From the NCBI GenBank assembly GCA_000934665.2, contig KZ538353.1:1-64000 (forward strand): DNA of 64,000 nucleotides, given 5' to 3'. Under the pieces are notes generated by a model that saw only the letters and a program-made list of their open reading frames with translations, was not told the origin of the DNA and searched no databases. The translations under genes and the position numbers were made by a program. The DNA comes from Catajapyx aquilonaris (Eukaryota). This document shows, piece after piece, positions 1 through 64,000 of the stretch. Position 1 is the first letter of the stretch. Every line of letters starts with the position of its first letter.

Positions 1-1285
1 GCGAGGGGGAATAAATACTGCCGGGTGCGCAAGGAGGGGGCGTTTTCTGGCGGATTCCGGGTCTCTTGTTCATCTGTAGCATTTATTTGCATGTCGTCTT
101 TCGCACAATTTTTTTTTTTTTGCAATTAATTGATGGGAGATTCCACGACAGAGCATGCAAAATAAAATTCAAAGTATGTTCACCATCAATTTTTTTGATC
201 TCAATAAAATTTAGTAGGATAATTTATCGTCCCTAACGATAATAATATGAATCATTTTAAAAATTTAAAAATCTGGTTTTTTCTTCATTTTTTTCATTCA
301 CTTATCGCGTTTGGTGGCGCCGCGCCGTGGCGGAGTGGTTAGCGCCACAGCCTTCTACCTCTAAGGTCCCGAGTTCGATCCCCGGTTAGCGCAGAGGATA
401 CTAATGTGGATGGAGTTTAGATGGGTTCTCTCCGTGTTCGCGTGGATTTTCTCGGGGTCCTCCCGTTTCCTCCCGTAATCAAAATCCATCAAACGCAGAC
501 AATGATTAAAGTATTAAAGGTATTCATTATTAACATACACTTATCACAATGTCTCAATCCTATACACAGAACATTATTCGCACATCAAAAGTATTGGTGT
601 GCCTTAGGGTCGTTTGTCCACGTGTGCGGTTTTACGGGTTTTTTGCCCATTTAATTACAAGCAAGGGGCGCGTGCTCCCGTGCACCCCCCCCCCNCCGTA
701 AAAAAGCTCCCCAGAGGGATAAAAACGGGAAAAAAAGAAGAAGAAAAACTGGGGGAAAACTCGCAAAAGCCCTCTTCTTTTCCGTTTTGCCCCAAATTTG
801 GGGTGGCGAGGAAGGGTTGTGACCTTGAACCGAAAAATTATCGCCTGCGGCGGGCCCTCCGCGGCTCCACCCCTCCCCAGGAGATATTACGTGCACCACT
901 GACAGCGACAAATGTGGACCCGAAGACGCCTCCCCCCCCCCTCAGAAAAAACTTCTGGATCAGGCACTGATTGCACGTGCCCTAATGACCCATAAAAATT
1001 TTATATTTGAAATTTTTAAAATGATTCATATTATTATCGTTATGGACGATAAATTATCCTACTGAATTTTATTGAGATCAAAAAAATTGGGGGTGAACAT
1101 ACTTTGAATTTTATTTTGCATGCTCTGTCGTGGAATCTCCCATCAATTAATTGCAAAAAAAAAAAATTGTGCGAAAGACGACATGCAAATAAATGCTACA
1201 GATGAACAAGAGACCCGGAATCCGCCAGAAAACGCTCCCTCCTTGCGCACCCGGCAGTATTTATTCCCCCTCGCTATATCACGCC
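1..1285. mobile_element. Non-autonomous DNA transposon with long (~270 bp) terminal inverted repeats (MULE/foldback-like); left tip probably just off-window
   Basis: 1-~270 is a near-perfect reverse complement of ~1006-1274 (GCGAGGGGGAATAAATACTGCCGGGTGCGC... versus ...GCGCACCCGGCAGTATTTATTCCCCCTCGC). The right end continues TATATCACGCC to 1285, followed by a T run. There is no transposase inside. The superfamily is inferred from TIR length only. Confidence 0.85.
316..490 (+). mobile_element. tRNA-derived SINE with V-domain-like core, nested in the TIR element
   Basis: Pol III A box TGGCGGAGTGG at 328-338 and B box GAGTTCGATCC at 371-381. 405-484 (TGGAGTTT..GTTCTCTCCGTGTTCGCGTGGATTTTCTCGGGGTCCTCCCGTTTCCTCCC) closely resembles the V-SINE central domain as I recall it. 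The 3' boundary is uncertain. Confidence 0.8.
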
Positions 1286-1544
1286 TTTTTTTTTTTTTTC
1301 TTCTAAGCCTACATCAAGAGCTCTTGCCTACATTAGGTCTAATTTTTCAAGCCGCGATGATCGTACGATTCGTACCTGTTCCCGACAGTACAAGGACATT
1401 ATAGGAACGTATATTTTGGCGGCTGATAGGGTCACTTGAACCGGGATGGCAGCAGATCAAACTTCCCTGAGAAGTTGGAAAATGTGCATTATTTATACAG
1501 TTTTGCCTTGATCCCCCCCGGGGGAGTGTTGCCCGGGTCGTGGC

Positions 1545-2130
1545 CATTGCCTCATCTGCCCCCACCTGCCCCCCTTCCCCCCAATCACCCCAAATAAAAC
1601 ACCTTTTCACATACACCAGACAACGCAACGCACCTCCCACTCCCGCCCGCCTCCCAAGACCGCGACCGTGACCCGTGATCACAGTGCTGTGGATTCCGGA
1701 ATAACTCCAAATAAACAACCGTGGTCACCTGGCAGCGCAAGGATAACCAACACATAAACACATAAGAAAATAAACAGTGACGACAATATTTTTGAACGCG
1801 ATAGTACTATTAACCCCAAAAGTAATGTCGCGACTGTTTATGGGTGATGCCGGCGACCTTTTGGTAATCCTGGGCGCTGCCAGGTTACGGATATGCTTAT
1901 TTGGTGATGTTCCGGAATCCACAACACTCTGCTCACTGGTCGCGGTCCCTTGGCCGCACGGTCAGGGTCTCGTCTTCTCTGCGACTTTTTGTGTATCCGC
2001 CTCCCTGAAGGGGTGCTGCCAGGTAATGGCAGGGAGGGAATGGGGATGGGAGAGGCGTTGTCTTGTGACAGTGAAACGGTGTTTCTATGGGGGCGATGGG
2101 AAGAAAGAGGGGCCATTGAGGCAGGGCAAT
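1545..2130. repeat. Diverged spacerless palindrome centred at 1805/1806
   Basis: Centre ATAGTACTAT at 1801-1810. 1771-1785 pairs with 1826-1840 (13/15), ~1683-1750 pairs with 1861-~1928, and ~1545-1626 pairs with ~2055-2125. The right arm has an extra insertion at ~1955-2035. Confidence 0.85.
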
Positions 2131-2848
2131 TTCATCACAGTTCATCCTGGAAGCAATGTCACCCTACCTATTCCATTTTTTGCAGAATTTGGCACAATTG
2201 TTAAGACAGACATCAGTAGTAGTACCAGGTAGTACGTAGGAATATGTTTAAGGGGTAGAGGTCAATAGGCCAGAAGGAAACAAAATGAAACAAAAAAATG
2301 CACATTTGGCAACATTTTGGTGTATATATTCAGAACTATACATGCTAGGAGTATGGCCAATATGTCACTTCATTCCCAAGATTATGCAGAATCTACCACA
2401 CTTTTATTTTTATTTATTTTATTTATATTTTTATTACCCCATTTGAGGGCAAGCGGCCTTTTAGGGGGACAAGGCCACACTTTTATTGATTTTAGTAGAG
2501 TAAACTACACAGAGAAATGTGGAGGTCATCACATGACCTTTGACCTCTTGAGAATGTCACATGGGAGAAATCTAAGATAAATATCCACGAGTACCTCTAC
2601 TCAATGCCTTTCAGACATAAACGTTTCCCACTTGCAAAACGTTTTAGTTTGGAGACAATAATTCTGAAATGTAACCCTACCCAGCCCGTAACCACTAAAA
2701 TTGATAACAGTGTGTGGTAGGTTTCCAAAAATGTATGGTTTTCATACTCTCCAAAAAATTCTGGCGACAATTAAAATCCAACCATAGTGAACCTGACTAC
2801 TCCTTGGTGCAGGTCAGAGACCCTCCTGACGCAGGTGAAAGGAAAGTT

Positions 2849-2920
2849 CCCCAGGCGAGGATCGAACCTGGGGCCTTTCACTCAGCAAGCCGAGACGTTA
2901 CCATCTCGGCCATCTACACC
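2849..2920 (-). mobile_element. tRNA-derived SINE head fragment
   Basis: On the minus strand: A box TGGCCGAGATGG (2912-2901) and B box GGTTCGATCC (2868-2859). It does not fold into a cloverleaf. Confidence 0.65.
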
Positions 2921-3815
2921 TCCCCAAACTCTTCCATTTCGTTATATGTAAGGTTTTGTTTTCTACTTACTGCATCACGAATCTGGCAAGAAAATCTCCG
3001 CTTCCCCTCAAAAGCCAGAGCCCACTTTTTCAACTGCTTCTAATTCACAAAGTTTGATCACGAATGGTGCCAACAGGCGTTGAGCGAGTCCCCAAGAGAT
3101 GGGAAATGTTGCCAGATGTTACATTTCCATGCGAGATTTCCATGCTCCCTTGCTTTTTAGCTTTCCTGTCTCAGTTGGTGAATACATCGACAGTGGGGAA
3201 TACTACGTAGTACACTTACCTTACTCATTGTAAATGTCACTCATCCACTTGAAGGCCAGTCAAGGTCCACTTTTTGTTAAAAAAGAGTCGCACATCTCGG
3301 AAGATACTTTCACTAGTGTAGAATATGATGGTTTGGTAGTGGTTGTCCAGTAATGATCATAGGTCACTATGGAAGGCCCCGAAAGTGGGATTTACAATGG
3401 AGCCTTATGGACCATCGAAATTTAAATTGGATTATCTCAGTTTCACCTGAAGTGGACCTTGATCGTTTTTCTCCTGAGGTATTTATTTGCTTTGCAATAA
3501 TTTCAGGATGGGAAAAAGTGAGAAGCCAATTGAAGGCAGGCGTTCCAGTGTCATCCGTGCCACAACCGACTCGCCCACTTCACCACCTCCAGTTAAGAGG
3601 ACACGACCCATATTGCTCGGAGGCCAAAAGAATCTCCTCTCCTTGTGGACCCGCAGAGTCAATGCAGAACACCAGCAGAAGCATGTGGACTTCGCAGGCA
3701 GAATCGGCACAGATGGGAACTGTGCCAGACTTTATGCTTCGTTGGAAAAGGAAGATAACTGATGGGATCAATTTGGAACAAAAAAGAAGTTTGGTGACCC
3801 CCATAGGGTAGACAT

Positions 3816-3821
3816 TTTATT
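3816..3821 (-). terminator. Candidate poly(A) signal of SERBP1 (3' UTR ~1.7 kb)
   Basis: AATAAA on the minus strand followed ~30 nt later by a U-rich tract (CTTCTTTTTTGTT). It is the first canonical hexamer I noticed downstream of the stop at 5490. Confidence 0.4.
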
Positions 3822-5489
3822 TCTCGAGCGGCCTTAATTATTAATTTTTTTTTTGGTTTCCTCCCCCTCCATTTTCTCTTCCTTACAAAACATTAACTAC
3901 AGGACTACTAAACAGGAGAGTTTTAAGTCTTGAAGTTTTAACCCTTTGTTTCAGTTTTCAAGGAAGTTGTGACTGCTTGCCAAGCAATTACTACTTTACT
4001 GCCTGTTTGTTACACAACCCTGCTTGGAGAACCATCCACTTACATTATTATGCCATATTGGTCTTAACTACTATTAGCCCGCAAAAAATGTAGGTCTCCT
4101 TGCGCAGCAGAACCAAACCAGACTTTTCACTTTGCAGAAAGGGGGCAGATCAAAGGCTCCGTGAAACTAACACATTATGCCCTGGGTACATTGTACATCA
4201 TGCCAACTCGAAGCATTACATGACACATGGGAGTCCCATGATCATCCTCGGCTGAGTGCAAGGTGGTACCAACCAAGTTACAAATTGTCACCAGCTGATT
4301 TGTGAAGCTCACAGATTTCACGTAGGTGCCCCTTTTCTGACCACAAAAAAATTAGTTATTCCTATTACACATAATTATTCCTCTGCCCAACTTGACAATT
4401 TGCAAAAGGGTGGCAGGATAGTGATGATGGATTAGTCACCCACTAGCAATGTAAACAAAGTCAGTAACAGGCAAAAAGATAAAGGAAGACCCTAACTTTA
4501 TGCCAAGTCTGAATTGCAGTTTGAATATGGACCTGGATTAATTAATCCATCGACTGACTCTACTTACACTACCCTTCAACTAGGACAGAGGAACTCCCTG
4601 CATATAGATACCATCAATAAGTACCTTTCTTGGCAAGAAATCACAACTCCCTTTGTTTGATTCCTGGAAAGTGAGCATAATTTGATGAGAGCCAGAAACA
4701 GGGCATGCCCATCTCCCATCATAATGAATAAAACATAAGCTTCAACTTGCATTGACCTCGGTGTAAAAGTGAAACTGAAAGAACTCAACGGCAGTAAAAA
4801 GACGTCAACATTCGGTTTACTTTTATATCCCACTCATTACTTCAAACATGATCCAGTTAAGGGGGGGTTACGTTGGACACTAGTCCCTGCCATTACATGT
4901 TTTTTAAAAAAAATCTCCCATGATTCTCTTTCTCTGTCCATGTCCTCCAACAGTCAGTCAGTCTCGCACATGACAATAATAATAGAAAAACAAAGGGACT
5001 CAAATGAGGGTAATGGATGATTGTATGTGTATGGGCAGCGAGAGGGTAAAGGACGTGTCAGATAGAGTTGTCAACATGGACTTGACCGGAGACTTGATTA
5101 TGCAGGATGACTAGCCATAGTGTGTCACGGTTACTCAGGATGGGTGGTGAGGAGAAAGGAACATCAGTTTAAGTCTATGTTTTCAAAAACAGAGGGGGGA
5201 CTTTCTTCTCACCCGTCCATTTCCTTCAACCACTCCGATTTCACATGTAAAAAAGAACAGCAAAAAAACAAATGTGAAAAAATTCGTCAAAAGAAGGGTT
5301 TGAAACAACGTGGTTTGGGTACATGTTATGGTGGGATCTTTGCATGGAAAGTAAGGAGGAAAACAAAAAAGAAAATTCCATCTGTCGTTGGGGGATACAG
5401 TCCCTGCAGATGGGCTTCCTTTTTCCCCACCCCCCTCATCTTTTCAAACTTCTCACATGGGAGTAAGTGGGTGGTACCGAGAGATTAAA

Positions 5490-5573
5490 CTATCCCAGTG
5501 ATGGGAAGTCGTTCTCGTCGTCCACACGGGGTGCACTCTGCCTCGGGCCACGGGACTGGAAACCTCCACGAGG
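5490..5573 (-). CDS. SERBP1: SERBP1 last coding exon
   Basis: [34 protein letters not shown] (TAG at 5492-5490). Confidence 0.93.
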   Translation of the reverse strand, partial: PRGGFQSRGPRQSAPRVDDENDFPSLG

Positions 5574-8500
5574 CTGTGGATGAAGATATAGCTCAAGTTA
5601 CAAAGTATCACAATCACCAGTCTAATATGTGTGCCACAATCAAGGGATAGAGGGGCAATTTGATTGGGAGCATTAAAACAATATTATGCCAAACATTGCT
5701 GACCTGTCCTCGTCCTCCACGAGGTCCACCCCTGGGTCCTCCTTCGCCTCGCCCTCGCCCTCCACCACCGCCTCCCATTCCACCTCCCATTCCTCCACCC
5801 ATGCTGTCTCTGTCCCTTCCGCCTCCGCCACCATCCCTTCCACCCATTCCGTCCCTTCCAGGTCCACCTCTCGCTCCTCGTCCCCTTCCACGTGTCCCAC
5901 GCCTTGAATCTGAGAAGGTGATGTCAATGTCCAAGAGCTTCCGCCGGTTGCTGGTCCGTTGGGTGTGATCCGTCTCCATTTCCTGCCGAAGGAAAGACAG
6001 GTAAAGGTTTACCGACGTTGTGTAAAAACAATAAACGTCTCTCATTAGCCTAAAGTCCTCAACAAAAAAAGCCAACCTCCTCCTCTTCCTCCTCCTCTTC
6101 ATTGCCATCTTCCTCTCCCTCTGGCTTGACTTCCTTCTTGAGTGGCACCATTTTCTTCCATTGTGTCAGGTCCTCCCCCTCTCCAGGCTTCCTGATGTTG
6201 AACACAGGCTTTGCTCTGGGCTGCTGCAGGGCGCGCCATTCATCCAGAGTCAGTTCTCGAGGGGCCTCTTCTGCTGGAGCACCAGACGGACTCTCCTCCG
6301 ATGCCTCTCCACCAGTCTCGCCACCAGTAGTTCCAGTTTCCCTGTTTCATGGTAAGTTTCATTTTAAAGGGTTTCGTATGTATTGGCACTGTAGTGGTAG
6401 GCTGTCAAGAGAATGTCTTCTTTATATTATCAACTGTTAACTTTTGAACTTTAATGTTGTAGCTAACCTGGATTGACCTTGAACATGGTACTAACTTGGG
6501 TTCCGTAGTCTCGCCAGGGGTAGTCTCAGCTTCCGGTTTTGCATCCCAGTCGTGCTGCTCCTCAGTAAAGGAGGTCTGGTTGGTTTGAGCACTGTAATGT
6601 AATGTTGGTTTTTAAAATTGTGAAATCTGGCTTCACATCTGCATGCACATAGCAATCTAGTCTGCCATATTACCAAAAAAGTGCATCAAGGTTGCTTTGG
6701 ATGAATTGCAAAAATGTCATTGACCTTACTAAGGATATAAATATAGCTGCAAAATGATACAAGCTTCCTTTCCTTTGGGTTATCATGAATTTCTGGGTTG
6801 GGGGACAAGTTATCTGCAAACATACAAATGGCAACAGAGATAAAGTTCATAGTATGATTTGCAACCAAATAAAGTGACGGGTATGGTCAGGTTGTTAACT
6901 CCTCAACCTTCTCTGATCTCTGTTTCGAACCACACCATGTCCGTGTTGCTGCTGCAATGCAAAAGCTGTTCTGAACTCAAAATGTAGCAAAATAAATGCA
7001 GAATGGCAGCGCCAGGAAGAATATTTTCTGCACATTATCAGTATACTATTTTCCACCCCCAACCCCGTGTCTTCGTATAAGCAGTGAGCCCCATAGCATC
7101 ACTAGGTGTCATGCACTTCTAAAATGCCTGCTAATTGTTATTTTGCAGCGCACATATTTTGAACCTTACACAAAGCACAGGGACATTTACTGCCATAAAC
7201 AAGTAATAATAAAGACATAATAAGGAAAGTAAAATATAGGGATAGTGAAGAAGACATAATGATAAAAATAAAAAAAATCAGACATACTCCCAGTCATCTT
7301 TGTACGAGCCCCAATTATGAGCTCCGGTCCCTTCGCGCTTCTCAATGGCCTTCACACCACTGCAAGAGGGAAGAATATATCAAAGTTGAACACAAGTCTA
7401 GACACAACTTGCTTCTTATGTCTTTGAGATTCAGGTATTAGTTTGTGCAATTCTCTGGCACATGCTTGGATGATTTGTTCAAAATATTAATTTCCACGTG
7501 AGAGTATGTCAAGCCCATTCATAACCAAAGTTGACTGTGCACTAATGAAAATGAAAGAAGGACGCAAAATATAAGCCGAACACAAAAAAAGGTGATGCAA
7601 AGCATATTTTAAGCCATCTTCCTTTGAAACTAGGAGATCAAAGAAGGCTGCCAGTTTTCCCTCATAATAATTAATGTTAGCAATAAAAAACTGATATGAT
7701 TCAACCACCACAATGGTAGATTTGATCACACGTCCTCACCTCTTGTCTGATCCAGAATGCCGGTCGTACTCTCGCTTTCCCCTTGGGTCATATCCACCTC
7801 CACCCCCGCCCCGTCCTCCCCTGCCGCCTCGTCCGCCACGTCCCCTTCCTCCTCCACCCATTCCGCCATCGCCACCACCTGAACCAAACCCACTGCCTCC
7901 CTCTCGGCCAAATCCTCCGCCGGTGCCACCACTGGCTTCCCTTCCAAATCCGCCGCCGCCGCCGCCGCTGCCGCCTCCCTCCCTCCCGAATCCACCTCCT
8001 TCCCTTGCAAATCCGCCTCCACCTCCCTCTCTTCCAAATCCACCTCTACCACCACCACCCCTTCCACCCCGACCTCCACGTCCAAAGCCAAATCCAGGAC
8101 TGCCGCCACCTCCCCCGCCGCCGCCTGTTCCAACAGACTCAAAGTCTGACCGCTGCGATGACTCCCGGTTGGATCCTTCCTCTCCACCTTGAGGGTGGCG
8201 ATCATCCCGGTTACGGCGATTGTTGCGCTCTTCACGGGTCTCATTTGAGAACTTGACGTTGCGTTCTTGTGCAAGCTTTCCTTTGGGCTTCAGGTCTAGA
8301 TGAAGTCACATTCACGAGAAAGGGGTGAAAAAATTTAGCTACTGTATTTTTAAAGCACTCTTACTACATTATAACAATTTCACTGAGATTTCTACAACAT
8401 GATCCTTTTCTGATCTGCTATGAACAATTTTACAGGGGAAATCTGGATATGAACATGTCTCGTGCACCTGTAACATTACTACATGACTAATTTTGTACAT

Positions 8501-10808
8501 TCTACCGCTTGATAATGCAAATCCTAGTTTATATAAGCCAATCCCAAGCAGCACTTCTTAAATCAATGCCTTTGAGGCAGGTCATACTGTATTTGTCGAT
8601 GTTTTCTCCATCCAACCCGATCTACCCTCAACTGGCAAAGTGCCCATAAGCAGATTTATGTTCTTATCTGCAGTCAAGGTTGAACAACACTATCTTCATA
8701 ACACTATCCCATCCAACCCTACAGCTCACAATCTGCACATCAACTTTGGATTATAAAGTTCATCGCAAACTATAGGGAATTTCAGTTTTCATGGCACTTT
8801 GCCATGCTTTCCTGCAGAATGTTTACTCACAAACAACTGGGACCATTTTTAGCATGTTATTACGTGCTCATCTCAAACCCCATGACTTTCAATTGTCTTG
8901 ACTTCCGATTTTAGCTCTTTAAATATTTTTGTGTTACAATATTACACTGTTGCACTCTTTCAATGTTAACTATGGAAAGCTTTTGTCCCCAACATTATAA
9001 AATCACAGACAATATGGTTCCCTGAGTAGTTGGGAGACCCCCAATTAATTCTGACTGACCAAACTGGCTTAGGTTTTCTGTGGTTTTCCTTGAAAACCTC
9101 TGGGTAAATAATGGGCCAGCTTAAACAAAAAGGGAGAGAAAAAACCTTGTTGCTTCCTCTCCACATCCCTAATCATCTTCACAGGAAAAAGTAATGAATT
9201 TGCTGCTGTGACCCTGCAATTATGTGCTGCAAACGGCATATCCTACAATTATTAACCGTTTGAGCTTAACACCTATGCTGCCACTGCAAAGTCATAATAG
9301 GAACAAAGGCGACGCAAGTCCTCCAACTTTACAAAATTGGATACACTGTGCACTTCATAGATTACCAATAACCTTGACCCAGCCTGCACCTGCACACCAA
9401 CCACCACAAATCTCAAGTGTATGGTGATTTTTGCTAGCCAACCCAAAGGTTTCACTCATTCTCGACTGCTTATACTCCCAGTCATTGACATGTAAATAGG
9501 AGCAAGAACAGATATCACTTCTCATGGGCACCTCGCCAGTTTTTCTACCTTCGTATCCCTCGCCCCGAGAACGATCACCTTATCAGATTTTCTAGTGACA
9601 CTGCCTGTGGACATAATACAGACTTACTGTACATCTTACACAATGGCCAAACAAAGAAAACGACAAAGGTCCAACACACAATTGGGTTCAGGTGTTGCGG
9701 TTGGCATTATCTTTACACAGATCATTCGTGAATCTGGCCTGTTTTTCAAATATGCCAATTTAAATCACGCACAGAATGCTGCATAATTTTGAATGCAGTT
9801 CCCCTTCGGGTGAATCATAAGATCTGTGAAGGAGTGCAAAAATTACAAAGTACAATAACTGCCTGCTCTCCCTACTTCAAATTTTAGCTCTGCAAATCAG
9901 TATGTTCTCACTATACATGACGAGAAAATGATTTTCCACAAGAATTTTAAGAGCCAGCAGCCTTGTTGATTTTGATAACAGTACTGCATTGCATGCCATC
10001 AACTGCAAAGCTTCCGACACCAGTCATTAAACAGGCATTGAATAAACACCCTCTAGTTGTCAATGCACCTGCACATGGGCAGTGTCGTGATCTCAGCCGT
10101 ATCAGTTTCTAGCCTCCATGTCTCACAACTCCCTCTGTTCTGCCCAAGGGGTAAGTCACTCAATGACGGGCTTAGACCAGACTTCATGAGTGACTAACCC
10201 CTTAGGTTCTGCCAGTCACCTAACACCACTCGACCAGTGTCCATTGTCAATTTTGCCAACTGACCATGTGCTGCGGTCACGCTCGAGACGCTTAGTGCGA
10301 CTGCATGACGAGCCCGGCAAGTGCAATAGCACTTCCAACGTGCAGCAGCAACCCCTTCCCTCCCACTATAGTGCTGCCCCAAAAAAAGCCTTCTTCCCAT
10401 TTGCTATTTATATCCTCCCCAAAAATGATGCTTACCATTGGTCTTACCGGTGGTGGCTCCCTCCTTCTTGGAGTCCTCCTTGATGTTCTGGGTCTCCTTA
10501 ATCCCCTTGGCCTTCCCTCCTGCCTGCTTGTCCTCCCTCTGCTTGTCCGGACTCTGCTGCTGGACAGGGGCCGCCTTCTTGTTGTGCTGCTTATCCTCTC
10601 CTCCTCCACCTCCGTCTTTGTTGCCCTTCCCACCAGCGACCTGCTGTTGCTGTCCGTGAGTGGCGTCCCTGTTCTCCTTCTCGGCCTGCTTCTTCTTCTT
10701 GGCCCCCTTCGCCTGCTCGTGCTCCTTCAGCTTCTCCACCGGATCGCCCTCGTCGTCGTAGAACAGGGCGTACCGGTTCTTCACTCCTATCCCGTACGAG
10801 TTCTCCAT
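5490..10808 (-). CDS. SERBP1: SERBP1/HABP4-family (vig-like, PAI-1 mRNA-binding) protein, 574 aa; exons 10808-10436, 8295-7740, 7359-7288, 6591-6496, 6341-6077, 5982-5704, 5573-5490
   Basis: All introns are GT-AG with compatible phases; total 1725 nt. Family motifs: N-terminal [68 protein letters not shown] boxes, and C-terminal [14 protein letters not shown]. Confidence 0.95.
5704..5982 (-). CDS. SERBP1: SERBP1 coding exon 6 (RGG box)
   Basis: [42 protein letters not shown]...GGRGQ |GTCAGC. Confidence 0.92.
6077..6341 (-). CDS. SERBP1: SERBP1 coding exon 5
   Basis: Contains [29 protein letters not shown] and an acidic run; donor |GTTGGC. Confidence 0.92.
6496..6591 (-). CDS. SERBP1: SERBP1 coding exon 4
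   Basis: [44 protein letters not shown]; phase 2-2. Confidence 0.85.
7288..7359 (-). CDS. SERBP1: SERBP1 coding exon 3
   Basis: [38 protein letters not shown]. Confidence 0.93.
7740..8295 (-). CDS. SERBP1: SERBP1 coding exon 2 (Gly/RGG-rich region and [10 protein letters not shown] motif)
   Basis: Acceptor TTCATCTAG|; (D)[29 protein letters not shown]...[13 protein letters not shown]; donor |GTGAGG. Confidence 0.93.
9010..9180 (+). mobile_element. Degenerate SINE fragment in SERBP1 intron 1
   Basis: CTGACTGA..GGTTTTCTGTGGTTTTCC..GGGTAAATAATGGG..GCTTCCTCTCC resembles the core of common insect tRNA-SINEs as I recall it. Confidence 0.45.
9549..9578 (-). CDS. SERBP1: Candidate 30-nt SERBP1 cassette microexon ([10 protein letters not shown])
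   Basis: AG|GTGATCGTTCTCGGGGCGAGGGATACGAAG|GTAGAA. Phase 1-1 and frame-preserving between exons 1 and 2, but the polypyrimidine tract is weak. Confidence 0.4.
10436..10808 (-). CDS. SERBP1: SERBP1 coding exon 1
   Basis: ATG at 10808; [23 protein letters not shown]...GKTN; donor G|GTAAGC, phase 1. Confidence 0.93.
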
Positions 10809-10939
10809 CGCTGGATGGATGGAGCCGAGGGGGACACCCGGACTGGTCGGATGGCGATGGATACGGATGGTCTGAGGGGGGGCCTCCTCCTCCGTGTGTG
10901 TGATGTGCTCTCCCGCCGCACACCGTCTCGCTCTGCTTC

Positions 10940-12085
10940 CAAGATGGCGCTCGCCTCGCCTTCCCCCCACCTCCCTCTTGCGCACCCTCCCCACCGTCCC
11001 CCCTGCCCTCTGCAACCCACAAAAGATCGCAGCTCAAGGACAGCAACGGCGTAGCACAGCAGCTGCCCCAAAATCACACATTCAATCACATTCACTCGAG
11101 GAAACCAATTAAAACATTACAGAACAACCCGCCAGTAGCACATGCCCGCACTGTAATTAACAGCAGTAATTAAGCACCTGGCATTGCTCAGCACAATGAC
11201 TAATGACACACCACTAATAGCTGGTAACAGTTTAGACAAGCAGCTACATTGCACATAGCTAGTGGCTGCACGTGCAACGATCTGATGGCTGGACAATGGT
11301 CAATGGATATTTCCAGCATTTTTTTTATGGAGGGGATGGCCACTTTTGCCTACAATTGTTTTGGAGGGTTGGTCCGTTTTTGGGGGGTCATGTCCAGGGA
11401 GGACAGCAGGTTTTTTTTTTTGGTGTTGATACCGGGTGGTATATTGCGGTTGGTTCGATGAGCTGCCGCTCAATCGCGCCACATGTGCTCGGTTTTATTG
11501 ATGGAGCTCACGATGGAGCTCGAGGAAACGGCCAGGTATATTACAACGACGGGTAGATATTATAAGCGAAAACTCGCATTGCACAGAGTGGGCACTGCTG
11601 GGCAGTAAAACAATGTAGCATGGATTTTTTTAAAAAAAAAAAAAATCAGGTACGGCACCACTTTTGCGCATGTAGCTTTATTTCGCCTGCAACAGCGACT
11701 AGAACCTCTGGGGTACCTATTTTGCCTGGAATGTTCCGCGCAGTACATCACCCGACATCACCAGTACATTATAATTATTTGAATTTCCCGGTGAGTTCGG
11801 CAATGGACGCATGCGCATTGGGTTGCGCGGGTCGGCCATGATTCCCGTTATGACGTCACAGTGTTATTGGCGGGAAGGCACCCTTGTGACCCGCATCCTG
11901 CTCGTTAAATGCCAAATGCATTTAAACCCTAACCGAGTCTAAACGGCACTTAAAATCGGGTGATAATTTTGGAGGCGCATATTAACGGTTAATGGCGGCT
12001 GAGAGAGGAGTTAAACTGTGAAACGGCGTGGTCTGCCGGGCGCGGGAAAGACATCCCCGGGAACAATCGCAGTAGAGGAAGGGCA
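10940..12085. promoter_or_regulatory. Divergent promoter region between SERBP1 and ZNF367
   Basis: The ATGs diverge at 10808(-) and 12086(+). Motifs: YY1-like CAAGATGGCG 10940-10949, TTTGAA 11778-11783, NRF1/Ewg-like CGCATGCGCA 11808-11817, CRE TGACGTCA 11851-11858, E2F TTGGCGGGAA 11867-11876 and GCGCGGGAAA 12040-12049, Myb TAACGG 11983-11988. Confidence 0.7.
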
Positions 12086-12389
12086 ATGGAGGAGAAGCAG
12101 GGCGAGTCGGGTCTGGCGACGTCCGGGGGCCCAGCCAGCCCAGGATACGCCCCGGGTTGGGAGTGGTCGGACAGCAGCTCGTGCTGCGGATCCCCAGAGT
12201 CCATGGGGCAAGGGCAAGGGCGGAGGAGCGGCGGGGGCGGAGGAGGGAAGAGGGGCCGGCCCAGGGCGGACCTCATCACGGCCCTCATCAAGGAAGGGGC
12301 CACCTCGCCCAGCTCCATCAAGTGCCACTACTGCAACCGGGTCTTCCCAAGGGAGAAGAGCCTCCAGGCGCATCTCAGGACGCATACCG
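12086..12389 (+). CDS. ZNF367: ZNF367 coding exon 1
   Basis: ATG at 12086; first C2H2 finger; donor ACCG|GTCAGT. Confidence 0.92.
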
Positions 12390-13673
12390 GTCAGTACCAG
12401 ACGGGGCTTTGACAGATAGGGGCACAACAGCCAGTTGGCATCATGTTTTATTTTACTTAATTGCAAACTCATGTCAACCCAGTATGGGCGTTGTATTCCA
12501 CCAGTTAGATATTTAAATAAATTCGCGAATATTCACAAATATTTAAAGTAATTTCACATACTTTTATGTTAACACAATAAGACCATTGTGTACAAAGTGT
12601 TCCATGGCACCATGTACTTAATGCCACTACTGAGGGCCACCATGTGTGATGGCAAGGACTGTTGGACTGGAACCACAAGTTAGTAACTCAAATGGGCAAA
12701 GCACTGCTATTAAACACTGAATAATAATGCGACATTGGTTTTAAATTTGCGATGCAGCTGAGGATGAAAGTTCATGTCATGTGGCATCTATCCAAAACAT
12801 TTAACACATTTGTCAATTCAATGCCAAAACTAAATATTTCAGCCATTGTACATGAATTTTTTGTTACTTATTTGAAAATTAATAAGCTCATTGCATTTGT
12901 TTACAGGTGAGAGACCCTACCAGTGTGACTATCCTGGATGTACCAAGCGCTTCACGCAGAGTGGCCAGCTGAAGACCCACCAGAGGCTGCACACTGGGGA
13001 AAAACCCTTTGTGTGCTCTTATCCTGGATGCCCCAAGCGGTTTACTCATGCTAACAGGCATTGCCCTGACCACCCTTCCTCTTCTCTGCAACGAAGTGAC
13101 GACTTTGTCCTTCGTACTGTGGCTGGTAACAATGCGGAGGGATCAGAGGATGTCCTGAGCTGGTTGGAGAGGTACAAGAGGCAACGCGAGGAGCGCACTC
13201 CACTTAAACAGGTGACTGGGAAGCGAATTGACACTTCCAAGCCACCAGGCGCACCCTTGAAGCCTCCCAGGAACCGGAAGCTGGAGCAAGAGAACTGGCG
13301 AGTCGACAGGGATGAGGAGAAGCTACAACCAAAGAAGAGGTGGCTTAGGGAGGCATCAAAGGATTGGCAGCTTTGGGTTGGACAGGATGAACCAATGGAA
13401 GGCGTCACTCCCCTGAACCAAGAGTGGGGCGGGATTCGCCCTTTGGAGGACGATGCTGGTCCCAGGTGTGAGGTGGAGATGATGCCTGATTTAGACACCA
13501 ACGATGCCAATGCAATGCGTCCATCAGTGCTGCGTTTAACAAGCCAGGTTGAGGAGAGTCAGAAGTGGCTTGGAGCTATGGCACTGATCGAGCTGGCAGA
13601 AGCCCCTGATTCATTTGTGAAGGACCAGCCGCTTGACCTGTCCGATGCAGCTTCTCCCTTCCTCAGATGGTAG
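12086..13673 (+). CDS. ZNF367: Zinc finger protein 367 orthologue, 356 aa; exons 12086-12389 and 12907-13673
   Basis: [97 protein letters not shown] and C-terminal GAMALIELA match ZNF367. Phase-1 GT-AG intron at 12390-12906. Confidence 0.95.
12907..13673 (+). CDS. ZNF367: ZNF367 coding exon 2
   Basis: TTTGTTTACAG|GTGAGAGACCC; fingers 2-3; TAG at 13671-13673. Confidence 0.94.
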
Positions 13674-14444
13674 CCAGTGTGGCCTCGTGGTGGCTGGCAA
13701 GAGAACTTTTTCTAAGTGGGCATATGCACCACATATCCTACGTTTGAGCTTGGAAATAATTTCCCAGTAATTCTGCATGAATATACAATTGGAATGAGAT
13801 GCGAGAAAAATTAATTTAATGCAAATTGTACAATGTAATAGGGAAGATGCATGGGATGAATTTTTAAAAATCTCAATGATAAAATGCGTTGTACAAACAT
13901 GTGCACTGATATTTTGATAGTGCCTACTTCTGGTGTGTTGATGATACCAGTTGACTGTGCTTGGTGGCTACCAGAAATAATTCCAAATTTATATATTAAC
14001 TGTAGTGATTTTATGTTTCTTCACTTTAAAAGTGTACATGAACATGCCGGTGATTTGTCCCAAGTTAATTGTAAAAAAAAATTGCATTGACATTCAAAAT
14101 GTTCTAGGGGTGGTAAGTTTTAAACTTGGAGCCACTTGTGATTTTCATTCCCCTTGCTTGTAACATAGTGTAGTGTTTTTTACGCCTGTAATTTTTGTAT
14201 CTTTTATTAATTGATGACCATACAGTTCCGACTGTATTTGATTGGATTTTTTCTATTAGTCATGTCGTACCTGGAAAATATGAAGAAGATATATGAGTGA
14301 AAAATATGAAACTATTTTCTGTGTAGTCCTTGGAACCACTATTCAGAGCTTCTTTTTTATTGATTATTTTTCAACGGGAAATAGAACGCACCGCCATTCT
14401 GGCAAATTGGTAATGCACATGTGAATTCCCCATACAATTGTAGT

Positions 14445-14450
14445 AATAAA
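14445..14450 (+). terminator. Candidate poly(A) signal of ZNF367
   Basis: AATAAA ~770 nt after the stop, in an AU-rich UTR-like stretch with T-rich sequence downstream. Confidence 0.45.
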
Positions 14451-14949
14451 ACAGAATTTTAATGCTTTGAACATTCACTGTCATTCATACCCCTTAATAT
14501 TTTTTTCTCATTACAGATCATGTAAAAAATTGTTTTTGCTGCAACTGATGGGTAAAACTTATTTTCGAAGATGCTGAACTGATCCACAGTATTTTTAAAT
14601 TTTTAATTTAATTTTAATACCACATGCTCAGAAGAAAGGGCATGAACGGGCATGAAGAAAGTCCTGTTTTGGGTGGGGACAAACTCTCACATTCTTAAGG
14701 TTTACATTTATCTGTGATTTTTTTCCCACTTAGCTTCTAATTAGTACATTGAACTGATATGCAGTACCGATTCCGAATCCTCTTTGGCCTGTCACACTAA
14801 TTTTTCTGCACATATGCGAATTTCCCGGGAATTTCCTTTGTTCTGTTTACATCATGATGTAACACCAAACATTGACATTTCATTAAATTTCCTGCATGTA
14901 ATTTTTTTTGCAAATAATTTTGCGTGAATGTAATCATGGCATATGAACA

Positions 14950-15612
14950 GGAATTTGGGTTTTTAACGGTTCAACGTACGTTATGACATCGCCGTACCGT
15001 TCGGTACCGTTCGGTACCGATGCATCCAAGCTAGTACAAATATGCCCTACAGATGGCGTTCTCATCGCGAAACTGCGACTTACTCAAACAAAGCCGCTTC
15101 TCCCACCATCCACCAGACGGAAGCACAATCGTTCATAAAACAGTGGTGTTAACCGGTGTTAACTAATTCTACTTATCTCCTGCCAACTATTTAACTTTAC
15201 GATGCTAAACGTGGTTTAAGTTAACCTGTGTTTAATCCAGGACGGACCCCGCTCGTCACCTGTTCCCCGTTCGGTGTTCCATACCCAGAATGCATTGCGC
15301 CAATCAACATGAGTCCGTAGGTGAGCGAATGTTTACTGTTTTCCCGCAGTTAGGTTCCAGGCGGCCGAGTGAACGGGACAGATCGCCCCAAGAGTGGGAC
15401 CTGCGTCGCGCTCCCGGCCTTCCACACATCCCACCTGCCCACACATCCTGACAGAACATCACGTGCAGGGGCGGGACGGGGGGGATACAGGGGCGAGCAC
15501 TAGGGCTCGCACTTTTGTTAGGCGGAGGCTGCTGCTTTTCCCCCCTGTTCTGGGATCCCTTCTTTCCCCGGTTCCTTTTTCTTAGCTCGTTCGCTCGGCC
15601 ACGATTTTCAAG
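14950..15612 (+). promoter_or_regulatory. Probable RNF220 promoter and non-coding first exon
   Basis: CpG-rich island ending in a donor TTCAAG|GTAACG at 15612/15613. The RNF220 ATG sits directly after an acceptor, so an upstream exon is required. The TSS is not determined. Confidence 0.55.
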
Positions 15613-16539
15613 GTAACGGGGTGTCAGCTGAAGGGTGACCACTGGGATTGGGGTGGATTTTGACTTTTGGATGGGGACACTGCATGTTGGCCATGTGGTT
15701 ATAGGTTGAGACATTGGCACCACTGATGGCCACATGAAATATATGGGATTGATGCGGCTTGTTGGATATTTAAGTGTGTCAAGTATGGTGGACGGCAACT
15801 GTCAATTTAAAGAATAATTGTAGTTATAAACATTGGGTGGAATTATCGTTGTACTACTACTCACTTTTAACTTGGCAGTAACATTGCATTACACTGGTAC
15901 TGCTAAGTTAACTAGTAGTACAAAGAAAATTCCACCCTGTGACATATTGCCCTACTCTTATGAGAGGGATGCGGTTGCATGTGAGTACAGTTCGGTTGCT
16001 GCTAATATTGAATACGACAAGCTCCATTTACATTTATTACATGGCAATTTTTTAGCCGTTCTTGTTGCACTTGATTTTTAGGAAAGATGAATATAATTTT
16101 TGATGTAGGCTTGTTTTGTGTTAGAGCCATTCGGAGAACTGCAGCCAACAGGCGAGATTTTAGCTGTCTTTTGGTGATATTTGTGCATTGGCCAACTGTG
16201 ATGCACCCTGCTGCATTTAGTTTCCACTAATGTATTTCATAATAAGTTAATTACAGACTTATGGCAGTGACATAATGTATCATTTTGTTCAAATGAAGAA
16301 TTACAGGTTTATTGCAATAGTTGACACTGAGCTGCTTTTTCATTCAATTTCTTTAGAGAAATTAAAAACTTAGAACATGACTGCACTTTTTGGAAATGGC
16401 TGACTTGCATCATTCATGTGAACCATAACCATGGACTCGCACAAGGGGCACTAGTTCGTATTTATGCTAACATAGTGTAGGAGAACATTTGGTGTTGAGG
16501 ATGTTTGGTGACATGCACCACTTGCTTCTCCTTTTCCAG

Positions 16540-16653
16540 ATGGAAAATTCTGCCTACGTGCCCAACGCACTTCCTCCGCCAGCATTGGTTGTCTTCTCCC
16601 AAGCAGGGGGCCTTCCAGAGGCTCTTAGAATGCAGAGGCCCTTCAATCCGCAG
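16540..16653 (+). CDS. RNF220: RNF220 first coding exon (38 codons)
   Basis: CTTTTCCAG|ATG...CCGCAG|GTAAAA, phase 0. Confidence 0.9.
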
Positions 16654-17886
16654 GTAAAAAATTACATTTTGGAAACACTTAATTCTCCCTTGTATTTTCA
16701 CCCAGGGTGGAAACTACTTAAGTTTTTGCAACACTTGTAATTAATTAAATGTGGCTTTGATGACCTCATTAATTTGTGATTGGTGTTTAACCATCTGACA
16801 TGTTGTACAGAAAATAGTTTGACAATAACATAACGTATGAAGAACTGGGGATAAACAATTGGATGGGACGATGCAAATTATGTTATTTTATGTACTTTGA
16901 GGTCATTTGTGAATTACTCGACACAAATGTCAAATTTTCGAAGATTTCAAACTCAGCTTCTGTTGGCTGTCTGGAAAGTGAACCTGAATTTGTGAGATTA
17001 AACCAGATCTTATCTGTTGGTTTCAATATTTCGCCCAATTCCCGCAAATGTCTCATTATTTTCATTCTTCTAATATTCTCATAACTTACATTTGGATTGA
17101 ATATTACTTGAACATTGAAAATATTGCTTTTGCATTTATAATGTTTAAAATGATTGTTCATTTTATTTCACAAAGAATGTTAACACATCCAGTCTAATTT
17201 GAGATTCATGGTGTACAAAAATTGGAAGTTTTTTCCCCCCCTGTGGTTAACCTTTCCTGAAAGGTGACATTTCCAAATAAAACAATCCCAGCGACAGTTG
17301 CGCATATCTCGTTGGCAGGCACCGGAAGCGAAGGACCTCCACATCCCATTCACCGCAGCCAGCTTCGGCATCCGCCCCCTGGAAGGTTACCCCAGTCTCC
17401 CCGCCCATCTGCTACATCTCCAACCACATTTTTTGCATCCAGCGCTTGACCACAGAATGCCCTTCGGAGGAGGCGCCTTTAGACCCGTCACTTCTGCTGG
17501 GCCAGGCGGTGGTTCTTCTGACGAGCCGACACCGAAAGGGTTTCCTTCTGCTTTTGCCCCTCCTGCCAAGTGCAGTAAGATGGACTCTGGCTCCGGCTTG
17601 TTTTCATCTGGGCCTGCGGTGGCTGCTGCAGCTGCTGCTGTGGCTGCTTCTCTGGAGGAGAGGTCTTCTGGAAGTGGTGGCAACGGGGGAGCAACTGGAA
17701 GCGGAAGCAGTTTTCTGAATGGGCAGAGGACTGATTCTTGCTCCCCAAGCAGTGTGTCCCCACTGGCTCTGAAGTCAGAAGAGAGCTACGACACCCACAT
17801 GTCAGCTGAGGACAGGGATGGAACAGCAACTCCAGGGTCTGATGTCACAGAGAGGTCTACACCAGATGAAGGGCGCAGCTTCAGAC
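16540..17886 (+). CDS. RNF220: RNF220 (teyrha-meyrha-like) E3 ubiquitin ligase, N-terminal part; exons 16540-16653 and 17319-17886; the rest presumably lies beyond the window
   Basis: MENSAYVPNALPPPALVV..QRPF|..KDLHIPF..LLHLQPHF..GGAFRP..SAFAPPAK matches the RNF220 N-terminus (human MENSSYLPNPLASPAL..KDVHIPF..LLHLHPQF..GAFRP..SAFTPAK, from memory). Splice sites are GT-AG. Confidence 0.9.
17319..17886 (+). CDS. RNF220: RNF220 second coding exon
   Basis: GTTGGCAG|GCACCG...TTCAGAC|GTGAGT, ending in phase 1. Confidence 0.9.
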
Positions 17887-20800
17887 GTGAGTCAAGCATG
17901 CTTTCTATGTTTTGGTGGTGGTAATGTGATTCGAGTGGGTTGAAAATTTGATTTAGATACGAGCAACAATTTAGTGAGATTCAGTGTGAAGGTGCTGTTG
18001 CACCATAAGGCATTTGCCTCAAATACAGCAATGTTCAGGAAAAGTAGTCAGGGAATGCCTTTCTGTGATTGTGGGCGCCAACGAGGCTGCCACCAGGCAC
18101 TGTGATGGTGCTTATTCTAAGTGCAACAGTACACATCACAATTGTTATTGGTGTTGTGGCAGGATGAAATTTCAATGTAAACATCGGTGGTGATGTGTAG
18201 TAAGGTTAGATTCTAGGTGTTGATTGAGAAAGTGGCGAATATATTTTGGTTTATTATTTGCGAATTCATACATGTGTACCACCAAGTATGTTGAGCAGGC
18301 TAAGATAAAGGAGAATACATGTTTCAAAGAAGAAGAGAAATAATTTTATTGAGAAATGTGCAGTTACAAGTGGTGATTCCGAGTTATCAGGATCAGAATT
18401 CAGTCATCAGTTCCTCTTCATATTTCATAGTTCAGTTACCTTGGCTAGGAGTTCGCGAATCATTTTAAAATTTTATACAATAAGAGGAGCTGGGAGGTGT
18501 GGGAAATTGTGAAGCATTTTCTTGTCCTAGTTGTCTTAATTCTGACACAGTGGCAACCTACGCAGAAATGCCCCAGTAAAAAAAAAAATATGGTGTAAGG
18601 AAGTGTTTGTTATGATGGATCAACATCATCTACTTTCAGTTGTCAGGCTAGTTTTTTTGATTGGGGAAAGGGCAAGCGTTATTACTGTACCTCTTTTATT
18701 CATGGACGCTGTTATAGACTGAAATGTGTTGATGTTTGATTAGCGTGACATGAAATCATCCACTAGACACACTTGAAGGATTTTATGCATTTTGGCATGC
18801 CATGTGCTAAATATGCACTCTTTCATTAATACTTTCTACTGCTGCACAACATATTCCCACAGTAGAGTGTCCAAGTAAAATAATATGCCCACTGAATATT
18901 CCTTGGAATATTGCAACTTATGAGAAGAAACCAGATACAATGCACCAGATGACCTCACAATATCCAGTGCCTGGCAGAAGTATGACGTACTCTTTGAATA
19001 ATGCTTGCGCTTATTTTTATTTTTACATGTGGGAATATGTTGTCATTAGTTTGAAACTCTGACATGACCACACTTAAATCTGCATTATTGCCATCAAGAC
19101 TTATCCTAAAGTCATACTTTTCCGGTGTTCATTCAGAAAGGTGAAAGCACTTTCTGCTTGTGTGTAATACATTGCCGCCTCCCAGTTGTGAGTGTGTTTA
19201 TTGTAAGAGTCAATAGCTTCGATCATTCCCACCACATGCATGCTCATGCAAAGTGCTTCCAATAATTTCGCTTGTATAATGGGCAAACCTTCGGTTTTTG
19301 ACGTGATATGGCGTATTGTGAGGGGTACTTCGTAAATCTGCGGAACCGAGAGCATTATCATGTTGTGAGGGGACGAACATTCTTTTTATTGTCGAAAGAG
19401 CCTCTAGTTTGTATCGTTATATAGCACGGATGGGTTCTCGTGGAAAATTGTAGCGAAAAAGCAGGAAATTTGATACTTTTCTCCGAAAAATGTAGAACTT
19501 CCACGCCAGAATGCAACTTAGGTCCGTTTGCATCAATGCAAGTTATAAGATACAATCGCTGATTACTTATCGTTGTGAGTATTAATATAAATTCTGGCTT
19601 TTCCCCCCTTAATTTTTATGGATCAGAAGAGAGCCTTACTGAATTATTCGGATTGGACGGAAGTCTCTCGCACTTGTCTAGTCCTAAGCTACTTGTATAG
19701 CATCCGCTCTTGTTCGAAAGAGTCTGTATCGGACCTGACCATGTAATGAAGGCATCACATTGTATCAGTGTTTTACGGTACTTTTGTGTATTCCGACTTT
19801 CAATAACCATGTAAGCTAGGAAATTAATAACTTGATCTCTGGGAAGCAAAAACCAAAGTTGCTGTGTGGTGTCATAAACTGGCACGCAAATATTGGCACA
19901 ACCGTGTGACATGTTTTGGTGCCAATATCCTTCAGATTCGACTATCACCTACATTTTTATGAGGATCCAGCCGTGAAGGTCCGATCTCTCACCTGACCGG
20001 CTATGGAAACCGGATAAGAGTTGCTTATTTGTTTATGTGCTTCCTCTGTGGTAGCCTGATAATTTCTGCAAAAATTCCAAACCGGAAGGTGTAAGCGAAA
20101 GTGTGAATTGCAAAATAATTGTGAGTTCCGAAAGACCGGACTTGGACGTTTATCGCCGAATGTGTGTTAATTTATAGCCCCGGGAGTGAAGTTTGTACAA
20201 AAGTTTACTTCAAATTATTGCGTTTCAAACGGAAGCATATTCGGGAAAAAATCTTCAGTCCACAGCACATAATCTGACATGAACGGAGATTTTTCCCTGT
20301 ATTTGCGTTCATACAACTGGAGCCTTGCACGCTATGAAATGCTTGTGGAATTAGTCGGGTTTTTTTTTTTATTTACAATTTTGCAGAGCGTGATTTTCTC
20401 TATGAAATCCAAATAACCCCAACATTAAAAAAGCGAGGTCATTCGTCAATTTTTGTTTCGATTTGGTTTTGATGGATGTGGAAGTTTGATGGACAGGTTC
20501 AGATCGAAACCAGAGCAACCGGACAGTGCAACTCTGACACCATTATCCAGCCTCGAATTTAACTTCATGCCCAAATTAAATTCCTGGCCAATTTGAGGCA
20601 ATCACCACCACTGCTTTAATGTCCATATTGCTACTCTATTTAGGGGGGGAGACCATGATGATGAAACAAGATGGCCATAAGTTGCATACGCGTAATTACT
20701 CTCTCTTTGACATGCCGATTATTAATAATAATCAACCGCCCCCTTGCATATCTTTTTCGGGAGGGGTAGCATTCCGGATATTTCCCTTCTCTCTCTTTAT

Positions 20801-23800
20801 CTGTCTGATGGAGAAAATAATATTGCAAATGGCTGCTCTAGTAGGGGAGCGCAAGTGGTGAAGTGGCCAGTTGGGGGGAAGGGTATAGGAAGAAAGAAAG
20901 AAAAATCAGAGTTGTCAGATGGAGTGGGGCAAATTGCGTCGAAAGAAGGTTTGGCCATGCAGGGCCCTTATCAACTCATCCCATCAACAGGGAGCTTGAT
21001 CTGAGCATAGAATAAACCCCCCTCCACCCTCTTCCTACTATACCCTCCCTTTCCTCCCATACTCTTTTGCTCCTTTAGCCTGCCAGCAGAAAAGCGGCCC
21101 TCTTAAGAAAGATATAGAGGAGGGCTTGAAAATGCTCGCGACTTTTACTGGAGTTGTTCCCGAGGAAAATAGTCGTTTGAGAAGAGTGTCGTTGGGGAGG
21201 GACGGGGGGGTATGGGAGGGGGGGAGGTTTATAGCGGCGCTAGTCCTCTTTGCATCCCGGCCGAATTGACACCCAGACAAGGGGCTCAGGCCCTCTTCCT
21301 TGTACCCTGTGTCATTCCGGGCTCTTGCTCCACTTTCTTCCGGGCGTCGGAATGGCCCTCCTTTGCCGACTAGATGACCACCACCTCCCTCCCTCGGGCT
21401 CTTCCCGGGGTCCTATCTTGTCGCCAAATCTGCTGGCCGGAAGCAACCCTCAGCGGGGAGACCATTTTCATGTTTAGGGGCTGGAGATGGGAACCGATAG
21501 GTGTGAATTAGAGGGTGTGTATATGGGGTTGGGTGGGAGGTGGAATCTGATGGAAGCACGTGAGTGTGTGCGAATTGAAAGGGTCGTGACAGGTGTTGGC
21601 ACATTTTCCTGGGGGATTTGGGGGGAAGATTATGCAGATTGTTGTTTTGCTTGCGGGATTTGTGGGCTGGGAACTGATGATCCAGGGCATTTGTGTGCAA
21701 GTTGAGAATGTAAACGTGTTCGAAGGGTTTGAAGGGCACCTTGTGCGCATTACTTGGTGGTGATAGCTAGGTTTTGTATACCCGGTTTTTGAAATTTTGC
21801 TTACCGGATGTACAGGATTATAAATATTGTACAGTACTTGCATGTTAACATATAAGAAAATATGATAAATTACTATTTCTCCAGTTGGCAATAAATTCTG
21901 GATACCGGCTAAATCATGGTTTCGAAATTTGGGGTGTATATAAGAAGTGATCGAGAGCGCATCTGAGGTGCTGTATATAGTATTATGGCGGAAGGTGTTG
22001 TTTCGAAAGAACAATTGCTTGGTGAACAGTTGAGATTTGAGCGATTGCATGAGGATGGACTACCAGTCGTGAGAGAAGCATTTTGAAAGTCACGGAATCG
22101 GTGTTGGTCACGTAACTTTCATGCATGTTTCTTGAAAGGTTTGACATTTCAGTTATGAAGTTGATGAGAGAAACTCCAACATGAAGGGGGCATTGACCGT
22201 CTCCCTTATAAGGTATTGTGTTAAGCTCCGCGACTCACTGATATTTATACAAACCAAGGAAATGACACGATTACCTATCGGCCGGGTAGTGTAGGTCTTG
22301 TGGTTATAGAGACGCAGCGAAATGTTAAGATGCTATAGTGACTGCGGGTCTCTTGAGAGTTAGCTGTAAGCTAGTGGCATGCCATTATATTGGCTCAACA
22401 ATTCATTGAACGTTCTTAATCCAAATAGGCATTAAAATCATTAGTATAGTGATAGTTGCTTCAATATCATTTTAATACTATACACGATCTCGTGCCTGGG
22501 CTTAAACATTTGATCCAAGCAAGTCCCCAAATTTTTGGATGAAGTTATGCTTGATGGAATTCAAAACCATGTTATTAGTCATTACATATCATTTGTATCA
22601 CCAACTGTGACATGCCTCATTCCGATTCCCGATTAATTGGAGGAAAGAATGCGAAGCTGTGAACTTGACGCGGTTCGGTTGCAATGGAAATAGATCTTTG
22701 TGTTGTTGTAGGCCTAGCTCCAGGCTACATTTTAATAAATCGGAGAAACTCCTGGTTATACCTTTCGCTATATGTAAAAATGATAAATGAGACTGTAACT
22801 GGAAGTATTGCGCAAGAAAATGAAAGTGTCGCTAATGAATATAATACCACCACCACCATCACATCTACTAGACCTATACTGAATCTGTTTCAGGCCATAA
22901 TTCAAAGTTCTCAAGTGTATTGCAGTGATCATAACAATATGATGACAGGTGATTGCTGATAGACAGAATACAGTCCATGTCTGCTACACAAGAACACAGG
23001 ATAGTGTGATACACACAGCAGTACAGTGTTGTACAAGCTCTGGAGCCCTCTGATACGCTGTTTAGCCTTGGTAAGGGTATAACCTTGCGACATTTGCTGG
23101 AGAAGTGATGGATATACGAGTGATATAGGCTAAATAATTGCAGGTTGCAGTTCGCGATTACCTGCACCTGTCTCGTGATGTGCAGCAAATATAAATTACG
23201 TCACATACCAGTCTTAATTATTAATGTTTTCAAACTGCTGTTGACTGTCACAGGTTGCTCATTGCTTCGGGGTTGGAAAATGGGAGTTTATTGATATTTT
23301 TTATTAAGAACACGAGAAGGGGTAAACCAGCGGATACGTATTGGAAAAGGTAAATTGAGCGTTAATGTTACCGATTATTATTACATAGTATAGTGATTTG
23401 TTGGTACTGTACTGCAGCTATAATACTCTTTCACCGAATGAATTTGACAATTTGTGCGATAACTGATGGACCTTGTCATTGATTTATGAAAAGAATGAGC
23501 AGTCAGCTGACTTACTCAACCTAACATGTACCTGTTAACTAATCACCTTCCTTCACGTATTTTTTTTTCTCTTTTTTTGGTTGGTCTGGTGGCGCTACCA
23601 GTCCACACCAGCTCAATCTCAAGTCAGTGTTTTGCAATATTATAATAATGTATATAGGCTCAGTCCACAATATTTTGGCTCTTCTGGTGGCAAAGGCGCT
23701 TAAGTTTTTGTTCCTAGGAATAAAAAGAAGAGTAATTATTTTCCAAGGAATTGGGTTTCCAAATGAAACTGGATACATTTTTGCATGTGGTGTGGGCATT

Positions 23801-26800
23801 GATCGGTAGAAAAATTTTAAAACTCGAGCGGAACGTTTCAAAGTGTTATGGAGAGCACAGCACAGAAGACGCCGTGCTTCTGACTCGGTAATAAAAATGG
23901 AAACTACTGGGAAAAAGTCGACATCTTCCTACGCGGGAGGTGCTCCATAAGCCATTCTTCCGGGAGAAATCGTCAGGAACTTTTCCTTTGGCAATTGGAC
24001 AAGGCGTAAAAGTACCGAATTCCTTTCCTTTTCGGACGGGTAGCTGTCCCATCACCAGGCCCGCATTTTACATTTTAGTGTATCACCTCGTGCTGCTGAT
24101 AATGCGACCGCTATCAGAGATTGCTGCGCGACAACAATTAATTTCGATGAGATGGCGAACTGCTCTGGAAATTAGCACTGACCGCAGAGGTCAGTGCAAG
24201 GGCCTTGAATGGAAATTCCTTGACCAGGGGGGGCCTAGTATGTGCAAAGTTGGCGTTGTGGCCGCGTTCTTGCCCGCAATGGAGGGCGATTTTGGGTGGT
24301 GGCTCTAATAAGGAGATGGCTGTCGAGCAGATTGTTGGAGGATGAATATTGAGAGACCGGAAAATGAGCTGGTTGGAAGTGCGGGGCTCGGTGCGGCTGT
24401 AAACCCGATCGAGCAATTTGGAGCATCGGTTACAGTGTTTCCATTGTGAGGATCGGAACAGATTGGAACTAATCTGCTCTTTCAAATCTGCGGGACCATC
24501 TTCCCCCACAATTCATCCTATCCGGGAAGCCATAAACAATTGGCCCGCGGTTATTGGGAAGACGCGAGTCATTTGTCCCCCGAAGAGGTTGCCGGTATGG
24601 GTGCCACCCGTGCAACTTCCCTAATTCTGCCATATTTTTTTCCGCCTCTTTTCCCCCTTCTCGTGCATCCCTTGACTTCCTCCCCCGAGGGAAGGGAATC
24701 AATGGGGGAAATAAATAATGTTTGGCAATAACATCTGATTGGTTTAAAATTGCAGGAAGTAGGTTCGCCTAGAGGCTTATCAGATGGGGAGGCTAGTAAT
24801 CTGGCAGCCAGCTCTGGCGGAAAAATGAAGTGAGATGGCAATTTTGACAGATGGGAGCGTCAGCTCTTTGGTAGCTACCGCTCCGGGAACAAGTCGAGCG
24901 AAGCAAAGACGTTTGGGTTAGGAAAAAGAAGAAGGAAGAGCCTTCAGGAGGGGGAAGGAAGATGGAGGGGTAAGAGAAAAAAACTGAACGTCGACCCGGA
25001 TTTTCCTTCTAGTTCTGGGGCTCCAGCCGATGCGAACCTGACACCTTTACTTTCTTGTCGTCACTTTAATTTGCCGGATTTGAAATCTCTTTTCATCTAG
25101 TACGAAACACTGCATGGCGCAAGATGCTTGATGAGACGGATTTTTGCTCCGTTGCTTCTTGCAGTTTGTGCTTAAAAGCAGGGGAATTTGTTAAGTTTGA
25201 GAGTCTGGGAAATTCGAGCACGGATTTGGCTGATAGGAGAAAACTGAAGGATTAAGTTGAGTCATTCTAGTTTTGTAACATTGCGCAACCAACCGGATTT
25301 TACGATACTTCAAGAAGAAATTACAACCATTTTCGCATGTTGATTTCAGTTTGTCACATACACACGATCATTCTGTGGGATATACCACCCGTACTGCGTG
25401 ATGCGAATGAAATTGATGAATACTTGATTAGATCATGCCAATAGCAAGGATTACAGCTGTTATCTGTCAAGTAACAGGCCTGCAACTATACAAAAATCAA
25501 TATGCGTGCAGTGGCATCACTGTACGCAGGAAAAAGCGTGAATTTCGGGCGTGAATTTTCGGTATTTACCGTTTGACCGCATCACTTCCTGCAGAAATAC
25601 GGCGATCGAATGAAAACCTTGGTGCTTAAATGCGATTTCGATTCGCGCTGCAGAATGGAAAACGACTATTTAAAATGGGGGCTGTTCTGGTTGAACTACT
25701 GTGTATATCAAATTTAACTATCGTTAGTAGCCGCAACATCTGTCCGACTTGTCGCCCAACGTCCGCAGCATTTTTGCAAAATCTGGCACCCAGTTCACAG
25801 GAACATTATTGGGAGGTTTATTTATGTTGTGGACATGGCAAGCAGATTGTCGCCGTTCGCGTGCGTTATAGCGGGCATTCAAATCGTCGCCAATGTCGCA
25901 AATTGGACGTCAGCAAATGGCGGCGTTTTCCCGCATGATGAAGATAATTCATTGGGGTATCAAAAAAGGTTGCTTATAATTGGCGCTAATTAAGAAGGTA
26001 GTCACGCGATCAAACAGGGCTTTGAGGGATTTGGGGCAGTAAAACTCGGATACTTTTTTATATATGGCGAAAAGACATTTTCGATGACAAGTTCATCTGC
26101 TGTCGTAAATTCGGCCGGCCAAGTGTGTCGGATTTTACGGCCCGAGGCATAATTAACAGCGATGGTTTTATGAAAAGTCAACCGTTTACTTTGGCATTCT
26201 CAAGTCCTCCCCCCCACCCTATATATACCACCTCCCTGCTGGCTTGCAGCTCCCATGTCAATAATTATCATGCAGAGTTAACGCTCGATTCATGACATGA
26301 TTGGAATAATGTCCGGGTTATACGGTGTCTGTAAAGTCAATTTAGTGCTGGCGATGGCTTACCGGTATATAGCCCCCCAGGTGGAAATAGGTGTGGATCA
26401 GGTGAATGGGTTGTTGTTGAGAAGCCGGACCCCTTTTCTTGCTGGACTTGGTTGTCTCCCCCCTCGCACCATCCCCGCCATTGCAGCAGTGGAGAATGTA
26501 AAGGAGGGTGGTAGGCAAGGGAGGGGATCCGGGGTATATGGTAGGAGTGGGAGGGGGAGGGTAGTGTCAAAGGCTCGGCGGAGCGTTTTATGCTCCTCTG
26601 GGTCATCGTCTCTTCGGCAGCAGCCCCCGCCGAAGCAAGCAGCGCCGTAACGCGCACATTTTCAGCACCATTACATGCAATCCTTTGTATATGCTGCATT
26701 ATTCAGCCGTTATTTTTACAATCGGGGACCACTTACTGGAGCGTTTTAAGGCAATATTGCCTCCCTTGTTCGGCTATAAATCTACTGGCCATAAAAATGT

Positions 26801-29800
26801 ACCATTACGGGGACAAATGGCTAGTCTGAGCCAGTGGTGACCAAGTCCTTAATCCGACTGTAATAACACGACTCTTATCGTCGCAGCTATCATGATTGGG
26901 CTATTTGGAACCGGCGTGGATCATGAATAATGCAAGAGAAGAATTTACAGTTTATAAAACGGGGATTATAGACGGAGTCGAACGGAAAGTCCGGGTCGGC
27001 GCGGTGACGCCGGCTAACGGACACTAAAATGGCCCAAAATGGACTTGGTTCAATAACGACAGATAACACAAGATGGTTGTAATGCTCCAGACTACTCGCA
27101 GGAGGAGGCCATCCTCCCCACCAAGGACCGAACACGTTTGCTTCTCCCACAAAAACGGTCCATTTTTTTGAGGGGGGCTCCCCCTCAGACTGGTGATAAG
27201 TGGGATTGGGAAGAGCAGGACACGTCATCGGTATTCATCCATACTCATCGGATATGCGGGTTATGAGGAACAGTCATTTTGTTACGGTGGGATTGATTAT
27301 TTCGCCACGGGGTGTCTGTGGGATTGAACGAGGGCATGCCTTTTAGGTTTGGAATAAGTGTGCCTAGTGGCCAAGTCATAACGTCTTAAAAATTTACGCG
27401 ATGTTGGAGAGCCATAATTAATGTAAGGTACTACTGGCCAAAACAGTAGACTATTGGTTTAAAAAATAGGACTGGTGTCATGTAGCGTCAGCCCCAGTCA
27501 GGTCTCAGGTGATTGATAGCACTGTTATATGAAATATTTCTGTACTGTCAATTATGAATGGATCATAAAATGATTACGGTACAGTGTTTGAAGTGAAAGT
27601 AAAAAAGAAAAAGAAAAATTTCAGGTAGGCCTACCTACATCACCTAACACCAGCCAGGCAAGTTGCATGATGGGTAATAGGCGAAGAATAAGTTTTACTT
27701 TTACTATACCCGTCACGAAACCGGTCTTTATCTGCCACTGCGCAAGGCGCTTCGTATGCCGATGGCTTTATTACATTTGTTGATATCCTGTTTTATCAGT
27801 GGCGATGTGTACTATGTAACAACAAACGATTTCAACAACAACCATTACATTTCTCTCTAAAAGAGGTACGGTAGCCAGCGAAGAACAGGAAACAAGCCTA
27901 AGTCTCTCACTAATACAGCATATATACAGCACTGTGCTTGGAAAAGGATACATGATTGCAGGACTTCTAAACCCAAAAAGCTAACCCCAGAGTGCATATT
28001 GTCGAACCATAGGGAACTTAACACATACCTAGGCCTGTACAAAACGTGCAAAAGGCCGGGCGAATATTTTGCGATGTACGTCGCATTTATCACGTGAATT
28101 AGTGGCTGGTTTTATCCACAGTTATGCTTTATAATAACAGTTATGATTCGCCCATTCAATCTGTGACACCACGCATTTCTTGGTTCCATATTGGCCTGGT
28201 GCGCGTGATTTACGGTCGTTCCAGAACATATTAGAGGAGTAACAGTAGCAATGACTGTCGAAAAGATTGATTGTTATCATAAAACATCCAGGTTTGCTTA
28301 GGTCCGAATATCAATTATTATGCTTAACTGCCTGACAGGAGCAATTGGTGTTTATTGACAAGTGCTTCGTGATCAAACTGTAACTCACTGGGGCTGGGTG
28401 TATGTAAAAGATGAGCTGTCATTTTGGTATGCGCGGCGTTAGACTGTTGATTCGGACTGATTCATCGGCCCCGCCTAATTGCAGCAGGCCCGCACAACAG
28501 AATCTCTCAGCTTCCCCAACCCCTCGGCATCTCCTGCTGCTGGCTGCACCCTATAACCTATTCCCGGCCGAGAATCCCTGGTCCTGCCTGCCTTCCCCGG
28601 CCACCCAATCCAAAACAAATCCTGGAAGCTTTTAGCACTTGCTCGTTATCGGAAAGTAAAATCTCGGCTGCAAGAGTCTGATGCTGTAGCCCACCAGGAT
28701 TTGGCGTTATCTAGTAGCCAGTGGACTGGTAATGATGTGGGACTGGGTTCAGTTACGTCACCTTCTGGTAAATTAAGTCGAGTGCGCATTTTCCGTGCAG
28801 GAATTTAGCACTGGGAAGGGTCGGAGGCAGATGTCGCGTGGTGAGTTGTTGTCGACTGCTATGGCGAAAGTCCGATTCGAGGTCAGTTGGCCGAAGAATA
28901 GGACTTGCAGGGGGACTCAAGGATTATGGTTTTAGTGTCTGCCGTCAAGTCGAGGCCATCTGCAGCCATCTGCCCACTTGGGTGTCCTTCCTCGATTGAC
29001 TGCACAACTGTCAGGAATATATATCGGAAATGGTCAACCCTCCAGTACTGGATGTTTCCGAGTGATCTGGGTGTGCATTAGTATGGGTCTTGTATGTGAG
29101 TTATTCCAAAAGCGGAGTGCGTGACAAATGAGATGCTCGTGCGTAGGTGGTCCTGCGGGCCCTGTTTAGCGCCTTCCCAAGCACATGGGGTGTTTATGAT
29201 CCGGGCTCCCCTGGATTGTTTGTGATGGAGGCGAGTATGTGTTGGAGAGGGTGGAGAGGAGGGGCAGGGGGGAGAGAGATCCATACACTATTTCCTGCCA
29301 CCACATTCCAGAGAGGCCGATACGTTATACGAATATGCGAGACCAAATGAGTTGTTGGCTAGTAATTGGCGTGTTTGTTGTTGAAAGTGCTCTTTTTAAT
29401 AAGCCAATCTTGTTTGCAATCTCAGCCTTAGTCCAGCTATAAGCCCGCAATATCCTGGCAGGTCATAATGGGGGGAGGTGGGGATGATCGTTTCCACCCC
29501 CGACCGACCGACCGACCCACCCTCGCCGGTGGGACTAAGCTCCCCTGCTTGTGCTGCATCGTCCGACCCACGGGGAAGAGCGTCTTATGAAAGGACCGCC
29601 GAATTTGACTAACCGCGTTTATTGCCCAAACACTATCGATGATTAACGGGTTTTTGGGTAGAGAGAGGGGGAGGGTCGTAAAGAGGAATTTGTACAATTC
29701 GGCAGGTCGGTGGCATCCATCCGTGAGCCCCAAATTCCGACAGTTTGACGTCCATCCGATTCCCATGTGTTTGCGGTCAGCACACGCTTCATGGGGGGAC

Positions 29801-32800
29801 ACTTTCCCTCTCGTCCTAATGCACTGATTAGGTCTTTATCAGCTGTTCAACCGGCCAACTATTCTGGAGGGAATCCGCAATGCACACCAGCCCCTGGATT
29901 TTTCGCGCTCGCTGTATTGGTGCTGGAACAGACGATCAGAGCGTAAACTAGCTGGCGAATTCGAATTGCCCGACCGATGTTGCATGTTGCCGATGTTGGC
30001 AGCTTTGCCGATAGGGGCGCCCTTCTGTTATGGGCATGGTAGTTCGTGTATGTGCTGTATATGTGGGTGGGTGCAACTAGGGTGTTTGGGCCAAAATCAG
30101 ATGATGGCATGCTGGTAGCACCTGCATTATGCTGATGGGGGTACTAGATATACCGGGTTTTACATGTTAAGGTGTGGGAGTTAAATTCCCGTTCTTTTGG
30201 GCGGAATGGTGATTAAAAGTATCGCAGAAGTATTGCCCGTGGGATGGGATCAGTTTAAGCATCCTTCAAGATCGTACGATAAGCTTTTATTAGAGTATGT
30301 TATTCTGAGATGAGTTGTTTTATCGTGTAAAATGTTCTTTCTGTTCACAACTTTGGTTTGCCAAATAATCGTGAATATCCTGTAGGTAAAAGTTTCAGGT
30401 GTATATTTAGTGTTGTGGATTTTTGTTACACCAAGGCTGATTACAGCATTATTTATTAAAAATATAGAGCACTGCTTGTCTTCGTGAAGGACGAACACCT
30501 GGAATGTGACTTATGGCCGAACGAATTTGTTGCAGGGTTTATTCCAGAGCTTGTCCGTAGATGACTATACAGAGCCTGTGAAAAAAATTTACCGCCGGGA
30601 ATTTAGTTTAACAGAAGTTACAGAACCAATGTGGTTACATTGAATTTAGTTTCAGACAAGCCGCGAGACTTGTGTTTTGCTCTTTTTTTATATATACAAC
30701 AATCGTTACATTTGTAAGGTGTGTATTTTAAGGGCCCCGTTTGCATTTTGTTAGCAAAAATTAGCCCTTAAGTGACAAAGGGCAGATACTGGGCAGATAT
30801 TTATGTATGCCTTCCTAATTTGCTCCAGCTCTGCAGGGACATCAGTAAATCTGAGAAACATTTTAAAACTGAAAGTGACAATCTCGCACATGTACTCCTC
30901 CCACCAAGTTTTGATGTGAAAACAAAGTCATAATGCACTGGCCGGCCGATTTCGGCATGAACATCGTAATTTGAAGCAACTTCAGAATTATAGGGTGCGG
31001 ATAGGCTCCCCCGTGATGTGATACCTTCATTTGCATGCACATTAATTTGAACTGACGTATAGCGAATTGAATCTGCATTCAGGCTCCATCAATCGAGGCA
31101 CAGGCTTTTGCTCCATCTAAGTCATAAAAAGTTGCGTGCACTATTAATAAATAGGCCATTGCAATTTGGGGGGGGGGGGGGGGGGGAGNGGGGATCTGCG
31201 TGATGGTCTGGCTGCCTGCCCGTCAGGATAACACGTAGGTATGCGCGTCACGTGCCCATCACTTTTGTGTGGTGGACATAGGCCGGGATTGGTTACAAAG
31301 GGAAGAAACGTGCAATTCCCCCAGCCATGCACTAGGCAAACAAAGCCGCGGGACAAAAATTTGATTCCGCAGCAGAGAGGGCTGTTTGCTCCAAATTCAG
31401 CCGATTCAGATGAACCATTGGTTTGGAGTGAGAAAACCGAGGGGGAAGTTTGACAACCCCCCTGTTGACCGGGGGGGTTGTTTTGATGCGGGTTTTTAAA
31501 TGTGTATGTGTGCGTTTAAAAAAAAAACCGGGACACAAAAGGGTTAGGTTTTAATGCTGTGCGGTCGGATAAATGTGGCAACGAGCGCTGTAGGACTGAC
31601 ATGCCGATAATAATTATGCATGATGATGAATGCTTTCATACCCGCTTTTTATTCTGGCCGTACATGTCATGCGTTTATTGCTAAAGTGGTTTGGCTGTTT
31701 ACCAGAAAGTAGCGTTACGAACGGCCATCAATAGCAGGAGGACCGAAATTTTGCTTGTGATTAATAGCCCGTTTATAATAATCGCGATATTTTTTTTTTT
31801 AATCAGACTGTACTGGTGGTTGTCATCAGCTTTTTGCATTTAAAAAATGTTGAGAGCGCGGCGGTTTTAATAAATCCCCGGCATTATCTCAAACCTAGGA
31901 TGGTTTCAGACGGAGTCTGGCCCTTTTCATTCCCCTTTTAGAGCGAGCGAGTGCGAAGAGAGCGGCATTTTCCTGCACATTATCCACGTTCCAGTGAGTA
32001 TCGGTCACCCAAAATTGACAAAAGAAGTAACACATCGTGTCAGAGTGCTCAGCTTTATCAGCTTGAAGTCGTTATTACGGGTGAGTTGTACAACGAACGG
32101 AGACGAGGTAGCCTTTTATCTCAAAGTAACATAATTAAAGTACAAGCAGCGTAATTTCACTTAATTAAATTCCCTTCTTTCGGAACGATATGAACTTTTT
32201 CCACCCAATGAACATTAAAACGCGGCGTTTAATTTCACCAAGATCTAAGGGAGATTTTGGGCATTAAAAGAAGGGGAGGGACCGGGGAGGTTTTTGGGAG
32301 GGGGATGCTGTTGGGAGGGAGAGAGAGAGAGAGAAGTTTGCTGGTAGAAGCTCCGGGGTTCTATAGGATACGTATAGTAGTAAGCGGAGTGACGACAGTC
32401 GGGCGCTGTGCCGGCTTCAATTTGCTCCTCTTGACGGACACGCTTGCTTTCGTGGCTGTCAGGAAGCTTTGTGTTGCATGTGGATGGGGGAGAGGGGGTC
32501 AGCGCAATTTGATTATGTGCATGGCCCGGCAAACCAGTGAACTTGTCTCTTTTCTGATCTTGCATGGCAAACCTTAGGCCGGGAGGTATAGTATGGAAAA
32601 AGAGACCTTGTCGCTGCGGAGGGGAACCATGCTTCGCCAGTCTCACTGCCTGGATGGCCATTTCTGGTCCCTGTCCACCTGCACTTTGGATGGCCGTGTT
32701 GTTGACGGTCACCCTCGGCTGGCTTCTTAAAAGCGGTGGCAGCCTGAGTGATTTGTGCATGGGGAAGGTGCTGGTAGTCTCGCATGGGCGTGTTTGGCAC

Positions 32801-35800
32801 TTTGGGGATACATGAGGGCACTTCTGGATATGAACTCCATGTTGAGCTTGGATGTAGAGGTGTTCAGGTGTACTCAACTCTCGACAGACTGCTCTCTTTG
32901 CTTGCCTGTGAATGACTCTCCTAGTTGGTGTTGTAAAAGTTATTTCGAGCCTTTCAACTTGTTAGGGGGCCACATGTACAGGTGCTGTAGGGGCAGACTA
33001 CACACTGCGCTTCAGCGAATTACGCGTGACTAATTGAAATAGCACTGCTTTATTAAATGTTTTACGGTGTGTCCTTCCGATGCGGAATGAATAGCCGACG
33101 TGCAAATCCTTTTCAGCTGTACCAAGGGAATCACCGAATTTCCTAAGGAGGAGAAACATGCTCGGCAATTCTGCTAACCCGATTCAAGGAGCATCAATTG
33201 CGATCTTCATAGCTTTGCGATTTGGCCATAATAACGTTGATGCCACCTCTGATTTGAAACAAAATGTTCGGAGGAACACAGACGCCAATGAAAATTGTTA
33301 TTGCCTGCCATTTGCGACAATAAGTGGATTCTTATATTCATATCGCAGAATTGTTGATCGTTTGGGTAAATATGCGTAATTAAAAGCTAATCCCGTTTCC
33401 GTGCACTAAATGAAGTATCTTGTAGCCCGGGTGTGTCACTCATCCTGGAAACTACGTAACCAAGGCATCTCTATCGTGCCACGTGTTACGGCCGTGCAGG
33501 GGATGACTCGTCTGTATACTTGACGTAGGTCTCTCTATTTACAAAAGCTTTTGACGCACAATACTTTATACCTTTATTGAATCTGTCAGGGATCTCTGCT
33601 CTTCACATATAATTTGGAGTGTCTGTAGCGAGTATAGGGGGAATTTGTAATATGCACGCCACATGTTGTCTGTGGCTAATTTAAAGAATGCTAATAAAAT
33701 ACGATTTTAAAATTCAGGTGCAGTATAAAACCAGAACTGTGTAGATCAGCACTGTGAACTGCAAATTTTACGAATCTTAAATTTTTTGTGCCAGTGTTTG
33801 CGTTGTTATTCTTATTATACTATTGTTTTTCCTTTTGGCGGGAAGCATGATTTAGCTGGTCAGCTTTACAAGCTTTGTGGCGTGTTGTGGAACACACGGT
33901 ACACATCACGGCGGGATTAGTTACAGTGCAAATATCAGTGAGTGCATGGGAGGAAAAAAGTGTCCATGGCGTGCTTTAGCACCGTGGCTGTTTTTAGCGC
34001 AGTGGGCAAATCTGGCTTGCTTATTCATGGAACGTATTTCTCGCTAATATGCCAAGATCATTTTAGCGACGTTAAGTGTAGGCGGTAGTCATTTTCGCGA
34101 ATTCCAGGCGCATAAAGTAGATGTGGAAATAAGGTTTAAAATTGCCGGCTTTTACGTGTGGAGATTAATTATTATTATTATATGCATTTGACAAGTGTGA
34201 CTTTGAAGTCGCAGTCGAAATGGCAGATCCCGTCGTTAAGGTGTTATGAGAATCGTAATCTGGGCGTAGTTTGGCTGGAAATGAAGGAAACCTGTGCTAT
34301 TATCCCTAAGAGCGGGAAATCATAACATTGATGCATTTGATGCGTGACACTGGTGTCAGTATCGCCATGCCAGCGGCATGACTAACGAGACGTGATCTGG
34401 AGATAGGCTATGCAGCCAGACAAAAGAGAGAGAGAGGAATAGCGGTTGAATGAGAACCCGTTGATATATAAATATGGGAGCCCGCAGATATAGGTAAAGT
34501 TTGGCTATAGCCATGTGCAAGGTCGGCTATAGGACTAGTATACTGTATATTATATATAGTATTATAAGAGGCGAGCGAGCGAGCGGTGAGCTTTATCTAA
34601 AGTTCGGGGAATGGGGATGCGACATGCAGTTATCTGACTGGGTATTAGGAATTTCTTATCAGAGAAAAGGCTTTTAATAAAAGTTAAAGTGCGGGTTGGC
34701 TGGAGGGCGGTGCTGTGGTATAGCTGGTAGCGCTCCAGATGACATTGAAATAGGTCTCCTTTTGGGCGTAGTTTTGTTCGGCGTAAAATAAACACCGCAC
34801 TTTTCATCGAAACGGCGTCTTTTCCTTCTTCCTGCGGGGCAGTATTTCTTCATCGCGGCAAGCAAGTCGAAGTTTCCTCTAAAGTCAGCGCTGACAAGAC
34901 TAAGGCCGTTATTAGGCTTTTGGAGTAAGTTATCACTGCAATTCGCAGTTGTGTCTTTTTGTGTCCCCGGTAGCTGGCGGTTTCAAATCCGTGTACCGCA
35001 GGAATGCCAATGATAAATTCCACCGGCTGCAATAACCTCTCATTCGTACACGAAATAAAGGGCTTTGACCAGTGTTATCACAGCCATATATTTATGAGAA
35101 CCACAATCTTTTTCGGCATTACACTCATTCTTGTAATATTCGGTGAATTTATGTGCTGCAAATATTGCATCGGCGCGGGGCGGCTTGATATTGTCAGCGG
35201 CGGAGTGTGTCAGTGTTATTAAAATCGGGGCGTGATGGATGGCGGGCCCATTGTGCCCACCGTATTGATACAGTGAAATTGCACGCGGTGATAGAGTAGG
35301 GATGACCAGGGTGGCAGCGCCCCGTCTTCATGAAATATGAGTTTACCCGCCGCTCGCAGTTGTACCACAATATTACAAGCGGCTCATCCGGAGGGCCCCC
35401 GAGCCCACTTGATGACTACTTTTGTCATGGCGACAGAAAGAGGAGCTAGGCACCGACCAACCATCATCCATATAACAACGCTTTGCTCTATATGCTACGT
35501 CAGACACCCCCCTCTCTCATCCCTCTCACTATATAATACATTTTGCCTGCTGCTACTGGAATGGGATGATGCTATATGTATACCGACACAATGGACCGAC
35601 CCGATGCTGGATGGATGCACAACACTCATCCCACTAATCTCAATCATAATGTTTCTCCACGCTGACAATTATTGGAACTAATGAAAACCTGGCCCTCACC
35701 CATGGGAAGCCTGCTGTTTTCATTCTTGCTTACAGGAGTTATAGCTGCACTCCGGTCGGATACAAATAGGAGCAGCGTCGGAAAATTTATATTGAACGCG

Positions 35801-36669
35801 TGCTGATAGGTATATCGAACCATTAATCTCATTTGATTAGTTGGAGCCAAAGTTGATGGCATAACTGGCTTTGGTGGTTTTGTCCGGTATTATTTGCACA
35901 CCTTGGTATAAATCTCCCTTGCAGAAGTACAGAAAAATCAGACAGCCGCTTTTTCCTGGTGAAAATAAGAGATGGAGGACGTAAAAATTGATGGTGTGTG
36001 AGATTGTGGGAAATGTGATTAGACCGTCACGTACAGGCCTACAACGTAATCACTGCATAACTTGTTTCCACAGCACTGCAAATATTATCTGTATACTGAC
36101 AAGGAGGAAATAAAGTGAACCGGGCAGTAAGTGAAGTAAGAAAGACGCACATGCTAGCTAACTTCCAGGGTGTGTTGAGGATGAGAATCAAGGTCATACT
36201 TTTTAGTGGTAGAAAGTAAACGTTAAATAAGCTAATAACAATGTATCATTTTGTCTTTATTATTTTTGCTTCAAGTGTGGCATATTTTGTGAGTAAACGT
36301 CGCGTCATCTTGTCGATTACATCACCTTGAAGTTTACAATATACGAGGATTTGTACTGCTGGTGAACGCTAGAAATATTTTTGTTTACCTGAAGTCTCCC
36401 CACTTGTATACATGAGAACAGCAAATGTGCCTAGACACCAAGAGTTTGCGGACGACCAGTTGAAAAAGTGCATTGTATAGGGTTTTCACCAAACTTTATA
36501 ACATTGACAGGTGAATCGCTATTTGTGTTGAAATTCGTCGGACGTCAGAGTTTTTACAAGCTTATCTACGATGATCCCTGTGTATATTACCGCGTTCCAT
36601 GTATACCACCTGGTCGCGATTTGTTTAAAGAATTTTCCACATTCAACAGAGAGAAACATAATGGCTCAA

Positions 36670-37230
36670 ACTTTAGATAACAGCTCGCACAAACCCCATG
36701 TCGATTGAAACACTTTTCGAGTTGTGGTACCAAATTTTGTGAGACCATGCATTGTACTCTCGCCGCCAATTCCATTCCTTCGTCTCTTTGACACACCCTA
36801 CATTCTCGCCTGCCAAAAAATTTGTGTAGGTGGTGAAACAAGTATAGTGATCACTTGTCGCAAGGACTGGATCATGGTTTGGACTGTTTGCAGGATGCTC
36901 AAAGACTTTCCACTCGAATTTCTGGAGAAAGAATCACGACAATACCTGCTGACTGTGGTGGTGTATTACTCAAAGCCTCAAACAGTTCAAGTACAGGACA
37001 TTTTTTTAAAGCACTCGGACTCAGTCCATGGCCAGGACCTTTCACCGAATGACTTTCACTTGTGAATGGCAGGCCCCATGAAATTTTTGCAATAGAGATT
37101 TTCAGGAGTGACCATGATTGAGACAAAGGCATATAGGTTTGGCGGCGAAAGGGCTAGACATAGTCATACATAATCTGGCCCCACAGTTACAAAAATGTTT
37201 CAGCCGACATGGAGTTTGTGAGTGATGGTA
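36670..37230. mobile_element. Two decayed mariner transposase 3' halves in inverted orientation
   Basis: Minus arm: LQKFEWKVFEHPANSP (36927-36880)..LATSD..LFHHLHKFFG..NLVPQLEKCFNRHG. Plus arm: LKQFK (36977)..DLSPNDFHL (37036-37062)..NLAPQLQKCFSRHG. Both match the mariner W..L.HPPYSPDLAPSD(F/Y)HLF motif and C-terminus; both are frameshifted. Confidence 0.8.
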
Positions 37231-40200
37231 TATACGTATGGCGAAAGACATGCGTTATTATGAGGCTAGTTGATGTTTGAAAAGCTTTCTCTGTCAAACG
37301 ATGCTTTTGGTAAGTAGCTTTTAGATTTGAGATAATTCGATGCTTTTCAGCTTGGACGGGAAGCATGATGGTAATGGATCCCTGATGCTGTGTACGGATG
37401 TCTGTACCATGTTGTCGAAATCGTTTAGTGGCTCTTCTGCATGGAGGTGCGACGTGGCAGGTTACATGCCTGCATTTGCTACCCGTTTTAAAGCCTTATT
37501 ACATCTATAGTGCAGCACCTTGTACACCATAATGCACTTGCGATCATATCAAGCCGCACTCATGTCGGAATGGAAATGCGATGGAGGAAACTGCTCTGCC
37601 TATAATCGAATCCGCAAATGAAGCCATCTGGTAATATTATACTTTGGACAGGTCGCATGGTGTCCACATTCACTTGGAAATAGCTCGACGTTCTCTTTCC
37701 AATAGCCATGACAGCTCCGGGAGTATAATGACCTAACCACTGGCTGTCACGCAAACTTTTGGGAACTCGTTACACTGCGCGTAATAGAGTTTGTTTCAAT
37801 GCACTTTGACAGTGCGATTATACGGGGCAAAAGTGACATTGCCACAATCTCGCATACGTCCTTGCATCACCGAGTTAATGAAATAGCCGACATACAACCT
37901 GTACATCGAGACAGGGCACTAATTTTTTTTTTCAAAGGGGGGAAAAAAATAAAACAACCAAACAAACAAAAATTGGAAGGTGGTTTTTTTCCCAGGCGAT
38001 GACTGCGACATCTACTAGCGGGATAATGAAACGCGATTTGTCCCGAATATTTTGTTGTTGTTGTTGTTCGCTGCTGACAGGGCACTGCTTCAAAGACTAG
38101 CGAAGTGACTAACCTGTCGGATGAGGGAACCCATCGGCAGTGCATGGCAAGTCGGTGACAGTGACAATAGCTGGGTAGTGTGTACATGAAGGTTGAGCAG
38201 CAGCGTCGGGGTAGCATGCAGCAGGCGAGTCGCGGCTGATCAATGCACATATCATTCGGGAGGCTGTATAGACGGACGCTTGACGCTGTGGTTCGTCATT
38301 GTGGGAAATCGGATGGACGCGCGTTTGACACTTTGACAGGTCGCCCTACCAGCAGGCCGAGAGGGGATGCGGCCCGCGAGCTGTGTACAAAGCCAAGTCG
38401 ACCCATCTGACGTGATGTTCATTAATTTACGCGCACCCCCAATCTGATTTCCTCCTTTTCTCCGCGCTTGCTTTTTCAGCCGGCGGTTTGGGCGCCAAAG
38501 CCCACGATTACGCCTTAATCATTTGGTCTCGATTACGAGTATGCTGTTTGCAGATAATTTTATTGGCATGCCGTCGCGAGCAGCGGCAAGCGCACTTGTG
38601 TCGACAACAAGCCGCTATTAAATGATTGGCATAACTTGAACATGTAATATTAGTAAAATAGCTATGAAACTTCAATTAAGGCATACTTGAAACGTCATCC
38701 CGCCTGTAATGTGGTATATAGAGATTTTTGGGCCGGAAATAGTGCATATAGAGCTGTTGCAGCAGGTCGAGGCTGGCGGCACATGCAATTCTTTGGGACA
38801 TTCTATAGAGAAGGGGGACTGTTACATATGCAAATGGAAGTTTGTCACGATCAATAAAGTGAGGAATAAACCCGTTATAGTTATGGAGGGCTGGTATATT
38901 AACAGCCAAAGTGGAATTCCAACATAAACGAGCGAATTGCACAGCGAGCAGCGCTGAGTGAGCATCTGTATTTTGCGCGCCTCGTGGACTTTGTGAATAA
39001 TTGCAAATTGATATGTCGGTCAGGAATGCGGGTGATTGCAGCTCGATATTAGTGCACAACTTTCTACTGATTGTGTGGGCTGTAGTGCGTTTTAATCGAT
39101 CGTGTGTATTAAAATCATTTGTCATTACCGCAGCGCTGTGTGATGGAAGTATCGGGGCGCGGTAATTTATGCCCAGAATTTTAGTGCATATTTTTTTTGC
39201 CATCTGCCACTGTAATGTCAGCATCTTTGATTGTAAACAACGCCAGTTGATGCAGTGATAATATCGAATTTATTGGCTACTAAGTTAAAAACACCGCGCG
39301 TAATACATTAATCTGCCATCACGGGACGCATATCAGTCGCGGGATTGACAACATTAATGCAAAAAGACTGCAGTGACTGGAATTATTGAAATATCATTGG
39401 ACACAATTAAAGATTAATAAAGGGGGGAACTAGTTGTTTTAACGACACGGAGATGCAAATTGCAATGGATTTTCAGTTGCGTTTTAGGGGGTGCATTGCG
39501 GCCGAAGTTATTTGCGATATTATCCTGGCCGATCCGGCTGTATTTTGGCAGCCTTCTTAATTCTATTCGCGTCAACTCATTTTCTTGGCCAAACAATTTC
39601 GAGGGAAATCGCTAAGCGCTCTAAGGGGAGAGAAATTCCAGCTGCTGCTGCTGCTGCTACAGCCTCCCCCAACATTAATGTGTATCGCAGCAATGGGCCT
39701 AATATCATCGGGACACAAGTTTCTGCGGCTGCTATCAAAAGTTGTGGAAGAAGCAGCAATTTGGGTCGGAGGATGGCGCAGGTTTTCATGAACTTTTCAG
39801 TCGATCATTTGGAGTTGCTTCTATTTCCGATGTCAATCCGACTAATGATCGTGCCGACCGCAGCAAATTACAGCTGGCGAGCCATCTGGTGCAGAGCTGA
39901 GTTGTGTTGTAATATTCCTAATGATGTCTGGATCCGGAGGCAGCAGTTTCTCGGCTGCGAAGAAAAGGGGGGCTGCTGCTGGTTAGGGAAGTACTGGAGG
40001 GTTTGATGGCCTACGTAGTATAGCTCCGATCTATTCTATTCTATCCGATTGTTCCTGCACCCATACCCCGTTTCTGCACCCACAGAATTAATGGCGGAGA
40101 GGTAGCTGCTGCTGGTCTGCCGCCTCTTGCTCTTTTCAATTAAAAATTTTTCTCGTCATTCCGTCCGGCTATAGGGAAAGAAGTTAATTGAAAAGTTTCA

Positions 40201-43200
40201 CATACCAGACTTACTCTTTGCAATCTGGAGAGTGTAATCACGTAGTATTTGGCGCTCGTAGTGTATGGATTTGAGCTACCTCGGGTTGTCACGTGCGGCT
40301 TTTTCGCAAGCCCGGTTTCATTTAGGATTGAGAACAGGAGCAGAATACCTATTGGCCGTTTAATAATAAAAAATCGACACGACTGCAGTGGGGGATTGGC
40401 ACATTTTTGCGAATGCTGCTTTGCCTTGTGACTGTATAGTGCCTGTTGCGGTTGGATGCATCGCAGGATACTTGGAAATGTGTGCATGACAGGATATCAA
40501 CCCGGTGTCAACAATAATATGAGCGATTCATCAGAGTGATAGGCGACAGTCATAAAGCAGTTCTAGAGATATTCTAGTATACGATGCTTCACATGCCTCT
40601 GCCCGTTATTAACTGGTCTATAAGCAAAGATTTTAAATATTATCAGCTTGTCCTTATCCACCCCTTCCAGCCCTCTGTAATTAAATTTTATAGGACTTTT
40701 GTGTATCACATGCTGAGCCGTCTTTTTTAGATTATGGCCAGTGGATTTAAACTATTTGCGATGATATGACGCTGGGTGCAGGATATCATTTATTACAGGG
40801 ATCAGTCGCGAGGAACATCTTTTCATGTGATCCTGCATTGAAACAGGCACCAAGCGGGATAAATTGGGGAGTCAAGAATGCGTTCCTTTTGTAGGGTGCG
40901 TGGGTAATTGCCCGATGAAGCTCATTTTGCCGCACCTTCCCCCCCGAAGTTGTGAATCTCTCTTCTCATTGCGGGTTTTAGACCTCGTCGTTACTTTTGA
41001 CGCGAACTTTGAATTATGACCAATTGATAAATCCACTTTTGCAGCTGCGAAACAAAAGCAGGATTCATAAACCGGGGGGGAGCGTTTGTCACTTTATCAA
41101 TGCAGTCAGTATAGGAGGGGAAGAGGAAACAAGAAACGATAATTCGGTGCGTTTCTCCCTTCAATAGGACCCCATTTTAATATGGGAAACGGAGTGACTC
41201 ATATCGGAATTCCTTACCTGAATCTGGAAGGGAAATGCCAGTTTAGTTAGCGTCGAAATGGCCATGCAATCGTTCCTGCCGGATGAGCTTGAGGGAGGGG
41301 GGGGGGGAGGCAGAATTGATAGTCTACATGTGGAAGGGCTGCTGCATGGTTGGGGAATCATCCTACCCTCCGGGTATACCCGGGTATGCTGTGCAGGGGG
41401 AAACTGCGGGGGTGATACGGTTCTGGTTCACCAGCTGGGCTAACCGTATTAGCGAAGATGTCGCTTCCCTCGAGACTATTTTTGTCGTCAGTTCCCCGGA
41501 ATGGACAGCTATTCATTGAATTTGGGGAAACCCGAATCACCTCGGTCCGCGAGGAATATAAACATGCGTAATATTGCTGGCTGGAGACATTTGGGGCGGA
41601 ACGGTCAAATGAAATGTTTTATGAACACGCCGGTTATGCAATCAAGGAAGTTTTTAAGCCGTTAGGAGATTTGTTGCTGTGTTTTCGGGGAGCCGCATAA
41701 CCCGTCTGACCTCGCAGTTACACGTCGCTTTTTCATGCCACCTGACAGTTTAGTGGGTGCCATTTGCATGGGCGAAGTGACAGGGTGTGCGAGGTGATAA
41801 GTTGTAGCATTTTCTTAGCTGCACGAATGACATTTTCAAATTACGTGCCACTGATTTCGTCACGTAAAAGTAGTAGGGAACATGCGTATGTGTTAATGCC
41901 AACTTTCTTTTGCCGCAAAAGGTCAACTGCATGAACACACTTCCCCATTGCATTGGTGTAACGCGATATTTGCCGCATTCAGGAGGTCCTGAATCTGTTA
42001 AATTTTAATGATTTCTTACCAGCACGATTAAACTCATTAGCACATTTCAGGCGTGGAACGAGGGCAATGCAAAATAGATTCTGGGAGACGTGCAGAAAAG
42101 CCTGGGGAACACTCATTTTGCGTTATCACACCATGGGGCTGTGCCCCTTCCTCGCCGATTGAGGGGGAAGACAAAAAAAAAGAGAGAGAGAATCTGGTAG
42201 TAAAAAAGAAGAAGAAATCGGATGGAAGTGAAGCAGAGATGGCTTATTTATCTTGTAGTCTGAACCGAGTGAAAGCCCCGCCTGGCGAGATGGTGTCTCC
42301 TCCCTCGTCAGTCGTCTCCTTCTTTCAGTTAGGCTTTTGGTTTTGTCCTTTAGCGAGGGGTGGGGGGGATGAAGGTATGCATGATTTGTGGAATGTTTCC
42401 AGCAGGCGGCTCATTTGCACTGACGAACAGTGTCAGTGCAACGGCGTGTGAAATTATCATCCATTGATCAGGGGCGGCTTCATCGCGGGCGTCGCTGCTA
42501 TTTTGCAAGTCATATTTTTGTTCCGATAAAAGACGAATTGAGTGCTGCTGAGGTGACGATGGGCGCGCTAAATGTTCGCTCATAAAAAGTGGAAAATTCA
42601 CTCATTGCGCTTTTACGACGGCAGATTGCATAGAGATTTGGGGGCGGGTGGGGCCGGGGGGAGGGTGCGTTGGCAGCGTCAATCAGAGTGCGTGAGGACA
42701 CTTAATCCGGAGGAATTGTTCCGCAAGAGGGATATACGGCGTAGGCAAGTGGAGTATGCCGAGAAGGCTGTAAAATTGGTTGCTCCGGGGGATAAGGCCC
42801 TGTTTTATAGGCAATGGCAAAATGAATAGAGGAGAAGTGACAGATAATTTCCTCTTCCGAGACTTAATCCGGGTTTATTTGCTTTTACGGTCATGTCGGG
42901 ACCCGAACCTATTCTCTTTCACCGGGAGAAAACTAGTAAACGATGCACTGTCTGAGGACCTGGCTCATATACCTATCTCGGGGACTCGCCGATTCATCTC
43001 CAGGGAAGGTTTTACTTTCTTTTTTTTTCCCCTCCCCCCTATACCGAAACTCCAATGTCTCTGACCATTTCGTCCGACGGGAGCCCGTATATTTTTCGAA
43101 ACGACATGGGTTTTATGATCCTCCATATGCGGGCAAGTATGCTGCGAGCTCAACCTCTGGCAGGAACGAATTGAAGGCGAAAAGGGTGTTGCTGGGAAAG

Positions 43201-46200
43201 AATGTGCCATCTTGTTAGATATTGAGTTATTCATCGGCCGATGAGGAAGGTCGGATGTGACAACAGCCGGGTTGAACCGCCTCCCATACCCCGCCCTCCC
43301 CGACCTTCTTTCCGGTCACGACTGTGACTTGATGTCCCTCCCGGATCTTGAAAATCGCAGAAGCCCCACAGATAGCTAGGGGGGCAGGTGTTGCTCATTT
43401 TATCCACAGACCACAATTTTGTCTCGGGTCGATGCTGCTCGGAATACTATAGTGGGGTGGGGTTTTTTTTTGAGGGGGTGGTGGCGGTGGGACCGCCGCG
43501 TAATGGCAACCCCTCGACACTTTTGCAGCTCGTCGACAGTGCGCATTTATTTCCAGCCTATACTTCCGCTGGTTAGTACCTTCGCGGGCAAAAGGTGCGG
43601 ATGGGTTTAGGGAAAGTTACCCGGTTACGCGTATCTCTCGAAAGATGCTGCCCCCATCCTGTTTATATGCATGGCTATATACTGTATACTTTGTAAGACT
43701 GAAAAGGTAAAAAGGAGATATCGACTGGGGGGCATTGTGGTCGTGGGCGCAACCATCCAAGCAACCGAGGCAAGCACCGAGATATTTCTTTCATCCAGAA
43801 AGATGCCGGATGATGGCCCCGCATCCTTGTTCCCGCATCGGTGCTTTGTTTCCAAAAGCCGCCTGCGGGGAAGACGCTGAGACTCTTTGAATCCGAGGGG
43901 AAAATAACTGAAAAGTTTTGTGAAAAAATTTCAATCATAACGTGAACTCATGCCTGAAAATTGAAATATGTGCTTGATCCTTTGATATCATTTGGCTGTC
44001 AGCAACCATCGAGTCATCTTATTTTTATGGGCGGGAGGTGGGCGCTGTAAAAATGTAATATCGCCGAAATTTAATTTTGCAAATAGAAAGAAAGCCCGGA
44101 AGCCGCTGACCTGCACCGTTGCACAGCCGAGAAGGATGAGGAGATCCGAGAGGAAATTGGAGATGGGGGTGGTGGGATGCTCCTGGGGGGAGGGGAGGCG
44201 AGGTGGGGGGGGGGGGGGGATGAAGGAANCCAGGATTCCCGAGCCCGGGGGGGCGGGCGCTCTTCTTTGACAAGCCCGCAACATTCCGCTTTCTTTTATA
44301 GCCGGGGGCTTGGCGAGGCTTCAAGGGTCGGCCTCCTGTCTTTTCAATGAGGTGCGATCGCCTCGCTCGAGAGGCTTCCTCCTGTCGCACATTGACTGCC
44401 GATGCTTCCACTGACACGTAATATTCGCGCCGGAGTGGATTCCGATCCGCCTTTAATAAGTAGGCCTAGTGGCGGTACTACCAGCACCCCTCCCTCCCCT
44501 CCCCTGCCTGCTTCTGCCTTTATCACATTCACGCTTTCTTCTGTCGAATGGGCCTTCCCTATCCTATTACACCAGGCTTCCAGCACCCTCCACCCCTCTG
44601 CGATTTTGCATAAACAACATTTTCGCTCCATCCCCCCTCCTGGTGTATGGTGTCGTTGTTGCCTTGCAGTGTAATAAGATCGGGCTGCTGTGTTTTTTAG
44701 TGATAAGCACTTTGAATGATTAAATTGATAGGTGGGTGTGTTTGCGTATTTTACGGTTTTTAGCAGCATTGTGCGTTTTACGGTGTGTAGAGGGACATTC
44801 TTATAGTCCATGTACTGAGTGGCCATTTAAATACTGAATTTCTCTCTTTCCTTCAGTTGCGGAGTTTGGTGCAGGAGGTAGGATAATTTCTGTAAACTCC
44901 TTACTCTATTAATTGGCACGGTTTTTATTGACCCAAGTGCAGTATTTTGGGTGTGCAGTAAAATTTAGAGAATGTGATTTGTAATGTCAGATGGATGAAT
45001 TTTGCTTATGTGCTTGATTCTCACTGTTAGTGTGTTGTTTCATTTATAGTTTTATACTCACGCGGACTGGTCCGAATCATCGCCGTGCTATATTGCCTTT
45101 ATAGGCCTAATATGTGACTGGAAAAGTAGCTTCGGGATCTTTATTGGACTGATTTGTGTATAGTCAATGTATGGACTGCAGCCTAATGAATTGTCAGTTC
45201 TGGCAGGAGAGGAAGTTACATGAAGCTCAACCCACGCAATTATATTCGGAGTAATGTTAAATGTCGAGCTTTCAGCGTCTTTCAGCGTCTCGTTTACGGT
45301 TGCCAAGCCGAGAATGGAATTCATTAGAATAACTTAAGAGGCTTGCGGAGGCGAAATGATGAAATCCTTAGGAAGTGTCCGCATAATCTAGTAATGTTTG
45401 TTACCTCGATCCCCCTCCTTTCTATAAGCGAATATCACCAGCAGTATACCGGTGTCGAACATACCACTCCTTTTGCGTTACTGTGTGCCGTATCCATAAA
45501 TTCTGACTCACGGATCTAATCTCGGCACGAAAAAGAGTTGAAACTCTATTCATGGGAACATTGATCGCGATATTAATTTAGTTCATCTGTCGGCTTGGTT
45601 TTTCTGATCGCCCAAGGCACACGCTGTATATGGATGGAAATGGATGGGTCCCTTCATGCAGATAAGTCGCTCTTTCCTGGAAGAGATTAATCGTGCGCAT
45701 TGGCATCGTGCACGTGCATCATGCTTTAACGGGAAACGTTGGTGTGATATGGCCGGGTCCAGCCTTCGTCGGTCGTAAAAACCGCAGAGTACGCTCACAG
45801 TGTGGCCTAGCCACTGTGTTTTTTACAACGAAAAACATGCATCACACATGTCATTATTATCACATAGATAGTAACGGGCAGGGAAAAAACGGCGGCGTAA
45901 AGGCAATGACGATCCGTGGAGGATGTTGCTTAGTACTCTTACCTGGAGGGTCTATGGGCAGTAAAGCAGGGCGCGTGCTGTTGATGGCTGTGATGGCTGT
46001 TTGAGTTTAGAGTCCTCTGCAGAGATTGCACCAGGAAGTGCTACACCGGGACTGATCTCTTGGAATATACTTCTTTGCCTGACAAATCCGACTCTAACGC
46101 CGCTCGGAAATGGGCTTGTGTTGCCACTTGGATTGTGCAACTTATCACGTGATGGGGAACCGAATTGTCAGCGCGTATAGGATAGGAATTTATCTTATCG

Positions 46201-47910
46201 AGAGCCTGCATCAAAACGGTGGCAAGTGTTTTAAAGAGATACAGTGGTGCTTACATGGAAATGAGCACTTTGGGATGAAAAATTGCTAGTAAAAGGTGGG
46301 ATACCAATATGAATTGCCGTTGTGGGGATGTTTTGGAAGAAAGGGCGGCGCTGCGGAGTACTGTCGTATACAGCCGCATGAAATACTAAGTTTCACAATG
46401 TATGTATATAGTCGAAGTCGTCCGTTGAATTTTGAGCTGGAGAGTTGAAAGACATGCGGATCTGCTCCAGTGGAAGTTGTTCGTAATAATGCCAGATGAA
46501 AAGGGGAAACTTAGTTTCATGCTCTAGATTCGGGTTTTACGAAAATCGGCATTTAAATTGTCAATCATGCTAATTTTTCGCTTTCAAATTACGACATGAG
46601 CGGCAGGAAAAGCAATGGATTGTAACTGATTTTCGATACATTCCAATTTCTCACTAGAAGAGATATTTAATGAAAATAGGATTTTGCAACTCTGGGTTGC
46701 ACAAGCTCAAATGGGATAATACAATGCAATGTGGGGGTATGGTTATAGGGACACATCAATATCGCTGGTTCTAGTTTTAATGGACAAATTGTCATCTAAA
46801 ATTTTTTTTAAAAAAGTCACAGTACGATAGTGCTCTTGAAAAATAAAAATAAAATTTCCTTCCTTGTGCCCCTTGTCGTGATTTGCAAAGGGAAAACTGC
46901 AAAGACAGCTTATCACCAGATATGTAGGCTACCATCGCGAGCAAAAAGATGGAGAAGACATGAAAACCAAGTAACTCCTCGTGGTTTTAGTTGTCTCAGC
47001 TGCGCTAACAGAACAAACCTAAACTGCAGCAATGTCGTCTCTATCTTTCTGCTTGTGTTAGTCGCATGTTACATTAAAGCAAAATGAAAACACACACCGC
47101 TCAGAAATTATTGCTTACCACCCTGTCCAACTGTCCAAGCACACAGCCATGTAGCCTGAGTCAAGCCCACGGAATACTTGACTCATGACTATAGTTGTGG
47201 ATATTATGAAGAAAACTCGCTGAGGAAATATGTAAACATTACCACGTTGCAGTCGGCCTTGAGATAATTCCGTGAAGCATATTATGCCTACACAGTAGCC
47301 TATTATCTGTGTCTGTGTATGAGTAGTCTATGTGCCAGCATAAATTATATTGGGTGAATCGAAGGGATGCTGGATTTAAAATGTAGCTGCGTGCAATTTT
47401 CCACTCGGTTTTTTTGCAGTACCGGTATTTAAAAAAATAGATTACGTTAAGCAGCACTTTTATTACATGATTTAGCTTGCTTGTGGAACATAATTATGTT
47501 AATTACGGATTATCATGATTTTTTATGCAGGAAGAGTTAGTGTTTGTGAACAAGTAAAAAGCTGGACAGAAAGAGCAGCCATGTAACCAACAAAATTTCC
47601 GTGTTAGAGTACTACCATATGTATTTCAGTTCATTAATTATTGAAACATAAATGCGGAGAATATTATTTCGGCCGCAGCGTGCTCAGGTGTAAATTTGCT
47701 GGTGCTAATTACTGCGATAACACCACGAATTAATTGCAATATATTGTTATCTGCAGTATACTGATGAACCTCTGATGCTTTTCAAAAAAGTTCGGATGAA
47801 TGTTGTTCTCTCAGCGTATAGCAAGGTACTACATGGGGAAAAGGCGATAAGATTATTAATTTCGGTTCCCAGTTCAAAATCATCTCAATCTTATAATACA
47901 AGTACCGGTA

Positions 47911-48079
47911 CAGTTGAATCCGGATATAACAGACTTCAAGGGACTGCGGAAATCAGTATGTTGTAAGTTAACCAAGGCCTGATATAGCCGAATACACAGG
48001 CCATAATTATATATGGAAGTATGGCGGGACCGGCCTTTCGAGTCTGTTATAATTATGCTGTTATATCAGGATTCAACTG
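47911..48079. mobile_element. 169-bp pogo/Tigger-type MITE
   Basis: TA | CAGTTGAATCCGGATATAACAG ... CTGTTATATCAGGATTCAACTG | TA. TIR matches 21/22, TA target duplication, subterminal repeat GAGTCTGTTATAA. Confidence 0.9.
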
Positions 48080-51000
48080 TAATAACAAGATTGCTGGTTG
48101 CAGTTTGCATCTCGATAACTTACAGTGACTTTCTTGTCAGGCCCAACATTTCCAGCATATTAGCAGATTCCTTTCACCAACGTCATTCAGGCTGTCAATT
48201 TACATATTGCACCTATACCTAATAATCAGGTTACCCTTCCGAATCACGCGTGCACAATGGTGTAAACGACACCCCTTGAAATTACGACCATTTCCGACGT
48301 GTGCCAGGCCACGAAGGTCGGGTCAGGTCCCTTAGTTGGACACTTTGGCGGCCAGGAAATCTGTGCAGACGTGTGGCAATATGCGGGAGGGATAAGGGAG
48401 AGAGGAGTGAGTGGATAACGAGATGAGAGGACAGGTTGCAGAAGACTTTTCTCCCCAACGAGGAGTAGGGGGGGGGGNNNNNNNNNNNNNNNNNNNNNNN
48501 NGATGAGGAGAGGGGGTTGTTGAAATTGCGCGTAGATAGGGGCGTGGACGTGGGGCAATCCGAATCGATATGACAAAGTGGCGTCCTAATCCGGGCTGAT
48601 CTTGGGAGGCGACGGCGGGGAAGGCCCGGGGTAATTGGTTCAGATGGTGTCGACAGGGGAGGACTCATCAATAGCTCATCAGCTCCCGCGGCCAACCTGC
48701 ACCCCCCTAAACTACACTCCCACCCACCCTCATTCCCCCCTACCCACCCCGCCACCTCCTATAGCTGCTTATCCAGGCGAGGCCGCCCAAACGACCGCCG
48801 CCGCATACCGCCTGGATTCAGAAAGGATTTGGAGGCAGTGCTCAAGTGCACTTGGGGGGAAAAAGGCGGGGGTGGGGGGGGGGGGGGAAGGAAAAGTATT
48901 GTAAACTTGAAGGAGCTTGTTATTCGCCAAATTCCCCCGGACGGTGCAAAAGAGACGGGGTGGGAAGGGCACATTGGGCGCAAAGCCAATTGTCCGCAGC
49001 CATGAGCTGTCGGATTTACGGCTGCCTTTGATGGCCGGGGGATGTTGCCACCAGAAATGCTTATGATTTGGCATCAGCGCCACTTGGGGGGCGCCCGAAG
49101 ACAACTTTGACATTCTCAGACCCTGTCGGATCAACCTACTGTGAGAGGGGGGAGATGTCGAATCTGTCTCTACATATCCATGCAAAACGGCCGATTACGC
49201 GACCTGTTTTGCGTCGAGTGTGCCAAAAAGCACCCACATTTTAGGAATCCGCAGGAAACACGTTCGAACGATTGTTTCACCCCTCGTCGCCGGCCGCCTA
49301 AACGCATCGCAAATTGGTGTTTTGTAAATCAGTTTCCGAAAATATTTCACCCCATGCTGGCCGTCATGTCTCAATTACTGAGCGGGCTTGTAATCGATAG
49401 GATTCGACATGTAGCAATTGGCACGGCATAACTTGGGCTGGTTTTCCAGCGGCCGTATACTGTATATATAGCCTGGAGTGGACCGTGTATATTGAAGGGG
49501 ATTTGCGGGGAGGGATTGCATTTTTCTTGTGTTGGGGGGAAGGGGAAGCTGGGCGCATTTTACCTTTGGCGTTAGTGGTGGGGAAACCGACTGAGCAGCT
49601 GTCAGCTACCATCATTCATCTCTATCCAAGTCTCGTTAGCCGCTGACCGGCAGCGGCAAGAAGGGGAGGAGAAAAGGGTGGCTGGCAAGTTGGCGGGGGA
49701 ATTAGCATGCGGTGGAGGCCAGGTTTTTCGTGGTGGTGGGTGCTACTGCTGCTGCCATGGCCTCCAGAATCTCCCCAGCTGTTGGTTTGGCAGGCTGGCT
49801 TGGTTTGGTTCTGTTCCTTTGGCAGCCCCCTCTCTTCATGCTATGTCATTTTTCTCACAACACCCAATCACTTTCGCTCGCCCGCGCCTTTTCATTACAG
49901 CTTCCATTTACACTCGGATCCGAGAAGAAAACAATTCGCAGACCTGCAATGGTACGTGACCATTTAAGGGGAGAGCGTATACTTCCAAGAGACTATTTGG
50001 GGGGGAAGTAAACGCATTGTTAGCGGTGTTACCCAGGGGAGGCGACAAAAATGTGGCAACTGCGGTGAGAGTGGGCAAGGATGGCTTGGACGATAGCGAG
50101 CCGGGCAGTTGTTGTGGCGGAGGATGGCCCCGGCGATCATGATCACGTTTGCGGCTAAAGGGGATGTAAATTGGGAATTAATGTGGGCCGGTTGCGCGAC
50201 AGGAGGAGTATATTGGCGCCCATGGCCGCCTGGCCACTCACCACCAGCGGTGCTAACCCAGATTGAACTTTCACACGCCATTGCGTATACATATTTGGAG
50301 GCGCATTAACTTGATTCCTCCTGTTGCATTTGCCATGAACAAGTGGAAGAGAGGATAATAGTCGGGTTGGGGGATACGGGCAGTTGGGCGGATGCGGCAT
50401 TCCAGTTAACCAGCATGTGACGTGGGCGCTTGTCAACAAAGCCGTTCCCGCACTTTACTTGTAGACTGCCTGCCCGACTCTGATTTGCATGGGAAATAAA
50501 TTAGCCGGTCCCCCGCAGGAGTTTGCGACCGGGGGAAAACGGCGGGAAATGAGCCCCATCTACGAGGGGGTGTGTTGGCAATAGCCGTTCAAATGACGAT
50601 TTTTGCAAGTTTTCCATGTCTTTTATTTGCATGCTGAGCAGCCTGTTTGCAAAATGAGGTGTCTCGCGGGCTTTTATCAGAATTGATCTGACGCTGGAAG
50701 TGGACTCTTCAAGCCCGGGCGTGATGATGTAAGGGCTGATGTCAAAGTGCGAGTGTTGCTGTTGTGGGGGCTTGGTGCAAAAACTGGCCATGTTTCAGGC
50801 GAAAGTATAAGGTGTGGTTATTTTATACTCTTTACATGTACACACGGGACACCCGCAAGAATAGTCTCTATTCCCTTCTTACACTTGCAAATCAGTAAAA
50901 ATTTTAAAACCATTTAATGTCGCATTTACGAGGTATCTTCCTATATAGGCCTACTGAAGATGTCCTGAGGGAATTAATCAGTGAATCCCACCCTCTCGAT

Positions 51001-54000
51001 GGTGATTTTAGCCGCGTTGGGGAAAGTATCGAGCGGCATAATATATTCTGCGGATGGGGAGGTATAGCCATAGGGAAAGCGAGCATATAGTTGTCAGCTG
51101 CAACTGATCATAGTCCAGGCGGCGGCCGCCCAAGGCGAGGAATCTTTCTCCCATCCTTCTGACCAACGCCTGAATAGTTTAGATTCATGTGCACCATTAG
51201 GTGGGGTAATAGCATTCAGCGGGAGATAAATGCTTGCAGGAGAGGCGGGGGCATATTTCATCTTTCCTTCCTCCTCCACAGCCCCCGACTCCCTTTGCCA
51301 CCGCTGCTTCTGCTGCAGCACCGCGCCAGGGCCTGTCCACTCCATTTACTTTTATAGACGGATAGGCGAGTGTGAAGACAATATACTGTAATATTCATGG
51401 GAGAGCATGTAGAATGGGAAACCACAGGCAGCCCACTCTTTTTCGGCGGTGTCTCAAGATGAATTGTGAGTTGTTATACGTGCCCGAGAACAAGCCCACC
51501 TCCTTTTTTCTTATACGTACGGGGTTCCCCGAGGAACGTTTGAAATATAGCTGTTCATCCTTTGCGACAGACGTAAAAGCCCCCATTTTGTGGTAAATGC
51601 CTGAAAGAAGTTGCTTATCGCGTGGAAAAAAAAGAGAGAAGAAGGCGCGTGAATGGTTTTGGAAGGGTATACCGAGTCCCCGCAGATGGGGGATGGTTTC
51701 TAATCTTGCGGTTTGCGGTCACCAATCTGTGGGAAAATAAAAGCGGGGGCCGCAGTAGTAAAAGTGGGGGTCTGGAAATTAATAGAGGAGGCATTTTGGC
51801 AGAAGCGAGGCTCATGGGAGGTAGGCAGGGTGGGAGGGTGCACTCCGGTGACGTTTGTATTAACCGAGCGCTGTGATTTTGTGACATGGGGCAATTTTTA
51901 TCTCTGGGGGACGGATATATTCATTTCATCGGAGGAAAGGACGTATAATAGCGTTAATTTGCCATGCATGTGGCAACTTTGTTCTTCTGCGTATATATAG
52001 AGCTGCGTGTAGCATGTTCAAAATGGGAGGCACACATGGAGCTATAGTGGGAATGGTTTTGTCATGTGACAGCTGTCACCAGCAGCGGGGAGGATCGTTA
52101 GGCAGCTATCAGCATCAAATGGGCGGGATTCATGACAGATGCCAACCTCCAGCTCGTAGTCGCAACCTTTTTTTCTCTCTCCCCCCCACATCCCCCCCTC
52201 TCTCTGCACAAATTTTACTCCCCACCCTCCCCCTTTTTCGGAGGGGTGGTTCCCAATGCCCGACGTGTCACGAAATAATTGCTCGCGACAAATTTAACTA
52301 ATAAAGTTTTGCGCGGTTTGCCTGGTTTTGCGGCGACTCTCATCTTGAGTAATGCCGCCCCGACAGTTTCAATCATTAATCAGAGGGGGTAATTTCGTTA
52401 CCGCGCATCTTGCCGGAATAATCTGCGGTTCTTTTTCGTCACGTGTATAGATTTTTTTTTCCTCGTTTCCAACTCCCCTCGGCGCCTTTATCAAATGGTC
52501 GGTGCGTGAATATGGGATAATGTGAAAAATGAGTTTTTTTTAAAAGGACGGTGCGACGACAAGGTCACATGCGTGGCTTTCCTTTATTGACATTGCATTT
52601 CTTAGGAGCTCGTGTATATACCGTTGTTATCCACATGTTGGCAGAAAGTCAGTTGCCCCCGACATTTCGAGCTGGGCAGCCGAAGAAATACGAAGACTTT
52701 GACAGCCCCCCGGGGCAGGTCGTACGATCAGCAGCTAAATACACGACCCAGTAATTGGCATCGGGGTCGCATGGAAAGGGAGTCAGTGGCACAAAGGGCC
52801 GCGGTGTTATTGCCTGTTTGGACGCCTTGGTGCTTGGTGGACAGGTCCCCATGCCCCCGGAAAGGCTCTCAATTTGTGGCCTGGGCCGCCTTGATTGCCC
52901 TCGGCGGTAGCACCAGCACTTTTTAGACTCGACTGCCGGCCAAATGAGGGACAAGAGCCGGGCAGCAGCAGCCGCCGTCAGCAGGCTGCCCACTTAAGCT
53001 GCTTGCTATCATCAGCAAATTATTGATTATGGCTGACGCTTTTCCAACCCCCCTCCTCCCACACAGCCCTCCCTCCAAAACTCCCNCCCCCCCCCTCCGA
53101 CCACCCCGCAGAGAGATTTTCATCCGATACGTTAATGGCTCCTGTGAAGTTTTAATGGCGCGTGATTCGGGTTCGCCAATGTCACGCTTTTTCGCGCTAC
53201 ATGTGTTCCGTCGTGTCGCTGGCTTTCTGCTGCCATTCTTCCCGCCGAGTCATGCGCGGATATGTGTTGCTGGTCTGCTGATGTTGTTGCTCTGCCCTGC
53301 CCTCCCCTCTCTTTTCCTCTCGCTTTTGATCCCAGATTCATTCGCAGCATTAATGATGCCTCTCTAATCACTTTGCCCTGGTAAATATTGGGCAAACACG
53401 TTTGATTTTTTGAATTCCTGCAATTGAAATCCAGGCGAGCAGCAAGTTAATTGGAGATGCCAAATTGCCTCCACCGGCTTTGATTAACAGCGCTTTATAG
53501 TAAACCTTTTTTTATGCAACTGCCAAAAATGTACAGAGTGATGCGAAAATTCGAAAAAAAAGAAGCGGCGTGACCGGTGCTGTGCGGACCACAGGACCAC
53601 ATTGTGTGTGGGTAATTGGGCTCCCAAAGTTAAACCAGAATCTGAAGTGGCATGAATGGACCGGGCGAGGACTGGTTTGAAGTCGGGAAGCTAATGGGAC
53701 CGACCGGGGAGACAAATAATCCCAATGTGATATGTGTTGCTGCCGCGGACGTCGTGTGGCATTGTCACCCAGCATTCAATAAGGCTAAGGGGACCTCTTC
53801 AGCTCGACTGAATCAAAAGGGAGTCCCTGTTGCCCACATCTATACTCTCTTTTTTTCTGTGGTACCCAACCCTAGTCCTCACCCTAGTCCTCTCGCCCTC
53901 GCTCTCTCTCGCCAGCAGCCCGGGCCCTGTATCGGTTCTAAGCCGTTTAAAGCCGATCCTGATTTACATTCCCGCCCGAGGGTAATTAACATCGTTTGGT

Positions 54001-57000
54001 GGGGGTTTGTGAGTTTAATCCAATGACGGATGCCTCTGGATAAGTTTATAGGGTAACATGATGTCAGCCTATTACGGTATTAGACCTGGGCTTTTTTCAA
54101 GGGGTGTAAGGGCCGTAAAGAAAATTAAAGCATTGTTGTAGTTCTCGGTTTTATTCAAGCTGGGTTGATGTTTTTTGGCTTCATGACGATCCGGACAAAT
54201 TATTATGGCGCGAATATAGTAGTAGTTTGCGCCACGGTTGAGGTTGCCGGTGGCTGGGCAATGGGGTGAAAACATGGGGATGGAGTTTTTTTCCCGTGAA
54301 GGTTTATTGTGGCTTTTATGTCGGGGTGTCGGGCGGGGAGACACTGCTTAATAAGTCTGTAAGAGACATGTCAAAATGGGGGTAGGGTGCTGGAGGACAT
54401 CTGCCGCGCTTTTGCAACCGGCCCGCCTTGGGAAGAATGGCAAGTCCCTCCCGGCGTCCCTCGCACTCGGCTACCTCTTAATACAGGTGTCAGAGGTCAA
54501 TGCGCAATTTATTTTGGCATCTTCCGCATGGACGGATCCCTTTGACGCCCCTGAAGCGACCCTCTTGCTGGCAGACCATTGAGCTGCTAATACGGTGGCG
54601 GTCAATTGGGAACTATCCGAGCATCAGGAGCGCNNNNNNNNNGGGGGGGGGGGGGGGGGGACATTTTTTTTATTGACTTATTTTGCACCGCGGACTAGTT
54701 TGCTAGGCGGTGGACTTGTTCATCATTCCGTTACGGATGCGGTGCCCGGTAGTTCATACTCCCGATGGAGATAGTCTTGAGACATTGTTTGGAAAAGCGT
54801 AGTAGTGTAGGGCTTGGCTTCCTCCTTGATGGGATTCGCGGTGTATAAGCGAGGGGAGAGTCAAGTTTGGTCGGAATCCGAGGCAAGTGGGTTGCCAAGT
54901 AACCTTCTAATTGGGATCAATCCATGGGAGAAGCAAAGTTCGATTTGCTTCCCTTTTCAGGCTGTATTGATGTGTGGTCTTCCTTTGCCGAGTGGTCGGA
55001 TGCAGTTTAGATAGAGAGTTGAGGTTGAGCCTGTAGCAGGGGCGCAATTGGGAATCAGGTTGGTTAGGTTTTCCCTGTGGCTAATAAACATGCTCCGGGG
55101 GTTAGTTCTATGTTTCCGCAAAGAGATAATTGGATTCCTAAGCTTGGCTGGAAATATTGTTGGGGCTTTTAACAAAGAACTTGTACATAATTACGTTGGT
55201 GCAGGAGTGACTTTGCCGGCCTCCTTTATTCTCTTTATCATCCCTGGTGGTGCCTACAAAGTTAACTTGGCAGACCTCGGTAGCCCCATAGGAAAATATG
55301 CAGCCGGAATGAGTCTAGTGCCCCCCTTCCTCGGGATGTAGACTCATTTTGGAACCACCATTTTTGGGTGTAAAAAAATACTGGGGGATTCATCATGGTT
55401 TGCATGTTTACGGCAACATTGACTGGAAAGCTCGAAGTTGCAGATGGTGCTCTAAATGTGCGTATATAGTCACTCTTGTGTCAAGCAGGAAGAAGTGACG
55501 CGCGATTTGTATGGGACACACAGGTCTGGCAGCCTCGAGTATGTTAAAATTTTATAAACCACATTGTAACTTTTATCGCAAGTGGTAAATAATTCTCCAC
55601 AGCTCTGATAGTTGTAAAGGGCGGCGGAAAACCTCTGTGACCACGCAGCTTCACTCGAGAGTCAAGTAAGCGTTGGGTGCGCCTCATCCTGGCCATTCGC
55701 TAACCTATGCACCTCTCTTGATTCGCGCGTTGCTGTCATTCAGGGGCCAACTCCTGTCCCATACCCGTATTCCGTACAGGACGCACAGTCGCCTGATAAA
55801 ATTCAATTGACACGCGGCTCTGAACTGAAATGGTAGTGCGGAGGAAAATATAATTTATGGATGACATAATTAGAACAATTTTACCATATCCACTTGTGCT
55901 GATTTAGCAGCAGCTGCTGAATTAGGCCTGCTGCGTACAATTCGTTTGGGGTCGACTATGACGAGTTGTGGCCAAAAATATTTCAATACCCGGAGTTGTA
56001 AAAATTCATAAGATTCCCGGCCAAGAGTAAGTGTAGGTCAAATGGTAAAATGCGCAGGTGTCAGCACCCGGAATAATCATAAAAAATCTGAGCATGGTGT
56101 GAAGGATTGAGGACGGGAGCAAATCCCCGGCAGACGAGGTGTTTGCTGGAGCCTCCCCCATCCACCCATCCCACTCCCCATCCCCACCCAGCGTGCAGGG
56201 GAACAGATGGGTTGTTCTGGCTGACAGCGCTATTTGCATGAAACGGCAAACATGGGCTTGCCGTAATTAGGCCCGGTTGACAAGGTGACAGAGGCGCGTC
56301 CCTCAGCCCACTCGGGGCTCTCCTCCTGACACCAAGTTTATCCCAAGACTTGACTTTTCGCAGCTTGTTAATTTGCACCGCTTGGTTATGGAGTTTAAGG
56401 GGACCAACCCTGCTGCTGATATTCCTCCCCAGTTAATAAGCTGCTGGGGCGAAATGGGGTGGGGGAGATCTCATTGCACACACCCATCTTATCTGGATGC
56501 ACCTAATCTCTTCGTTAATAAGAGATTGTATGGTGTAATCTAGGTGTGAACCACACGTCTTTGTTTAACGACGGCAGGGAAACATTTGTTGCCCCAGGCC
56601 TTTGGAATGCCTCTTTGCTGCTTTTGCCGTCACCAGACTTGACAACAGCATTAGCCCCTATGAACCGCGAGTTAACCGGAACTCGGCGATGAGGCTTGTT
56701 ATGCTTCATGGCTATAGCTCGCGTATACCGTACTTCGAGTCCCGTATACCAGCCATTCTCGGTTGGATATTATGGGGAAACCTGTAAGGTGAGCCATTAA
56801 TTCACTTACCAACTCTTTGAATGGCGCTCTCATTGAACAAGCCTGTTTACTTTATATTATTCATATATACTTACTTACAATTAATATTGTTTCCTAATGC
56901 TCTGCAATGTGATCAGCACCATATTCAAGGGCCAGATTATGTCGCGAAAACTAATTTGTAAAAACAATTTTCACGTATGGTCGGGGAGACTTGTTAAAAA

Positions 57001-58766
57001 GATGGCATGTGGTTTACGTTGAACACTTGAGAAATATGGAGGGTTTATACATAATCTATGAGCAGTAATCCACACTCTTGTGGCATGTACCATCAGCTTT
57101 CAGCATCGGTCTCTTTGACGCGTAGCAGAAGAAGGTTCCAACAAAAAAAGGTTGCCTATGCCTTGGCCATTGGGTAGTCATGACATCCGTGACGAGCCTG
57201 GCGATAAATCACCTCGGGACGTATTGAAAATGGAGCATTGACGCGCAACTAAATGCACATTGTCGCGAAGAATTGTGAAGTAAGAGAGAAGTGTTTTGAG
57301 CACGCACGCCTTCCTTTGTGTCTCCATGTGGCGTCCTTGTCCAGCATCACGCTCAACACGGGGATATGTCCGTTGGCTGGAAAAAGAGAGCCATCCCCGC
57401 GAGCCATTTTCTTGTTCTTCAGGGGCTCACCTCGAGCCGACTTGGGTGCCGCCGTTCACCCGCAGAAAGGTTTCACGCTTGGTAGGCTTTCCGCCATTGA
57501 AATTCTTGCCGGGCATTCCTCGCGAGGAAAGGGAGCCTTTGAAGCCAAGTGCCAAACCGACTGTGGTGGGTCTCTTCTTGTCTGGCAGTGACTCACCGGA
57601 GAAGAGGCCGGATCCCGGGAAAAAAAAATTTCATCCGCAATCCTCCTGGAGAGTAGAGTGAGCGAATAAATCCGAGTGGAAATTGGTAGGCTTTCGGACC
57701 AGCGTGTGTTCCCAAGGAAAAGGAGGCGGAAGAAAAAGCGCATCTTCATTGCTGGTGCGGGAGATACGGTGTAACTCCACTTAACTTTTCAATTCTTTCA
57801 TGAATAACAAGTAACGGGCGGCTTAGCCATGATCCCCGGCCTGATCGAAGGTATTGAGGTGACGGCAGGGAGCATGTCGTTCCCCCTTAGACCCTCCCTG
57901 ATCCCCCGATCCGCCCCATGATACCCATTCTATTAACGGGAATAGGTCCTGTGATAACAGGTGATAAAGGCACCGGCTGCACCACCCATTTTCATAATAT
58001 ATATGTATTTTTTTTGGTGTGTGTCTGCGTCCAAGAGCCCGGTCCGAAATTGAGAAGCAATCAAATTTTCCGGGGCGGAGGCTGCGGCCCAATCGGAGAG
58101 TCCGGTTTCGACAGTGCAGTATGCAGCAAAGCGGCTACATTCTCCCAACTTTGTGTAAAATTTATTCAGGGCGGAAATCCGGGCAAGCGGAGGCAGTAAG
58201 CACAAGCTCGTCCGAGAGGGGGTGGGGTTTAACTCAAATGTCGGTGCCGATAACTAAGAAGCCGCAAAGACGAGTGGTTGTTTATCTGGGAAGCAGGTTG
58301 GCAGGCAACAGATCCCCGGATTTATCGCGGCTTGTTAGTGGCACCGAACACGTCGGCAGGGCGAGTCTGGGCCTCCATTTGTCATGCAGCTGAGCGGAAT
58401 GGTAGGAGGGGGTGGGAGGCATGGGGAGGGTTTGGGCGAGGCGGAGATGAGAAGGGTGACGGGGAGCTGATTGCTTCGATCCCCGGCTCAATCCGAGCGC
58501 CTAACAGGGGATTTGCGCCCAGAAATTCACACCTGAACTCAAACCCTAATGCATGGGGATGGCCTCCTTGGGCTGCTGGGACCCAACTTGCCACGTAATT
58601 GGTTGGCGCCGCTGCTTTTGCCCAATGGCAGTCGGAAAAGATACACGGCCCCACGACGATGCTGCCCTCCATCGGCCTGGATCCAGCCAAGGAAGAAGAC
58701 ACGACCCGCGTTAGTGGTGGTGGTGGTGCAGGAGGATATGATTGTAATATATCTATATAGAGCCCC

Positions 58767-59065
58767 NNNNNNNNNNNNNNNNNNNNNNNNNNNNNNNNNN
58801 NNNNNNNNNNNNNNNNNNNNNNNNNNNNNNNNNNNNNNNNNNNNNNNNNNNNNNNNNNNNNNNNNNNNNNNNNNNNNNNNNNNNNNNNNNNNNNNNNNNN
58901 NNNNNNNNNNNNNNNNNNNNNNNNNNNNNNNNNNNNNNNNNNNNNNNNNNNNNNNNNNNNNNNNNNNNNNNNNNNNNNNNNNNNNNNNNNNNNNNNNNNN
59001 NNNNNNNNNNNNNNNNNNNNNNNNNNNNNNNNNNNNNNNNNNNNNNNNNNNNNNNNNNNNNNNNN
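58767..59065. other. Assembly gap (299 N); smaller gaps at 48478-48501 and 54634-54642
   Basis: N runs, each adjacent to a G homopolymer. Confidence 0.99.
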
Positions 59066-60391
59066 GGGGGGGGGGGCGGAGTTGTTATTTTACAGTTGTC
59101 GACGTCGTACATCTGGTAGGGTTTTTTTGTGCCATAAAGAAAAATTGCATGGAACTTGTAAACAGCCAGAAATCGGCAGATGTGTATGATTCAGGAAAAT
59201 GTGATTTTGGGCGCTTGGTCAGCCGTGTGTCTGTCAGTGTCACTACCTGCGGAACATGCACTGAATATATTGTATGCGGACGAAGGAGTGTCAGCAATGA
59301 TGTTACGTTATTCGTAGTTGACAGTGAAAAGGGTTTTTACATTGCTGTCCATCATGCAACTGTTCGTATGTTGCTGTAAGTTACATTTGGATTAATGTGG
59401 TGGACATATAATTGTCAAAAGATAAAAAGAGAGAAACAGCACCCATCGTGCTGAAAGCACATCTGGTCCAATATTGCAGATGTCAGGAATAACGACATTA
59501 ATCAAACCTGTAATTTGTGCCTGACGTAAAGTTTATATTTAGAGCCTGATTGGGTGACATTTCGATCGCACCAGTATAAAGTAACAGAAGGCCTGAGTTG
59601 ATGGGATTATCGTGCAGAGTGTATGCGCAAGTGCAGTATACGTACATAATATCTGGCTAGACTTGGGGAGGGGGAAGGAGGGATGAGATTTATGGCCACA
59701 TGTAATTGGATTAATAATAACCCCACCATCTCCAAGTGCCTGTTGTACCAGGTAAGGTAATTCCGGAATAAAGTTGGCTGCGGGAAGGGCCATCGAGAGT
59801 GCGTATATACTTGTGGGTGAGGTTGGCAAGGCGAGCGAGATAGTGCGAAGGAGCAGATAAGGTGTGGAGTGGATGCGATTATAGAGAGGAAGGGTGCATG
59901 CATAGCAGGCCTGGGTTATTGATGCATGGTTTGCTGCTGGATGCCCAATTAAGGTGAAAGCCCGGAAAAGCCGGTGCTTGGAGGAGATGCGCGTCCCCAT
60001 TAAGCTGGCAGCCCTGCAGGGTGTCTTTAGGCCCCCGGCAGCTCCTATACCATCCTACCACGCACAGTGCCTGACTTCAACCCCCCCTACTCTCTCTCCA
60101 GCAGTAGCAGCAGCAGCAGCATCCCCCATCTCCGATAGAGTCACCTTGCGGCTGAACTTGGGAGAGGAGGAAGCTTTCCCAGGGCCCTGATGCTTTAATT
60201 TTCACTTAGTGCCATATGTGGCCACATCCGCACCGCAAGCAGCATCATTAATTTCTTGCGAACGCTTCACTCGGCCGCGGCAAATGACATCGACGGCAGC
60301 TGTACATTATCTCGTTTTCGGAATTTAGTACTCGCGCCGAGTTTCTTGCCCGCCCTTCCATAGGATAGAGAGCTAGCTATATCAGCATCAA

Positions 60392-60420
60392 GGGAGGAGG
60401 AGGAGGAGGAGGAGGAGGGA
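60392..60420 (+). repeat. (GGA)n microsatellite
   Basis: About 9 tandem GGA units. Confidence 0.9.
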
Positions 60421-63400
60421 GCCCGGGGAAAGAAGGAAAGGGAGCTGCTGGGTGTTGGAAAAGCTACATCATTTGGGTGTAGTTAATCGTTAAGAGTTAA
60501 TGGTCGAACAAGCTGTTCGATTAGAACCCCGGGGAAGTCGCTGCGTTCATTTCGAGCGATCGGTGACGGATCTTGGGGGGCCAGGATTTGGGTGGGTGCT
60601 TCCAGGAGAAGGGGGGGTTCTCGGCACTACGGGGCCGCGACCATTTTTCTACTTTATGAGGTGCACATGAGGCGCGGAGTATGAGTTTATTCGGTACGGT
60701 TTGACAGGGTGCACAGCACGTGGGCACGATGGCTGCGTTGCTTAGTGCCGGCCCCGACACGATTTTTTTCCATAAAAGACGGAGGAGCGGGGGGGTTGTC
60801 GCGGCGGCTGCACGAGATATTTTCTTCTTTCCTGCTCCCTGGCTATATAAGTTCCTATTAAATCAGCGCTAACTCATTCGAGCAAACGGGAGTGCACGGG
60901 ACGGGCACTATAACACGTATAACACATTATGGAAATCAATCCCTTCAGCAATCCCCGCTCGCGATGATTGATCCGATCTGATTACTCGGTGCCTAAAAAT
61001 TGTATTATGGGAAGTGCCGCATGTGTTCTTGCTGGTGCATACCAATAACATTTTGGCAAACAAATGGTAGCCGCCCTTCTGCTGAGGGGGTAATAGAGTG
61101 CAGTTTAGATTGTGGTTGTTTTACTGGCCAAAGAAACCGCTATGGGCACCGCTCACTTCCTATTTCCCTTTCACCCTCTATCCTGCGTGCCTTTTCTGTC
61201 CTCACGTTCCGCCTTTTGTTGGCAGTCCTTCGGGCCTTGACAGAAGCCGGACTCGTTGTTGCCACAGTGCTTCCAGCTCCTTTGAAACTAGGGGGGAATA
61301 TCAGAGAAACGTACCGGTATAGAACCAAATAATGTGACCAACAAGTTGACAGAAAGACCGTTTTTTCCCCCCTTTACTCCACAAAATGCGGAATGTTCTT
61401 TTAGGCCGGATAGTGGACAGACCATGGCCGTCGTTCTCGTAAAGGACAAGTTTTCTTCTTTTTAAAACATGCACGACCAGCAGTACGCTTACAGGGGACT
61501 TGTTGACTTTAGTCGACTTGCTAAACGTTGTCTTTAATAATGGTGTTTACAATGGCTCCAACGGAGAATTTATGTGGATTGAAATTTATGTATATAATTA
61601 TAAGACGTTAGTGGTGTTTTTATGATGATCACCATTTCCGTATTTGCAGAATGTTTTCAATAATATGCGGCGTTGGTTTTGTTGTCATGTCGGCCGTTTT
61701 CTAACATCGTGGACCGTGCTGTACGATGTACTATAAATGTCTGGAAGTCAAGTTCCAAAAATTACCCGATCCAAAATTTACACCGCGCAATTTATTAGGT
61801 GCAGATTTTACGGCGTGCAGGCCGCAAGGCAACGTGTCGGCATTTCTGTTTCGGCGACGGAAACTGCCCACTTAAAAATCCGCAGTTGCGCTTACTGCGC
61901 GCGTAATTCTGAGGAACACTCCGGGACTGAAGTTTGCAGCTTTTACGTATGTGTACTATGTGGCGTCAAGTTTTCGTTCCCAACAACCATCGCCCGGGGG
62001 GGATCCAAGGATAGTTAGGGGCATAACATGGGTCCTATCGACCCCGCAGGGAGTTCTTGGAAAGTGTCCATAAAAGGAGAATTTTCGGAGAGAGCCGGCG
62101 TTTACAAGTTTTATTGGTGTGAACAAGAAAGAAGAATTATTTGGGCTGTATAGGTTTCGGTGGGCCTTGGGAAGTATATAGGGAGGCGGGAAGGAGAGAG
62201 TGTCTTGTCCTGCATGAGATGAGGAGATAAAGAGGGGAAGGGTCGGATGGATGGCCAGGTGCTGCCCCCCACTGCATCGCACAAGACCTGAAGGGCGGTG
62301 GTGGAGGGGGACCCAAAGAGACTTGCCTTCCTGCCTCTCCCTTCAGGACACAGAAAGGGCTTGGCAGAGGGATTGACTTTTGGGGGGGACAGTTGTAAAG
62401 TGTACCGCTGCTGGGTTGTCACCTCCTCGGCCATGGATGCTACATTGGCATGGTCCAGTTTACGTGTAAATGACCTTTGAGGCTCGTTGGTGTGTGCAGA
62501 AGCGCAAGTTTGAGACGCGTTGACCCCGTTGTCACACCTCCACTGTTTTATTGAGCCCCTCTGGGCCGTGGCAATGGGGGACAAATTCCTCTCCCAGCAG
62601 AGTGGGGGGAGAGTTTTATGGAGACACGGTTCGTTTGAGTAGAGTGTCCGATGGGACTTTTGGGGGCAGAACTAGTCCTCCTTGTTGGCCCGATTGGAGA
62701 TCCTAAAAGTGGCCCTGGGACATGGCCACCTGGTGGCGGCAGTGTTCTAATTGGAGCTCTCACTTCCACGCCATTAGGACACATCATAAATTTAGCTCTC
62801 GTAAAATTGTCCTGCAATAAAGTGCTTCTGTTTTTCGGGGAGAGGAAGACGCTGACTGAGCCGGGCCGGCCACGGTAGCTTTCTCCACTTACATACCAGC
62901 GGAAGGGCCTTTTGTATGAACTTGGGACATGGACAATAACCAGATTTATGCTGTCGTCTCCAATATCCCCGTGTCGTAAATACTGGAGAGTTGTCAGCAG
63001 ACCCGAATATTTTAAACTCCACTCCTGCTGTAATAACTCCAGTATTAAAACTCGGGTCGCGTATGTGATGTGCGTAGGGAAAGTGGTTGTAACAGTTTCG
63101 ACGGCTATAATGCATGTTGTTGCGGAATGTAGTATCAATGTCATGTCGCAATCAGTTTAGTTCTCAATTTTCACCGCCAGTTGTCAGCTTCTTTCAGTGC
63201 TCAGCGAGCAGAGAAGCAACAATAAGATTAGTAACTATTTGATATATTTTTTAAAAGTATACCGGTCTGTTGGAGAGGTCGCAAACTAAAAAAACTTCCA
63301 TTTAATAAAGCACTATTTTGCTGCATTTATTTATGCAGGGTGTTGCATATATTATTTTTTGTTATTCATTGTTCTACATGCCACATTTTTACTGTGCCAC

Positions 63401-64000
63401 ATTTTAGAGATTTAGGCGAACTTGTCTCACTTTTTTCTGGCCTGGACCCCACATTGTCACTGCATTTTATATTTCTCTTGGCCCATAGAATCGCGCGATA
63501 AAGTGGGGTTGGTATTATGACACACAGTGCGCAGTTTACAATCGGTGGATTAACTGAAATGCGGAATCAATATCGAAATAAGCAATAGAGCAAAATAAAT
63601 TAGGGTTTAATCAGTTTCATCTTGTAAACATGATGATGAAATTAAGTAATTATATTTGGTGTAACTTTTCGATAGAAGTTAATGCATTGAACATCCTCAA
63701 AAATGTGTATACACGTGTACTTCATAATATGGACTGCTTGAACAGCTGCTCGCTTCTGATCGTCACTGTCATTTTGTAATCCGGGATAAGTTTCCCTTGA
63801 AGCGCCACAATTTTTAGTGAAGTTGTTCATAAAAATGTAACACAAGAAAGTGAAAGTCACTTTCGACTTATCTGTTCAGTGTGGTATTTCTGAAAGCCGC
63901 ACGCAATATTGTGCTTTTCTCACATGTAGGCCTATTGATGTAAAGTCTTCACAGTTCTCTAGAACATGGCAGTAGTGGCTTATATGATGGCTGATTTCTT

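Follow-up and report, generated by a model that had tools for sequence, protein, structure and literature searches.

Hundreds of conserved microsyntenic gene pairs are known. Among conserved pairs, those in 5′-5′ orientation are enriched and have short spacers, according to passages of Irimia et al. 2012 (PMC3514665) which also quote Adachi and Lieber 2002 for the definition of bidirectional promoters as those with TSSs less than 1 kb apart. The SERBP1-ZNF367 pair described here resembles the 5′-5′ class of the CAMPs discussed in those passages, such as HSPE1-HSPD1, in that two non-paralogous genes have stayed neighbours, divergent and closely spaced, in distantly related metazoans. However, HSPE1-HSPD1 has documented co-expression and a shared promoter, whereas the SERBP1-ZNF367 pair is known here from its arrangement and its motifs. 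We found no paper on the synteny of the SERBP1/HABP4-ZNF367 pair in a literature search that left supplements outside its scope, and the pair may already figure in unpublished or supplementary lists.

The closest counterpart is the human 9q22.32 ZNF367-HABP4 locus (Zfp367-Habp4 in mouse), where members of the same two families are immediate protein-coding neighbours and, as we assume, divergently transcribed. Human ZNF367 has been placed at 9:96,385,941-96,418,370 and HABP4 at 9:96,450,169-96,491,336 (table of PMC8251932; Table S4), a distance of about 31.8 kb, and a passage of PMC13445208 names these two as the nearest protein-coding genes to an intergenic site between them, so that the adjacency of the human genes given in the initial annotation of our locus agrees with published data. 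The transcript lnc-HABP4-8 adjoins ZNF367 at the end with the higher coordinates (Table S4), which fits a minus-strand ZNF367, and the mouse gene order is Slc35d2, Zfp367, Gm47513, Habp4, Cdc14b (table of PMC8621608). The mammalian spacer holds lncRNA or predicted genes (lnc-HABP4-8, Gm47513) and is far longer than the 1.28 kb found here, and vertebrates have two paralogues, of which HABP4 is the partner, whereas the insect gene is an undivided SERBP1/HABP4. Human ZNF367 appears in lists as an E2F/DREAM target, and the ZNF367 gene described below has an E2F-type site upstream; in the review whose tables list it, HABP4 and SERBP1 are absent from the accessible portion of the text.

A head-to-head SERBP1/HABP4-like and ZNF367 pair

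In the window, by which we mean the whole 64-kb stretch of DNA that was analysed, a SERBP1/HABP4-like gene on the minus strand and a ZNF367 orthologue on the plus strand lie head to head and diverge. Their start codons are at 10808-10806 (-) and 12086 (+) with 1277 bp (10809-12085) between them, as the initial annotation had it when it described a divergent pair with ATGs about 1.28 kb apart. The features of the two genes are given below.

10809..10976, minus strand: 5′ untranslated part of the SERBP1-like gene (cDNA-like contigs)
10436..10808, minus strand: exon 1, with ATG 10808-10806 and the IHABP4_N domain (PF16174; tblastn with insect homologues from residue 1; cDNA-like joint 8295/10436)
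7740..8295, minus strand: exon 2, a long RGG/GGF-rich stretch with a family block at its end (tblastn, cDNA-like contigs, GT-AG model)
7288..7359, minus strand: exon 3 (tblastn, cDNA-like contigs, GT-AG model)
6496..6591, minus strand: exon 4 (tblastn, cDNA-like joint (cut +1), GT-AG model)
6077..6341, minus strand: exon 5, C-terminal part of the HABP4_PAI-RBP1 domain (LTLDEW...) (PF04774, PDB match, GT-AG model)
5704..5982, minus strand: exon 6 (tblastn, cDNA-like contigs, GT-AG model)
5490..5573, minus strand: exon 7, the last coding exon, with the stop codon (tblastn, cDNA-like contigs, GT-AG model)
12086..12389, plus strand: ZNF367 exon 1, RGRPRA motif and first C2H2 finger (Pfam zf-C2H2)
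12907..13673, plus strand: ZNF367 exon 2, fingers 2-3, WLERY..REERTP, C-terminal block and stop codon (Pfam zf-C2H2, alignment with relatives)

The SERBP1/HABP4-like gene encodes 574 aa in seven coding exons that run from 10808 down to 5490, with the stop codon at 5492-5490 (-), and its exon model is the unique GT-AG solution that leaves an open frame of 574 aa. Spliced cDNA-like contigs from one public run confirmed five of its six introns, and the 3′ UTR runs on below 5000. At the 5′ end, one cDNA-like contig stops at 10932, while a different one reaches 10976 and ends loosely there, next to an AG acceptor, the 30-mer that continues it being nowhere in the window. A second loose end, at 11647, likewise continues into sequence absent from the window; as it abuts an A-run and has no canonical splice site, it probably arose in assembly.

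Exon 1 matched PF16174 (IHABP4_N) with an E value of 6.1e-15 and 56.5 bits against a cut-off of 39.1, exon 5 matched PF04774 (HABP4_PAI-RBP1) with 9.8e-8 and 33.2 bits against 21.8, and the family blocks, HNWG included, fall in exons 2-3. When exon 5 was compared with the PDB, it resembled human SERBP1 as found in ribosome structures (E 1.2e-9) and also a zebrafish ribosome-bound relative. By tblastn, the seven exons are collinear, in order and from residue 1 to the last, with five insect proteins, including the C-terminal DDxxDFPSLG. Judged from both domains and this end-to-end collinearity, the predicted protein is a member of the SERBP1/HABP4 family. It has the domains of the ribosome-associated factors SERBP1/HABP4/Vig2/Stm1 and, by sequence likeness, may bind the ribosome or eEF2 as a hibernation factor. 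The insect relatives that we found are 385-474 aa long; the window protein is longer because its glycine/arginine-rich exon 2 has expanded.

The ZNF367 orthologue encodes 356 aa on the plus strand between 12086 and 13673 (stop codon 13671-13673), and its intron, 12390-12906, is of the GT..AG type. The public run that placed cDNA-like contigs on SERBP1 placed none on the ZNF367 exons and is uninformative on ZNF367 expression. A protein search gave 938 of 1133 candidates at E≤0.001; the name zinc finger protein 367 recurs among the 120 matches listed, in cnidarians, hemichordates, echinoderms, molluscs, ticks, insects, fishes, birds and primates. Many unrelated proteins match C2H2 fingers, and the matches listed carry varied automatic names ('ZXDB-like' and 'zinc finger protein 600-like' among them), so one might suppose that this gene is another C2H2 gene, or its neighbour some other RGG protein, in which case the comparison with human ZNF367-HABP4 would be void. 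However, the blocks specific to ZNF367 outside the fingers (RGRPRA; WL.RY..RE.RTP; C-terminal KW.GA.AL.ELA) align from cnidarians to primates, while both family domains, the collinearity with insect SERBP1-like proteins and the PDB matches to the human and zebrafish proteins speak against a look-alike on the other side of the spacer. The window ZNF367 and 22 relatives, from cnidarians to a primate, have 38 invariant columns in common, which cover the C2H2-finger signature of the family, and in a gene tree built from a quick search only, the window gene grouped inside the insect clade. Going by these alignments, it is a ZNF367 orthologue, and we regard a mistaken orthology of either gene as exceedingly improbable. 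The family names first given to the two genes are upheld, by the conserved blocks and the tree for ZNF367 and by the domains and collinearity for SERBP1/HABP4.

Recurrence in distant animals and the age of the pair

The same divergent pair was present in six of 80 ZNF367-bearing metagenome contigs (L001, L038, L050, L052, L055 and L058), all six confirmed by a family HMM built from 138 representatives. Together with the window this makes seven invertebrate loci, every one of them 5′-5′, with ATG-to-ATG spacers of 395-2303 bp (395-950 bp in five). In L050, L055 and L058 the ATGs are 395-515 bp apart, which would place the TSSs less than 1 kb apart there, barring upstream non-coding exons. A quick ZNF367 tree put L001, L052 and L038 in the insect clade (SH-aLRT 96), L038 beside a termite, and made L050 sister to the bivalve Mactra (support 99), leaving L055 and L058 unplaced; the best named match of L058 was the annelid Capitella (57% identity), and a further protein search to place it gave 16 matches with no close relative among them. 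There are also same-scaffold hints from a termite, with ZNF367-like and SERBP1-like proteins each on a 468,875 bp contig, and from a cricket, with two such proteins each on a 22,690,853 bp contig. The arrangement in the window is more than chance, because independent contigs from other animals carry it as well.

The pair is not universal. Ten contigs extend 2.3 kb or more upstream of ZNF367 exon 1, and SERBP1 was missing from six of them, namely the near-identical anthozoan L018 and L020, the copepod-like L024 and L054, the unplaced arthropod-like L049 and the annelid-like L066, and it was present in only two of the 16 contigs with 1.0-2.3 kb upstream of ZNF367. Within 5-10 kb of ZNF367, SERBP1 was absent in copepod-like, annelid-like and anthozoan contigs and in one other arthropod-like contig; L024 has an NSF-like ATPase gene upstream of ZNF367 instead. 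The anthozoan contigs have no SERBP1 within 9.5 kb, which leaves room for a longer spacer. Beyond the pair itself, the window showed no sign of the wider human 9q22 neighbourhood (CDC14B, SLC35D2), and among its other ORFs of 62 aa or more the sole identifiable match was a Mat89Bb/INTS13-like exon; this exon had no tblastn match in the 80 ZNF367 metagenome loci.

Adjacency is thus found in both protostome superphyla, in insects (the window, L001, L038 and L052) and in the bivalve-like L050, and, from published work, in the deuterostomes human and mouse. The initial annotation had proposed that adjacency and orientation were kept since the protostome-deuterostome split. The adjacency across these groups and the 5′-5′ orientation of seven invertebrate loci speak for this proposal, which is weakened by the lineages that lack the pair within 5-10 kb of ZNF367; on balance, the head-to-head pairing is probably more than 500 million years old. 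Lineages without the pair might also be expected if it had arisen independently in arthropods, molluscs and vertebrates, and since the pair was picked after being seen, a lone human-insect coincidence could be a selected chance match. However, the six further contigs played no part in choosing the pair and have the same orientation and a short spacer, and their spacers have ordered, oriented motifs in common. With roughly 10^4 genes per genome, to gain one specific divergent neighbour three times independently is very unlikely, and we consider convergent re-association highly improbable.

Spacer motifs and the retention of the pair

No Pfam family was found in the ORFs of the window spacer. 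Comparison of the seven spacers gave 12 8-mers that occur in at least four of them, against a mean of 1.88 and a maximum of 8 after shuffling. The elements in the window are as follows.

10809..12085, no strand: divergent spacer between the start codons (1277 bp, GC 0.51, CpG o/e 0.85)
10940..10948, plus strand: CAAGATGGC, YY1-like (GCCAT) element, 132 bp from the SERBP1 ATG (motif comparison of seven spacers)
11851..11858, no strand: TGACGTCA, palindromic, presumably CRE-type (three of seven spacers; reached by 0 of 3000 shuffles)
11868..11875, plus strand: TGGCGGGA (TTGGCGGGAAG), E2F-type, 218 bp upstream of the ZNF367 ATG (six of seven spacers)
11968..11975, plus strand: TTTGGAGG, common element, 118 bp upstream of the ZNF367 ATG (five of seven spacers; 37-119 bp from the ATG in four)
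12042..12049, minus strand: second E2F-consensus match, GCGGGAAA, which is TTTCCCGC on the opposite strand, 44 bp upstream of the ZNF367 ATG

The motif CAA[GT]ATGGC, whose GCCAT element we call YY1-like, occurs in six of the seven spacers, 60-132 bp from the SERBP1 ATG and in one orientation throughout, and TGGCGGGA also occurs in six, always on the ZNF367 sense strand and 59-346 bp from its ATG. Since 17 known motifs were tried, the shuffle counts of single motifs need that discount; CHR, DRE, ETS, SP1, CCAAT, TCT and Motif 1 showed no enrichment in the spacers. We infer that the spacer motifs may be functional. An E2F-type site also lies 56-59 bp upstream of ZNF367 in the anthozoan contigs that lack SERBP1, which makes it a feature of ZNF367 and gives no evidence of sharing.

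The initial annotation had suggested a shared promoter coupling the two genes. The pair does resemble bidirectional promoters in its divergent genes and in the ATG spacers of 395-950 bp in five of seven invertebrate loci, but the window itself has 1277 bp between its ATGs, the mapped 5′ end is that of SERBP1 only, to at least 10976, and each gene has its own set of the conserved motifs. With the E2F-type site proximal to ZNF367 and present in anthozoans without SERBP1, a YY1-like element of its own at SERBP1 and some 31.8 kb between the human genes, the shared promoter remains putative. A stronger version would have a single ancestral module in which a cell-cycle-gated promoter under E2F interlocks with a housekeeping promoter of YY1-like type, so that the bilaterian ancestor already tied expression of the proliferation-linked ZNF367 to that of the ribosome-hibernation factor SERBP1/HABP4. 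Such coupling, rather than a small target, would then explain why the pair survived in insects, molluscs and mammals; we think this unlikely.

The separate proximal elements, the anthozoan E2F-type site, the absence of the pair from copepod-like, annelid-like and other contigs, the long mammalian spacer and the lack of HABP4 and SERBP1 in the E2F target review, as far as its accessible text goes, would all be expected if an ancestral pair with independent promoters and no functional link had been passively retained, a spacer of 0.4-2 kb being rarely broken in slowly rearranging genomes. However, adjacency and orientation were kept in insects, a bivalve and mammals, a pattern that passages of Irimia et al. 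2012 (PMC3514665) tie to co-regulation, and the mammalian genes are still adjacent after their spacer became a large target. Purely passive retention is a serious possibility, though less likely than not.

We consider it likely that the pair is an ancestral bilaterian one, which stood head to head before insects, molluscs and vertebrates diverged, that the window represents the insect state, and that regulatory overlap and a small spacer have kept the genes together. A single invertebrate SERBP1/HABP4 gene would have faced ZNF367 in the bilaterian ancestor across a compact divergent promoter region, represented by the invertebrate spacers of 0.4-2.3 kb, with the YY1-like GCCAT by SERBP1 and the E2F-type site and TTTGGAGG by ZNF367. 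Such a spacer would be a very small breakpoint target, and a break within it would presumably cut off one gene or both from the control elements close by; we infer that such overlap in regulation, and not just the small target, holds the pair together. In mammals the spacer would then have expanded to about 32 kb and gained no protein-coding gene inside.

Significance of the pair

The result is a modest one, since many such pairs are known and the functional coupling is putative. Nevertheless, a divergent pair conserved so deeply is an uncommon sign that regulation constrains gene order, and here ZNF367, an E2F/DREAM target about which little is understood, is linked with a factor of ribosome dormancy. 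The presence of the E2F-type site from anthozoans to insects points to an early origin of E2F control over ZNF367, and the conservation of spacer motifs between insects and a bivalve offers concrete elements to mutate.

Gene models and orthology

The window is animal genomic DNA in which a SERBP1/HABP4-like gene on the minus strand (hereafter SERBP1) and a ZNF367-like gene on the plus strand (hereafter ZNF367) stand head to head. Their start codons point apart with 1277 bp in between, so that the divergent start codons about 1.28 kb apart and the gene limits proposed by the initial annotation are borne out.

Features of the divergent pair in the window
10808, minus: SERBP1 start codon (574-aa model)
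10436-10808, minus: SERBP1 coding exon 1
7740-8295, minus: SERBP1 coding exon 2
7288-7359, minus: SERBP1 coding exon 3
6496-6591, minus: SERBP1 coding exon 4
6077-6341, minus: SERBP1 coding exon 5
5704-5982, minus: SERBP1 coding exon 6
5490-5573, minus: SERBP1 coding exon 7
5490-5492, minus: SERBP1 stop codon
12086, plus: ZNF367 start codon (356-aa model)
12086-12389, plus: ZNF367 coding exon 1
12907-13673, plus: ZNF367 coding exon 2
13671-13673, plus: ZNF367 stop codon

When five insect SERBP1-like proteins were used as tblastn queries, seven collinear coding exons were found for SERBP1, and spliced cDNA-like contigs from one public run gave intron joints at 5573/5704, 6340/6495 (cut +1), 6591/7288, 7359/7740 and 8295/10436. 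All of these cDNA-supported introns read CT..AC on the plus strand and hence GT..AG in the sense of SERBP1; after a search over nearby exon boundaries a single canonical open model of 574 aa remains. The domain IHABP4_N was found on exon 1 (E 6.1e-15) and HABP4_PAI-RBP1 on exon 5 (E 9.8e-8), the latter exon being similar to human SERBP1 chains of ribosome structures and to a zebrafish relative. Exon 2 contains a greatly expanded repeat rich in glycine and arginine; at 574 aa, with 27% glycine, the protein is longer than the insect relatives that were found (385-474 aa).

The two coding exons of ZNF367 are separated by a GT..AG intron and encode 356 aa. A search with exon 2 gave 938 relatives out of 1133 candidates, and among the 120 of these matches listed, proteins named zinc finger protein 367 came from sea anemones, acorn worms, sea urchins, molluscs, ticks, insects, fishes, birds and primates. 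Aligning 23 sequences brought out the finger signature and extra family blocks, namely an upstream RGRPRA (in exon 1 of the window), WL.RY..RE.RTP and a C-terminal KW.GA.AL.ELA, and a maximum-likelihood tree of 61 rows, obtained by a quick search, placed the window protein within the insect clade (SH-aLRT 96).

In the cDNA-like contigs the 5′ end of SERBP1 extends as far as 10932. Among these contigs, one departs from the genome exactly at 10976, where there is an AG acceptor on the minus strand, and its continuation of about 255 letters had no match within the window; this part could come from a non-coding exon of SERBP1 further upstream, situated in a gap or beyond the window, or the contig could be chimeric. 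On the other side, an ORF at 3478-3759 (plus strand) gave a match to the C-terminal ~90 positions of the Pfam family Mat89Bb (PF10221, E 8.3e-12), which we take to be the INTS13/asunder family. This ORF is probably the terminal exon of a gene that is transcribed towards SERBP1, and a cDNA-like contig of 3420 nt located at the 3′ end of SERBP1 extends below 5000 towards it. Downstream of ZNF367, the ~50 kb at 13700-64000 held no ORF of at least 62 aa with a Pfam family; GC skew there is steadily positive on the plus strand, and N gaps occur at 31189, 44229, 48478-48501, 53086, 54634-54642 and 58767-59065.

The pair in other animals

Published tables place human ZNF367 at 9:96,385,941-96,418,370, HABP4 at 9:96,450,169-96,491,336, CDC14B from 96,490,241 and lnc-HABP4-8 at 96,418,885-96,419,702 (PMC8251932, Table S4 for the last); an excerpt of PMC13445208 gives ZNF367 and HABP4 as the protein-coding genes nearest to an intergenic site at 96,436,312, and the mouse order is Hsd17b3, Slc35d2, Zfp367, Gm47513, Habp4, Cdc14b (table, PMC8621608). 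These coordinates, the nearest-gene statement and the mouse order therefore confirm the adjacency that the initial annotation gave for human, and likewise that in mouse. From the published coordinates, the human genes are about 31.8 kb apart. For human, we take the minus strand to carry ZNF367 and the plus strand HABP4, strands being absent from the cited texts.

When metagenome contigs were scanned with a ZNF367 alignment, 193 stretches matched, of which 130 were confirmed and 80 kept. SERBP1 was sought at all 80 loci by tblastn, motif regexes and a family HMM (made from 138 of a set of 185 family proteins in which 150 library representatives were included). The same six loci were found by all three methods, each with SERBP1 exon 1 (M..Y.I.V.N[RK][FY]..F.D...DP) on the opposite strand, directly upstream of ZNF367 exon 1.

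Metagenome loci with the pair, their ATG-to-ATG spacers and their placement in the ZNF367 tree (a quick tree of a short protein)
L001: 2303 bp, insect
L038: 670 bp, adjoins the termite Zootermopsis
L050: 515 bp, sister of Mactra, a bivalve (support 99)
L052: 950 bp, insect
L055: 395 bp, groups with L058, otherwise unplaced
L058: 433 bp, groups with L055, otherwise unplaced

The annelid Capitella was the best named match of exon 1 at L058 (57% identity). The records of a termite put its ZNF367-like and its SERBP1-like protein each on a contig of 468,875 bp, and those of a cricket put two proteins each on one of 22,690,853 bp, which hints at the pair in further animals. In the termite-like L038 (1422-10001), the first intron of ZNF367 is about 8.6 kb, versus 517 bp in the window.

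Where at least 2.3 kb lay upstream of the ZNF367 exon-1 match, the pair occurred at four of ten loci (L001, L050, L052, L058), and with 1.0-2.3 kb at two of 16 (L038, L055); the remaining loci were too short or cDNA-looking. SERBP1 was not found in 9.5 kb upstream at the near-identical anthozoan L018 and L020, in 9.7 and 5.4 kb at the copepod-like L024 and L054, in 9.8 kb at L049 (arthropod-like, unplaced) or in 5.2 kb at the annelid-like L066. The pair is clearly not universal, although a miss over 5-10 kb is still compatible with a long spacer of the mammalian style.

Upstream of ZNF367 and on its strand, L024 carries an NSF-like AAA ATPase (2769-5314, plus; CDC48_N, CDC48_2, AAA, NSF lid) and L018 an 846-aa open frame (166-2703, plus) to which no Pfam family matched. 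The anthozoan ZNF367 match is unbroken (L018/L020, 9575-10471; L023, 2151-3062), its RTHTG/ERPY linker being uninterrupted, whereas an intron falls there in the window and the six pair loci.

Sequence words in the spacer

Seven invertebrate spacers (the window and the six pair loci) were compared. Twelve 8-mers occurred in at least four of the seven, against a shuffle mean of 1.88 and maximum of 8 (200 shuffles), as did three 9-mers (shuffle mean 0.09). The three leading words are fixed in place and strand.

Leading words in the window
11868-11875, ZNF367 sense strand: TGGCGGGA, putative E2F-type site
11968-11975: TTTGGAGG
10940-10948: CAA[GT]ATGGC, putative YY1-like element

TGGCGGGA, presumably an E2F-type site by its consensus, precedes the ZNF367 ATG by 59-346 bp in six of seven spacers, always on the ZNF367 sense strand, and TTTGGAGG precedes it by 37-119 bp at four loci. 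CAA[GT]ATGGC, which we take to be a YY1-like GCCAT element, was found in six of seven spacers, in one orientation and 60-132 bp from the SERBP1 ATG; it occurred at none of the 19 SERBP1-less loci tested over 600 bp upstream of ZNF367. Among 17 consensus motifs tried, TTTSSCGC (5/7 spacers; reached by 2 of 3000 shuffles), GGCGGGAA (4/7; 0 of 3000), TGACGTCA (3/7; 0 of 3000) and CACGTG (4/7; 12 of 3000) stood out, and the rest showed no enrichment in the seven spacers.

A low-depth (2.8) contig covers 11340-11647 of the window spacer and departs from the genome at 11647 beside an A run, with no canonical splice site and a continuation without match in the window. Most probably this contig is an artefact of assembly, less probably a transcript of the spacer.

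Age and retention of the pair

The initial annotation proposed that adjacency and orientation had been kept since the protostome-deuterostome split. Adjacency in insects, a bivalve-like locus, human and mouse, and divergence in seven invertebrate loci, speak for this, but the absence of SERBP1 within 5-10 kb upstream in several lineages does not. It is very unlikely that three phyla each assembled this oriented pair, with its ordered motifs, independently; most simply, the bilaterian ancestor would have had one head-to-head pair, which insects, at least one bivalve and mammals kept and which several other lineages lost or stretched. The pair fits the 5′-5′ class of conserved ancient microsyntenic pairs of Irimia et al. 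2012 (PMC3514665). No paper naming this pair as microsyntenic was found in a search outside which the supplementary lists of that study lay, and it may have been listed there earlier.

The invertebrate spacers are small enough to serve as a bidirectional promoter region, and the order of their motifs is conserved between insects and a bivalve. However, each gene has its own set of spacer motifs, and the mammalian spacer measures 32 kb. We favour retention through small target size plus overlapping proximal control regions; true co-regulation of SERBP1 and ZNF367 is possible but unproven.

At the anthozoan loci, which lack SERBP1 at that place, GGCGGGAAA precedes the ZNF367 ATG by 56-59 bp, and therefore the putative E2F-type site belongs to ZNF367. 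This fits the listing of human ZNF367 among p53-DREAM-E2F/CHR and RB-E2F targets (tables, PMC5729532, PMC9090780), the text of PMC9090780 containing neither HABP4 nor SERBP1. The comparison also adds a putative E2F-type site upstream of ZNF367 that is common to anthozoans through insects.
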